Translations under genes and position numbers: made by a program
DNA from: Candidatus Woesearchaeota archaeon
Lineage (GTDB): Archaea > Nanobdellota > Nanobdellia > Pacearchaeales > GW2011-AR1
Assembly: GCA_964419275.1 (NCBI GenBank)
Contig: CAYQOY010000004.1
Coordinates: forward strand, 3,114 to 55,634
DNA: 52,521 bases
Reading direction: 5' to 3'
Notes under the pieces: generated by a model
Databases searched by the model: none
Told to the model about the DNA's origin: nothing
Seen by the model: the letters and a program-made list of their open reading frames with translations, nothing else
Part shown: positions 1 through 52,521 of the stretch, piece after piece
How the letters are laid out: each line of letters opens with the position of its first letter
Numbering within the stretch: position 1 is the stretch's first letter

Positions 1-354
1 ATACTACTGACATTAAGTTTAGCTGACACTCCTGAATTTTCTTGCGGTGAGCTTTATGGGGGGGCTAAAACTTCATCTTGTGTGGATTTTGACAAAGCTT
101 TGCAACTAAAAGAATTTTCTCAAGATTACAAAAATCTTTGGGGTGTGAAAGGTGTTGAAATACGAAAAATCTATCAGAAAACCGGGGATGTTGAATGCAC
201 CTTGGAAAATTATCCCGAATGTGATATTCTTACAATTCTAAAAGCTGAAACAGGGACAGGATATTCTGGATTTATTTCGCTTTGCAGAAATGAAATCTAT
301 CAAGAACAAGTCAGATTTAAATGCGAATTAGCTAAACTACTGGTGATAAACTAA
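1..354 (+). CDS. 5'-truncated hypothetical Cys-containing protein, probably part of a pilin-like gene cluster
   Basis: Frame is open from base 1 (ILLTLSLADTPEFSCGELYGG...) through the tracked ORF to TAA at 354. It is joined to the next gene by TAA-A-ATG. Confidence 0.7.
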   Translation: MLLTLSLADTPEFSCGELYGGAKTSSCVDFDKALQLKEFSQDYKNLWGVKGVEIRKIYQKTGDVECTLENYPECDILTILKAETGTGYSGFISLCRNEIYQEQVRFKCELAKLLVIN

Positions 355-355
355 A

Positions 356-862
356 ATGAACTTTTCAATTAATAAAATATTAAACAATAAGAAAGCTCAA
401 CAAGAGATAGTTGGTTTTGCTTTGATTATCATCCTTGTTGCAGTGATTCTGTTGGCGTTGCTTGCATTTGCTTTAAGAAATCCTAAAGACCAGCAAATTG
501 AAAGCTATGAAATAAAGAATTTCATTGACGCGGCTTTTGAACACACAGTTAATTGTGGTTATGAGCCTACCCCTTTAAGAAAATTAGTTTATTCTTGCTA
601 TGATCAGACTTATTGCACTAATGGTGTTTCCAGCTGCGAAATGCTAAAAACAACATTAGAGGGGCTTTTGAATGCAAGCTGGAATATTGGAGAGCAAAGT
701 TCAATTAAGGGTTATACCCTTAAGATTATTCCAACTGAATCTACAGGAGAAGCTATCTTAGAGATTTCCAAGGGCAACTCAACAAACTTAATCAAAGGCG
801 AATATCAAGATTATCCTAGACTTAGACAAAGGATAGTTGTGGAATTAAGCGTTTATTACTAA
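356..862 (+). CDS. Pilin-like protein with class III (prepilin) signal peptide
   Basis: N-terminus NNKKAQ-QEIVGFALIIILVAVILLALLAFAL: basic residues, small residue, Q/E, then a long hydrophobic helix. Paired Cys follow. Confidence 0.65.
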   Translation: MNFSINKILNNKKAQQEIVGFALIIILVAVILLALLAFALRNPKDQQIESYEIKNFIDAAFEHTVNCGYEPTPLRKLVYSCYDQTYCTNGVSSCEMLKTTLEGLLNASWNIGEQSSIKGYTLKIIPTESTGEAILEISKGNSTNLIKGEYQDYPRLRQRIVVELSVYY

Positions 863-920
863 TTGTAGTGGTTAAAATAGTAAGGGTTTGTTAGGTACTA
901 CAAGGATTTAAATGATTTTT

Positions 921-1280
921 TTATATTCTTAGTCTAATATTAATTATATCTGCATTTAACACTGGCCTTAAGCGTTTTCTGTTTTTTGTGGCTTCTTCTT
1001 TTAATTCAATGAATCCAAATCTGTGTAAAAGCTTTACATCGTCGTTAACCGACTTGAATCCTCGTTTAAGTTTTTTAGCTAAATCATAAATAGACTGAGG
1101 ATTTTCTGTTTTGATTGTATGAAGAATGCGCGCTTTTTCATTGCTTAACAACTGTCTTAATGCAGAAATACCCTCGAAGTCGTAGTTTTTTTTGGAAGGT
1201 TTTGTTCTTCTGAAAATAGAGAACGCTCCTTTGGTTTGAAAGATTGAAATCTCTCTTGTTTTACTTATTTCATTCGCCAT
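921..1280 (-). CDS. Winged-HTH DNA-binding protein (HVO_A0114/COG4190-like)
   Basis: Motif LLSNEKARILHTIK..NPQSIYDLAKKLKRGFKSVNDDVKLLHRFGFIEL. Confidence 0.75.
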   Translation of the reverse strand: MANEISKTREISIFQTKGAFSIFRRTKPSKKNYDFEGISALRQLLSNEKARILHTIKTENPQSIYDLAKKLKRGFKSVNDDVKLLHRFGFIELKEEATKNRKRLRPVLNADIINIRLRI

Positions 1281-1288
1281 TTTTTTAT

Positions 1289-1311
1289 TATATTCTCCCT
1301 CGGAGAATATA
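1289..1311. promoter_or_regulatory. Perfect inverted repeat, candidate operator of the HTH gene
   Basis: TATATTCTCC-CTC-GGAGAATATA (10-bp arms), 8 nt upstream of the HTH start codon. Confidence 0.55.
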
Positions 1312-1431
1312 TCTTATTATAATTTCAGGTTTATATATCTTTTTATTATATATATTACTAAAAAATACCATATATGAATATTTTTTTTCTTAAATCCACG
1401 GGAAAGAACTGTGTCTGTACTTTAGTGATAA

Positions 1432-1446
1432 CGAAAGCTTTATAAA
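1432..1446 (+). promoter_or_regulatory. BRE-TATA promoter 1 upstream of S-layer gene
   Basis: CGAAAGC followed by TTTATAAA (1439-1446). Confidence 0.55.
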
Positions 1447-1501
1447 TAAAACCTTTTTTTAGATAGGGTTTATGACTTCTCAACTAAGGCTTATCGTAAG
1501 C

Positions 1502-1509
1502 TTTTTAAA
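1502..1509 (+). promoter_or_regulatory. TATA promoter 2 upstream of S-layer gene
   Basis: AAGC-TTTTTAAA. The predicted start site at about 1531 coincides with hairpin ACACC-GTTAA-GGTGT (1532-1546). Confidence 0.55.
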
Positions 1510-1563
1510 GGAAAACCATTTTAACCATAATACACCGTTAAGGTGTTCTCGTGGGGAGTAAAA

Positions 1564-1695
1564 ATGTATAAAACAATAAGAAAATTAGGTTTAATCATAT
1601 TCACCCATCAGGGTAGTAATACCCCACAACTATCAGGATGGATGTCGTTGCCTTCGGCAATAAATATTAATATAGCTGAAAGGAGGTTAAACTAA
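1564..1695 (+). CDS. Possible 43-aa upstream ORF in the S-layer leader (MYKTIRKLGLIIFTHQGSNTPQLSGWMSLPSAININIAERRLN)
   Basis: Translated by hand. GGGGAG lies 5 nt before ATG; the stop lies 8 nt before the S-layer ATG. Below the ORF-track cutoff. Confidence 0.35.
   Translation: MYKTIRKLGLIIFTHQGSNTPQLSGWMSLPSAININIAERRLN
1602..1660 (+). ncRNA. Structured cis-RNA element in the S-layer 5' leader
   Basis: CCATC/GATGG stem encloses GGGTA-GTAA-TACCC (GNRA tetraloop hairpin), followed by TTGCC-TTC-GGCAA. Confidence 0.55.
1681..1687 (+). promoter_or_regulatory. Shine-Dalgarno site of S-layer gene
   Basis: AGGAGGT ends 16 nt upstream of ATG 1704. Confidence 0.55.
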
Positions 1696-1703
1696 ACGAG
1701 AAA

Positions 1704-4109
1704 ATGAATTTTAAGAAAATTACAGCGATCGGAACCAGTGTTTTGATTGCAGGTATGACAATGGGCCTTGCTGCTGCAGCAACTTACCCAGCTCCATTCG
1801 TACAGAACGGTGCAGGTAATTTCGCAGTAGTTTATGGTACAGGCGCAGGCGTTTCAGCAACTGATCTTATAAGTGCTACAGCTTTGGCTGATGCTTTATC
1901 TGATAAAGTAACCAGCACAGTAGGATTAGGTGATGAAAAAGTTCAAATTGACGCTGCAGGAAACAAACTTACTTTCGAAGAAGCTATAAATACAGTAAGA
2001 GAGAAGATAACATCAACTCACTTACCAACACTTTTTGCTGCTAGAAAAATAAGAGATACTCCTACCGGCTCAATTGACTACACACAATGGATGGAATTAA
2101 GTGCTGACTCTGTTACTTTCGACACCCTCGGTGGTGATGAAGACAATTACAGAATCAATACTGATTTAGCTAGTGATGTTAGACCTGTATTGCACATTGA
2201 TCAATCCTCAGGCGCTGCTTGGGATCTTGTAGTAGATTTCGACAAAGCTGTTGATTTCACCAGAGTAAGAAATGGTGAAAAGTTGGTTATTGCAGGAAAA
2301 GAATATTCTGTTGCAAAGGATTTGACAGGGACTGGTGATCTAGTCTTGTACGCTTCCTCAAAAACAGTAACTATTCCAGCTGGCTCAAGTGAAGCTATTG
2401 TCGTTGATGGTAAAAGTTATACCATTAGCGTCGAGGGTGCTAACACTGATGCAGCTACTCCAACTGCAGTTATCTATGTTGACGGCGAAGCTGACACCGT
2501 AGAAGAAGGAGATACTGTTTATTCAGGGGACCAAGAGTTCTACATAAATAGAATCTTCATGCAGACAATTCCAACTCAAGCTGCTAGTGTTGAAATCTTC
2601 GCAGGTGCTGAAAAGCTTACCTTGCCTTATGCAGGTGGAACTGTTGAGATTGATGGAGAAGATGTTGATGGAGTTGAAGTTGCAATTACTAAGACTACAA
2701 ACCTTACTGATGTAACAAAACTTACATTTACCTTTACCCCATCCAACCTTGACTTAGATACTGACGAAGCTAATTACCTAGAAATTGGTGAAACTATTGC
2801 TGACCCTGTTTTCGGAACTTTCGCATTATCCTTTGACTCTGCTTCAATGGATTTAAAAGATAGTGCTAAAGGTGTTGTTGAATTCAAGAGAGTAGCTGAA
2901 AAGTTACAACTCAAATTCACAAACAGAAACGGAGATGAATATACCTTCATTCCAATTGTAGATAATAAGGCGACAGCTATGGAATGGCATGATAACTTCT
3001 ATGGAACTAACACAGCTGCTTTAGTTAAGAATGATCTTGTTATTTTACAAGAAGGGGCAAGTGCTAAGAACGCTATTACCAGAATTGCTAAAGTAACCAG
3101 TGCTGTTAATGGAGACGAAATTACTTTCGACGATATTTCTACAGGAGCTAAAACAACTGTAGAAGACGGAGATAGAATTTGGTCTACAACAGGAGCTTCA
3201 TTTACTGCAGGTGCTTATGCATGTAACAACGTGACATTAAGCTACGACTATGCACCATACGCTCCCGCAACAGCAAATGCAACCAGAACAAACACAACAT
3301 ATGTAATGGAAGGTTGGTTCTTAGGAACAACTACAGGATGTTCGTATCAAGCCCCAGCTAGTGGCGACAACGTCACTAATGCTCAGGCTATTGCTGCAGG
3401 TATAACTGCTGCAGGTACAAACTACATGTATCCAATGCTTCCTCTTTACACACAAGAGAATGCAAGAATTACCCTTACAGATGCAAATGATGCAGTAATT
3501 AGAGAACAATACGATATTTCCGGAGTAGAATTCCCAATGAATTTTACCTTTGACAGTGGTCTTGACGGAGAATTTGTTATTGAATTGTACTCTTCTGACG
3601 CAGACTGGAGTTACGCTGCTGATGATGAAGGTGAAAATGGTTATTACTTATCTGACTTCGGTACTTATGCTGAATCAGACTTAGAAGATGACGCACTTGT
3701 AACCTTCTACATACCATCTGAAGAAGTAACATACAATGTTTACGTTGGTGCTACTGCTGAAGCTGAGGCAGAAGAAGGTGCAATCCTTGTAAGAGATAGC
3801 GAAGTTGCTAGTGTTGCTACTAAGAACTTAATTGTTGTTGGTGGTAGCTGTATCAACTCTGCTGCTGCTACATTGATTGGCGGAGCTAAGTGTGGTGACG
3901 CATGGACTGCTGCTACAGAAGCTGGAACTGGAAAGTTCGTAATCAAGAGTTATGCAGATAATGCATTAACTAGTGAACTTGCTGTACTTGTTGCTGGTTA
4001 TGAAGTTGCTGATACTGCAAACGCAGTGTCTTACTTCCAAAACAAAGTAACAGACACAAGTAAGAACTATCTTGGAACTAGCGCTATTTCAGCAACCGTA
4101 GTTGCCTAA
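1704..4109 (+). CDS. S-layer protein (Methanococcales-type S_layer_N / S_layer_C termini)
   Basis: Signal peptide MNFKKITAIG..., then YPAPFV..G...AVVYGTGA...D. C-terminal KNLIVVGGSCINSAAA..LVAGY. Acidic, Thr/Ala-rich, strongly biased codons. Confidence 0.9.
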   Translation: MNFKKITAIGTSVLIAGMTMGLAAAATYPAPFVQNGAGNFAVVYGTGAGVSATDLISATALADALSDKVTSTVGLGDEKVQIDAAGNKLTFEEAINTVREKITSTHLPTLFAARKIRDTPTGSIDYTQWMELSADSVTFDTLGGDEDNYRINTDLASDVRPVLHIDQSSGAAWDLVVDFDKAVDFTRVRNGEKLVIAGKEYSVAKDLTGTGDLVLYASSKTVTIPAGSSEAIVVDGKSYTISVEGANTDAATPTAVIYVDGEADTVEEGDTVYSGDQEFYINRIFMQTIPTQAASVEIFAGAEKLTLPYAGGTVEIDGEDVDGVEVAITKTTNLTDVTKLTFTFTPSNLDLDTDEANYLEIGETIADPVFGTFALSFDSASMDLKDSAKGVVEFKRVAEKLQLKFTNRNGDEYTFIPIVDNKATAMEWHDNFYGTNTAALVKNDLVILQEGASAKNAITRIAKVTSAVNGDEITFDDISTGAKTTVEDGDRIWSTTGASFTAGAYACNNVTLSYDYAPYAPATANATRTNTTYVMEGWFLGTTTGCSYQAPASGDNVTNAQAIAAGITAAGTNYMYPMLPLYTQENARITLTDANDAVIREQYDISGVEFPMNFTFDSGLDGEFVIELYSSDADWSYAADDEGENGYYLSDFGTYAESDLEDDALVTFYIPSEEVTYNVYVGATAEAEAEEGAILVRDSEVASVATKNLIVVGGSCINSAAATLIGGAKCGDAWTAATEAGTGKFVIKSYADNALTSELAVLVAGYEVADTANAVSYFQNKVTDTSKNYLGTSAISATVVA

Positions 4110-4125
4110 AAAGCCTAAACAAAAA

Positions 4126-4160
4126 TTTTAATTTTTTTTTATTTTTTTCTTTTTCTTTTT
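4126..4160 (+). terminator. Oligo-T terminator after S-layer gene
   Basis: About 35 nt of nearly pure T tracts immediately after the stop. Confidence 0.7.
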
Positions 4161-4259
4161 ACTTAAACCTTAGCGAGAGCTAAAGTTGATTTTCAAGATA
4201 AAAATGAGATTATTTTTTCAAGTCGCAAGCTTTTTATATTCAATTAAAGAAAGTAACTT

Positions 4260-4883
4260 ATGGTTAAAATGAGAAGAATCGTTTCTGCTCGCGAAGTGGA
4301 AAAACGAAACCAAAGAAACCAGGTTATTGTCGGAGTAATATTAGTTAGCTTGATGCTTTTCAGTATTTTAGGATATGCTTTCCAAGGCAGGGATTCCAGC
4401 TCAGATGATTCTAATAACTCTGAAAATGGAATTTATGAATACAATAGCTACAAGTTTCTTTATCAAAATGGGTTGTGGGCTTTGGATTTCTTAAACAGCT
4501 TTTTGCTTTTCTCTTATTATCCTAGTTCGGGGCAGGTTTTAGGATTTGAAAGCTTAAATAAAAGCTATCAAAATTATGAAAACAAAACAATTTACTTTTA
4601 CTCAGAAAATCCAGAAGCGGAAACAGAATTAAAGATGAATCTGATTTTGTTAACTAAAAATATTCAAGAGATTTGCCTGGAAGGAAAAAGTTGCGAAGAT
4701 TCAAATTTGCCTGTTAAAAGCTGTTCTGCTGTTGGAAATGATGAAATTATTGTGATTCAAGAAAGCACAGAGCAAAAACTTCAGCAAATTGGCAATTGTG
4801 TTATAATCTCTGGCGAACAAGAAAGTTTAATAAGACTCACTGACGAATTCTTATTTAGATTATTCAAAATAAAAACTGAGTGA
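4260..4883 (+). CDS. Membrane-anchored hypothetical protein with Cys-rich exoplasmic domain
   Basis: Basic N-terminus, one TM helix (VIVGVILVSLMLFSILGYAF), four Cys in the C-terminal half. Confidence 0.8.
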   Translation: MVKMRRIVSAREVEKRNQRNQVIVGVILVSLMLFSILGYAFQGRDSSSDDSNNSENGIYEYNSYKFLYQNGLWALDFLNSFLLFSYYPSSGQVLGFESLNKSYQNYENKTIYFYSENPEAETELKMNLILLTKNIQEICLEGKSCEDSNLPVKSCSAVGNDEIIVIQESTEQKLQQIGNCVIISGEQESLIRLTDEFLFRLFKIKTE

Positions 4884-4907
4884 ATCTGATTGTTTATAAC
4901 TTGCAAA

Positions 4908-5609
4908 ATGGCTAAAGAAAAAAAATCAAAAAAAACAGAAAAGAAAAGTTTAGCTAAAGCTGAAGATAAAAAAGAAAATCAAATTGATAAAACCTCTGAA
5001 TCCAAGAAACCCAAGAGCCATGCATTTTCCAAGGAAAGCAAATCTGTTATTTTAGTTTTAGTTATTGCATTAGCTTTTGTTGGATTCGCTTTAACTGTCA
5101 ATTATCTTAGAACCCGCTCAAATGTGATAGATTATCATGGAGTAAGCTTTGTTATGGAAAAAACAGGGAGCCTTATTTTTTATCGCACTCAAATTCCGTA
5201 TTATTCCAAGGACCCAAAAATAAAATACAATTTTTGGATAAGAAACAATCCCAAAACACTGGAAAAGAAAGTTCCTTTTGAAGGGGAATTGTATATCCGT
5301 CCGATTATTGTATTTAACCTAACTGAAGACTTTGAATGCGATGGCTACGGAGTTATTGCGATGGCTAATGTCAAACAACTGTATGAAGTTCTTGGAACAA
5401 CTTTTGCTAAAGATGAAAATGCTAGCTGCGATTACAATTACACAAACCCAAGATATGTTTATGTGAACATTCAGCCTGGAGAAAAAACTTGGATTCAACA
5501 AATTTCCAAAGCTTGCTACACAATACATGTAAAAGAATGCGAAATCTTGCCTGCAACAGAAAGATACATGACAGAGACATTTGTTTTAATGAAAGATTAC
5601 AAAAAATAA
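4908..5609 (+). CDS. Membrane-anchored hypothetical protein, apparent paralog of 4260-4883
   Basis: Start moved to ATG 4908 (MAKEKK). Lys-rich N-terminus, one TM helix, C-terminal SC...IQQI..C..I pattern. Confidence 0.8.
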   Translation: MAKEKKSKKTEKKSLAKAEDKKENQIDKTSESKKPKSHAFSKESKSVILVLVIALAFVGFALTVNYLRTRSNVIDYHGVSFVMEKTGSLIFYRTQIPYYSKDPKIKYNFWIRNNPKTLEKKVPFEGELYIRPIIVFNLTEDFECDGYGVIAMANVKQLYEVLGTTFAKDENASCDYNYTNPRYVYVNIQPGEKTWIQQISKACYTIHVKECEILPATERYMTETFVLMKDYKK

Positions 5610-5635
5610 ATTAAGATAAAAATAGAAATATCAAA

Positions 5636-6106
5636 ATGGACTTAAGACTTCTTTATGCTATTCTTTTAAGCTTAGCTCCAATTGCCGAGCTAAGAATTGG
5701 CATGCCTCTTGCGGTTGCTTACTCGCTTGATCACGGAATTCCTGCGATTTTCGCATTTCTTGTCAGCGTTCTTGCTAATATCTTTGTCGTATTTTTTATT
5801 TTCTTTTTTCTGGATTTCTTGCATGCGCGATTTATGAGCTTCAGCTTTTATTCAAGGTTTTTCAAAAAGTTTATAACTAGAATTCAAAAAAAAGTTGACA
5901 AGTTTGAGGAAAAATACAACGCTCTTGGTTTTTTAGCGCTCGCGTTTTTCGTTGCTGTTCCTCTTCCGGGAACAGGCGCCTGGACAGGCGCGTTAATGTC
6001 ATGGATTTTGGGTTTGGAAAGAAACAAGAGCATTGCGTCAATTGCAGTTGGAGTTATCATAGCAGGAATGCTTGTTTTCTTAAGCTCTTTTTTTCTTCTT
6101 GCTTAG
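5636..6106 (+). CDS. Small multi-drug export family membrane protein
   Basis: Motifs LAPIAELRIGMPLA and FVAVPLPGTGAWTGAL. Confidence 0.85.
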   Translation: MDLRLLYAILLSLAPIAELRIGMPLAVAYSLDHGIPAIFAFLVSVLANIFVVFFIFFFLDFLHARFMSFSFYSRFFKKFITRIQKKVDKFEEKYNALGFLALAFFVAVPLPGTGAWTGALMSWILGLERNKSIASIAVGVIIAGMLVFLSSFFLLA

Positions 6107-6679
6107 TGATTTCTTTTGGGAATTCTTTTTAAACTTCCTTTTTCCGTGGGCAATCGCAAAAAGAGGCATTAAATCTGAATAAACTGGAATTTGTTTTATC
6201 CTAAATAATTTAACTTCTAAAAACCAGATTCCCACAACTGCGACAATGCTTAACCCATACCAAAAGATAAGATGAATCGCATCAGCGTAAGCGAATCCAT
6301 AATAGTATAGAAAAGCCATCAAAATAATCCGGATTAAATTAAATCCTAAAAGCGAAGAGAAAGCAAACAAAACCATTTTGATTCTTTTCACAGGATTTAT
6401 TTTTGGAACTGAAAGATTCAAGGCAAACAAAAGATAATATGCTGCTCCTGCTATGCAAGCCTTAACAAGCCAAATTTCCAAGCTCATATCAATTAACAAC
6501 AAAAGTTCCTCTGGAAAAATACTCACCTGAAAAAACAAACTTAGTATCCAATAAACAGGATAAAGAGTTAAAGGTGAAAATATTTTATAAAAAATCCAAA
6601 GTCCGTTGGCAGCTGCAACGACAATCAACAAGTATCTGACAAAAATATTAATTATCTCATCTCTTTTTACTGTCTGCAT
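6080..6679 (-). CDS. Archaeosortase/exosortase family protein (pacearchaeosortase-like)
   Basis: Multi-TM protein with the Cys-Arg-His triad context ACIAG / NLIRI / IHLIFW. Confidence 0.8.
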   Translation of the reverse strand: MQTVKRDEIINIFVRYLLIVVAAANGLWIFYKIFSPLTLYPVYWILSLFFQVSIFPEELLLLIDMSLEIWLVKACIAGAAYYLLFALNLSVPKINPVKRIKMVLFAFSSLLGFNLIRIILMAFLYYYGFAYADAIHLIFWYGLSIVAVVGIWFLEVKLFRIKQIPVYSDLMPLFAIAHGKRKFKKNSQKKSLSKKKKRA

Positions 6680-6698
6680 TTTAATAAATGGGGAAATG

Positions 6699-6708
6699 TA
6701 TTTAAATA
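6699..6708. promoter_or_regulatory. Palindromic bidirectional TATA box
   Basis: TATTTAAATA is self-complementary and centred at 6703.5, equidistant from start codons 6679 (-) and 6728 (+). Confidence 0.65.
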
Positions 6709-6727
6709 ACTTAGGTTTTTTTCAATA

Positions 6728-7354
6728 ATGAATTTAGAGAAAAAGAGGCGATTTGCGCTAGCTGTGATGATTACAATTATCGGAATTTTCATTTGCGCTT
6801 CTTATGATGCTCAGATAATTCAGAAAGTTTACAGTTTGAAGACCCCTCAACTAACCGAGTTCTTTTTGATAATCAATTTGATAAGCTCAAATGTTTTAAT
6901 TATTTCAGTTTTAACTTTGCTGTTTTTATGGAAAGACAAAAAAAGAAGCTGGATTCTTCCTGCTTGGATAAGCATTGCTGCCTCGATATTTGTAAGTTTT
7001 ATCTTGAAAATTTCCACTCAAAGGCTTCGCCCTTTCCAGCAAGGATTGGTTTACTTATTACCTCAACTTAATGACGCGGACTTTTTAACCTGGAATTTTT
7101 CATTTCCTTCATTTCAATCAGCTTTGGTTTTTTGCACTGTCCCTATGATTTGGAAGAATTTCCCTAAGCTAAGATACTTTTGGATTGCATTTGCAATCCT
7201 TGTTGCTTTTTCCAGAATTTACTTCGGGCTTCACTTTTTAAGTGATGTCTTAAGCGGTGCTCTTTTGGGATTAGTTATAGGCCAGATAATTGTTTTGGTT
7301 GAACAAGAAAACAAATTCTGGCAAAGAACTTACGATAAACTTTTCAGAAGATGA
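6728..7354 (+). CDS. PAP2-family membrane phosphatase/phosphotransferase with altered C2 motif
   Basis: C1 KISTQRLRP and C3 SRIYFGLHFLSD are present. C2 reads SFPSFQS instead of PSGH. Confidence 0.85.
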   Translation: MNLEKKRRFALAVMITIIGIFICASYDAQIIQKVYSLKTPQLTEFFLIINLISSNVLIISVLTLLFLWKDKKRSWILPAWISIAASIFVSFILKISTQRLRPFQQGLVYLLPQLNDADFLTWNFSFPSFQSALVFCTVPMIWKNFPKLRYFWIAFAILVAFSRIYFGLHFLSDVLSGALLGLVIGQIIVLVEQENKFWQRTYDKLFRR

Positions 7355-7375
7355 AATTAACATAAGAAAATATTT

Positions 7376-9196
7376 TTATTTCTTCATTACTTTTATTGCT
7401 ACAACAATAATTGTAACAACAAGAGTCAAGTTAACTATTGCAATTACCCAAATATGCCAGTTTTGTGCAAGTTTAACTTGACTAAACCAACTTCCTAAAT
7501 CGAAACTGAAGGAAGGGTTTACTGCTAAAGCAATTGGTTGAGAATAAACAAATTCTCCTTCAGAATAAACCTCAGCTTCCAAAACTTTTTCGCCTTCAGC
7601 ATCTCGGTTTACTTTCAATTTAACTAAAACTTCTTTAGCTTCATTGGATTCTAAAATGAATGTAGCTGGTTCAATTGATTCCATTTCGGCCCAACTTGAA
7701 TATCCCTTAAGATTTAGGCTGTAACCTCTGGTTTGAGAACCAGTGTTATTAACCATTATTTTAATTTCCAGGGTCTTGCCAGCTTTTGCTTGAGATTCCA
7801 AACTTGCGTCCAATCTTATTTCGGGCTTTGTTTCGCATGCATCAATTTTAAGAGTGCTATAGAAAACAGAGGTTTTGTCGTCTGAATTTTCATAAATATC
7901 TCCTCTTCTATCCAAAACAGTGTATTTGATTTGATAATTCTTAACACTTAAATTTCCTGGAAGAGTATAACTGAATGAGAAAGGTAAATCTGCTTCGCTG
8001 AACGAATCAATATCTCCAATAGATACTGCTTGATTTATTCCAAGTTCTTTATTATAAATTTGAATTGAGACGTCTTCTTGGTCTCTACTTCCAGTATTCC
8101 AAACCACTCCGGAAATTTCCAATCTGCCCCCACATCTTGCAGTTTCATCATGAGTTATTTCTTTAAGAACAACAAAATCTCTTTCAGATTCTATTTCAAC
8201 ATCTTGAGAATCAAATTCGCAAGTATCATCAAAGTCATATTCTTCATCTTCTCCTTGTGCCCATACGTAAAATATGTAATTATCAAGAGCTCCTTCATCA
8301 ATAGCATCTTCGATTTCACTTATATCATCTACTTTAAAGGAAACGGTTATTGTTTCTGTGTCTCTGGAATCCAAGTCAAAGTCTGATTCTTCTTCGTCAA
8401 TAAGCCATGATTCAAGCTCGGTGTTATAAACTCCCCAGGTTAATTGAATATTTTCTATGTACTCTGCACCGGTGTTCTTGACTCTAAATTCAACTTCAAC
8501 TTCATCGAAAACTTGCCAGGTGTTGTCTTTTCCAAACCCTTTTGTAACACTAATATCTCGGATTTCGACAATTAAATTTCCGCCAAGATTTCCTGTATCT
8601 TTACATTCTTGAACTTCTTGAGGATAATCATAAACAGGTTCGCTGCCGATAGCTGTTGCTTCAACTTTGATATTATCTAAATGCCATGTTCCAGTCGTAT
8701 CTGCTCCCAAAAGAACAATTCTTAATTTAACATTAGAATTGTCGTCTAAAAAGTTAATACTTGAAAAATTGAATATATGTGAAGTGTATGTTGTATTCAG
8801 AGGTAAATTTGTTTGTAAGTTTACAAAACTGGTTCCATTGTAATATTGAATACTAAAATTTTCTATGTCTAAACCCCATTTTCTTTCATCAAATCTTAAA
8901 ACTAGATCTTTATAATTAGAACTGTCTAAAGAGATTTCTAAGTATCTTCCTTCGCTATCCCAGTCCCCAATAGAAATTGCTTGCCCCGAGGTTCCGCTTA
9001 CGTTAGAATAGTCTCTTGAATCACTAATTTCTAATTTTGCACTTGAAGTTATGTCTACATTTGGTGTCAAAAAGCTACTTACGAGACCTTCAAATCTCCA
9101 TTCTGCGACTGTTGTTGCGGCATTTGCGAATCCTAAGAGCAATGTCGCTAAAAATAATCCTAAGAATATTTTTCCGAAGTAATTTGTTTTGTTCAT
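7376..9196 (-). CDS. Putative second S-layer/cell-surface protein with Ig-like domains and C-terminal TM anchor
   Basis: Signal peptide, acidic beta-rich repeats (V.NTG...E.V pattern), C-terminal TM helix plus basic tail (VAIKVMKK). Confidence 0.75.
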   Translation of the reverse strand: MNKTNYFGKIFLGLFLATLLLGFANAATTVAEWRFEGLVSSFLTPNVDITSSAKLEISDSRDYSNVSGTSGQAISIGDWDSEGRYLEISLDSSNYKDLVLRFDERKWGLDIENFSIQYYNGTSFVNLQTNLPLNTTYTSHIFNFSSINFLDDNSNVKLRIVLLGADTTGTWHLDNIKVEATAIGSEPVYDYPQEVQECKDTGNLGGNLIVEIRDISVTKGFGKDNTWQVFDEVEVEFRVKNTGAEYIENIQLTWGVYNTELESWLIDEEESDFDLDSRDTETITVSFKVDDISEIEDAIDEGALDNYIFYVWAQGEDEEYDFDDTCEFDSQDVEIESERDFVVLKEITHDETARCGGRLEISGVVWNTGSRDQEDVSIQIYNKELGINQAVSIGDIDSFSEADLPFSFSYTLPGNLSVKNYQIKYTVLDRRGDIYENSDDKTSVFYSTLKIDACETKPEIRLDASLESQAKAGKTLEIKIMVNNTGSQTRGYSLNLKGYSSWAEMESIEPATFILESNEAKEVLVKLKVNRDAEGEKVLEAEVYSEGEFVYSQPIALAVNPSFSFDLGSWFSQVKLAQNWHIWVIAIVNLTLVVTIIVVAIKVMKK

Positions 9197-9357
9197 TTTA
9201 GTGTAATCATTTCGCAGTTACTATACTTTAAAAGCTTTTTTATTGTTTAGAACATAGTTTTTAGATTAAATTCTAAACATTGAGCAATCCCAAAAAAGTT
9301 TATATATTTCTAAAGACTACAAGAGATCATATAAAAGAAACAAACTTAAACAATAAC

Positions 9358-9747
9358 ATGCCAATCATATCTAAGGACAATTCATTGGGAGTGTCTGCTT
9401 TTGCGGTGGGTGTTGTGCTTGCCGTACTAATAGGTGTTTTCACTAACCTTATTCCTCTTCCTTCTCTAAGTAGATACAGCCCCCAAATTTACGCAGTTTT
9501 GGTTATATTAGGACTAGTCGTTGGCTTTTCCATTAAAATGATAGGAAAAGAATCACAAACATTTCTTTTAGCTGGCGCAGTTTTAGTAGTGGTAAGTAAA
9601 TTTGGAATGGACAGTGTTCGCGGCTCGTTGATAGGAATAGGTGTTGGAGACATTGTTTCTACAATCTTTGGAGCATTACTAGCGTTGTTTGTGCCTGCGA
9701 CAATCATTGTAGCAATCAAAATGGTTCTTTCGATACCTAGAATTTAA
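9358..9747 (+). CDS. Hypothetical 4-TM membrane protein
   Basis: Start moved to ATG 9358. Four hydrophobic segments. Confidence 0.75.
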   Translation: MPIISKDNSLGVSAFAVGVVLAVLIGVFTNLIPLPSLSRYSPQIYAVLVILGLVVGFSIKMIGKESQTFLLAGAVLVVVSKFGMDSVRGSLIGIGVGDIVSTIFGALLALFVPATIIVAIKMVLSIPRI

Positions 9748-9813
9748 TTAGAAATCGTCAAAACAGCAAACCAAAGCTTAAGCTGACGGGATAATTATTA
9801 GTTAAAAGCGAAT

Positions 9814-10221
9814 TTAGAATAAACTGTCAAGTTTGTCTTGAGTCTTGGTCTTGGTTGCAACTGGCTCTGGTTCTTTCTCAACTTTTGCAAAAGCAGGGGT
9901 TGCAATAACTATGTTTTCTCTGAATCCAACAATACTACCTTCAATTGCATCTGTTGTTTTCTTTATCTTGGAAATTGCTCTCTTCAACTCAATTGTATCT
10001 TTTTGTCTTAGAACTTTAGTATCAATAACTGCAATTGTAAAGCCTTCCCTTAATGCATCAAGAACTTTGTTTACATCATCATAGTTGGTTAGTGCAAAAA
10101 GTCTTACGTTAACTTTAGTTTCTTGCTTGCCTTGACTCAAGTCAATTTCGAGATAATCGCTGTCAATTTCACCTTGCCCGGATTTTCCCGAGAACACTTT
10201 TTTTATTTTTTCGAATACCAT
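9814..10221 (-). CDS. sepF: Cell division protein SepF
   Basis: YLEID..., DVNKVLDALREGFTIAVID, ELKRAISKIKKT..AIEGSIVG. Start at ATG 10221 with TATA at -29. Confidence 0.85.
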   Translation of the reverse strand: MVFEKIKKVFSGKSGQGEIDSDYLEIDLSQGKQETKVNVRLFALTNYDDVNKVLDALREGFTIAVIDTKVLRQKDTIELKRAISKIKKTTDAIEGSIVGFRENIVIATPAFAKVEKEPEPVATKTKTQDKLDSLF

Positions 10222-10281
10222 AACCTTTTGATAGGATTTACATTTATAAAGATTTCGCAACTATTTTTCTAGTTTTAAGAA

Positions 10282-10605
10282 TTATTTTCCAATCATTTCT
10301 TTTCTAAGCTCTTCAACTTTTTTCTCTAAAAATTCTTCTTGTTTTTCAATTGCTGTGACTTTAGCCTCGACAAATTTGATTTTTTCTTCCATTTCTTTCT
10401 GAATTCTTGCTTTGTCAGACTTGATCATTAATCCCCCAACAACTTTGTAAACTTCTCCGTCGGATTTTTTTAATTCTTCGAGGGCGGAATTTGTTTCAGC
10501 AAGTTCCATTTGAAGAGACTGCTTTTGAACCAATGTATTTTGTAAGTTTTGCTCAAGAATCTGCATTTCTTGCAACATCTCTTCTTTGTTTACTTTTTTT
10601 TCCAT
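10282..10605 (-). CDS. pfdB: Prefoldin beta subunit
   Basis: Coiled coil with ETNSALEEL...VYKVVGGLMIK. Confidence 0.92.
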   Translation of the reverse strand: MEKKVNKEEMLQEMQILEQNLQNTLVQKQSLQMELAETNSALEELKKSDGEVYKVVGGLMIKSDKARIQKEMEEKIKFVEAKVTAIEKQEEFLEKKVEELRKEMIGK

Positions 10606-10654
10606 TTTAGAATAATCGTTTTGATTGAATATTAACCGGATAAATGAAGTGATA

Positions 10655-10792
10655 TTAAATTGCCTTAACTTTTTTTAAAGCTTCTCTTGGCTTATAGAAT
10701 ATTTTGCTTCCGCATTTTGGACAAACAAATCTCTTATCTAAATTAGAATCTTTTATTGCCTTAGAACATTTGAAACATTTGTAAGTTGCCAT
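10655..10792 (-). CDS. rpo12: RNA polymerase subunit Rpo12 (P)
   Basis: Translated by hand, 45 aa MATYKCFKCSK...FVCPKCGSKIFYKPR. Zn ribbon, in its usual position after rpl37ae. Confidence 0.92.
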   Translation of the reverse strand: MATYKCFKCSKAIKDSNLDKRFVCPKCGSKIFYKPREALKKVKAI

Positions 10793-10829
10793 GTTTGTTT
10801 TATGATATTTTTGTTTATAAGTTTAGTGT

Positions 10830-11183
10830 TTATTTTTTGGATTTTCTTGCCAAAGCATTTCTTCCAGATTTGTCTTTTTGAATCCCTGTATCTTTCTTTT
10901 CGGCTTTCTTCTTTTCTTTTTTAGCCACTTTTGCAATTCTTTCTTCAGTTTGAGCTGCGATGGACTTTTCTAAATAAAAAACATCTGATGCAAATTTCTT
11001 CTTGCATTTCAAGCATATCCAAATTCCCTTAGATACCCTTTTTGCTTTTTTCTTTTTACAGAATGGACATTCTTGTTTTACTCTTTGCTTGGTTTCCACA
11101 CTAGCAAGTTTAGAACGAACGCTTCTTCCATATCTAACACCTAATCGTCCTGCTGCTTTTACTTTCTTTGTTTTTGTTGCCAT
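10830..11183 (-). CDS. rpl37ae: Ribosomal protein eL43 (L37Ae) with Lys-rich C-terminal extension
   Basis: TKKVKAAGRLGVRYG...CPFC...GIWICLKC. Confidence 0.95.
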   Translation of the reverse strand: MATKTKKVKAAGRLGVRYGRSVRSKLASVETKQRVKQECPFCKKKKAKRVSKGIWICLKCKKKFASDVFYLEKSIAAQTEERIAKVAKKEKKKAEKKDTGIQKDKSGRNALARKSKK

Positions 11184-11225
11184 TTTATTTTTTATTATTT
11201 TATTTGATTTTACTGAATTGGTTTA

Positions 11226-11299
11226 TGGGGCTGCCCGGATTTGAACCGGGGTCTCGAAGTCCCAAACCTCGAAGCTTAACCAGGCTGGCCCACAGCCCC
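11226..11299 (-). tRNA. tRNA-Pro(TGG)
   Basis: Cloverleaf folded by hand: GGGGCTG/CAGCCCC acceptor, anticodon loop TTTGGGA, T-arm CCCGG-TTCAAAT-CCGGG. No intron, no encoded CCA. Confidence 0.95.
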
Positions 11300-11377
11300 A
11301 TTATTTTTATGATGAGTGTTTGTGTTTTAAACCTTATGATTATTTTATTATAAATAATCCTGCTTGCTTTGGAAATT

Positions 11378-12070
11378 TTACTTTCCTTTTTTGTCTGCTT
11401 TCTTGTCAGCTTTCTTGTCTGCGGCAGGGGCAGCTTCTTTCTTTTCTCCAGCTGCGGGTGCTTTTTCTGCGGTTGCAGCTGCTGCAGCTTCGGTTTTAGC
11501 TGCTTCTTCTTGTTTAAGCATCTTTTCTTGTGCTGCTTTAACATTTGAATAGTACTTGTCAAGTTCTGCTCTTTTTTCAGCAGAAGTGTTTGTTGATTCA
11601 CTCTTTATTTCCTTGTCATATTTTCCTTGCTCAATTTCTCTCTGAATTTCTGTTGGATTTTTGCTTTCAATCAAAATTCCAAGGCTAGTGCAAGTTCCAA
11701 CAACTTCCTTAACCGCCGCTTTCAAATCTCTTGAAAGTAAATTGTCTTTTTTCATTTTAGCTACAGAAATTATCTGTTCAATGGACATATTTCCAATTTT
11801 TACTTTTGCTTGAGCGCCTGAACCTTTTTCTGCTCCAAGCTCTTTTCTTAATAATTCAGAAACAGGTGGAGAAAATACTTTTACTGTAATCTCTTTGGTT
11901 GTAGTATTAATATCTAGTTCAACAGGTACTTTCATTCCTGCAAAGCCTTTTGTTGCTTCGTTTACTTTTTGAATAACCTGATTGGCATTAAGTCCAAGAG
12001 GCCCAAGCTTCTGACTTAAAGCTGGTCCTGGCTTCATACTTCCACCTTCGACTAAAAGATTAATCTGCAT
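11378..12070 (-). CDS. rpl11: Ribosomal protein uL11 with about 70-aa C-terminal extension
   Basis: VEGGSMKPGPALSQKLGPLG; PPVSELL; VVGTCTSLGI. Confidence 0.95.
   Translation of the reverse strand: MQINLLVEGGSMKPGPALSQKLGPLGLNANQVIQKVNEATKGFAGMKVPVELDINTTTKEITVKVFSPPVSELLRKELGAEKGSGAQAKVKIGNMSIEQIISVAKMKKDNLLSRDLKAAVKEVVGTCTSLGILIESKNPTEIQREIEQGKYDKEIKSESTNTSAEKRAELDKYYSNVKAAQEKMLKQEEAAKTEAAAAATAEKAPAAGEKKEAAPAADKKADKKADKKGK
11391..11422 (-). repeat. 12-nt tandem repeat encoding (DKKA)n at the end of uL11
   Basis: Plus strand reads ttgtctgctttc-ttgtcagctttc-ttgtctgc. Confidence 0.7.
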
Positions 12071-12536
12071 CTTCTATTGTTTCCTCCTCGTCTTCTCCTT
12101 CTTCTCTTCTTATAACTCTTACGTTATCTAATTTAATTGTTACTGGGATCTGTACAAGAGCTCCAAGTAAACTTACTACGACTTCTTCTTTCTGTTCATC
12201 AATTCTTAAAACTTTTGCTTTTTCTTTTTTGAAGTGGTCAGAAATAATTTCCACAATATCGCCTTCTTTTACCGAAACAGGAGCGCTTGCAGTTTCAACC
12301 ATATTCTTGATTTCTTCGTATTCAAGTGTTTTTCCGATGATTCCTTTAACATATTGCAAATTGAAAACAGCTTCTTCTGCGGATTCTCTGTCTTCAGCTT
12401 CGAGAAGAATGTATCCCCTTAATCCGTGAGGTTTCAAAACAGAATAAACATTAAGATTTTTTGCTTCAGCTCTTGCTGCGATAGTATCTATTGTACTTTC
12501 TTCTTTGTTTGTTGTTACTTTTATTACAAATATCAT
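12060..12536 (-). CDS. spt5: Transcription elongation factor Spt5 (NusG)
   Basis: NGN domain (LRGYILLEA) plus KOW (GDIVEII...KAKV). Confidence 0.95.
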   Translation of the reverse strand: MIFVIKVTTNKEESTIDTIAARAEAKNLNVYSVLKPHGLRGYILLEAEDRESAEEAVFNLQYVKGIIGKTLEYEEIKNMVETASAPVSVKEGDIVEIISDHFKKEKAKVLRIDEQKEEVVVSLLGALVQIPVTIKLDNVRVIRREEGEDEEETIEDAD

Positions 12537-12546
12537 GTTTGTTTAG

Positions 12547-12577
12547 CTCCGACTAGCCCCAATCAACCTAGAAGGAG
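12547..12577 (-). promoter_or_regulatory. Hairpin in spt5-rpl11 leader pairing the SD-like GGAG
   Basis: Minus strand reads CTCC-TT-CTAG-(11 nt)-CTAG-TC-GGAG. GGAG ends 10 nt before ATG. Confidence 0.4.
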
Positions 12578-12639
12578 TATAATTTGATGTTTTAGAGGGT
12601 TTATAAAATTTTTGAATTCAAAAATGTTATAAAAATTAA

Positions 12640-12828
12640 TTAGAATGCTAACTTTACAATAAGAGAAATAATAAAACCGGCTAGTCCCAAAACAATAATT
12701 CCCAAAGCTGAAATTTTTGCCACCATTGCAAATTCTTTTTTAGAAGGTTTTCTTAAAACTTGCCAAACTCTCTTACACTTAATAATAAATGATTTAAGTT
12801 GGGTTGGTAGTTCTTTTATTTTTGCCAT
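12640..12828 (-). CDS. secE: Protein translocase subunit SecE (Sec61 gamma)
   Basis: RVWQVLRKPSKKEF..VAKISALG..LGLAGFII. Confidence 0.95.
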   Translation of the reverse strand: MAKIKELPTQLKSFIIKCKRVWQVLRKPSKKEFAMVAKISALGIIVLGLAGFIISLIVKLAF

Positions 12829-12890
12829 ACTTTAATTAAAAGATATGTGTTTTTAAATTTACTTAATATTTTAAGATTTAATAGAACAAT

Positions 12891-13976
12891 TCACTCAAAA
12901 AAATCAATTCCCAATTCTTCTTCAATTTCTTTTCTTCTCGTATCCTTGTCATCTGAATCTCCATGCCCAAGAATCTGCGAACTTCTTACTCCTGTAACAA
13001 TAAGCAAAACTCTCATGGATTTTTCCATGTCATCATAAATTTGTGCTCCCCAGATTATTTTTGCGTCAGGACTTAATTTTGCTCCAATTATCTCCATAAC
13101 TTGTTTACATTCATCTAGACTCATATCTGGGCCCCCGATAATATTAACAAGTGCTCCTGTTGCTCCTGAAACATCCACATCCAACAGAGGATTGTTCAAT
13201 GCTTTTTCCACAGCTTCTGTTGCTCTTTGTCCTGTGTCTGACTCGCCCATTCCTATCAAAGAAACTCCTCCTCCAGACATAACTGTTCTTATATCTGCAA
13301 AATCCAAGTTAACAAGCCCGGTTGTTGTAATAAGTTCAGCAACTCCTTTAACTGCGTTTGTAAGAATTTCATCTGCGATTTTGAAAGCTGTTTGAAGAGG
13401 CAATTCTGGTGCAATTTCTAATAATTTATCATTTGGAATAACAATAAGAGTATCGACCATTGCCTCCATTTTTTCTAAACCATTCATTGCGTTTTCAATT
13501 CTCTTTTTTCCTTCAATTGTGAAAGGAAGTGTTACAACCCCTATTGTAAGAGCTTGCTGTTTTCTTGCTAGAGCTGCAATAACTGGTGCTGCTCCTGTAC
13601 CTGTTCCTCCCCCGAGTCCGCAGGTGATAAATATCATATCACTCCCAGCTATTTTCTTTTTAATTTCAGTTTCAGATTCTTTTGCTGACTCTTCACCTAC
13701 TTTAGGATTACTTCCTGCTCCAAGTCCTCCTGTTAGCTCTTTTCCAATAAGAATTTTTTGATCAGCATTAGTATAAAGCAAGTCTTGAGCATCAGTATTA
13801 ACTGCAATAAGTTCAGCACCCTTAATTCCAATTTCACGCATTCTGGTTAAAGAATTATTACCTCCCCCTCCAACACCTATAATCTTAATTTTTGCAGCTT
13901 TAGATTTTAATAATTCTTCAAGTTCCTTATCAATCTCTTTTACATCTGAAGAACGTGTCTTGTATATGTCTTCCAT
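12891..13976 (-). CDS. ftsZ: Cell division protein FtsZ
   Basis: GVGGGGNN, GLGGGTGTGAAPV, NLDFADIRTVM. Start at ATG 13976. Confidence 0.97.
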   Translation of the reverse strand: MEDIYKTRSSDVKEIDKELEELLKSKAAKIKIIGVGGGGNNSLTRMREIGIKGAELIAVNTDAQDLLYTNADQKILIGKELTGGLGAGSNPKVGEESAKESETEIKKKIAGSDMIFITCGLGGGTGTGAAPVIAALARKQQALTIGVVTLPFTIEGKKRIENAMNGLEKMEAMVDTLIVIPNDKLLEIAPELPLQTAFKIADEILTNAVKGVAELITTTGLVNLDFADIRTVMSGGGVSLIGMGESDTGQRATEAVEKALNNPLLDVDVSGATGALVNIIGGPDMSLDECKQVMEIIGAKLSPDAKIIWGAQIYDDMEKSMRVLLIVTGVRSSQILGHGDSDDKDTRRKEIEEELGIDFFE

Positions 13977-14047
13977 TAACAAAAACAAATAACTCGTGTT
14001 TATAAGAATTATTGTTTAGCAGATTTAGCTTTTATTTTTCAGCTAGC

Positions 14048-14755
14048 TTAGTGAGTGTGCTCATGCCCATGATGATGCTCATGCTCATGACTGTGTTCAT
14101 GCTCACCTTGTTCTGGGTCTTTCTTGATTGGATCTTTAAAATCCAAATCCAAGTCAAGCATTTCTTTGAATTTGTCTTTAAACAAAGACAAGAATTGTCT
14201 TAGTTGATCATTTGCTTCTAAAATTATCTTTTTGTCTTTTATTTCAAAATCAAAATGCCCCCTAAAAAGGAAATGTATCAATGCATGCGCTTTTTCATTA
14301 ATATCCTCAACTTTTCTTAAAACCTTGACTAGGTAAATAACCTCTTTTCCTGCAACAGGATTGTTGAAATCAACAATTACTCTCCCTCCAGAAGAAGCTA
14401 AAACTTTCCCAACTCTTCCATCAAAGTTGAAAGCGAACCCCGGAATAGGGTTTAATCCATGTTCTTTGAAAACTCTAATTGGGATTCTTTGAACAAGCTG
14501 AGTGTTTCTATTTCCAAACGCATTTTCAGGAGAAAGCTCGATTTCGTATTTTCCCATCTCTTTTCCAATTAAAAAATCTTCAACTCCTTTCAAAAACATT
14601 CCTTCTCCTAAACAAAGAACAAATGGTTCTGGTGTTTCTTTTAAGTTTGGATTTATTTTTTCCAAATCCTCTTTTATATTTGAATCAAAAATTCCCCCTT
14701 CCTTGAGTTTTCCGGTGAATTCTATTTCAATAAAATCTTTTTTTTGTAAAACCAT
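14048..14755 (-). CDS. Long FKBP-type peptidyl-prolyl isomerase (SlyD-like) with His-rich tail
   Basis: DFIEIEFTG...SPENAFG...VDFNNPVAGKEV. C-terminal HEHSHEHEHHHGHEHTH. Confidence 0.9.
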   Translation of the reverse strand: MVLQKKDFIEIEFTGKLKEGGIFDSNIKEDLEKINPNLKETPEPFVLCLGEGMFLKGVEDFLIGKEMGKYEIELSPENAFGNRNTQLVQRIPIRVFKEHGLNPIPGFAFNFDGRVGKVLASSGGRVIVDFNNPVAGKEVIYLVKVLRKVEDINEKAHALIHFLFRGHFDFEIKDKKIILEANDQLRQFLSLFKDKFKEMLDLDLDFKDPIKKDPEQGEHEHSHEHEHHHGHEHTH

Positions 14756-14828
14756 TTTCTTTATTTTTTGATATATGTACAATACTTCCATTAAAAATGT
14801 TTATAAATGTATTTTTTCTGGATAGTTC

Positions 14829-15218
14829 ATGGTAGCAAAAATAATTGATGCAACAGAAGCAAAAGTAGGCACTAATATTATTATCGAAGGAGATGTTTAT
14901 ACTGTTAAAAGAACAGATACAAGTAAAACCGGTAAGCATGGACACGCGAAAGTCAGAATGGAAGCTGTCGGAATAATAAATAACCAAAAAAAAGTTCTTG
15001 CTGTTTCAGGACATGATAGATTTGAAGTTCCTATTATTTACAAGAAAAGGGGGCAAGTGTTATCTATTGGAAACAAAATCGGAATAATGGATTTGGAAAG
15101 CTTTGAAACATTAGAACTTGATTGCCCTGATGAAGAAATTAGAGCTGAGCTCGAAATAAACTCAAATGTTGAATACTGGGATATTGAAGGAATTAAAGTA
15201 ATAAAGAGAAAAGCATAA
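14829..15218 (+). CDS. eif5a: Translation factor aIF5A
   Basis: Hypusine loop SKTGKHGHAK. Confidence 0.95.
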   Translation: MVAKIIDATEAKVGTNIIIEGDVYTVKRTDTSKTGKHGHAKVRMEAVGIINNQKKVLAVSGHDRFEVPIIYKKRGQVLSIGNKIGIMDLESFETLELDCPDEEIRAELEINSNVEYWDIEGIKVIKRKA

Positions 15219-15219
15219 A

Positions 15220-15381
15220 ATGGCGAAAATAACTGAAACAATGAACAGAGAATTCAAGAACGTATTTGTTTGCAAAGCTTGCAAAACAAAGATGAGAGCT
15301 GATCCTCAAAAAATCTTAAAAGGTAAAGTTAGATGCAGAAAGTGCAAAAAAGGGGCATTTAGACCAATTAAGAGAAAATAA
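15220..15381 (+). CDS. rpl40e: Ribosomal protein eL40
   Basis: Translated by hand, 53 aa with FVCKACKTK...VRCRKCKKGAFRP. Confidence 0.88.
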   Translation: MAKITETMNREFKNVFVCKACKTKMRADPQKILKGKVRCRKCKKGAFRPIKRK

Positions 15382-15385
15382 AAAG

Positions 15386-23738: not shown

Positions 23739-23820
23739 CGCCGACACCAGGAATCGAACCTGGATGCCCGAACGGGCCCTGGGCTCAAACCAGGTGGAAT
23801 ACCATTCTCCGCATGTCGGC
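23739..23820 (-). tRNA. tRNA-Ser(TGA), class II, with atypical 3-nt acceptor-to-D linker
   Basis: GCCGACA/TGTCGGC acceptor, anticodon arm CCTGG-TTTGAGC-CCAGG, variable arm GCCC-GTTC-GGGC, discriminator G. Confidence 0.9.
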
Positions 23821-23883
23821 TTATAATATCTAGAAAAAACGTATATTAAAAATGTTTGTTAAACCAGACCTTATGTCTTAAAA

Positions 23884-25713
23884 TTATTCAACTGTAACCG
23901 ATTTCGCGAGATTTCTTGGTTTGTCAATGTCTAATTTCTTAAGATTTGCGATGTGATAAGCTAAAAGTTGAAGTGGAATTGTGTTGATTATTGGAGAAAG
24001 CTCCTCGCTAGAGAAAGGAACCACAATAATTTCTTCTGCTAAACTCTTGATTTGTGCAAGTTCTTTTTCATCTAGATTATTTGTTATAACGATAATTTTC
24101 CCGTTTCTAGCTTTAACTTCCTGAATATTGCTAACAATCTTCGGGTAATCTTGGCTTTTTGGAGCTAAAACCACGACAGGAAGATTTTCGTCGATTAACG
24201 CAATCGGCCCGTGTTTCATCTCTGCGGCAGGATACCCTTCTGCATGGATGTAAGAAATTTCCTTGAGCTTCAGTGCGCCTTCTATTGCAACCGGGAAATT
24301 TATTCCTCTACCGAGATATAAAAAGTTTTTAGCTTCATGGAATTTATTTGCGATTTCAATAATCTTCTCGTTCAGTTGTAAAGTTTTTTTAATTAATTCT
24401 GGGAGATTTAGCGTTTCATCCAAAAATTCTGGAGAAATTTTCAATTCTTTTTTTTGTGCGAAGTATAATGCTAACAGCAAAAGAGCAGTTAATTGAGAAC
24501 TAAAAGCTTTTGTGCTTGCAACACCAATTTCCGGTCCTGCATGAAGATAAATCCCTGAATCCACCTCTCTAGCAATAGTCGAATCGACCACATTAATTAT
24601 TCCGAGTGTTTTTGCTCCTTGCGACTTCGCATGTTTAATTGCTGCAAGAGTGTCTGCTGTTTCTCCTGATTGAGAAATTGCAATTACCAAATCCTTATGA
24701 GAAATAATTGGCTCACGATATCTGAATTCAGAAGCGTAGTCTACTTCCACGGGAATTCTACAAAATCTTTCGAGATAGTTTTTTCCAACAAGAGCAGAGT
24801 GCCAGCTTGTTCCACACCCCACGATAACGATTCTCTTTAATTTTTTTATTTCTTGATCTTTTAGATTAAGAGAAATTTTTATTTGACTTTCTTTAATTCT
24901 CCCCCTAAGGGTATTCGAAATAGATTCTGGCTGCTCAAAAATTTCCTTTAATGTAAAATGCTCAAAACCCTGCTTTTCAATTTCACTGAGGTTCCATTGA
25001 ATCTGTCTTATTTCTGGATCAACTTTTTCCCCGTTTGGATTTTTAATGGAATAAGAATCTTTGGTGATTTTAGCAATTTCTTTGTCTTTAAGATAGATTA
25101 CTGTTTTTGTATGCTCGAGAATCGCGGAAGCATCTGAAACAACAAACATCTCTTCTTTTCCAAGGCCTATTAATATTGGAGAACCTCGTCGTGCAGCAAC
25201 AATACACGGTTCATCTTTATGCATAACCGCAATTCCATAAGTTCCTTCAACAATTTTCAGAGCTCTTGTTACTGCTTTTTCTAAATCTCCTTGGTAAAAT
25301 TTTTCTATTAAATGCACCAACACCTCTGTATCTGTTTCAGATTTGAAAACATGTCCTTCTTGAACTAGCATTTCTTTTAAAGAGAGATAATTCTCGATTA
25401 TTCCATTATGAACCAGCGCAATGGATTGTTTGCAATCAGTGTGGGGATGAGAATTTATTTTGTTTGGGGCTCCATGAGTTGCCCATCTGGTGTGTGCGAT
25501 TCCCTGAGAACTTTCTTGAAATTCAGATTTTTTAGATTCCAAATCTAAAACTCTGCCCGGTTGTTTTATTACTTGTAATACACTCTCTTCATCTTGTCTT
25601 CCCACCAAGGCAATTCCGGCGCTATCATACCCCCGATATTCCATCCTTTTTAACCCTTCAATTAAAATAAGACTTGCTTGTCTCTTCCCCAAATATCCAA
25701 TTATTCCACACAT
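23884..25713 (-). CDS. glmS: Glutamine-fructose-6-phosphate transaminase (isomerizing)
   Basis: Ntn start MCGIIG, EYRGYDSAG, HTRWATHG, SQSGETADT, C-terminal PRNLAKSVTVE. Confidence 0.98.
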   Translation of the reverse strand: MCGIIGYLGKRQASLILIEGLKRMEYRGYDSAGIALVGRQDEESVLQVIKQPGRVLDLESKKSEFQESSQGIAHTRWATHGAPNKINSHPHTDCKQSIALVHNGIIENYLSLKEMLVQEGHVFKSETDTEVLVHLIEKFYQGDLEKAVTRALKIVEGTYGIAVMHKDEPCIVAARRGSPILIGLGKEEMFVVSDASAILEHTKTVIYLKDKEIAKITKDSYSIKNPNGEKVDPEIRQIQWNLSEIEKQGFEHFTLKEIFEQPESISNTLRGRIKESQIKISLNLKDQEIKKLKRIVIVGCGTSWHSALVGKNYLERFCRIPVEVDYASEFRYREPIISHKDLVIAISQSGETADTLAAIKHAKSQGAKTLGIINVVDSTIAREVDSGIYLHAGPEIGVASTKAFSSQLTALLLLALYFAQKKELKISPEFLDETLNLPELIKKTLQLNEKIIEIANKFHEAKNFLYLGRGINFPVAIEGALKLKEISYIHAEGYPAAEMKHGPIALIDENLPVVVLAPKSQDYPKIVSNIQEVKARNGKIIVITNNLDEKELAQIKSLAEEIIVVPFSSEELSPIINTIPLQLLAYHIANLKKLDIDKPRNLAKSVTVE

Positions 25714-25797
25714 CAAAAACAAACACCAAGAAGAGATTATAAAAATTATGAAAGTCAATTCAAGAATAAAATTCGATAATGATTTCTAAAAATATAC

Positions 25798-26091
25798 TTA
25801 TTTTATTTTAAACAACTTCTTCCACCAAGCTTTTCTTGGAAATAAAGGGCGGTCGTTTTCATCGTAAGCTTGGTACTCAATTTTAGGCTTATCTTTTTCT
25901 TGCTGAGCAAGTTTTATTTTTTTATCTTCCTCATCAAGCTCTTTTGTTGCTTGCTTGAACGCATCGTCAATTATTATTCGAGAATATCCTTGACTTACAA
26001 GAGCCCATCTTAGAGACTCCGGCTTGTAACCTTTAGAAATATTTTTCTTAACATAATTCACTAAGACTGTCTTTCGGGTTGTATCTTCCAT
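25798..26091 (-). CDS. Small hypothetical protein (helical N-terminal domain)
   Basis: 97-aa ORF with TATA at -29. Confidence 0.75.
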   Translation of the reverse strand: MEDTTRKTVLVNYVKKNISKGYKPESLRWALVSQGYSRIIIDDAFKQATKELDEEDKKIKLAQQEKDKPKIEYQAYDENDRPLFPRKAWWKKLFKIK

Positions 26092-26163
26092 AAAAAAACA
26101 TGTGCAAAGAAGTTTAAAAATTTAGTTATATTAAAAAAGAGTATTCTTTAGAACAGTTTTAAC

Positions 26164-27645
26164 TTAATCTATCTTAACAGGGTGACTTTTTTTGTAAAAT
26201 TTTTCAGCTTCAAGAAGTCTTGCTTTAGATTCAGCATAAAGGGTGATTATTGGCTCTCCTTTCTGAATTTTATCCCCTAAATGTTTGTATAAATATAATC
26301 CGGATTGCTTATCTGCAGGGCACCCTGCAATCCTCGCTAAGGAGTTAATCAATTTATTGTCAATATCTTTTACCTCTCCGGTTTTTGAAGAAATTATGTC
26401 TTTTTTGAATTTTGAGAGTTTAATATTTTTGAAAGAACCTCCCTGTGCTTTGATTATCTCTTTGAATTTCTCAAGAGCTTTTCCCGAGTAAAGAATTTCT
26501 CTTGCTAAAATTTCCCCTTTTCCTTTTTTTGCTTTTCTTGAAAGCTCGAGTAAATGTCCGGAAAGGAAAATTGCTTTTTCTTCTAAATCTTCTGGACCAT
26601 TGATTTTAGGTTCAAGAACTTTTAAAATATCTATCAATTCCAAAACCGGGCCAATTCCATTTCCTATTGGCTGTTTTCCATCTGTTAAAACGCATTTAAC
26701 CTTCATGTGGAAATGTTTTCCAATTGCAACAAATTTTCTTTGAAGTATTTTAGCTTCCTTTTTTGTAACTTTGGTTCCTTTTCCATAAGGAATATCTATC
26801 AAAACATATTTGCTGCCCATTGCAATCTTTTTAGACATAATCGAAGCCAGGAGTTGAGCTCTTGGGTCTATTTTCAAAACTTTTTCTATTTTGATTATTT
26901 TTTCATCGGCAGGAACAACGCCCAAAGCTCCGCCCCAAATCAAGCAAGCATTAGTTTTGTAAATTATCTTCTTTAATTCTTTCATTGAAAATTCAACTTT
27001 GGCAATTGTCTCTATAACATCTGCTGTCCCTGCAGGACTTGTAATTGCTCGAGAGGATGTTTTTGGAAGAGTTAAACCTGCGGCTGCACAAATTGAAACA
27101 ACTAAAGGAGTTGTTCTATTTCCGGGGATTCCCCCAATAGAATGCTTATCTGAAAGAACCCGATCCTGAATATCCAGTTTATTCCCGGTTTTAATCATTG
27201 CTTCAATAAGATAAATTGTCTCTTTCATACTCATTCCATTTCTATGCATTGCAGAAACAAAAAGAGCAATTTCTGAATCTGAAAGAGAATTTCTTACGAC
27301 ATCTTTAATAATCTCTTCTATTTCATCTCTTTTCAACCTTTGATTTTCCAGTTTCTTTTTAATAAATCCCAAACTATTGGGAGTTGGTGCAAAAACAACT
27401 TCTACTTCTTGCCCGCTCTTTAAACCCAATGCTTGTTTAAGTTCACAAGAAACAACAATCTCTCTTTTTCTTACTGTTCCCAGGATGGTATTTACAATAG
27501 TTGAGATTTGTTTTTGAACATTAGCACCTGCTTTGATTACAACTCTATCTAATGAATGGACCCCAATTTTCTCTGCGGTTTCATTATTTAGCAAGGCTAC
27601 AGGAGCACCTGTAGACCATTTTAAAAATCTGACTTTTAATTTCAT
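26164..27645 (-). CDS. AMP phosphorylase (archaeal thymidine/pyrimidine nucleoside phosphorylase family)
   Basis: DKHSIGGIPGNRTT, PKTSSRAITSPAGTAD, SIMSKK, plus the N-terminal extension typical of archaeal AMPpase. Confidence 0.92.
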   Translation of the reverse strand: MKLKVRFLKWSTGAPVALLNNETAEKIGVHSLDRVVIKAGANVQKQISTIVNTILGTVRKREIVVSCELKQALGLKSGQEVEVVFAPTPNSLGFIKKKLENQRLKRDEIEEIIKDVVRNSLSDSEIALFVSAMHRNGMSMKETIYLIEAMIKTGNKLDIQDRVLSDKHSIGGIPGNRTTPLVVSICAAAGLTLPKTSSRAITSPAGTADVIETIAKVEFSMKELKKIIYKTNACLIWGGALGVVPADEKIIKIEKVLKIDPRAQLLASIMSKKIAMGSKYVLIDIPYGKGTKVTKKEAKILQRKFVAIGKHFHMKVKCVLTDGKQPIGNGIGPVLELIDILKVLEPKINGPEDLEEKAIFLSGHLLELSRKAKKGKGEILAREILYSGKALEKFKEIIKAQGGSFKNIKLSKFKKDIISSKTGEVKDIDNKLINSLARIAGCPADKQSGLYLYKHLGDKIQKGEPIITLYAESKARLLEAEKFYKKSHPVKID

Positions 27646-27662
27646 AAACCTCTTTTATCTCC

Positions 27663-28700
27663 CTATTCTTCTTTGAATAAAACACTTAAAAATTTCTTGT
27701 TTTTATAGATATCTAAAAAGATAAGGAAATATCCAAGAATTAAAGGCCCCAAAATTAACCCTAAAATCCCAAAGAATAACAAACCTCCGATCATAGCTAA
27801 CAAAATTATCAATGCATTCATTTTAGTTCTCTTAGAAACAATAAGGGGATTAAGGATACTAGTAATTAATCCAGTTATTAATCCAAATACAACAATTCCA
27901 ATACCTGAAACAATATTCCCTGTTGCAAATAAATAAATCGCCAACGGAATCCAAACGATTGTCGGTCCGACTGCAGGCAATATTCCTGCGAGGGTAATCA
28001 AAATAGAGAATAAGATGGGGTTAGGAACCTTGAACAAGAAGAATCCTATGCTAGATATTGCTCCTTCAATTAAACCGATGGTTAGTTGTCCATAAATAAC
28101 CGAGACGGTTACGTCTTTAGTTGATTGAAATATCTTTTCTCTAAGACTCTTTGGAAAAGGAAGAAGCTCTTTTATTCCTTCAATAATCTTTTCTTTGTCT
28201 CTTATCACAAAAAAGAAGGTTAAAAGAATTACAAATAGGTGAGAAACTATTAAAGGAAGCTCCAATAAGAATTTAGATAAAGATTCTACTAAATTTTTTG
28301 TTAAATTTTGAATAAAAGAATTAAAAGCGGAGCTAACTCCCACCAAAATAATATCTGAATCGGATAAAGAGGGGATTATTTTTTGAATTAATTCTGCAAT
28401 ATCTAATTGTTGAGAACTTAAGAAAACCTGAATTACTTCATTCATAATCTTAGGGATAAGAAAAATAAAAGGTATTGCGATAAGCAAAACAAGAAATAAA
28501 GATAAAATACTTGCGAGAATGTTCTTATCTTTAATGAATCTTTTCAACCAATCGCTAAGGGGGCTAAAAAGGAATACCAATATTAATCCAGTTATGATAG
28601 AATACAAGAACGGTTTAATTATCAAAAAAGAGAGTACTAACAATATTACCATTAATCCAATCATAACAACTCTTCCCGCATAGTTCTCGTCTAATCCCAT
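27663..28700 (-). CDS. AI-2E family transporter
   Basis: Multi-TM; ILPAVGPTIVWIP, GGLLFFGILGLILGPLI. Start at ATG 28700. Confidence 0.9.
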   Translation of the reverse strand: MGLDENYAGRVVMIGLMVILLVLSFLIIKPFLYSIITGLILVFLFSPLSDWLKRFIKDKNILASILSLFLVLLIAIPFIFLIPKIMNEVIQVFLSSQQLDIAELIQKIIPSLSDSDIILVGVSSAFNSFIQNLTKNLVESLSKFLLELPLIVSHLFVILLTFFFVIRDKEKIIEGIKELLPFPKSLREKIFQSTKDVTVSVIYGQLTIGLIEGAISSIGFFLFKVPNPILFSILITLAGILPAVGPTIVWIPLAIYLFATGNIVSGIGIVVFGLITGLITSILNPLIVSKRTKMNALIILLAMIGGLLFFGILGLILGPLILGYFLIFLDIYKNKKFLSVLFKEE

Positions 28701-28772
28701 AGGATTATTTAATCGATTAAATTTATAAAGGTTTGTTATGAATATCTTTAGAGAGGATAATTCATCATTAAC

Positions 28773-29498
28773 ATGAATTTTATCGACAGAATTTTCAATA
28801 AAAAAACCGAAGCTGGAAACTGGAATCATTTGCAATTCCAAAGATTCAGCAAAGGTGAATTCAAAAACAAAGCTTTGGTCAGCGCAAAAAAGTCTGGAGA
28901 AAAATACACTATCTCTACTTCCTTTGAATTTGGAAATGAACTGGTTCTTATTATCGCTGAAAAAGCAGGAAATGAAAAGGTTCTTGTGACTGGAGCGATT
29001 GTTTCCACAAATGATTTGACGGGAGAAGTGGAATTCAAAGAAAAAAAACAGTTCCAAGGAGTTAAAAGGTATATAATTGAAAAAGAAATGACTGGAAAAG
29101 AGATTGCCGCACTGGTAAACAAATTTCCAAAAGCATTCTTTGGATTAAGTTTCAAAATTTCTAAAGACAATACAGAACTTAAAATAAAACCTAAAGCTCC
29201 AACATCTGGAAAGCCTAGTGCTCCAAAAGAAGATGCTGAGGCTCAGAAGCCAAGTTTTTGTAAACTCATAACAACAGATACAACTTTAGGAAAAAGCTTT
29301 GTTTTCGATGTTCCAGACTTTAAAGTTGCGAACATTTCTCATACATTTGTTATAAATGAAATTAAAATTCCTGAAGAATTAAAGAAAACCAATGACTTCG
29401 CAAAAATGCGAGAGGGCGCAAAGCGAAAAGGCAAAATAATTAGAGAGATTGAAGTTGACGGAAAAAAGCTAAAAAAAGAAGCGGAGTTTGAAGCTTAA
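28773..29498 (+). CDS. Hypothetical basic protein upstream of rpl3
   Basis: 241-aa ORF with host-like codon usage. No family recognised. Confidence 0.8.
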   Translation: MNFIDRIFNKKTEAGNWNHLQFQRFSKGEFKNKALVSAKKSGEKYTISTSFEFGNELVLIIAEKAGNEKVLVTGAIVSTNDLTGEVEFKEKKQFQGVKRYIIEKEMTGKEIAALVNKFPKAFFGLSFKISKDNTELKIKPKAPTSGKPSAPKEDAEAQKPSFCKLITTDTTLGKSFVFDVPDFKVANISHTFVINEIKIPEELKKTNDFAKMREGAKRKGKIIREIEVDGKKLKKEAEFEA

Positions 29499-29615
29499 CC
29501 ATCAAAATCACTAAATTTTCAAAAAAAGCCTATCCGCAATGCTTAAAAACCCACATTATCTTTTCTTTTCATCCATTCCAGGAAGTTAAAATGCACTCCG
29601 CAAAAATAACAAGAA

Positions 29616-30569
29616 ATGCCGACGAGAAAAGGACCAAGAAAGGGAAGTTTGCAATTCTGGCCCAGAAAAAGGGTTAGAAAGTTTTTGCCTAGAGTGAACT
29701 GGAACGCAATTTCTAAAGACGCATCTGGAACACTTAAGGGATTCATCTGCTATAAAGCAGGAATGATTTCTGGCTCTGTTAAAGATAATACTGCTAATTC
29801 AATGACTAAGGGAAAAAAGATTGTTGTTCCTATGACTGTTTTAGAATGCCCTCCTATGAAAATATTCTCTGTTAGATTTTACAAACAAGGAGATGTTGTA
29901 AAAGATGTTTTAGTTAAGAATTTAGATAAAGAGCTTAAAAGAAAAGTTAAGCTTCCAAAAAAAGAGTCCGGAGATATTGATTCTGTAAAGCAAGAATATG
30001 ATGACGTAAAGATTATTGCTTATTCTATTGTAAAGAAACTAGATATAAAGAAAACACCTGACTTAAGCGAAATTGGACTTTACGGAACACTTGAACAAAA
30101 AATGAATTTCATTAAAGACCATTTAAACAAAGAAATTGTTATTTCTGATGTTTTCAAAAAAGGAAACCTTGTTGACTTAAGAGGGTTGACTACTGGTAAA
30201 GGATTCCAAGGACCTGTTAAAAGATTCGGGGTTACATTAAGATCCCACAAATCTGAAAAAGGAGTTAGGGGGCCTGGAGCACATGGTTCCTTCCACCCAA
30301 GAAGAATTACATTCAGAGTTCCGGAAGCAGGGCAAATGGGAACATTCACAAGAATTGTTTACAACAGCAAAATCTTTGATTTAGGAAATGCTAAAGACAA
30401 GGCTGAACTTAAAGGATTCAAAAGATTTGGAGATGTTAAGGGAGATTATATTCTTGTTAACGGCTCTGTTCAAGGACCACCAAAAAGGCAAGTTATTGCA
30501 ACTCGCGCAATAAGAGAAACTAAATTACAATTAAAAAAGGAATACGAATTCCTTAAAATAATTAGATAA
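29616..30569 (+). CDS. rpl3: Ribosomal protein uL3
   Basis: PRKGSLQFWPRKR; GKGFQGPVKRFG. Confidence 0.97.
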   Translation: MPTRKGPRKGSLQFWPRKRVRKFLPRVNWNAISKDASGTLKGFICYKAGMISGSVKDNTANSMTKGKKIVVPMTVLECPPMKIFSVRFYKQGDVVKDVLVKNLDKELKRKVKLPKKESGDIDSVKQEYDDVKIIAYSIVKKLDIKKTPDLSEIGLYGTLEQKMNFIKDHLNKEIVISDVFKKGNLVDLRGLTTGKGFQGPVKRFGVTLRSHKSEKGVRGPGAHGSFHPRRITFRVPEAGQMGTFTRIVYNSKIFDLGNAKDKAELKGFKRFGDVKGDYILVNGSVQGPPKRQVIATRAIRETKLQLKKEYEFLKIIR

Positions 30570-30577
30570 TCACAAAA

Positions 30578-31375
30578 ATGAAAGCAAATATTTTAGATTT
30601 AAGCGGAAAGAAAACCAAAGATATTGAACTGCCTAGTTTCTTTTCCAGTGAAGTTAGAGAAGACATAATCTCTAAAGTTTTGGAAACCAAGAAAACCAAA
30701 CAGCCTTATTCTCCTTCACTTGTTGCAGGAAAACAATCCACTGCTAAAGGAAAAGTTGTTCATAGAAGACACGTTTGGAGAAGCGGTTACGGAAGAGGGG
30801 GCTCTAGAGTTCCAAGAAAGATATTCTCTAGAAGAGGAAGCCAATTCAACTGGGAAGCTGCTGAAGTTCCACACGCAAGAGGTGGTATGAGAGCTCACCC
30901 TCCAAAGATTCTTGCAATGATTAACACTCTAAAGATAAACAAAAAAGAAATCAAAATTGCTATTTTCTCAGCATTAAGCGCAACAGTAAATCCAAAAAAG
31001 ATTGCAGCAAGATACGAATCTCTTGATGAAAAAGCATTGACAAATATTCCTTTAATTGTTAAATCTGATTTTGTTGCTCTTAAAACCAAAGAATTACTTT
31101 CAAGCTTGAAGAAAATCCTTGGAGAAAATTTATTCGCAGTTGCTCTTCAAAAGAAAGCTGTAAGAAGCGGAAAAGGAAAATTAAGAGGAAGAAAATACAA
31201 GAAAACTGCGGGATTGCTTTTAGTTGTTGGAAATGATGAATCTTTGAAAACAAGTGCATTTGACGTCGTGAAAGTAAAAGACTTAAGCGTAATTGACTTG
31301 GCTAAGGGGGGCTCGGGAAGATTAACAATGTATACTGAAAAATCAATTAAAGATTTAGAAACAAAATTCAAATAA
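30578..31375 (+). CDS. rpl4: Ribosomal protein uL4
   Basis: GRGGSRVPR; ARGGMRAHPPK; RGRKYK. Confidence 0.97.
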   Translation: MKANILDLSGKKTKDIELPSFFSSEVREDIISKVLETKKTKQPYSPSLVAGKQSTAKGKVVHRRHVWRSGYGRGGSRVPRKIFSRRGSQFNWEAAEVPHARGGMRAHPPKILAMINTLKINKKEIKIAIFSALSATVNPKKIAARYESLDEKALTNIPLIVKSDFVALKTKELLSSLKKILGENLFAVALQKKAVRSGKGKLRGRKYKKTAGLLLVVGNDESLKTSAFDVVKVKDLSVIDLAKGGSGRLTMYTEKSIKDLETKFK

Positions 31376-31376
31376 A

Positions 31377-31802
31377 ATGGCAAAAGAAAAAACTGAAAAA
31401 ACAACAAAGAAAATTGAAGCCGTGAAAGAAACAAAAGAAAAGAAAGCTGTAGCTGCTAAAATTGTGAAAGAAAAAAAGCCCGTTGCAAAAAAGACAGCAA
31501 AGGTTGAAACAAAAAAAGAAGTTACCACTAAAACCCCTGCTGAAAAATCTAAAAGAGTTTTAACAATCAATCCTCTCGTAAGTGAAAAAGCTGTTATGAT
31601 GATTGAATCTCAAAACATAATTACATTCGAAGCGGACAGAAATGCTACAAAGCACGAAATCAAAAATGAAATTGAAGACTTGTTCAACGTTAAAGTTGAT
31701 TCGATAAGAACCCTTAATGCAAAAAACAAAAAGCATGCTTATGTTAAATTAAATTCGAAGTTCCCAGCAATTGACTTGGCAACTAAGTTAGGAATGATGT
31801 AA
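31377..31802 (+). CDS. rpl23: Ribosomal protein uL23 with Lys/Glu-rich N-terminal extension
   Basis: PLVSEKAVMMIE; KKHAYVKL...A.DLATKLG. Confidence 0.95.
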   Translation: MAKEKTEKTTKKIEAVKETKEKKAVAAKIVKEKKPVAKKTAKVETKKEVTTKTPAEKSKRVLTINPLVSEKAVMMIESQNIITFEADRNATKHEIKNEIEDLFNVKVDSIRTLNAKNKKHAYVKLNSKFPAIDLATKLGMM

Positions 31803-31803
31803 A

Positions 31804-32511
31804 ATGGGTAAGACAATTATTCAACAGGCACGTGGACACGGAAGCTTATCTTATAGAGTAAAGAAACAAGCATTCAGATACAGAATTCAATATCCAAGAT
31901 ACTTGGAAGGTGAAGGAACAGTTATTAAATTGCTTAATTCAAGAGCTCACTCTGCACCATTAGCAAAAATCAAATTCGCAAAAGGAACATTCTACACTCC
32001 TGCAGCAAAGGGAATGGTCGAAGGTTCCAAAATCAGCTTTGAAAAAAAACCTGAAGAAATTAAAGACGGAGATATTTTAAAAGTTGGAATAATTCCTGTT
32101 AAGACAAAAGTTTACAATATTGAATCAAGACCTGGAGACGGAGGAAGATTTGTAAGAACAGGCGGAAGCTCAGGAGTTGTAAGTAGAATTATCGGAAACA
32201 ATGTTTCAATTTTATTGCCTTCAAAAAAAGAAAAAATATTCCACCCAGAATGCAGAGCAACAATTGGAACAATTGCTGGCGCTGGAAGACTTGACAAGCC
32301 TCTTGTAAAAGCAGGTAAAAACTTTCATATTAAAAAATCCAAAGGTGGAAGAATCTGGCCTAGAACTTCCGCACTTAAATTCAACGCTATTGACCACCCA
32401 TTCGGTTCTGGTAGAGGAAAGAATCCAAAGAGTAAGATTGCTCAAAGAAACGCTCCTCCTGGAAAGAAGGTAGGTTTAATAAGGCCAAGAAGAACAGGAC
32501 ATAGAAAGTAA
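31804..32511 (+). CDS. rpl2: Ribosomal protein uL2
   Basis: MGKTIIQQARGHGS; NAIDHPFGSG. Confidence 0.97.
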   Translation: MGKTIIQQARGHGSLSYRVKKQAFRYRIQYPRYLEGEGTVIKLLNSRAHSAPLAKIKFAKGTFYTPAAKGMVEGSKISFEKKPEEIKDGDILKVGIIPVKTKVYNIESRPGDGGRFVRTGGSSGVVSRIIGNNVSILLPSKKEKIFHPECRATIGTIAGAGRLDKPLVKAGKNFHIKKSKGGRIWPRTSALKFNAIDHPFGSGRGKNPKSKIAQRNAPPGKKVGLIRPRRTGHRK

Positions 32512-32512
32512 A

Positions 32513-32908
32513 ATGGAAATCAAAAGAAAAGAATTTGCATTCAAGGGAAAAAGTCTAGAAGACTTGAAGAAACTTAGCATTAGAGAGTTCGCTCCTTATA
32601 TTAAGTCCAGAGAAAGAAGAACTCTTCTTAGACAATTCCAAGAGATTGAACAATTCATCGCAAGAGCAAAAAAGAAAATTGCAAAAAACAAGCCTGTTAA
32701 GACCCACTTAAGAAATATCATTGTTGTTCCCGAACTTGTGGGAATAAAAGTTCAAGTTTACAACGGAAAAAAGTATATTCCATTTGATATTACTGAAGAT
32801 ATGCTTGGCCATAGATTCGGTGAATTCGCACCAACTAGAGAAAGAGTCAAGCATAGTAGCGCAGGGGTTGGAGCAACTAAAGGGAGTAAATTCAAATCCA
32901 AGAAATAA
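32513..32908 (+). CDS. rps19: Ribosomal protein uS19
   Basis: KTHLRNIIVVPEL; MLGHRFGEFAPTR. Confidence 0.97.
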   Translation: MEIKRKEFAFKGKSLEDLKKLSIREFAPYIKSRERRTLLRQFQEIEQFIARAKKKIAKNKPVKTHLRNIIVVPELVGIKVQVYNGKKYIPFDITEDMLGHRFGEFAPTRERVKHSSAGVGATKGSKFKSKK

Positions 32909-32916
32909 AACTAAAA

Positions 32917-33516
32917 ATGGCAAAAGAAAAAACTGACAAAATCGAAGAAAAAACAGAAGCTGTTGAGAAAACAGAACAAAAAGAAACCAAGAAAGTTGAT
33001 GAAAAGAAAATTGAAGAGAAAAAGTCAGTTGCAAAACCAGTTGTAAAAAAAACAAATGCTATTGCTCATTCCTATAATGCACACTTATCCACAAAAACCT
33101 CTGCTGCAGTTTGCAGATTTATTCGAGGAAAACACATTGATGCCGCAATAAAGGAGCTTGAAGATGTTCTTGCAAAGAAAAGAGCTCTTCCAATGAAAGG
33201 AGAAATTGCACACCAAAAAGGAAAGGGCATGATGTCTGGAAGATTCCCAAAAGAAGCTTCAAAGCATTTCATTTACTTATTAAAAAGCTTGAATGTCAGT
33301 GCAACTGCAAACGGACTTGAAAATCCAATCATCAGCGAGGCTGTTGCAAATATTGGAGCTCGACCTTATGGAAGATTTGGAAGATTTAGAAGAAAAAGAA
33401 CTCACATCAAATTAGTTGCTCAAGACAAAACAAACATTAAGAAAGATGCAAAAAAAGAAATTAAAACCGAGACTAAAAACAAACCAGAATTAAATAAGAA
33501 GGAAAATAAAAAATAA
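32917..33516 (+). CDS. rpl22: Ribosomal protein uL22 with charged terminal extensions
   Basis: SGRFPKEAS; RKRTHIKLV. Confidence 0.93.
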   Translation: MAKEKTDKIEEKTEAVEKTEQKETKKVDEKKIEEKKSVAKPVVKKTNAIAHSYNAHLSTKTSAAVCRFIRGKHIDAAIKELEDVLAKKRALPMKGEIAHQKGKGMMSGRFPKEASKHFIYLLKSLNVSATANGLENPIISEAVANIGARPYGRFGRFRRKRTHIKLVAQDKTNIKKDAKKEIKTETKNKPELNKKENKK

Positions 33517-33517
33517 A

Positions 33518-34240
33518 ATGGAAGAAAAATCAGTTGTCAAATTCAAGAAAGACGAATTCGCAGTAAAAGAATATGTGAAAGGCTCGATTGGAAGAGGAAA
33601 AGTCAGTAAGATTAGAATTGAATACACCCCTATTGGTGAAAAAATAATTATTTCTACACATAAGGCAGGATTAATTATCGGAAGGGGCGGAGAAAGAATT
33701 GACCAGTTAACAAAAACATTGAAATCAAAATTCGGATTGGAAAATCCCCATATTGAAATTGACGAAATCAAAAATCCAGAATTCGATGCTCAATTAACTG
33801 CAGACGATATTGCGTCTGGACTTGAAAGATTCGGCCCATTAAAATTCAAGGTTCTTGCTTATAGGGCATTACAGAAAATAATCGAAGCAGGTGCACTTGG
33901 GGTAGAAATCAGACTTAGTGGAAAGCTACCAAGCGCAAGAGCAAAAACATGGAGATTCTCTCAAGGTTATTTAAAGAAAACCGGAGATAGTGCTAATGTT
34001 GTTGACAGAGCTGAAGCACGAGCTGAAACCAAACCGGGAACAGTTGGAATAAAGGTTAGTATCATGGCTCCAGATGTAGTATTAAAAGACAAAATCGTAA
34101 TTAATGAAGCTCTTATTCAAAAGTTAAAAATGAATGTTTTATTAGCAGAACAAGAATTTGAAAATTCCAAATCAGCAAAAAAGAAAACTTCAAAATCAAC
34201 AAAGAAAGAAAAAACAGCTAAACCGGGGGAAAATGAATAA
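33518..34240 (+). CDS. rps3: Ribosomal protein uS3
   Basis: GLIIGRGG KH motif; GVEIRLSGKL; GIKVSI. Confidence 0.97.
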   Translation: MEEKSVVKFKKDEFAVKEYVKGSIGRGKVSKIRIEYTPIGEKIIISTHKAGLIIGRGGERIDQLTKTLKSKFGLENPHIEIDEIKNPEFDAQLTADDIASGLERFGPLKFKVLAYRALQKIIEAGALGVEIRLSGKLPSARAKTWRFSQGYLKKTGDSANVVDRAEARAETKPGTVGIKVSIMAPDVVLKDKIVINEALIQKLKMNVLLAEQEFENSKSAKKKTSKSTKKEKTAKPGENE

Positions 34241-34407
34241 TGAAAACCAAAGATATTCAAACAATGACTAAAGAAGAACGAGAGAGAAAATTAAAGGACT
34301 TGAAACTGGAATTAATTAAATCCCGAGTAGATGCTTCCAAATCTGGAAGTTCAAAGATAAAGAATATAAAGAAAACAATAGCAAGAATACTCACATTCAA
34401 TAAATAA
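34240..34407 (+). CDS. rpl29: Ribosomal protein uL29
   Basis: Translated by hand, 55 aa ...KLKDLKLELIK...IKNIKKTIARILT. Usual position after rps3. Confidence 0.93.
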   Translation: MKTKDIQTMTKEERERKLKDLKLELIKSRVDASKSGSSKIKNIKKTIARILTFNK

Positions 34408-34408
34408 A

Positions 34409-34696
34409 ATGAATATATGTCCGAAATGCGGATTGCCTGAAGAGGCATGTGTATGCGAACAGATCGTTAAAGCAGTACAAAAAATCCGGGTAACAACCGA
34501 CACCAAAAGGTACGGAAAGATAGTTACCTTGGTTTCCGGCTTTGACAAGGGCGTCGACGTGAAAAAAGTCGCTAAAGCTCTAAAGGAAGAATTGGCTTGC
34601 GGGGGAACCTTCAAGGGAGATGTAATCGAACTTCAAGGAAATCACCTCAAAAAGATACCACCAATCTTGGAAAGATTGGGATTTAACGCCGAGTAA
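34409..34696 (+). CDS. SUI1/aIF1 translation factor homolog
   Basis: CPKCGLPEEAC; LACGGT; IELQGNH. Confidence 0.95.
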   Translation: MNICPKCGLPEEACVCEQIVKAVQKIRVTTDTKRYGKIVTLVSGFDKGVDVKKVAKALKEELACGGTFKGDVIELQGNHLKKIPPILERLGFNAE

Positions 34697-34715
34697 GCAT
34701 ACGAAAAACAAGAAA

Positions 34716-35063
34716 ATGAAAAAAAACAAAGAAAAAACAGAAGAAACCATGAAAAGCACTAGAGAGAACTGCCATGACAAGGCTTGTCCTATTCACGGAA
34801 CTTTAAGTGTTAGAGGTAGAAGCTTCCAAGGAAAAGTAATTAGAAAATTCCCAAAAAGGATTGTAATTGAATTCGAAAGAACAGTTTACGTAAGAAAATA
34901 TGAAAGATACTCAAATTATAAAACAAGAATCCATGCAAGATTACCTTTATGTATGGACAAAGAAGTTAATATTGGAGACTATGTAAGAATTCAGGAATGC
35001 AGACCCTTAAGTAAAATTGTACATTTCGTAGTTATAAATAAAGTTGAGGCAACTAAAAAATGA
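34716..35063 (+). CDS. rps17: Ribosomal protein uS17
   Basis: CHDKACPIHG; ECRPLSK. Confidence 0.97.
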   Translation: MKKNKEKTEETMKSTRENCHDKACPIHGTLSVRGRSFQGKVIRKFPKRIVIEFERTVYVRKYERYSNYKTRIHARLPLCMDKEVNIGDYVRIQECRPLSKIVHFVVINKVEATKK

Positions 35064-35461
35064 AAGCAATAAGCGCACGAGCAACCCGAGGATTGAACAT
35101 AGGTTCAGTTGTACTAGCTTCAGATAACAGTGGAGCAAGAGTTGTTAGAATAACCTCGGTAAAAAGATGGAGAGCTAAGAAAGGAAGACAAGCTGCTGCT
35201 AAAGTCGCTGATTGGGTAAAAGTTAGTGTAAAGAAAGGAATCCCTGATATGAAAGGGAAAGTTTTTGACGCTGTTGTGATTAGACAAAAAAAGCCTTATA
35301 GAAGGTTAAACGGAGAAAGAGTTATGTCCGAAGATAATGCTGTCGCAATCCTCAAAGATGAAAAAGGAAATCCAAAAGGAACACAAATTAAAGGACCAAT
35401 TGCAAGAGAGATTTTAGAGAGATGGCCTCAAGTCGCTAAAACTGCAACAATAGTATACTAA
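35060..35461 (+). CDS. rpl14: Ribosomal protein uL14
   Basis: SDNSGARV; EDNAVAI; KGPIARE. Confidence 0.97.
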   Translation: MKAISARATRGLNIGSVVLASDNSGARVVRITSVKRWRAKKGRQAAAKVADWVKVSVKKGIPDMKGKVFDAVVIRQKKPYRRLNGERVMSEDNAVAILKDEKGNPKGTQIKGPIAREILERWPQVAKTATIVY

Positions 35462-35462
35462 A

Positions 35463-35873
35463 ATGAATCAAGAATTTAACACAAGTTGGAAGGCAAGCAA
35501 ACGCCCCGGAAAGCAAAGAAAATATGTAGCAAAAGCTCCACTTCATATTAAACAAAAACTCGTCGCTGCTCACCTTTCCAAAGAGCTTAGGGAAAAATAC
35601 AAAACAAGAAGCGCAAGCTTAAGAAAAGGCGACACAGTTAAAATCATGGCAGGAAAATTCAAAAATAAAACTGGAAAAGTTACAAAAGTCTTGCTTAAAA
35701 CTTCCAAGATACTTGTTGAGGGTATGCAAGTTAAAAAACAAGATGGATCAAAATCTGATGTTAAACTCACACCTTCAAAAATGCAAATAATCCAATTAAA
35801 TTTAGATGACAAGAAAAGGTTTAAAGAAAGAAAACAAACCTCTTCTTTGAAATCAAACACAAACAAGAAATAA
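35463..35873 (+). CDS. rpl24: Ribosomal protein uL24
   Basis: SKRPGKQRKY; KGDTVKIMAGKFK. Confidence 0.96.
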   Translation: MNQEFNTSWKASKRPGKQRKYVAKAPLHIKQKLVAAHLSKELREKYKTRSASLRKGDTVKIMAGKFKNKTGKVTKVLLKTSKILVEGMQVKKQDGSKSDVKLTPSKMQIIQLNLDDKKRFKERKQTSSLKSNTNKK

Positions 35874-35874
35874 A

Positions 35875-36549
35875 ATGCACTTAAAGAGAGAATTAAGTCC
35901 AAAAAACTGGCCAATTGAAAGAAAAGGTACAACCTACTTAGTTAAACCTAGTCATGACTTTGATAGAGGGGTCCCAATACTTCTTATAATCAGAGATATG
36001 CTTGAATTAGCAAAAGATAGAAAAGAAGTAAAGAAAGCTTTGACTTCTGGACAAATTTTCTTGAATCACAAAAGAGTTACTGACGAAAGGAATAGCGCAC
36101 TCTTATTTGACATTTTAACTCTTGTCCCTCCAAAATCTTCAAAGTCTGACAAATATAAATATTATCGAATTGAAATGGGAGAAAATAAAAAATTCAAACT
36201 TGAAGAAATCTCGGAAAATGAAGCTGAAACAAAATGCTCAAAGGTTATCAAAAAAATGAAACTTAAAGGAAACAAAACACAAATCAACTTAAGCGATGGA
36301 AGAAATTTCCTTTCAGACATTAAATGTAAAACGAATGATTCTCTTTTAATCAACTTGAAGACAAAGAAAATCTTAAAGTGCATTGAATTAAAAAAAGGCA
36401 CTGACGTGTTTGTCTTTGCGGGAAAACACACCGGAGTAAGGGGGAAGGTTGAAGATATCGACGAAGAAAATAAGATCGTTAAAATTCAAAAAAAGAATCA
36501 TGAAATTGTTGGCGCATTAATTAAACAAATTATCGCGGTGGAGAAATAA
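35875..36549 (+). CDS. rps4e: Ribosomal protein eS4
   Basis: HLKRELSPKNWPIERK; PILLIIRDML; QINLSDGRN. Confidence 0.96.
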   Translation: MHLKRELSPKNWPIERKGTTYLVKPSHDFDRGVPILLIIRDMLELAKDRKEVKKALTSGQIFLNHKRVTDERNSALLFDILTLVPPKSSKSDKYKYYRIEMGENKKFKLEEISENEAETKCSKVIKKMKLKGNKTQINLSDGRNFLSDIKCKTNDSLLINLKTKKILKCIELKKGTDVFVFAGKHTGVRGKVEDIDEENKIVKIQKKNHEIVGALIKQIIAVEK

Positions 36550-36557
36550 AATTAAAA

Positions 36558-37094
36558 ATGGCAAAAGAAAAAACAACCAAGGAAACAGGAAAAGACAATC
36601 CAATGAGAACAATCAAGATTGAAAAAATTGTATTAAGCGTAGGCGGAGTTGAAGATGTTCTTTACAAAGGATTCAGATTACTGGAAATCCTCACCGGAAG
36701 AAAACCAATGAAAACAAAGTCTCGTAAAAGAATTCCTTCTTTAGGTGTAAGACCTGGACTAGAAGTTGGAGCTCTTGTTACAATAAGAGAAGATTTTGAA
36801 CCAATGTTAAAGAAACTTTTAGTTGCTGTTGAAAACACTGTTAAAAGAAAACAAGTAAGTGAAAATACATTCACTTTCGGAATCAAAGAATACATTGAAA
36901 TCCCGGGACAAGAATACCAAAGAGAAATCGGAATTATCGGACTAGATGTAACAGTTACATTCACAAGAGCAGGCAAGAGAGTAAAATTAAAGAAGATAAG
37001 AAATGCAAAACTACCTGACAAACAAATGATCTCCAAAGAAGATATAATTAAATTTATGGAAGACAATTTCCAAACCAAATTCATAGGAAAATGA
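36558..37094 (+). CDS. rpl5: Ribosomal protein uL5
   Basis: NPMRTIKIEKIVL; FTFGIKEYI; GLDVTV. Confidence 0.97.
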   Translation: MAKEKTTKETGKDNPMRTIKIEKIVLSVGGVEDVLYKGFRLLEILTGRKPMKTKSRKRIPSLGVRPGLEVGALVTIREDFEPMLKKLLVAVENTVKRKQVSENTFTFGIKEYIEIPGQEYQREIGIIGLDVTVTFTRAGKRVKLKKIRNAKLPDKQMISKEDIIKFMEDNFQTKFIGK

Positions 37095-37321
37095 CTGCAA
37101 GTGATTGGAAAAAAGTTTTGAAGCAATTGAAAGCTAAACCAGCTGTGCTTCAGAAATTTGTAAAACACAACAAGCCAAAGGAAAGAAAAACCGGAATAAC
37201 TGCGCAGAAATGCGGAAGATGCGGAAGATTCGGTGCTCACATAAATTCCTATGGGCTTCATTTATGCAGGCAGTGTTTCCGAGAAATCGCTGAAGAAATT
37301 GGATTCAAAAAATATTCATAA
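37091..37321 (+). CDS. rps14: Ribosomal protein uS14 (Zn-binding)
   Basis: CGRCG...LCRQCFRE. Confidence 0.97.
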   Translation: MTASDWKKVLKQLKAKPAVLQKFVKHNKPKERKTGITAQKCGRCGRFGAHINSYGLHLCRQCFREIAEEIGFKKYS

Positions 37322-37322
37322 A

Positions 37323-37703
37323 ATGGCACAAGATATCGTCGCAGACGCATTGAACATGATAAGAAACGCTAAGAAAGCGGGAAGAGACTCTGTAAAAATA
37401 AATAGAATTTCAAATCTTTTAATTGAAGTTCTAAAAATCATGAAGCAGAAAGAAGCAATCAAAAGATACAAGCTTGACACAAAGGAAAGATCTGTGCAAG
37501 TTGATTTTGGTGATTTCTTGGAATGCCAGGCAATCAAGCCAAGGTTCACCGCTGACAAAACAGAAATTGAAAAATATAGAAGAAGATTTTTACCTTCAAG
37601 AAACATCGGAACTTTGATTGTTTCCACAAGCAAAGGACTTATGACACATGAAGAAGCTTTTGAAAAAGGTATGGGAGGATTCATGATTGCATACTTTTAC
37701 TGA
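37323..37703 (+). CDS. rps8: Ribosomal protein uS8
   Basis: Start at ATG 37323 (MAQDIVADAL). AIKPRF; VSTSKGLMTH. Confidence 0.96.
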   Translation: MAQDIVADALNMIRNAKKAGRDSVKINRISNLLIEVLKIMKQKEAIKRYKLDTKERSVQVDFGDFLECQAIKPRFTADKTEIEKYRRRFLPSRNIGTLIVSTSKGLMTHEEAFEKGMGGFMIAYFY

Positions 37704-37705
37704 AA

Positions 37706-38248
37706 ATGAAAAAAGAAATCTTTCACCACATTGAAATTCCTGCAAATGTTGAGGCAACCATAGAAAGAAATCTCGTGAAAATAAAAGGCCCAAAGGGCGA
37801 ACTTTCCAGGGAATTCAACATTTCTGATTTGGAATTAAGAAAAGAAAATAATAAAATTGTAATCGGAAATAAAAAAGCAACAAAGAAAGAAAAAAAGAAT
37901 ATGAATTCAATTAAAGCCCATTTGAAAAATATGATTGAAGGAGTTTTAAACGGATTTGAATATCACTTAAAAGTTTGTTACTCCCACTTCCCAATGACCG
38001 TTGAAGTTCATGGGCAAGAAATCACAATCAAAAACTACCTTGGAGAAAACACAGCTAGAAAATGCAAGATTGTCAAGGGGGCTACAGTTAAAGTTGAAAA
38101 AGACTTTATCACCGTAACTGCTATTGACCGAGAAGTCGCTGGACAAACAGCTGCAAACCTTGAAAAAGCAACAAAAGTTAGAAATCGAGATAAAAGAATT
38201 TTCCAAGATGGAATCTTCATGACAAGTAAACCCGGGAGAGAAATATAA
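37706..38248 (+). CDS. rpl6: Ribosomal protein uL6
   Basis: IKGPKGEL; YSHFPM; RDKRIFQDGIF. Confidence 0.97.
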   Translation: MKKEIFHHIEIPANVEATIERNLVKIKGPKGELSREFNISDLELRKENNKIVIGNKKATKKEKKNMNSIKAHLKNMIEGVLNGFEYHLKVCYSHFPMTVEVHGQEITIKNYLGENTARKCKIVKGATVKVEKDFITVTAIDREVAGQTAANLEKATKVRNRDKRIFQDGIFMTSKPGREI

Positions 38249-38622
38249 TGTCACAGAAATTTTTAAGAAGAAATTGTAAAAGATTAGTAAAGCTTGGAAA
38301 AGGAAAAAAGAAAGCGCAAGCTTGGAGAAGCCAAAAAGGAAGGCATGGAAAAATGAGAGAGAAGATGAGGGGCTATCCTGCAATTGTTGGAATTGGGCAC
38401 AGAACTGAAAAAGCTAAGAGAGACAAAATAGAAGAGAAAGTTGTTTTGCTTGTAAACAACCTTAAAGATTTAGAAAAAGCAACAGCAAAGAATTTGATAG
38501 TTATTGGAAAAATTGGAAGCAAAAAGAAACTTGAAATAGCAAAAAAAGCTAAAGAAAAGAAACTCGAGGTTTCAAATTTAAACATCAACAAATTCATTAA
38601 AACAATGGAGAAGAAAAAATGA
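38248..38622 (+). CDS. rpl32e: Ribosomal protein eL32 (divergent)
   Basis: AWRSQKGRHGKMR; IGKIGSKKKLEI..KA. Usual position. Confidence 0.85.
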   Translation: MSQKFLRRNCKRLVKLGKGKKKAQAWRSQKGRHGKMREKMRGYPAIVGIGHRTEKAKRDKIEEKVVLLVNNLKDLEKATAKNLIVIGKIGSKKKLEIAKKAKEKKLEVSNLNINKFIKTMEKKK

Positions 38623-39023
38623 AACTAGATAAGAAAAAATCACTTGCCGCAAAGGTATTTAACGTCGGAAAATCCAGAATACTTTTTGTAGAACCAAGAC
38701 TCGCTGAAATCAAAGAAGCAATCACCAAGGAGGACATAAAGGCACTTCACCAAGAAGGAGCAATATTAATCAAAGAAATTAAAGGAAGAAAAACAGTTGT
38801 AAAAAGAAGAAGAAGACTCCAAGGAAACATCAAAGTTCATGTTAACAAAAGAAAGCAAGAGTACGTCAAGCTTACAAGGAAATTGAGAGCTTATGTTGTT
38901 GACTTGCAAAAAAGCAAAGTTTTATCAGCTGACGAAGTCAAAAGCATCAGAAAGAAAATCAAAAACAAAGAATTCAAGAGTAAAGCTCAATTAAAAGATT
39001 ATGCTCAAACATTAAGGAGATAA
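38619..39023 (+). CDS. rpl19e: Ribosomal protein eL19
   Basis: KKSLAAKVFNVGKSRI; AITKEDIK. Confidence 0.92.
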   Translation: MKLDKKKSLAAKVFNVGKSRILFVEPRLAEIKEAITKEDIKALHQEGAILIKEIKGRKTVVKRRRRLQGNIKVHVNKRKQEYVKLTRKLRAYVVDLQKSKVLSADEVKSIRKKIKNKEFKSKAQLKDYAQTLRR

Positions 39024-39025
39024 AA

Positions 39026-39520
39026 ATGCAAAGAATATTTCAAAGAAGAAAGAAAGGAAGAACAGACTATTTGAAAAGAAAAAGATTGCTTAGTGGAAAC
39101 CTTCCAAGACTTGTATTCAGAAGAACAAATCAATATGTTTTCGCTCAATATGTTGTCAGCAAAGAAGCTCAAGACAAGGTTGATATCACCTTGAGTTCAA
39201 AGCACCTTTTAAAATATGGCTGGCCAAAAGAACTTGAAGGAAGTTTGAAGTCTATTCCTGCCTGTTACCTAACAGGAAGACTAATTGGAAAAAGAATACT
39301 CAAGGAGAAAAAACAAATTCCAGTTGTAGACTTTGGAATTGCTGCTCCAACTCACAAGGGAAGAGCTTATGCTTTCTTGAAGGGAGTTGCCGATGCGGGA
39401 GTTAAAATTTCTGTTCCAAAAGAAGTTTTCCCTGAGGAAGAAAGGGTTAAAGGAAAAAATTTAAAGAAAGATTTTTCTGCTACATTTGAAAAAATTAAAT
39501 TAAGTATAGACAAAGAATAA
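39026..39520 (+). CDS. rpl18: Ribosomal protein uL18
   Basis: RRKKGRTDY..R..LL; PRLVFRRTN; SIPACYLTG. Confidence 0.96.
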   Translation: MQRIFQRRKKGRTDYLKRKRLLSGNLPRLVFRRTNQYVFAQYVVSKEAQDKVDITLSSKHLLKYGWPKELEGSLKSIPACYLTGRLIGKRILKEKKQIPVVDFGIAAPTHKGRAYAFLKGVADAGVKISVPKEVFPEEERVKGKNLKKDFSATFEKIKLSIDKE

Positions 39521-39525
39521 ACAAA

Positions 39526-40323
39526 ATGACAAAAAAAGTTGAAATAAAACCTGAAGAAATAATCAAAGAAATTGAAGAACCAATTAAAGTAGTTATTGAA
39601 GACGCTGAAGAAAAAGAAGCTGTTGAAATTCCTGCTGAAATTGAAGAAGCTGTAAAACCCAAAGGAAGATTTGAAGAAATGGAAGAAAACAAGCTTAAAG
39701 CTTGGGTCCCAAAAACAAAATTAGGAAAAGATGTTAAATCTGGCAAGATTAAAAACATCGATGAGATTCTTGAAAGCAAAAAAAAGATTCAAGAAGAGCA
39801 AATTGTTGACACTTTAATTAGCGTTAAAACCGATTTAATTTCAATCGGGCAATCAAAAGGAAAATTCGGGGGAGGAAAAAGAAGAGCTTGGAGACAAACC
39901 CAAAAGAAAACCAAAGAAGGAAATGTTCCAAGTTTCTCTGCGCTTGCTGTTGTAGGAGATGAAGCAGGGCATGTTGGAATTGGAGAAGGAAAAGCTCAAG
40001 AAACACTTCCTGCAAGAGACAAAGCAATACGACAAGCTAAGTTGAACTTAATCAAAGTAAAACGTGCATGTGGGGGATTTGATTGTGCTTGCACAGAACC
40101 TCATTCAATTCCATTAACAGTCACAGGAAAGCAAGGAAGTGTTAAAGTAACCTTAATCCCTGCACCTCAAGGGACAGGGCTTGCTGTTGCTAGCGAATTA
40201 AAAAAAGTATTAAAACTCGCAGGAATAAAAGATGTTTACAGTAAAACATTTGGTATTCAAAGAACTAATTTCAATCTTGTTAAAGCTTGCATAAAAGCTT
40301 TACAACAAACAAACTCAAAATGA
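39526..40323 (+). CDS. rps5: Ribosomal protein uS5 with acidic N-terminal extension
   Basis: WVPKTKLG; VVGDEAGHVGIG; PAPQGTGL. Confidence 0.96.
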   Translation: MTKKVEIKPEEIIKEIEEPIKVVIEDAEEKEAVEIPAEIEEAVKPKGRFEEMEENKLKAWVPKTKLGKDVKSGKIKNIDEILESKKKIQEEQIVDTLISVKTDLISIGQSKGKFGGGKRRAWRQTQKKTKEGNVPSFSALAVVGDEAGHVGIGEGKAQETLPARDKAIRQAKLNLIKVKRACGGFDCACTEPHSIPLTVTGKQGSVKVTLIPAPQGTGLAVASELKKVLKLAGIKDVYSKTFGIQRTNFNLVKACIKALQQTNSK

Positions 40324-40745
40324 TTTGTATAATAAGGATCGCTGGAGAAGTGAAAATGGAAAGAACAGTAGTTGAAACTTTAAACAGATTACGACTTAGA
40401 AAAAAATATTCTTGCATTGTAATGGCTAAACCTGGAAAAGAAGAATTAGGAATGCTAAATAAAGTAAAAGATTTTGTTGCATTCGGAGAAATTGATGCTA
40501 AGACTTTCCAATCACTTCTTGAAAAAAGAGCACATTTATTAGATACTTCAAAAAAAGAAAAAGTTGATGCTAAAAAAATAATTGAAGCTTTTGAAAAGGG
40601 AAAGAAGTTTGAAGAATTGAATGTTAAACCTTTCTTCAGATTGCATCCTCCAAGAGGCGGAATCAACACTAAGTTACCTTTCCCTAAAGGTGCCTTAGGA
40701 AATCACAAAGAAAAAATAAATGAACTTGTAATGAGGATGCTATAA
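40320..40745 (+). CDS. rpl30: Ribosomal protein uL30
   Basis: Start at ATG 40320 (MICIIRIAG). FRLHPPRGG; GALG...INEL. Confidence 0.96.
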   Translation: MICIIRIAGEVKMERTVVETLNRLRLRKKYSCIVMAKPGKEELGMLNKVKDFVAFGEIDAKTFQSLLEKRAHLLDTSKKEKVDAKKIIEAFEKGKKFEELNVKPFFRLHPPRGGINTKLPFPKGALGNHKEKINELVMRML

Positions 40746-40763
40746 TCAAGCATATAAACTAAC

Positions 40764-41243
40764 ATGATAAAAACACACAAGAAAAAGAAAGCAGGAAAAT
40801 ACCGAGGAAAAGGGCAAGGGACAATGGGAAGAGGTGCTAGAAAGAAAGCTAAAAAAGCAGGGCACAGAGGAGGAGCAGGAATGGCAGGTACAGGTAAAAG
40901 AGCTGACCATAAGAAAACACTTGTTACAAAACTTTATGGAAATAGTTATTTTGGAAAACAAGGAATAACAAGTAGAGGAACAAAAAAGGACAAATCCAAC
41001 AAAATTAACTTAAGAGACATTGAAATGAATTTGAACACTTATATTAAAAAAGAAATTGCAAAGAAAACTTCTAAAGGAATTGAGTTGAATTTAAGCGACT
41101 ACAAGATTTTAGGAGAAGGTGAACTTAAAACTAAGCTCATCATCAGCGCAAAGAGTGCTTCAGAAACAGCAAAGGAAAAAATAAAGAAAGCTGGCGGAGA
41201 ACTTATCTTACCTTCATCCGCTGACTCTGAAGATTCTGAATAA
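40764..41243 (+). CDS. rpl15: Ribosomal protein uL15
   Basis: GHRGGAGMAG; FGKQG; KILGEG; ASETAKEKIKKAGG. Confidence 0.96.
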   Translation: MIKTHKKKKAGKYRGKGQGTMGRGARKKAKKAGHRGGAGMAGTGKRADHKKTLVTKLYGNSYFGKQGITSRGTKKDKSNKINLRDIEMNLNTYIKKEIAKKTSKGIELNLSDYKILGEGELKTKLIISAKSASETAKEKIKKAGGELILPSSADSEDSE

Positions 41244-41275
41244 AGCTTATTAAAGCCAGATTCATATTAACTAAC

Positions 41276-42721
41276 ATGAGCCTTGAAAGTATAACCAAAT
41301 TTATTCCAGAGGTAAAAGAACCTGGTAAAAAATTAGAATTCAAAGAAAAAGCTAAGTGGACTTTGATTGTTTTGGTTGCTTTTTTTGTTTTAGCTAATAT
41401 CCCTCTTTTTGGACTTTCTGAAAATGCTCTTGCAAGATTTGAATTCTTAGCAGTTATTCTTGCAACAGATTTCGGAAGTTTAATCTCTTTGGGTATTGGC
41501 CCAATTGTAACAGCATCCATTATTCTTCAATTATTGTCTGGAGCAGGAATTCTTCCAATTGATTTGGAAAGCGAGCAAGGAAAAAAGACATTCCAAAGTC
41601 TTCAAACACTTCTGACTTTATTCTTTATCATCTTTGAAGCAATTGTATTTGTAAAAATGGGAGGATTGCAAGCTAACCCTGGATTTTCCTGGCTTTTGAT
41701 TCTTCAACTTATCCTCGGGGGAATTGCTATCTACTATATGGATCAAGTTATAACCAAATGGGGAATTGGTTCTGGGATTAGTTTATTTATTGCTGCAGGA
41801 ATTGGCAGAGGATTAATTACTCAAACACTTCAGTTTATTGATGCTCAGGGAAGAAATTGCTTGATGGACTTTTCGGGAACACCTTGTTCTGGAAAACTGC
41901 TTATTTTAATTCAATCTTTAATTCAAAGGCAAACAATTGAATTCGCCTCTGCGTTTATTACAATTGCAGTTACTGTTCTAATTTTTCTAGCTGTTGTTTG
42001 GGCTCAAAGCTTGAAAATTGAAATCCCTCTTTCATACGGAAGAATAAGGGGATATACTATAAGATGGCCTCTTGCATTTTTCTATGCTTCTGTTATTCCT
42101 GTTATTTTCACTGCTGCTTTAATTGCAAATATTCAACTATTTGGAGGAATTCTTTCCAACGCAGCTGCACCTTGTTTAGCAGATGTGAGTGCTTGCACAG
42201 GAATGGCTAAATTTGCTTCTTATTTCGGATTCTTGGGAAGATTCGACGCCAGTGGAAATGCTATATCTGGACTTGCTTTCTGGGCAGGTTCAACACATAT
42301 TCTTGAATTGTTTTTAAGAGGAGCATTCCTTCCGGTTTATATCTTACAAAGTATAACTCATATTTTATTATTCGTTGGTCTTTCAACATTATTCGCAATA
42401 TTCTGGGTTAAAACCGCTGCAGGGCTTGACGCTAAATCTCAAGCTAAAAAGATTTCAGCTTCAGGGCTGCAAATTGCAGGATTCCGACAGGATGAAAGAG
42501 TTCTTGAAAGCATTCTTGATAGATATATCATGCCTTTAACCGTAATGGGGGGAATTGCAATTGGACTTTTAGCCTCGGTTACAAATCTTCTTGGAGCTCT
42601 TGTTTCTGGGACAGGAATTCTTTTAGTTATTATGATTACCTATCAGCTTTACCAAACAATTGGACAGCAACATCCAGAAGTAATAAATCCAGCAGTTGGA
42701 AAATTCGTAGGAAGCGCTTAA
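41276..42721 (+). CDS. secY: Protein translocase subunit SecY
   Basis: SLISLGIGPIVTASIILQLL; WGIGSGISLFIA; LERILD-like VLESILDRYI; SGTGILL. Confidence 0.96.
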   Translation: MSLESITKFIPEVKEPGKKLEFKEKAKWTLIVLVAFFVLANIPLFGLSENALARFEFLAVILATDFGSLISLGIGPIVTASIILQLLSGAGILPIDLESEQGKKTFQSLQTLLTLFFIIFEAIVFVKMGGLQANPGFSWLLILQLILGGIAIYYMDQVITKWGIGSGISLFIAAGIGRGLITQTLQFIDAQGRNCLMDFSGTPCSGKLLILIQSLIQRQTIEFASAFITIAVTVLIFLAVVWAQSLKIEIPLSYGRIRGYTIRWPLAFFYASVIPVIFTAALIANIQLFGGILSNAAAPCLADVSACTGMAKFASYFGFLGRFDASGNAISGLAFWAGSTHILELFLRGAFLPVYILQSITHILLFVGLSTLFAIFWVKTAAGLDAKSQAKKISASGLQIAGFRQDERVLESILDRYIMPLTVMGGIAIGLLASVTNLLGALVSGTGILLVIMITYQLYQTIGQQHPEVINPAVGKFVGSA

Positions 42722-42725
42722 TCAA

Positions 42726-43280
42726 ATGACAGACGATAAAAAAGGCGGGATAAACACGGTATTTTTAATAATGACTTTGTCTATGCTCGCTTCTATAGGG
42801 GTTTTCTTTTTGTGGAATAGTATTCCTCAAATTAAAAATGCAGTCCATGCAGCCCTGGATCCAACCATTGGAACATTGATGAATTGGAATCTGGCTATTG
42901 GATTTTCTTTAGTTATCTTAATTTTAAATTTTTTAACAGTCCTATTACAGAAGTATACTACAGATCAAAAGGCAATTGCAGAAATCAAAAAACAACAAAA
43001 AGAGATGCAAGTTGAAATGAAAAAATACAAAGATAACCCCCAAAAATTAATGGAATTGCAACAAGCTTCTTTTCCTTCGACAATGAAAATGATGCAATTG
43101 ACAATGAAATCTCAATTTTATACAATTGTTCCTCTTCTTCTCTTGTTTAGATGGTTTTGGGATTTCTTTAATGCCCTCGGAAATTACAAGTTCTTCGGAA
43201 TATTAAGCTGGTTTTGGTTTTATTTAATTGCATCTATTATCTTCGGAAGCGTCATAAGAAATATTTTAAAAGTAGCTTAA
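42726..43280 (+). CDS. DUF106 / EMC3-TMCO1 (Oxa1 superfamily) membrane protein
   Basis: TM, coiled coil (KKQQKEMQ..KKYKDNPQKLMELQ), TM, W.WFY motif. Usual position after secY. Confidence 0.9.
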   Translation: MTDDKKGGINTVFLIMTLSMLASIGVFFLWNSIPQIKNAVHAALDPTIGTLMNWNLAIGFSLVILILNFLTVLLQKYTTDQKAIAEIKKQQKEMQVEMKKYKDNPQKLMELQQASFPSTMKMMQLTMKSQFYTIVPLLLLFRWFWDFFNALGNYKFFGILSWFWFYLIASIIFGSVIRNILKVA

Positions 43281-43319
43281 GCCTAAACAAAAAATAATAA
43301 ACTTGGATATTAAAACAAA

Positions 43320-43721
43320 ATGGATAATCAATCTCAACAAGAATTATTTCTAAGACTAAGCGTCTTAGAACAGCAAATGCAATATCTGCAACAACAGTTG
43401 GATGCAGTGGAAAAAGGAATAAACCAACTTCAAGATTTAGATCTAGACTTGAATGAAATTCAGGGTGCTACCGGAAAAGAGATTCTTGCTCAAATTGGAA
43501 CAGGAATTTATGTTCCTGCTAAACTTTTATCAGAAACTCTTACAGTAAATATTGGAGAAAATAATTTTGTTAAGAAAAGTGTTTCAGACACTAAAAAAAT
43601 AATTCAAACCCAAATAAAGAAACTACAAGAAACTCAAGAAGAATTAGAACGACACTTGGATTCGATAAACCATGAACTTTTAGAGTTCATTCAAAAGTAT
43701 CAATCTCAGGGTCAAGAATAA
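43320..43721 (+). CDS. pfdA: Prefoldin alpha subunit
   Basis: EILAQIGTGIYVPAKL; VNIGENNFVKK between coiled coils. Confidence 0.92.
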   Translation: MDNQSQQELFLRLSVLEQQMQYLQQQLDAVEKGINQLQDLDLDLNEIQGATGKEILAQIGTGIYVPAKLLSETLTVNIGENNFVKKSVSDTKKIIQTQIKKLQETQEELERHLDSINHELLEFIQKYQSQGQE

Positions 43722-43732
43722 GAAATTAATGT

Positions 43733-44551
43733 CTAAGTTTTATTTTCTTTAACTTTTTTCAAAAAGCTAACATAATTCAAAGCTCCAATTTCTGAAACAA
43801 TTTGTTTTATGTTTTCCTTTGGCACAAATTCAAATGCAGGATTTTTTATTTTAACTTTTACTGGAGCTTGATCCCAAACTTCTTTGAGATTTCTTTGTTC
43901 TAATTTAATCTTTTCTGAAGTGTATTTCCAAGAATCAGCGACGATGTAAAGAGGTGTTTTTTCAAGCTTAGCGACTTTAGAGATTAACCCGCTTCCGACC
44001 TTGTTTATCACTCCTTTTTCTAAAAGGGCGTCTGCTCCTAAAAAGATTTTGTCTGCTTTTCTCACTCCCTGACTGCCCATAAGAGCTATTCCCAATGCGG
44101 AGTCCACAAACATTGTTGTTTTTATTCCCGCTCTTCTTAGTTCTGTTGCGGTTTTTCTTCCTTGAAATAATGGACGAGTTTCAGTTAAATAAACTTCAAA
44201 ATTCTTGCCTTGTTTTTTTGCATAAATCAAAGCATTAACCACATTTGTTGAATGACAATGAGTGAAAATTATATCTTTAGATTTAATTATCTGAAGAATT
44301 TCTTGATTTATTTTCTGTTGAGCTTGTTCAAAATGATTTAATATTTCTTGATAGCTCTGAAATTCAACTCTTTTAAGCACATTGAAGAGCATCGGCTCTG
44401 TTGGACGAAGAGACATTAAAATTTTTTTTGACTGTTTTGTGGGAATAAGAGAATAAGCGTAAAGTGCTTGTTTGGCAACATTTCTCGCACCTTGAATTTT
44501 TATATCTTTGATATCCTGAGCAATTTTAGCGAACTTCTTTTTTTTATTCAT
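43733..44551 (-). CDS. Ribose-1,5-bisphosphate isomerase (eIF-2B alpha/beta/delta family)
   Basis: IQGA, RPTEPM, THCHS (catalytic Cys), TETRP.FQG, LGADA (catalytic Asp), NKVGS, NPAFE. Confidence 0.85.
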   Translation of the reverse strand: MNKKKKFAKIAQDIKDIKIQGARNVAKQALYAYSLIPTKQSKKILMSLRPTEPMLFNVLKRVEFQSYQEILNHFEQAQQKINQEILQIIKSKDIIFTHCHSTNVVNALIYAKKQGKNFEVYLTETRPLFQGRKTATELRRAGIKTTMFVDSALGIALMGSQGVRKADKIFLGADALLEKGVINKVGSGLISKVAKLEKTPLYIVADSWKYTSEKIKLEQRNLKEVWDQAPVKVKIKNPAFEFVPKENIKQIVSEIGALNYVSFLKKVKENKT

Positions 44552-44647
44552 TTTGACTTCTTTTAGGAGTTATATGTTCCTTTTAGATTAACTATTATTC
44601 TAAAAGCTATGAACATTTAAAAATCCTAGTTTCCTTATTTGCTTAAG

Positions 44648-45505
44648 ATGTTAGAAAGATTGGTTCCTGCAAGCAAAGCTGAAAAAAAGCCGTGGAAAAT
44701 GTTTTTTGTTGGTTTAATCTACGCTTCGCTGTCGCTTTTACTGGTTCACTGGTTTTTTGCTAATGATGCGGTTTTATCAAAACATGCCGGGATGATTGTT
44801 GTAACTTTCAGTGTTATGTTCTCGCTCCCTTTTATGTATAATATTATCAGACAAGAAGAAAAACAAGATGAAAAAGTGAGTGGTTTCTTTGGTGTTTGGA
44901 CAGCTCATGGAGATGCAATTCAGGCGTTAATGTGGCTTTTCTTGGGATTCATTGTTGCTTTTGCTTTTTGGAACACTATCCTCAAAGACCCGCTTTTATT
45001 TAATGCTCAAATTGGGACATACTGTTTGATTAACAGTCCTGGAAACATTGAAGGATGTGTTTCACTTTATTCTCCCGGAGGAAGTTCTATTACGGGGTAT
45101 GCAACAAAAAGCGCGAGATTTGTTTCAATTTTAGAAAATAACTTGCTTGTAATGATTTTCACTTTGGTTTTCTCGTTGCTGTTTGGGGCAGGAGCTATTT
45201 TCATTTTAGCTTGGAACGCTAGTGTTATCTCTGCTGCAATTGGAATCTTTGCGAGATATCAAGTTTCTCAAATTCCTATTGGATTAGCACGATATATGAT
45301 TCATGGACTTCCTGAAATCGGAGCTTATTTCATAACTGCCCTAGCAGGAGGAATCTTTGGAGTTAGTGCTCTTAGAAACGGAATGGGCAATAAAAGATTC
45401 TTGAGAGTAACAGAAAATGTAAGCATTTTAATTCTTCTTGCAATATTTTTGGTTATTTTAGCAGGAGTAATGGAAGTTTACTTAACTCCCCTTTTGTTTA
45501 AATAA
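44648..45505 (+). CDS. Stage II sporulation protein M (DUF95) family membrane protein
   Basis: ILENNLLV..F..VFSLLFGAG..FILAWNAS; HGLPEIGAY. Confidence 0.85.
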   Translation: MLERLVPASKAEKKPWKMFFVGLIYASLSLLLVHWFFANDAVLSKHAGMIVVTFSVMFSLPFMYNIIRQEEKQDEKVSGFFGVWTAHGDAIQALMWLFLGFIVAFAFWNTILKDPLLFNAQIGTYCLINSPGNIEGCVSLYSPGGSSITGYATKSARFVSILENNLLVMIFTLVFSLLFGAGAIFILAWNASVISAAIGIFARYQVSQIPIGLARYMIHGLPEIGAYFITALAGGIFGVSALRNGMGNKRFLRVTENVSILILLAIFLVILAGVMEVYLTPLLFK

Positions 45506-45577
45506 TTCTTAGAAATCTTAGCATTAAATGAAATTAAGTTTCATTAAATTTAAAAGTTACATTAGTATTTGTTGTTT

Positions 45578-46579
45578 ATGGTTGATTTCCTTTTGATTGT
45601 CTCTGTAATCATAAGTTTTTTGACTACATTTATTTCTTTGCCATTCTGGATAAAACAAGCTCATCTTAATGGACTTTCTGGAAAAGATATGCATAAAGTT
45701 GACAAACGGGCTGTTGCAGAGGCTGGCGGAATAACTGTTTTATTGGGGGCTTCTTTAGGAATATTATTTTACGTCGCCGCAAATGTATTTTATTTTGGAA
45801 AAAATGACAAACTTATTTACATTTTTGGACTTTTGGCAGTAATCTTAATTAGCGCGATTGTAGGATTAGTTGATGATTTGTTGGGTTGGAAAAAGGGGCT
45901 TACTAAACTAGTAAGATTAAGTCTTGTTTTCTTCGCAGCAATTCCTTTAATGGTTTTAAACGCAGGGACAGGAATAATCCTTTTGCCTTTTTTTGGATTA
46001 GTTAATTTTGGAATAATTTATTCACTAATATTGATTCCATTAGGAATTGTGGGAGCAACAACAACATTCAATTTTTTAGCAGGTTATAATGGTTTAGAGG
46101 TTAAACAAGGAATCTTAATACTCTCTGCTCTTGCAATTATAACTTATTTGAGAGGCAACCCTTGGCTGAGTGTAATTGCGTTGATTGCTGTTGCTTCATT
46201 GACTGCATTCTACTTTTTCAATAAGTATCCTGCAAAAGTATTTCCAGGAGATGTTATGACTTATAGCATTGGTGCGTTGATTGCGAGCATTGCAATTTTA
46301 GGAAACATTGAAAGAATTGCTCTGTTCTTCTTTATTCCTTATCTAATTGAAGTCGGGTTAAAATTAAGAGGAAAATTAAACAAAGAAAGCTTTGCTAAGT
46401 TAAATGAAGATGGCAGTTTGGAAATGCCTTATGAAAAAGTATATGGTTTAGAACATCTTGCAATAAAGATTTTAAAGAGAATCAAACCAAGCAAGAAAGT
46501 TTATGAATATGAAGTAGTGAATTTAATAAACTTGTTCCAGATAGTGATCATTCTAATCGGCTTTGTTTTTATTATTTAG
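45578..46579 (+). CDS. Glycosyltransferase family 4, UDP-GlcNAc:lipid-phosphate GlcNAc-1-P transferase (AglH-like)
   Basis: GKDMHK; AEAGG; GLVDD; NFLAGYNGLE; YPAKVFPGD. Confidence 0.9.
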   Translation: MVDFLLIVSVIISFLTTFISLPFWIKQAHLNGLSGKDMHKVDKRAVAEAGGITVLLGASLGILFYVAANVFYFGKNDKLIYIFGLLAVILISAIVGLVDDLLGWKKGLTKLVRLSLVFFAAIPLMVLNAGTGIILLPFFGLVNFGIIYSLILIPLGIVGATTTFNFLAGYNGLEVKQGILILSALAIITYLRGNPWLSVIALIAVASLTAFYFFNKYPAKVFPGDVMTYSIGALIASIAILGNIERIALFFFIPYLIEVGLKLRGKLNKESFAKLNEDGSLEMPYEKVYGLEHLAIKILKRIKPSKKVYEYEVVNLINLFQIVIILIGFVFII

Positions 46580-46624
46580 TTCAAGAAGAAAGGTTTTAAA
46601 ACAGTTTTATCCTGAGAGGTTAAG

Positions 46625-49576
46625 ATGAGCAATAAAAAAACTGACGCAAAAAAAGAAAGTTCTCAGTCTTGGAACCTTTTAAAGGGATATTTTCTCAAGA
46701 ACAACTTTGTTTTAGTTTTTAATATTCTTGCTTTAATCAGCTTAATTTTTTCTCTTGCAAAGACATTTGACTTCTCGGTGGGATTAACTTCTCTAAACCA
46801 ATTAATCTCCTTGTTTTCTGTTTTAATTTGGTTTTTTTTAACTGTTTCTTTTATTCTTTCAGGATTGCTTGCTTTTTACAATAAAAAAACATTGATGTTT
46901 ATTCCAATTTTAATTTGGCTACTAACTTCTACAGTTCTTGTTAGAACTGCAAATATTCCTAATCTAAAAAACATTGCGACAGGCGAATTAGAGCTTGGGC
47001 CTGACCTTGACCCTTATCTATACTTAAGAAATGTTAGAGAAATTGTTGAAATGAAGAATCTTGGACAAACTGACTTAATGAGATATGCTCCTCTTGGGGC
47101 ACCAAGTTATATTTACAGCAGTATGATGCCTTGGGCAATTTATTCTGTTTACAAAATTTCTTCTGTATTTACAACAGAGATGTCTATAATTTATGCTGCA
47201 ATTATTTCTCCAGTAATCTTTTTCGTTATTTCTTTGATGCTCTTTTTTGGGTTTGTTTACACTCTCTTCTCATTTAAACTTTCTAAAGAAAAATCTTTAT
47301 TGGGTGCAACACTTGCTAGCTTCTTTTACTCTTTTGTGCCGGCAATGCTGCATAGAACAATTGCAGGAATTCCAGAATTAGAAAGTTTGGGAATGATTTG
47401 GTTCTGGTTAACTTTCTTGTTCTTTTGCCTTGCCTGGAAAAAAGAAAAAGTGAAATCTTGGATGATTTACGGAATTCTCGCGGGATTATCTGCTGGCGCT
47501 ATGGCTTGGTCTTGGGGAGGTTATAAGTATATTTATATGGTAATTTCTTTTGCAGCCCTGTCCGCTTTTTTCTTTAATGTGTCTCATAAAAAAAATTTAG
47601 TTATCTTTGCGTGCGTGGTTATTTCGGGAATATTGGTAGATTTGTTTAGAACAAAAAGCATTATTTCAATGCTTACAAGTATAACTGACTATGGCTTCGC
47701 TGCAGGAGTCTTATTTGTTTTATTAATAAATTTTGTTTTATTTGAAACCAAACTTAAAAATCTTAATTTTGTAAAAAGAATTTCCGATAAAATAAAGATA
47801 CCTAAAAATATTATTTCTATTCTTCTAGCAGCAGTATTAGGAATCTTGATTTTAATACTGTTAAAACCTACATTTATCGTTGAACTTTTACCAAGAGTTA
47901 TTGAAGGATTTTTGAAACCTTTCGGTGAAGGAAGGGTGGGATTAACTGTTGCAGAAAATAGGGCTCCTTATTTTTTAGAGGCTCTTGAAAGTTTTGGGGG
48001 CCTTATCTGGATATTTCTTGCAGGGGTCATTTTGATATTTTGCGAAACTGTGGGGCATTTTGAAATTAAAAAAAGATTTGTTCTTAATTTTTCATTTATA
48101 ATCTTTATTCTTACTTTTGTTTTCAGTAGAATCTCCTCAACGCATTTACTTAACGGAGAAAATGCAATTTCAAAGTTGCTTTATTTTGGAGGATTAATCT
48201 TGTTTACATTAACAGTGTTAATAATTTACCTTCTTGCAGGAATCCGCAAAGACAAAAAAACAATAGAAGACTTTTCGAAAATAGATTTATCTTCTCTTTT
48301 ATTGATTTCCTTTTCTTTCTGGGCAATTGTTTCTATGAGAGGAGCAGTAAGACTCTTTTTTATAATTGCGCCAATGATTATTTTAGCTGCAGTTTATTTT
48401 TTAATTAAAATATTTGATTATTTGAAAACAAAAGATGAACTATTGAGATTAATTGTTTTTTTAGGATTAATTGCTTCTATGATTGTTAGTTCTTCTGTAT
48501 TGATGAATTATGCCATTTCTACAGTTAGCTCTGCTCCTTATGTTGCTCCAAGCTCATACAATCAACAATGGCAATATGCCATGAACTGGGTTTCTAATAA
48601 TACTCCTGAAAACAGTGTTTTTGTTCACTGGTGGGATTATGGATACTGGGTTCAAACAATGGGAAAAAGACCTACTGTAACAGATGGGGGGCACTTTACA
48701 GACTGGTGGGATCATACCACTGGAAGATACCTTTTAACAACCCCTTATCCTGAAACCGCCTTAAGCTTAATGAAAACGCACAATGTATCCTATTTGTTGA
48801 TAGATTCATCAGATTTAGGAAAATACGGGGCATATAGTAGCATTGGCTCAGGAAGAGATGGCTCAGATAGAATTGCTGAGATTCCTGTTGCAGTTTATTT
48901 GCCTGAACAATCTCAAGAAACAAATGGGACAAAAGTGAGAATATACCAAGGAGCTACTTTTGTAGACGAAGATATTGTGTATGAAAATGAAGGAGGGGTT
49001 AAAATCTTTCTTCCTCAAGGAAAAGCATATTTTGTAGGTTTAATTACCAAAACAATTGAAACAGAAAGTACAATTCAGTTTACTTCTGCTCCTGAAGCAG
49101 TGTATTATTACAATAACAAACAAATTTCCATTCCAGTCAGATACGCTTATTTTGATGATAAAATTATAGACTTTGGGAAAGGAATAAATGCAATAATCAG
49201 AATTGTTCCTTCATTAGTAAACAATAACGAAAATATTTATGTTGAACGACTTGGCGCAGCGATTTACCTTTCCAATAAAGTTTCAAAGAGTTTATTTGCC
49301 CAGTTATACCTTATGAATGATCCTTTCAAAAAGTATTCTACTATCAAATTAGCCCATAGCGAAGATGATTTTTTAGTTAAAAACCTAAAGCAGCAAAACA
49401 TTAATTTAGGAGATTTGTTTTATTACCAAGGATTAAGAGGCCCAATAAAGATTTGGAAAGTAGATTACCCTGAAAATACGATTACTCATCAAGAATTTTT
49501 AGATGTTCCCGAGGGATGGAATCAAAGAGATAACGCTTCTTGGGGATTACTGGATAATTTTAATTTTACTTCTTAA
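46625..49576 (+). CDS. aglB: Oligosaccharyltransferase AglB (STT3)
   Basis: DLDPY, TVAE, WWDYG and DLGK motifs; many TM helices. Confidence 0.95.
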   Translation: MSNKKTDAKKESSQSWNLLKGYFLKNNFVLVFNILALISLIFSLAKTFDFSVGLTSLNQLISLFSVLIWFFLTVSFILSGLLAFYNKKTLMFIPILIWLLTSTVLVRTANIPNLKNIATGELELGPDLDPYLYLRNVREIVEMKNLGQTDLMRYAPLGAPSYIYSSMMPWAIYSVYKISSVFTTEMSIIYAAIISPVIFFVISLMLFFGFVYTLFSFKLSKEKSLLGATLASFFYSFVPAMLHRTIAGIPELESLGMIWFWLTFLFFCLAWKKEKVKSWMIYGILAGLSAGAMAWSWGGYKYIYMVISFAALSAFFFNVSHKKNLVIFACVVISGILVDLFRTKSIISMLTSITDYGFAAGVLFVLLINFVLFETKLKNLNFVKRISDKIKIPKNIISILLAAVLGILILILLKPTFIVELLPRVIEGFLKPFGEGRVGLTVAENRAPYFLEALESFGGLIWIFLAGVILIFCETVGHFEIKKRFVLNFSFIIFILTFVFSRISSTHLLNGENAISKLLYFGGLILFTLTVLIIYLLAGIRKDKKTIEDFSKIDLSSLLLISFSFWAIVSMRGAVRLFFIIAPMIILAAVYFLIKIFDYLKTKDELLRLIVFLGLIASMIVSSSVLMNYAISTVSSAPYVAPSSYNQQWQYAMNWVSNNTPENSVFVHWWDYGYWVQTMGKRPTVTDGGHFTDWWDHTTGRYLLTTPYPETALSLMKTHNVSYLLIDSSDLGKYGAYSSIGSGRDGSDRIAEIPVAVYLPEQSQETNGTKVRIYQGATFVDEDIVYENEGGVKIFLPQGKAYFVGLITKTIETESTIQFTSAPEAVYYYNNKQISIPVRYAYFDDKIIDFGKGINAIIRIVPSLVNNNENIYVERLGAAIYLSNKVSKSLFAQLYLMNDPFKKYSTIKLAHSEDDFLVKNLKQQNINLGDLFYYQGLRGPIKIWKVDYPENTITHQEFLDVPEGWNQRDNASWGLLDNFNFTS

Positions 49577-49634
49577 GGTTCTATTTCATAAAGAATATAA
49601 ACAAATAAAGTTTTGAAGAGAGATAATTACGAAG

Positions 49635-50738
49635 ATGATAACAATTATTTTGGGAACAAAAGCAGAATTAATAAAATGCATGCCTGTGATGATAGAACTG
49701 CAAAAACAAAAAAAAGAGTATTGCTTTATTCACACAGGACAGCACCCTTTGGGAAAAGCTTGTGAAGACTTTGGAATTAAAAAACCAGATTTTGTTTTAA
49801 GCGAAGAGCCTAAATTAAGCACAAAATTTTGGTCTAAAGTCAATAAAAACTCAATTTTCTGGTTTTTAGCTATGATCTTGAAAATTAGAAAAGTTGTGAA
49901 AAAGATTAAACCTTCTTATGTTATTTATCATGGAGACACTATGAGCAGTGCTGCTGCGGCAATTGGCTCAAGCAAACTGCTGAATTTTTCCAAGAAATGG
50001 AAAAGTGTCCATTTAGAAGCAGGATTGAGATCTGGCAAGCTTCTTGAACCATTTCCCGAAGAGATTTCTCGTATAATTTGCGACAGATTTTCAGACATCC
50101 TTTTAGCAGTTTCTGAAAGATCGGAAAATAATCTTAAAAGATATATCAAAAGAAAGAAAATATTTAACGTTGGAAACACCATCATTGACTCTGCGCTAAT
50201 CTGTTACGAAAAAGCGAAAAAAGATAAAGGCCTTCAAAAAAGAAAAGAAGAATATGCCTTGATAAATATTCACAGACACGAAAATTTAAATGATGAAAAA
50301 AGACTTAAAAAAGTTGTAGAAATAATTGAAAGTATTAGTATCCCTGCTGTCTGGCCTCTTCATGATAACACCCGGTTTTTTCTGGAAAAATATCATTTAA
50401 TGGAAAAACTGGAAGAAATGAAAAATCTTGAGATACACCCCTTAACCGATTATCTTACATTTATTTATCTTCTAGCAAATTCCAAATATCTTTTAACTGA
50501 TGGAGGTTCAATACAAGAGGAAAGTCTTGTTTTCAAGAAGCCTTGCCTTATCTTAAGAGAGAAAACCGAGCGCCAAGAAGGTCTTTCGACAGGAATTAAT
50601 TTTCTTACAAAGTTAGATGTTGAAAAAGCAAAAAAGATTATTCAAGAGATAGAAAATAATAAAATTAAAGTAAAGAATTTCAAAAATCCTTATGGGGAAA
50701 AAGGAGTAAGTAAAAAGATTATTGAGATTTTATCATGA
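49635..50738 (+). CDS. wecB: UDP-N-acetylglucosamine 2-epimerase (non-hydrolysing family), variant motifs
   Basis: HTGQH, HGDT, HLEAGLRS, PFPEE, HRHEN, IQEE, NPYG. Confidence 0.88.
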   Translation: MITIILGTKAELIKCMPVMIELQKQKKEYCFIHTGQHPLGKACEDFGIKKPDFVLSEEPKLSTKFWSKVNKNSIFWFLAMILKIRKVVKKIKPSYVIYHGDTMSSAAAAIGSSKLLNFSKKWKSVHLEAGLRSGKLLEPFPEEISRIICDRFSDILLAVSERSENNLKRYIKRKKIFNVGNTIIDSALICYEKAKKDKGLQKRKEEYALINIHRHENLNDEKRLKKVVEIIESISIPAVWPLHDNTRFFLEKYHLMEKLEEMKNLEIHPLTDYLTFIYLLANSKYLLTDGGSIQEESLVFKKPCLILREKTERQEGLSTGINFLTKLDVEKAKKIIQEIENNKIKVKNFKNPYGEKGVSKKIIEILS

Positions 50739-50764
50739 AACACAATCAAACAAAATGTAATGAA

Positions 50765-51865
50765 ATGAAAGTATATCTTCAATATCCTTGGAAATTTCCA
50801 GATTCGCCTTATTATAAATATTTAATAGATAATCCCCCCGAAGGCGTTGAATTTCTTAATGCTGCAAAACAGCAAGGAGTTATTATCAACAAAAAGCGCT
50901 TTTTGCTTTCAAACTCCATCAAAAAAAGCATTCGAGGAGTTTTTCATGCCTTGGGAATACCCATTTTAAATGCTCATAGCACTAAGACTGAAGAAAAATT
51001 TGATTTGATACATTGTGCACATTGTCTAAGCCTTAACAATTCCCCCTGGGTTGCTGATTTCGAATCTTGGTGGCAATTCTGGATTTCTGGAGCACTTCAA
51101 AAAAGGAAGAGAGAACAAATTAAAAAAATAATTTTAAGTGAAAACTGCAAGAAGATTATGCCTTGGACAAATACAATCAAAAAAGATATTCTTGAAATCA
51201 TGCCCGAGGTTAAAAATAAACTGGAAGTTGTTTGCCCTGCGGTTCCTTTCCCTAGTTTCAGAACAACCAAACATAAGAAGATTACAATCTTATATGCGGC
51301 AAGATATTTTTGGGTTAAGGGAGGACTTATTGCTTTAGAAACCTTGAAAAGACTCAAAAAGAGACATGACATTGAAATTATTTTCATTTCTGATGTGCCT
51401 CAAAAAATAAAAGAAAAATATCCTGAAATCAAAATATTGGATTTAGTTCCTCAAAAAAAACTCATTGAATATTACAAATCTGCAGATATCTTTTTTTATC
51501 CTAGCCTTTTAGATACCTTTGGATTTTCATTGCTTGAGGCAATGTCTTATGGTTTGCCTGTTGTAGCATTAAATACTGGAGGAACGACTAACTGTAGAGA
51601 AATAATCGAAGATGGAAAAACTGGTTTTATCGTCGATGCTCCTTCTTACCAAGGGAATAAAATTTACAAGAAGCTTAAAAGAATTGGAAAAATTGAAAAG
51701 GAGATAATTGAACAGCTTGTAGGAAAAACAGGATTATTAATAAAAAACAAAAAATTAAGGAATAAAATGTCAAAAGAATGCCGAGAAGTGATCAGATCTG
51801 GAAAATTTTCTATTAAAGAAAGAAACAAAAAGTTGAAAAAGATTTATATGGAGGCCCTAAGATGA
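50765..51865 (+). CDS. GT4-family glycosyltransferase
   Basis: ADIFFYPSLLDTFGFSLLEAMSYGLPVV; DGKTG. Probable start ATG 50765. Confidence 0.92.
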   Translation: MKVYLQYPWKFPDSPYYKYLIDNPPEGVEFLNAAKQQGVIINKKRFLLSNSIKKSIRGVFHALGIPILNAHSTKTEEKFDLIHCAHCLSLNNSPWVADFESWWQFWISGALQKRKREQIKKIILSENCKKIMPWTNTIKKDILEIMPEVKNKLEVVCPAVPFPSFRTTKHKKITILYAARYFWVKGGLIALETLKRLKKRHDIEIIFISDVPQKIKEKYPEIKILDLVPQKKLIEYYKSADIFFYPSLLDTFGFSLLEAMSYGLPVVALNTGGTTNCREIIEDGKTGFIVDAPSYQGNKIYKKLKRIGKIEKEIIEQLVGKTGLLIKNKKLRNKMSKECREVIRSGKFSIKERNKKLKKIYMEALR

Positions 51866-52392
51866 GTTTCCAAGAAGTTTTTCCAAACATTTTAGCTAAA
51901 ACTTATTCTAATTGCAAGGTTTATGGTACATTAAGCAAAAACCCAGGAATATTCATTAGAAGCAAGATTTTCGAAGATAAATGCGTCTTTCTTCCCTTTT
52001 TAGATACAATTTTCTTAAACCAAGAAATTAAAAAGAAAGAACTGGAAGAGATGCTTGAAAAAGATAATAATCTCAAAATTGAAATTAGATTGAGCGAATC
52101 AGATTCTAACTTAAATAAGACGCGAAAACTTTTGAAGGAAAAAGGGTTCCAAGAAAATGTTAGCAAGGGACATATAATTTCTGAACTTACTTCTCAAGAA
52201 GATTTTTGGGATAGATTTCATAAACACACGAGAAATGACATCAGAAAAGCAGAAAAATCAAACCTTACTATCCTGAAGATAGATAATCTAACGGAATTAA
52301 AGAGATTTTATTTGTTATATTTAAGGCAAATGAAGGAATTTGGAACCCCCCAACATTCTTTCACTTTTTTTAAAAATTGTTTTAAGATGTAA
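51862..52392 (+). pseudogene. FemAB-like GNAT protein, apparently truncated at 176 aa
   Basis: FLPFLD; FWDRFHKHTRNDIRKAEK; RFYLLY...GTPQHSF.FF, then TAA. The second GNAT half expected for this family is missing. Confidence 0.55.
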
Positions 52393-52521
52393 TCATTACG
52401 AAATAAATATATAATTGGATTTATTAAAGTTGCAAAATCTCTTCCCCTGGAATTTTTAAAACTCTGGAAAGGATTTATTTCATACAGAGATATCATTGCA
52501 ATAAATTTGCTTGAATTGTTG

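Follow-up and report, generated by a model that had tools for sequence, protein, structure and literature searches.

A conserved S-layer mRNA leader with a predicted pseudoknot in DPANN archaea

What lies in the long intergenic region ahead of an S-layer gene of a DPANN archaeon, and what could it do for the mRNA? Among the proteins of an archaeal cell, that of the S-layer is usually the most abundant. To our knowledge, almost nothing is known about how DPANN archaea, which cannot be cultivated on their own, control gene expression. The window, meaning the whole stretch of 52,521 nucleotides of woesearchaeotal DNA that was analysed, holds such a region (Table 1). A preliminary description proposed that the S-layer mRNA leader encoded here is a structured RNA that acts in cis, under selection and absent from Rfam. 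All strings that it quoted, including ACACC-GTTAA-GGTGT, GGGTA-GTAA-TACCC, TTGCC-TTC-GGCAA, and AGGAGG, are present in the window where it placed them. As grounds for abandoning the proposal, it named related leaders that lack conservation or covariation. These grounds fall away because both were found, and the central proposal is upheld.

Table 1. Features of the S-layer locus and of its leader (window coordinates)
Feature	Coordinates	Strand	Remarks
Winged-helix gene, divergent	921-1280	-	PF25212, HVO_A0114-like; not part of the RNA
Intergenic region	1281-1703		423 nt, between the divergent winged-helix gene and the S-layer ORF
Distal promoter-like element (AAGCTTTATAAA..AAAACC; BRE/TATA)	1435-1455	+	Kept in all type-A and type-B relatives
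Proximal promoter-like element (AAGCTTTTTAAAGGAAAACC)	1498-1518	+	Kept in 8/8 lineages
P1 hairpin ACACC-GTTAA-GGTGT	1532-1546	+	Sits at the predicted 5' end
G-motif UCUCGUGGGGAGU	1547-1559	+	Predicted pseudoknot 5' strand GUGGGG at 1551-1556
Variable A-rich spacer	1560-1593	+	Least conserved part of the leader within the clade
Conserved block AUCAUAUUCAC	1594-1604	+	CA at 1602-1603 opens stem P2
P2-P3 domain	1602-1644	+	Irregular P2 enclosing P3
P2, CA.CCAUC/GAUGG.UG	1602-1609/1637-1644	+	From per-sequence folding
P3, GGUAGU/ACUAUC	1612-1617/1629-1634	+	11-nt loop 1618-1628
Predicted pseudoknot 3' strand CCCCAC	1622-1627	+	In the P3 loop, pairs with 1551-1556
P4, UUGCC-UUC-GGCAA	1648-1660	+	All cells paired
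Block AUAG-N3-UGAAAGGAGGUUA with SD AGGAGG (1681-1686)	1672-1689	+	Nearly invariant in type-A, type-B, and L023 leaders
A-rich SD-to-start spacer	1687-1703	+	17 nt; 100% identical within the clade
S-layer protein gene	1704-4109	+	801 aa, signal peptide, PF05124 (Pfam S_layer_C)

The S-layer locus and the conservation of its leader

The gene whose ATG lies at 1704 encodes an S-layer protein, as the preliminary description had held. Its product matches Pfam S_layer_C, and a protein search identified the homologues of the 801-aa ORF as proteins annotated as S-layer in Woesearchaeota and Pacearchaeota MAGs. The divergent winged-helix (wHTH) gene is a candidate transcription regulator of the locus. 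This gene is syntenic beside the S-layer gene in L001, L002, L013-L016, L018, L023, and L025, and the divergent arrangement with an intergenic region of 370-470 nt is retained in nearly all collected loci.

S-layer loci of related DPANN archaea were gathered through protein matches, contig inspection, and genome and metagenome scans, of which the genome scan contributed six loci and the metagenome scan one. The window clade comprises seven sequences (the window, L001, L002, and L025-L028). In seven further lineages, termed type A (L006 and L013-L018), the leader has diverged but its homology is clear, and the comparison therefore counts eight independent lineages. Other long-leader types were found in L003, L012, and L010 (type B), L023, L007-L009, and L011. 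Scans of viral contigs for the leader gave chance matches or matches to the SD only.

Among six members of the window clade, any two sequences are 96-100% identical between 1524 and about 1760, 72-91% in the region upstream of the proximal promoter, and 50-60% in the S-layer body. Between the window and L001 or L002, the leader (1532-1703) is 92-98% identical, the S-layer gene 65-73%, and the neighbouring coding genes 64-88% at the DNA level. The leader is thus the most constrained sequence of the locus, since its identity exceeds that of both the flanking genes and the S-layer body, and nothing else in 7.5 kb is as conserved. The S-layer gene itself is conserved at its 5' end, to about 1840, and hypervariable in its body. 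In L025-L028, the same leader is followed by an S-layer protein of 708 aa, only 17% of which aligns to the window protein. The element is a sequence marker that locates S-layer genes despite protein divergence past recognition. A constant leader and signal peptide ahead of hypervariable bodies also bears on surface variation in host-dependent archaea.

Conservation is not uniform along the leader. In the spacer at 1564-1603, identity within the clade falls to 91%, with 11 variable columns, and the A-rich spacer ranges from 0 to about 135 nt in length between lineages. The window clade, L006, L014, L015, and L016 all have the block that follows, AUCAUAYUCAC, and L017 has part of it.

A covariance model found a single copy of the element in the 52-kb window, and neither the motif nor the G-motif nor the promoter recurs above chance elsewhere in the window. 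The expectation that an Rfam search would return no match was confirmed. No family of Rfam 15 reaches its gathering threshold over the leader, and cmscan of the whole window returned two tRNAs only. When positions 1250-1800 were searched at E-values up to 10, five noise matches appeared, scoring 13-17 bits against thresholds of 36-70. ARAGORN found no tRNA in the leader region. A search of the literature on DPANN S-layer leader RNAs or HVO_A0114 found nothing relevant.

Fold of the leader and the predicted pseudoknot

The 186-nt region folds more stably than its shuffled versions (z = -2.63), with 2 of 200 shuffles folding equally well. The minimum free energy structure of this region at full length in the window favours other pairings, which are not conserved. 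A consensus fold was computed with RNAalifold from a MAFFT alignment of the core (alignment A3), and it independently predicts P3 and P4. P2 emerges from folding single sequences. In the window, CACCCATC and GATGGATG (1602-1609/1637-1644) give 8 pairs with one C.A mismatch. When the window domain is folded alone, the P2 core CCAUC (1605-1609)/GAUGG (1637-1641), lengthened by CA/UG as in the preliminary description, encloses P3 and is followed by P4. The same architecture of P2, P3, and P4 appears in nine of ten sequences folded alone, with differing P2 sequences (z from -1.5 to -3.3), and the outer stem of the preliminary description is thereby recovered in relatives. The P2 columns of the MAFFT alignment are only 58-78% paired because of indels.

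The inner and third hairpins are the best-paired elements. P3 cells are 96-100% paired, with variation among A-U, G-U, and G-C pairs. P4, which the preliminary description had recognised, is 100% paired; three lineages have C-G as the fourth pair and the other five have U-A, and its loops are UUC, UUA, AUA, and CUA. Counted with one sequence per lineage, 98.9% of the P3 and P4 cells are paired, compared with 19-57% when the partners are slid, and the covariation was reached by 3 of 500 shuffles. For the whole model in 11 sequences, 86.8% of cells are paired (33-50% when slid) and none of 500 shuffles reached the covariation. All covariation counted here, that of the pseudoknot included, comes from eight lineages with few events, and the model was built from sequences that were also used to test it. 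The G-U pairs seen in P3 and P4 of several lineages would be C-A mismatches on the opposite strand, which identifies the structure as a plus-strand RNA.

The hairpin that the preliminary description placed inside P2 did not survive the comparison. The GNRA label for this hairpin (1611-1624) fails because the loop is GTCA in the close relatives L001, L002, and L026. Only 66.7% of its stem cells are paired in relatives, a value matched by 107 of 500 shuffles, and the hairpin is not predicted by RNAalifold and is missing in more distant relatives. The fold that contains it has a predicted energy of -21.1 kcal/mol, versus -24.3 kcal/mol for the P3 model. The GNRA hairpin and the "12-nt linker" of the same description give way to the conserved hairpin P3, whose loop is predicted to form a pseudoknot with the G-motif, an upstream segment on which that description had not remarked.

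The G-motif belongs to a conserved block, UCUnAU(A/G)GGGG, which is found in all lineages just past the predicted 5' end, and the P3 loop always has (A)CCC(U/C)A(U/C). The predicted pairing between loop and strand amounts to 6-7 bp in all eight lineages and is kept by compensatory changes. The window clade has GUGGGG and CCCCAC, versus AUAGGG and CCCUAU in all other lineages, which amounts to two compensatory pairs. At a seventh position, L013 has A-U, L017 and L018 have G-C, and the others have G.A; in total, three pairs differ on both strands. In seven of the eight lineages, no upstream segment complements the P3 loop better than the G-motif, whose place in the transcript is constant in most. 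When each lineage is represented by a single sequence, 91% of the pseudoknot cells are paired; sliding the partner lowers this to 42-67%, and the covariation was reached by 2 of 500 shuffles. Both key swaps arose in one lineage, and the probability of this by chance is roughly estimated as about one in a hundred. Tests of the pseudoknot in single sequences gave p values of about 0.002-0.07 per lineage, with L006 not significant.

In the P3 loop, 3-4 nt stay free on the 5' side of the paired hexamer and 0-1 nt on its 3' side, a geometry that resembles that of known loop-loop and loop-strand complexes. In L006, L013, L017, and L018, the G-motif itself lies within a hairpin loop, so that the contact there would be a kissing interaction. 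Type-B leaders (L003, L012, and L010) retain a P3-like hairpin with a CCCUA loop, for which no significant upstream partner was found (4 bp, equalled by more than 50% of shuffles).

Predicted promoters, 5' end, and ribosome-binding region

Two near-identical blocks, AAGCTTT(A/T)TAAA..AAAACC, lie 63 nt apart upstream of the leader and have no further exact copy in the window. Given their agreement with the archaeal BRE/TATA consensus, both are presumably promoters. Tandem promoters, a feature of stabilising S-layer leaders, are present here at the sequence level. The archaeal TATA box is centred near -26/-27, and this geometry, applied to the proximal BRE/TATA (1498-1509), predicts a start about 30 nt downstream, near 1531-1533, in agreement with the preliminary description. 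The leader length of 172 nt (1532-1703) rests on this predicted start. Between the start of the TATA box and the G-motif lie 45 nt in every window-clade member and in four of the eight lineages overall, 39-40 nt in two lineages, and more in L006 (88 nt) and L015 (110 nt).

Relative to the predicted start, the transcript begins with, or close to, a stem-loop (P1). Relatives confirm this hairpin of the preliminary description. The stem CACC/GGUG is kept in the window clade, L013, L014, and L016 (four of eight lineages) with differing loops (GTTAA, TTTGGG, GTTG, and GTCTG), and most of the remaining lineages have a different hairpin at the predicted 5' end. No covariation was found within the P1 stem itself. 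L015, L003, L010, L023, L007, and L009 have unrelated hairpins no more than about 10 nt from the predicted 5' end, and 5' hairpins are also found in leader types that have no pseudoknot. The presence of unrelated hairpins at the predicted 5' ends of most leaders is what selection for a structured 5' end, whatever its sequence, would produce.

The SD is, as previously described, perfect in sequence and also nearly invariant, but in the window it lies 17 nt from the AUG. The spacing is 8-16 nt in the other lineages and 5-7 nt for most other SD-led genes of the window. A spacing of 17 nt makes the leader a poor fit to a pure translation-enhancer design. TGAAAGGAGGTT has only one perfect copy in the window, and GGAGGT occurs elsewhere in it at chance frequency. 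In a crude survey, 7 of 43 large ORFs of the window were preceded by a 5-nt SD-like motif, which suggests that SD-led initiation is the exception here.

The RNAalifold consensus leaves the SD block unpaired. In nested thermodynamic folding, the unpaired probability of the SD is 0.27-0.66, which is not consistently open, and the pairing partners predicted from single sequences differ between lineages. No conserved helix that hides the SD or the AUG was found in the consensus fold, and no oligo-T terminator was found from the predicted start at 1532 to the ATG at 1704. The lack of a terminator ahead of the S-layer gene speaks against an independent sRNA.

Proposed function, known systems, and competing explanations

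From the conservation, covariation, and architecture described above, and from a start site that is itself predicted, we infer effects on mRNA stability and translation. There is about an even chance that 1532-1703 is a conserved, structured, cis-acting leader of the S-layer mRNA that is constitutive, stabilising, and translation-promoting. The leader would be transcribed from the proximal of the two tandem promoters and would fold in the order of 5' hairpin P1, G-motif, P3 on its closing stem P2, and P4, followed by an extended, invariant SD block in A-rich sequence for which no pairing is conserved. GUGGGG of the G-motif may then pair with CCCCAC of the P3 loop, locking a compact domain as a pseudoknot. 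P1 and the locked domain would shield the transcript from 5'-end-dependent and endonucleolytic decay, and the compact 5' domain may keep upstream sequence from interfering with the ribosome-binding site. Efficient initiation would come from the strong SD, in a genome where SD-led initiation is rare. Together, tandem promoters and leader would give a high constitutive output of the most abundant protein of the cell.

The functions listed in the preliminary description (stabiliser, translational enhancer, protein-binding site, or ligand sensor) form a list too broad to fail. The evidence leans to a stabiliser or enhancer, as the analysis found neither a conserved alternative pairing nor a helix that sequesters the SD nor a terminator. 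The predicted pairings are defined and can be mutated and restored, which offers a handle on mRNA stability and translation in DPANN archaea. The element is also a candidate high-expression cassette for a setting in which SD-led initiation is rare.

Structured leaders of S-layer genes are already known as a class, and it is the pseudoknotted architecture and the DPANN distribution that are new. Lactobacillus S-layer mRNAs have half-lives of 14-15 min, credited to a long structured 5' UTR, and are transcribed from two promoters (PMC3666127). The S-layer gene described here shares with slpA of L. acidophilus and L. crispatus a structured leader, predicted here to be long, as well as sequence-level tandem promoters and a stem-loop at the predicted 5' end (Boot 1996; Narita 2006, via PMC3666127). 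Unlike the slpA leader, which is bacterial, the present one has a predicted pseudoknot, a feature not described there; the two have no common sequence or fold, and a stabilising effect is presumptive here.

In archaea, the Methanosarcina slmA1 gene (MA0829/Mbar_A1758) has a mapped UTR of 154-159 nt that is more than 91% conserved between species (PMC3361143). Secondary structures have been predicted for this UTR, and its role is stated to be unknown (PMC3361143). Both cases concern an archaeal S-layer gene with a long conserved leader, mapped there and predicted here, but Methanosarcina belongs to another phylum, its S-layer family is unrelated, and indirect comparison detected no homology. 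We know of no report of a covariation-supported fold or a pseudoknot for slmA1.

E. coli ompA-type hairpins at the 5' terminus protect the mRNA of an abundant envelope protein from 5'-end-dependent decay. Unlike ompA, whose context is RNase E and RppH, the leader described here is assumed to face 5'-3' exonucleases of the aRNase J/aCPSF2 type. The preQ1, SAM-II/V, fluoride, and guanidine-III riboswitches resemble the element in their compact position in the 5' UTR, in the pairing of a loop with a distal strand, and in a nearby SD. Unlike in these pseudoknotted riboswitches, the SD lies outside the pseudoknot, and no conserved alternative pairing, Rfam match, or known ligand accompanies the fold.

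The strongest competing explanation is possible, if doubtful. The same fold could be a regulatory sensor, either a protein-binding site or a riboswitch-like aptamer, that modulates stability or initiation. Excess S-layer protein acting in feedback, an RNA chaperone, a nuclease adaptor, or a small molecule of envelope synthesis are examples of what might be sensed. Compact pseudoknotted cores are typical of aptamers, and a conserved core of this kind with covariation is present, although this feature is not specific to riboswitches. The unpaired blocks (G-motif flanks, AUCAUAYUCAC, the P3 loop UUACCCUAU, and AUAG-N3-UGAAAGGAGG) are strongly conserved between spacers that cannot be aligned. This degree of sequence conservation in the G-motif flanks, AUCAUAYUCAC, and AUAG-N3-UGAAAGGAGGUUA exceeds what a simple stabiliser needs and may point to a specific partner. 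The CCC of the loop has a second possible partner in GGG at 1611-1613, which would compete with the G-motif by forming the GNRA hairpin of the preliminary description, but only in the window clade. However, this competing hairpin is not conserved beyond the clade. Moreover, the lack of a conserved helix over the SD or AUG and of a terminator leaves a sensor without an expression platform, no similarity to Rfam riboswitches was seen even at E-values up to 10, and each locus has one copy, with no second motif-bearing gene to indicate a regulon. A more specific proposal, in which the pseudoknotted core (G-motif, P2-P3 loop, P4, and the conserved single-stranded blocks) is a protein- or ligand-responsive tuner of S-layer synthesis or a 5'-proximal fold that blocks exonucleases in the manner of viral xrRNAs, is unlikely. 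If true, such a sensor or exonuclease-blocking module would be a first for these uncultivated, genome-reduced archaea.

It is improbable that the conservation acts at the level of DNA, with the complementary motifs as inverted operator copies for the wHTH regulator, the leader as a recombination anchor for swaps of the S-layer body, or both. The wHTH gene is syntenic in nearly all lineages, and operator copies would also co-vary, given a changed regulator specificity. However, the spacing between the complementary motifs varies from about 35 to 180 nt, and the second motif is always in the loop of a hairpin with a co-varying stem. The G-U pairs are strand-specific, and the covariation in P4 has no rationale at the DNA level. 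A recombination anchor would suit S-layer genes with conserved ends, a hypervariable middle, and very different proteins behind the same leader. Recombination accounts for the identity within the clade but not for pairing that is kept across lineages with unalignable spacers.

A 43-aa leader peptide (ATG at 1564 to TAA at 1695) that couples to or gates S-layer translation is very improbable. Its ORF is open in all seven window-clade sequences, with an SD-like GGGGAG 5 nt upstream and a stop 8 nt ahead of the S-layer AUG. However, the ORF is missing in L013, L015, and L016, and that of L006 is unrelated, with the conserved block read in another frame. All ten variable codon positions within the clade are non-synonymous, the peptide has no Pfam match, and the ATG lies in the least conserved spacer. 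The small ORF was rejected as confined to the clade and as lacking a coding-type substitution signature.

That the stems are functionless chance pairings in an ordinary long intergenic region is scarcely credible, for although short stems are common in AT-rich sequence and the single-sequence pseudoknot tests are weak, the conservation is the strongest in 7.5 kb and the pairings show compensatory changes and stand out from the slid-partner controls.

The promoter region and its divergent winged-helix gene

The S-layer gene has a divergent neighbor encoding a winged-helix protein (PF25212, HVO_A0114-like) of 117–119 amino acids in the window and related loci. This arrangement recurs in nearly all related loci, including those of the window's own clade (L001, L002, and L025), the diverged lineages with a homologous leader (L013-L016 and L018), and L023, whose long leader is of another type. 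The winged-helix protein is a candidate for a regulator dedicated to the promoter region of the S-layer gene. A palindrome upstream of its start codon is retained in the clade with only small changes. In the minus-strand RNA, this palindrome would place the SD-like GGGAG/GGAG of the winged-helix gene inside a hairpin.

Two promoter-like blocks precede the S-layer gene. They are near-duplicates, and both are kept across lineages; tandem promoters have likewise been reported for the S-layer genes of lactobacilli (PMC3666127). The inverted repeat that follows the distal TATA box is retained in L014-L016, L018, and L025 with a differing spacer sequence, and a longer form is found in L006. It could serve as an operator or as a transcript-end hairpin.

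Features of the S-layer locus and of related loci
Feature	Locus	Position	Strand	Remark
Winged-helix gene	Window	921-1280	-	Divergent neighbor of the S-layer gene
Palindrome TTCTCC-CTC-GGAGAA	Window	1293-1307		13 nt upstream of the winged-helix start codon
Promoter-like blocks AAGCTTT[A/T]TAAA..AAAACC	Window	1435-1455 and 1498-1518		63 nt apart
Inverted repeat AAAACC-N12-GGGTTT	Window	1449-1471		Directly 3' of the distal TATA box
SD-to-AUG spacer	Window	1687-1703		17 nt
S-layer gene	Window	1704-4109	+	
P3-like hairpin with CCCUA loop, type-B leaders	L003	1100-1121		
	L012	44-65		
	L010	2869-2893		
Toxin-antitoxin-type pair	L003	39-691		
Ribosome-binding block	L029	3195-3263		Viral contig

Ribosome-binding blocks and type-B leaders

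In the window as a whole, GGAGGT is about as frequent as expected by chance, and a 5-nt SD-like motif lies upstream of only about 7 of the 43 large ORFs, in agreement with the preliminary description, in which most first genes look leaderless. Among the other SD-led genes of the window, which are few, the SD-to-AUG spacing is mostly 5–7 nt; related S-layer leaders have 8–16 nt. The longer spacer of the window's S-layer leader carries an additional AACUAAACGAG, common only to L006.

The type-B leaders (L003, L012, and L010) share the SD block of other S-layer leaders and have a larger GGCC-closed multi-stem in place of the P4 hairpin. No significant pseudoknot partner for their P3-like loop was found.

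The extended ribosome-binding block of S-layer leaders, UAUAGAAUUGAAAGGAGGUUAAAAUG, also occurs in an IMG/VR viral contig (L029, 22% GC), without the upstream leader structure. This contig may represent a virus of this archaeal group that exploits its host's strongest ribosome-binding context.

Variation of the S-layer gene and its surroundings

Within the clade, the 5' end (to ~1840) and 3' end (~3800-3900) of the S-layer gene are conserved, and the body is hypervariable, with 50–60% nucleotide identity. In L025-L028, a 708-amino-acid S-layer protein has the leader and signal peptide of the window and an otherwise unalignable sequence. This pattern resembles cassette-like surface variation.

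Several relatives (L003; L018-L021, downstream) have nucleotidyltransferase/HEPN (HepT-like) toxin-antitoxin-type gene pairs beside the S-layer gene. Two contigs carry DPANN-type S-layer loci yet are assigned to an Ectothiorhodospiraceae MAG (L006, PXAT01000057.1) and a Methanosarcinales MAG (L007, CAZQLC010000004.1); both are probably mis-binned.

Follow-up and report, generated by a model that had tools for sequence, protein, structure and literature searches.

A two-nucleotide connector between the acceptor and D stems is among the most constant features of cytoplasmic tRNAs. Departures from the two nucleotides of canonical tRNAs have been described for tRNA-Pyl (one nucleotide or zero), mitochondrial tRNA-Ser(UCN) (one nucleotide) and the allo-tRNAs with an 8/4 or 9/3 architecture (PMC7609411). 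tRNA-Pyl and the mammalian mitochondrial tRNA-Ser(UCN) also have a 6-bp anticodon stem and a tiny D loop, and they are natural and translationally active. The allo-tRNAs (Mukai et al., 2017, in PMC7609411), with their long variable arm and G73, are bacterial, carry mostly non-serine anticodons and are accessory genes (PMC7609411). All these exceptions shorten the connector.

Archaea of the DPANN group also provide a described departure in the way that tRNAs obtain their 5' ends. In Nanoarchaeum equitans the promoter lies 26 or 27 nt upstream of the tRNA gene and transcription proceeds from +1, or from a purine at -1 in the case of the His, Tyr and iMet tRNAs; CCA is encoded and RNase P is absent (Randau et al., 2008, in PMC10100707).

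Here we describe a tRNA-Ser(UGA) gene of a Pacearchaeota-type DPANN archaeon in which the connector is lengthened to three nucleotides. Like tRNA-Pyl and the mitochondrial tRNA-Ser(UCN) it departs from the two-nucleotide rule; unlike in these, the rest of the molecule is canonical. A literature search of incomplete coverage turned up no archaeal tRNA-Ser described as having a three-nucleotide connector, and the feature is apparently undescribed. A single candidate passage, on positions 9 and 10, proved to deal with the numbering of Box A in trypanosomatids and was discarded as irrelevant.

Gene Identity and Cloverleaf Architecture

The window, i.e., the whole stretch of 52,521 nt that was analysed, contains three tRNA genes according to ARAGORN, and one of them is a tRNA-Ser(tga) on the minus strand (Table 1). 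Rfam, run over the whole window with default filters at the gathering threshold, picked up the other two but not this one. When positions 23650-23950 were searched with laxer filters, the gene matched RF00005 over model positions 1-71 with 47.9 bits, the gathering cut-off being 29 bits. Class II variants of this kind can be dropped by the default Rfam filters.

Read from its 5' end, the tRNA consists of the acceptor strand GCCGACA, the connector, the D arm and A26, followed by the anticodon arm CCUGG-UUUGAGC-CCAGG, a 14-nt variable region, the T arm CCAGG-UUCGAUU-CCUGG, the acceptor strand UGUCGGC and the discriminator G73. The variable region holds a covarying 4-bp stem, which together with G73 and the UGA anticodon is what is expected of a class II tRNA-Ser; the locus is a real class II tRNA-Ser(UGA). 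CCA is not encoded at the 3' end, where G73 is directly followed by the run TTTTTATTTTTT, likely an archaeal terminator.

Compared with canonical archaeal class II tRNA-Ser, the 7-bp acceptor stem, the 4-bp D stem with A14, G18, G19 and A21, the 5-bp anticodon and T stems, the long variable arm, G73, the UGA anticodon and the TTCGA T loop are the same. The differences are the connector, with three nucleotides where a canonical tRNA has exactly two (8 and 9), and the minimal 7-nt D loop. The preliminary description of this DNA, made from the letters alone, had already noticed the three bases T-G-C between the two stems, the GGAG/TTCC D stem with a canonical D loop and the pairing of A15 with U48, and it had named an Infernal alignment as a check for a base inserted after position 9. 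All of this holds: a single inserted "c" appears in the Infernal alignment between model positions 9 and 10, and the connector, the D loop and the A15-U48 combination are conserved in the orthologues.

On the same strand, glmS (23884-25758) lies upstream of the tRNA gene, and a small GNAT gene on the plus strand (23352-23720) converges on it. No synteny of either neighbor with the orthologous tRNA genes was found, with the exception of the near-identical genome G007, which shares the GNAT gene. Since the neighboring genes are not conserved, the tRNA gene carries its own promoter wherever it is located.

Table 1. Features of the tRNA-Ser(UGA) locus, in positions of the window
Feature	Positions	Strand	Evidence or remark
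tRNA-Ser(UGA) gene, class II, 82 nt	23739..23820	-	ARAGORN; RF00005; covariation in five helices
Three-base connector U8-G9-C between acceptor and D stems	23811..23813	-	Infernal insertion; MAFFT gap against two-nucleotide relatives
D arm: GGAG (23807-23810) and UUCC (23796-23799), loop AAUGGUA (23800-23806)	23796..23810	-	
Anticodon UGA	23785..23787	-	Reads UCA, possibly other UCN codons
BRE/TATA promoter, best PWM fit ACAAACATTTTTAATA, start at -39	23844..23859	-	PWM from 225 mRNA promoters
Predicted short leader U(-3) A(-2) A(-1)	23821..23823	-	Position counts; promoter geometry
Oligo-T run TTTTTATTTTTT directly after G73	23727..23738	-	Sequence; putative terminator

Distribution Among Relatives

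With 18 contigs totalling 523 kb and a G+C content of 33%, the assembly that holds the window (G000) is 82% complete. Among its 38 tRNAs, tRNA-Ser(UGA) alone fits a three-nucleotide connector better than a two-nucleotide one. For comparison, 61 genomes of relatives were searched by BLAST with the tRNA, and ARAGORN was run on the loci obtained. In addition, an exact-pattern scan over one genome for each of 185,579 species gave 58 matches. Approximately 45 of these are tRNA-Ser(UGA) genes in metagenome-assembled genomes (MAGs) labelled Pacearchaeota, Woesearchaeota or Nanoarchaeota. The others, about 13, lie in bacterial contigs without a tRNA and represent chance matches.

Three types of Ser(UGA) gene can be delineated. 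Type A, with the U-G-C connector, is represented by 30 distinct intron-free sequences from about 45 DPANN (Pacearchaeota-type) genomes. The connector is invariant in these 30 orthologues, but the pattern by which most of them were collected required UGC; the BLAST set, collected without such a bias, likewise contained only UGC in orthologues of this tRNA type. Type A occurs in G000 and six other genomes of one genus (G001, G003, G004, G006, G007, and G009) and in three further genera of the same family (G016, G019, and G024). Type B, with a UC connector and a GCAU...UUGC D stem, is found in other species of the source genus and family. Type C, in which UG is combined with either GGAC...CUCC or GCAC...CUGC, comes from a few genera within the family and from families of the order that are more distant. 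Which of the connector bases was inserted is ambiguous: set against type C, it is the C at 23811, following G9, that is extra, and set against type B it is the G at 23812, following U8.

Species within one genus may carry either of two Ser(UGA) genes (loci L011 and L014-L019 versus L001-L010). The D arm of the two-nucleotide gene (UC GCAU AAUGGUA UUGC) is common to the Ser(GGA) and Ser(GCU) tRNAs of the genus. Because of this shared D arm, the sequences suggest that the two-nucleotide Ser(UGA) in the genus arose through replacement by an anticodon-shifted paralogue.

Several orthologues (L010/L073, L044, L051, L060/L068, L071, L093, and L096) are interrupted, at the anticodon loop or close to it, by introns of 12-64 nt, and several of the intron-bearing genes were mislabelled as Ile, Leu or Stop by ARAGORN. 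This archaeal tRNA-Ser(UGA) with its archaeal promoter was also seen in two MAGs with bacterial labels, one described as "Patescibacteria group bacterium" (L059, JAHYJW010000002.1) and the other as "Bacillota bacterium" (L099, DATKUW010000029.1); these contigs are probably mis-binned or mislabelled.

Register of the D Stem and Alternative Folds

A MAFFT alignment of 37 sequences (30 of type A and seven of type B or C) allowed the candidate D stems to be compared. With the three-base connector, 90.5% of the cells of the D helix are paired, and a compensatory change is seen at pair 11:24, where 20 sequences have G-C and the other 17 have C-G. At 13:22 there is either G·U or a mismatch (G·A, U·U or C·C); a mismatch or G·U pair at this position is common in class II tRNAs. 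The other helices covary normally, with changes in acceptor pairs 4-7, three pairs of the anticodon stem and four pairs of the variable stem.

It is extremely unlikely that the extra base is an artefact, arising either from an assembly or homopolymer error or from a canonical two-nucleotide connector followed by a mismatched D stem. ARAGORN indeed draws the latter: it keeps two bases in the connector by shifting the D stem, which then consists of a C·C mismatch, G-C, G·U and A-U. In this register only 47.3% of the cells are paired over the 37 sequences and no covariation is seen, and on these grounds, together with the change at 11:24, it was rejected. An assembly error can be excluded because the same connector is conserved in independent assemblies of about 45 species and because the extra C lies outside any homopolymer. 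The preliminary description had pointed to an assembly error and to orthologues with a two-base linker as findings that would speak against its reading; neither was encountered in the type A clade.

At -36.2 kcal/mol, the 7/5 cloverleaf (7-bp acceptor stem, 5-bp T stem) with the three-nucleotide connector is more stable than the two other cloverleaves considered, an 8/4 fold (-35.3) and the register of ARAGORN (-34.2). The unconstrained minimum lies at -36.3 kcal/mol, but this fold is not a cloverleaf and is uninformative.

The penalty of the 8/4 fold relative to 7/5 is only 0.9 kcal/mol. In this architecture, resembling that of the bacterial allo-tRNAs, U8 would pair with G65 to give an 8-bp acceptor helix and a 4-bp T stem, leaving C49 unpaired and G and C as the connector. 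The U8·G65 pair is able to form in all 37 aligned sequences, the 8-bp helix is used in the unconstrained minimum-energy fold, and SerRS is known to accept 8/4, 8/5 and 9/4 tRNAs (PMC7609411). However, U8 and G65 are invariant in all aligned sequences, the canonical types included, so the pair is equally possible in relatives with two-nucleotide connectors and carries no signal; for the same reason covariation does not discriminate between 7/5 and 8/4. As in ordinary tRNAs, both U8 and A14 are kept. Position 49 is always C or U (C-G in 35 sequences and U·G in two), i.e., the 49:65 pair is kept, and this restriction mildly favours 7/5 over 8/4. We therefore regard the 8/4 architecture as unlikely. 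Similarly to the allo-tRNAs, the tRNA has a serine-type identity, with a long variable arm and G73, and an 8/4 fold can be drawn for it; in contrast to them it is archaeal, has a serine anticodon and is the sole isoacceptor for its codon, and its 8/4 fold is without support from covariation.

Promoter Geometry and the Predicted 5' End

The promoters of mRNAs in G000 served as a reference for those of tRNAs. In an alignment of 399 long ORFs anchored on the first ATG, a sharp A-rich BRE is followed by TTTAWAAA at -29 to -22 from the ATG, and a PWM learned from these sites placed the start of the 16-nt motif at exactly -36 in 132 of the 225 strong cases. Because the motif start is fixed at this distance, most mRNAs of G000 are, as judged by promoter position, leaderless. 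Their BRE/TATA consensus is AGAAAGATTTATAAAC, and no Shine-Dalgarno signal was found in them.

The 38 regions upstream of the mature 5' ends of tRNAs behave differently. The motif starts at -38 in ten of them, at -39 in nine and at -36 in none; together, the cases at -38 and -39 make up 19 of the 26 tRNAs whose motif is strong (score above 6). When only the range from -40 to -34 is considered, all 19 strong tRNA cases are found at -38 or -39, as against -36 for mRNAs (Fisher p = 2e-15), and the promoter distances in the same range differ accordingly (Mann-Whitney p = 1e-12). The promoters of tRNAs are thus located 2-3 nt farther out than those of leaderless mRNAs are from the ATG.

For tRNA-Ser(UGA) itself the motif scores 5.8 bits at -39, 4.4 bits at -38 and 3.0 bits at -36, and the register is ambiguous because of a run of five T. 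The preliminary description had placed TTAATATA at -29 to -22 from G1, which is correct (23842-23849); the element overlaps the 3' part of the best-fit promoter. Its further statement that this is the spacing of the leaderless mRNAs does not stand, given the offset of the tRNA promoters from -36 and the best fit at -39 here. The promoters of the orthologues are cleaner and point in the same direction, with starts at -38 in 23, -37 in 12 and -39 in five cases and none at -36.

The bases next to the gene were also considered. Among the 38 tRNA genes of G000, 33 have A at -2, and -3 and -1 are mostly pyrimidines, giving the context Y-A-Y before G1. In other species, the orthologues of tRNA-Ser(UGA) carry T at -3, followed at -2 by a purine. 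The conserved A is likely the transcription start of a 2-nt leader in the tRNA genes of G000. If the distance from TATA to the start is the same as in mRNAs, the position of the tRNA promoters 2-3 nt farther out predicts that the transcripts begin 1-3 nt before G1, mostly at A -2; starts predicted in this way carry an error of 1-2 nt, and the pyrimidine at -1 with a purine at +1 would also fit a start at G1. In tRNA-Tyr of G000, C1 is preceded by U at -1 and A at -2. It therefore cannot start at its mature end, and at least in the case of this tRNA 5' trimming is needed.

RNase P and the Comparison With Nanoarchaeum equitans

A full-length archaeal RNase P RNA is encoded in G000 (contig C8, 716-1030; RF00373, 145.4 bits), and it is conserved across the order, with matches in 55 of the 61 relatives, including all 14 high-quality genomes. 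The protein subunits Rpp29, Pop5 and Rpp21 were undetected with Pfam in G000 and in near-complete congeners (95-98%); a more distant family did yield Rpp21 and Pop5. In all five genomes tested, a short Rpp30-like ORF gave a weak match (in G000 at C2:83646-84041, E 0.035).

These data bear on the proposal of the preliminary description that the tRNA may be made with a mature 5' end, as in N. equitans, which lacks RNase P. Transcription would then start exactly at G1, the 5'-triphosphate would be kept and no RNase P step would follow. Several observations are compatible with such synthesis: the promoter distance is strictly fixed for almost all tRNA genes and conserved in the orthologues, a pyrimidine mostly occupies -1 and a purine +1, and most of the RNase P protein subunits are undetectable. 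G000 resembles N. equitans in belonging to DPANN, in its small genome and in the strict positioning of its promoters. Yet RNase P RNA is present, full length and above the cut-off, in the genome and its relatives, and hence the analogy with an RNase P-free organism fails. The larger promoter distance of the tRNA genes and their conserved A at -2 also disagree with a start at G1. Moreover, tRNA-Tyr lacks the purine at -1 from which N. equitans starts this tRNA (PMC10100707), and CCA is not encoded and a T-run trailer follows the gene here, whereas the transcripts of N. equitans are trailerless. The proposal is not supported, and we consider synthesis in the manner of N. equitans doubtful.

Role in Translation

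ARAGORN found three serine tRNAs in the G000 assembly, with GCU, UGA and CGA anticodons, and the GCU and CGA tRNAs have two-base connectors. In the congeners G003 (98% complete) and G004 (95%), the other tRNA-Ser matches were GGA and GCU tRNAs with a UC connector. A second tRNA-Ser(TGA), which the preliminary description suggested looking for, was detected neither in G000, by ARAGORN on the whole assembly or by motif scans, nor among the secondary BLAST matches in congeners; apart from the gene described here, these searches together gave only GGA, GCU and CGA isoacceptors, all with two-nucleotide connectors. UCA makes up 20.5% of the serine codons in 311 long ORFs (14.3 per 1000 codons). Since this is the sole Ser(UGA) gene found, UCA is frequent, the gene has its own promoter and terminator and its stems evolve by compensatory changes, the tRNA must, by all sequence indications, be a working UCA decoder in translation.

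Two further observations concern the serine tRNAs of this assembly. No tRNA-Ser(GGA) was found in G000, though UCU is the commonest serine codon (25.7 per 1000); the missing gene probably lies in the absent 18% of the genome. Outside the window, at C10:16031-16056, there is an orphan 3' tRNA fragment consisting of a T arm and an acceptor strand (CCAGGTTCGACTCCTGGTCTGGGCG). It follows tRNA-Ser(CGA) at a distance of 7 nt; a 5' half that would match it was not found in the G000 assembly, and the fragment is possibly what is left of an integration (att) site.

The preliminary description also speculated that the atypical tRNA-Ser could serve non-ribosomal aminoacyl transfer by Fem-type enzymes, such as one that it placed at 51862. 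There is indeed a FemAB-family gene in the genome, at C1:4823-5344 (58 bits summed over pieces), and the ORF at 51862-52392 of the window is a weak FemAB match. The latter, however, encodes 176 aa and stays below the Pfam cut-off (E 0.014; 14.7 bits versus 24). A tRNA dedicated or adapted to such transfer would be expected as an extra isoacceptor beside a canonical one and together with FemAB. No further Ser(UGA) gene was found for the frequent UCA codon, and FemAB is not associated with the type A tRNA. At E <= 1e-5 it was not found in any of the 12 congeners or in G016, G019 and G024, the latter three having type A, and in all none of the nine other searched genomes with the type A tRNA gave a match; conversely, it is present in genomes with a two-nucleotide Ser(UGA) (G013, G020, and G046). 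A Fem-type use of this tRNA is thus highly improbable, and the FemAB-family gene of G000 is likely accessory, possibly horizontally acquired.

Proposed Model and Implications

We consider it likely, on the sequence evidence assembled above, that the gene encodes a functional, single-copy elongator tRNA-Ser(UGA) which adopts a 7/5 cloverleaf with a three-nucleotide connector. The insertion would have been fixed in a subclade of one family and kept since. In the folded molecule the extra base would be bulged or looped out beside the D stem, so that U8:A14 and G9 could keep their usual tertiary roles. The BRE/TATA promoter of the gene, lying at a set distance upstream, would drive transcription of the tRNA, with a primary transcript that starts 1-3 nt before G1, most likely at A -2, and ends in the T run after G73. 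RNase P would remove the short leader and CCA would be added afterwards, and the tRNA would then be charged by SerRS and decode UCA in normal translation. Three elements of this model are inferred from sequence: where transcription starts, where the mature 5' end lies and that the mature tRNA contains the extra base.

What sets this essential tRNA apart is a small structural variation specific to its lineage; otherwise it is ordinary. The extra base may be a tolerated, near-neutral insertion, since the Ser(UGA) of sister species and the other serine isoacceptors do without it. Taken jointly, two more far-reaching readings are possible rather than probable: that an essential tRNA-Ser has a core other than 7/5, and that fixed leaders of only 1-3 nt are trimmed by an RNase P with a retained RNA but mostly undetectable protein subunits. 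If the first were true, an essential tRNA-Ser for a sense codon, with an 8/4 fold or a three-nucleotide connector, would be tolerated by SerRS, EF1A and the ribosome, and it would provide a natural scaffold outside the canonical tRNA shape. If the second were true, Pacearchaeota would represent an evolutionary intermediate toward the RNase P-free state of N. equitans.

For annotation, the gene is a relevant case, as it was missed by the default Rfam filters and given a wrong D stem by ARAGORN. For DPANN archaea, the promoter geometry, with tRNAs offset by 2-3 nt relative to leaderless mRNAs, leads to a testable prediction on minimal RNase P substrates. The persistence of a lengthened connector in dozens of species shows that the core of a tRNA can accommodate more than textbook geometry, which may be of interest for the engineering of orthogonal tRNAs.
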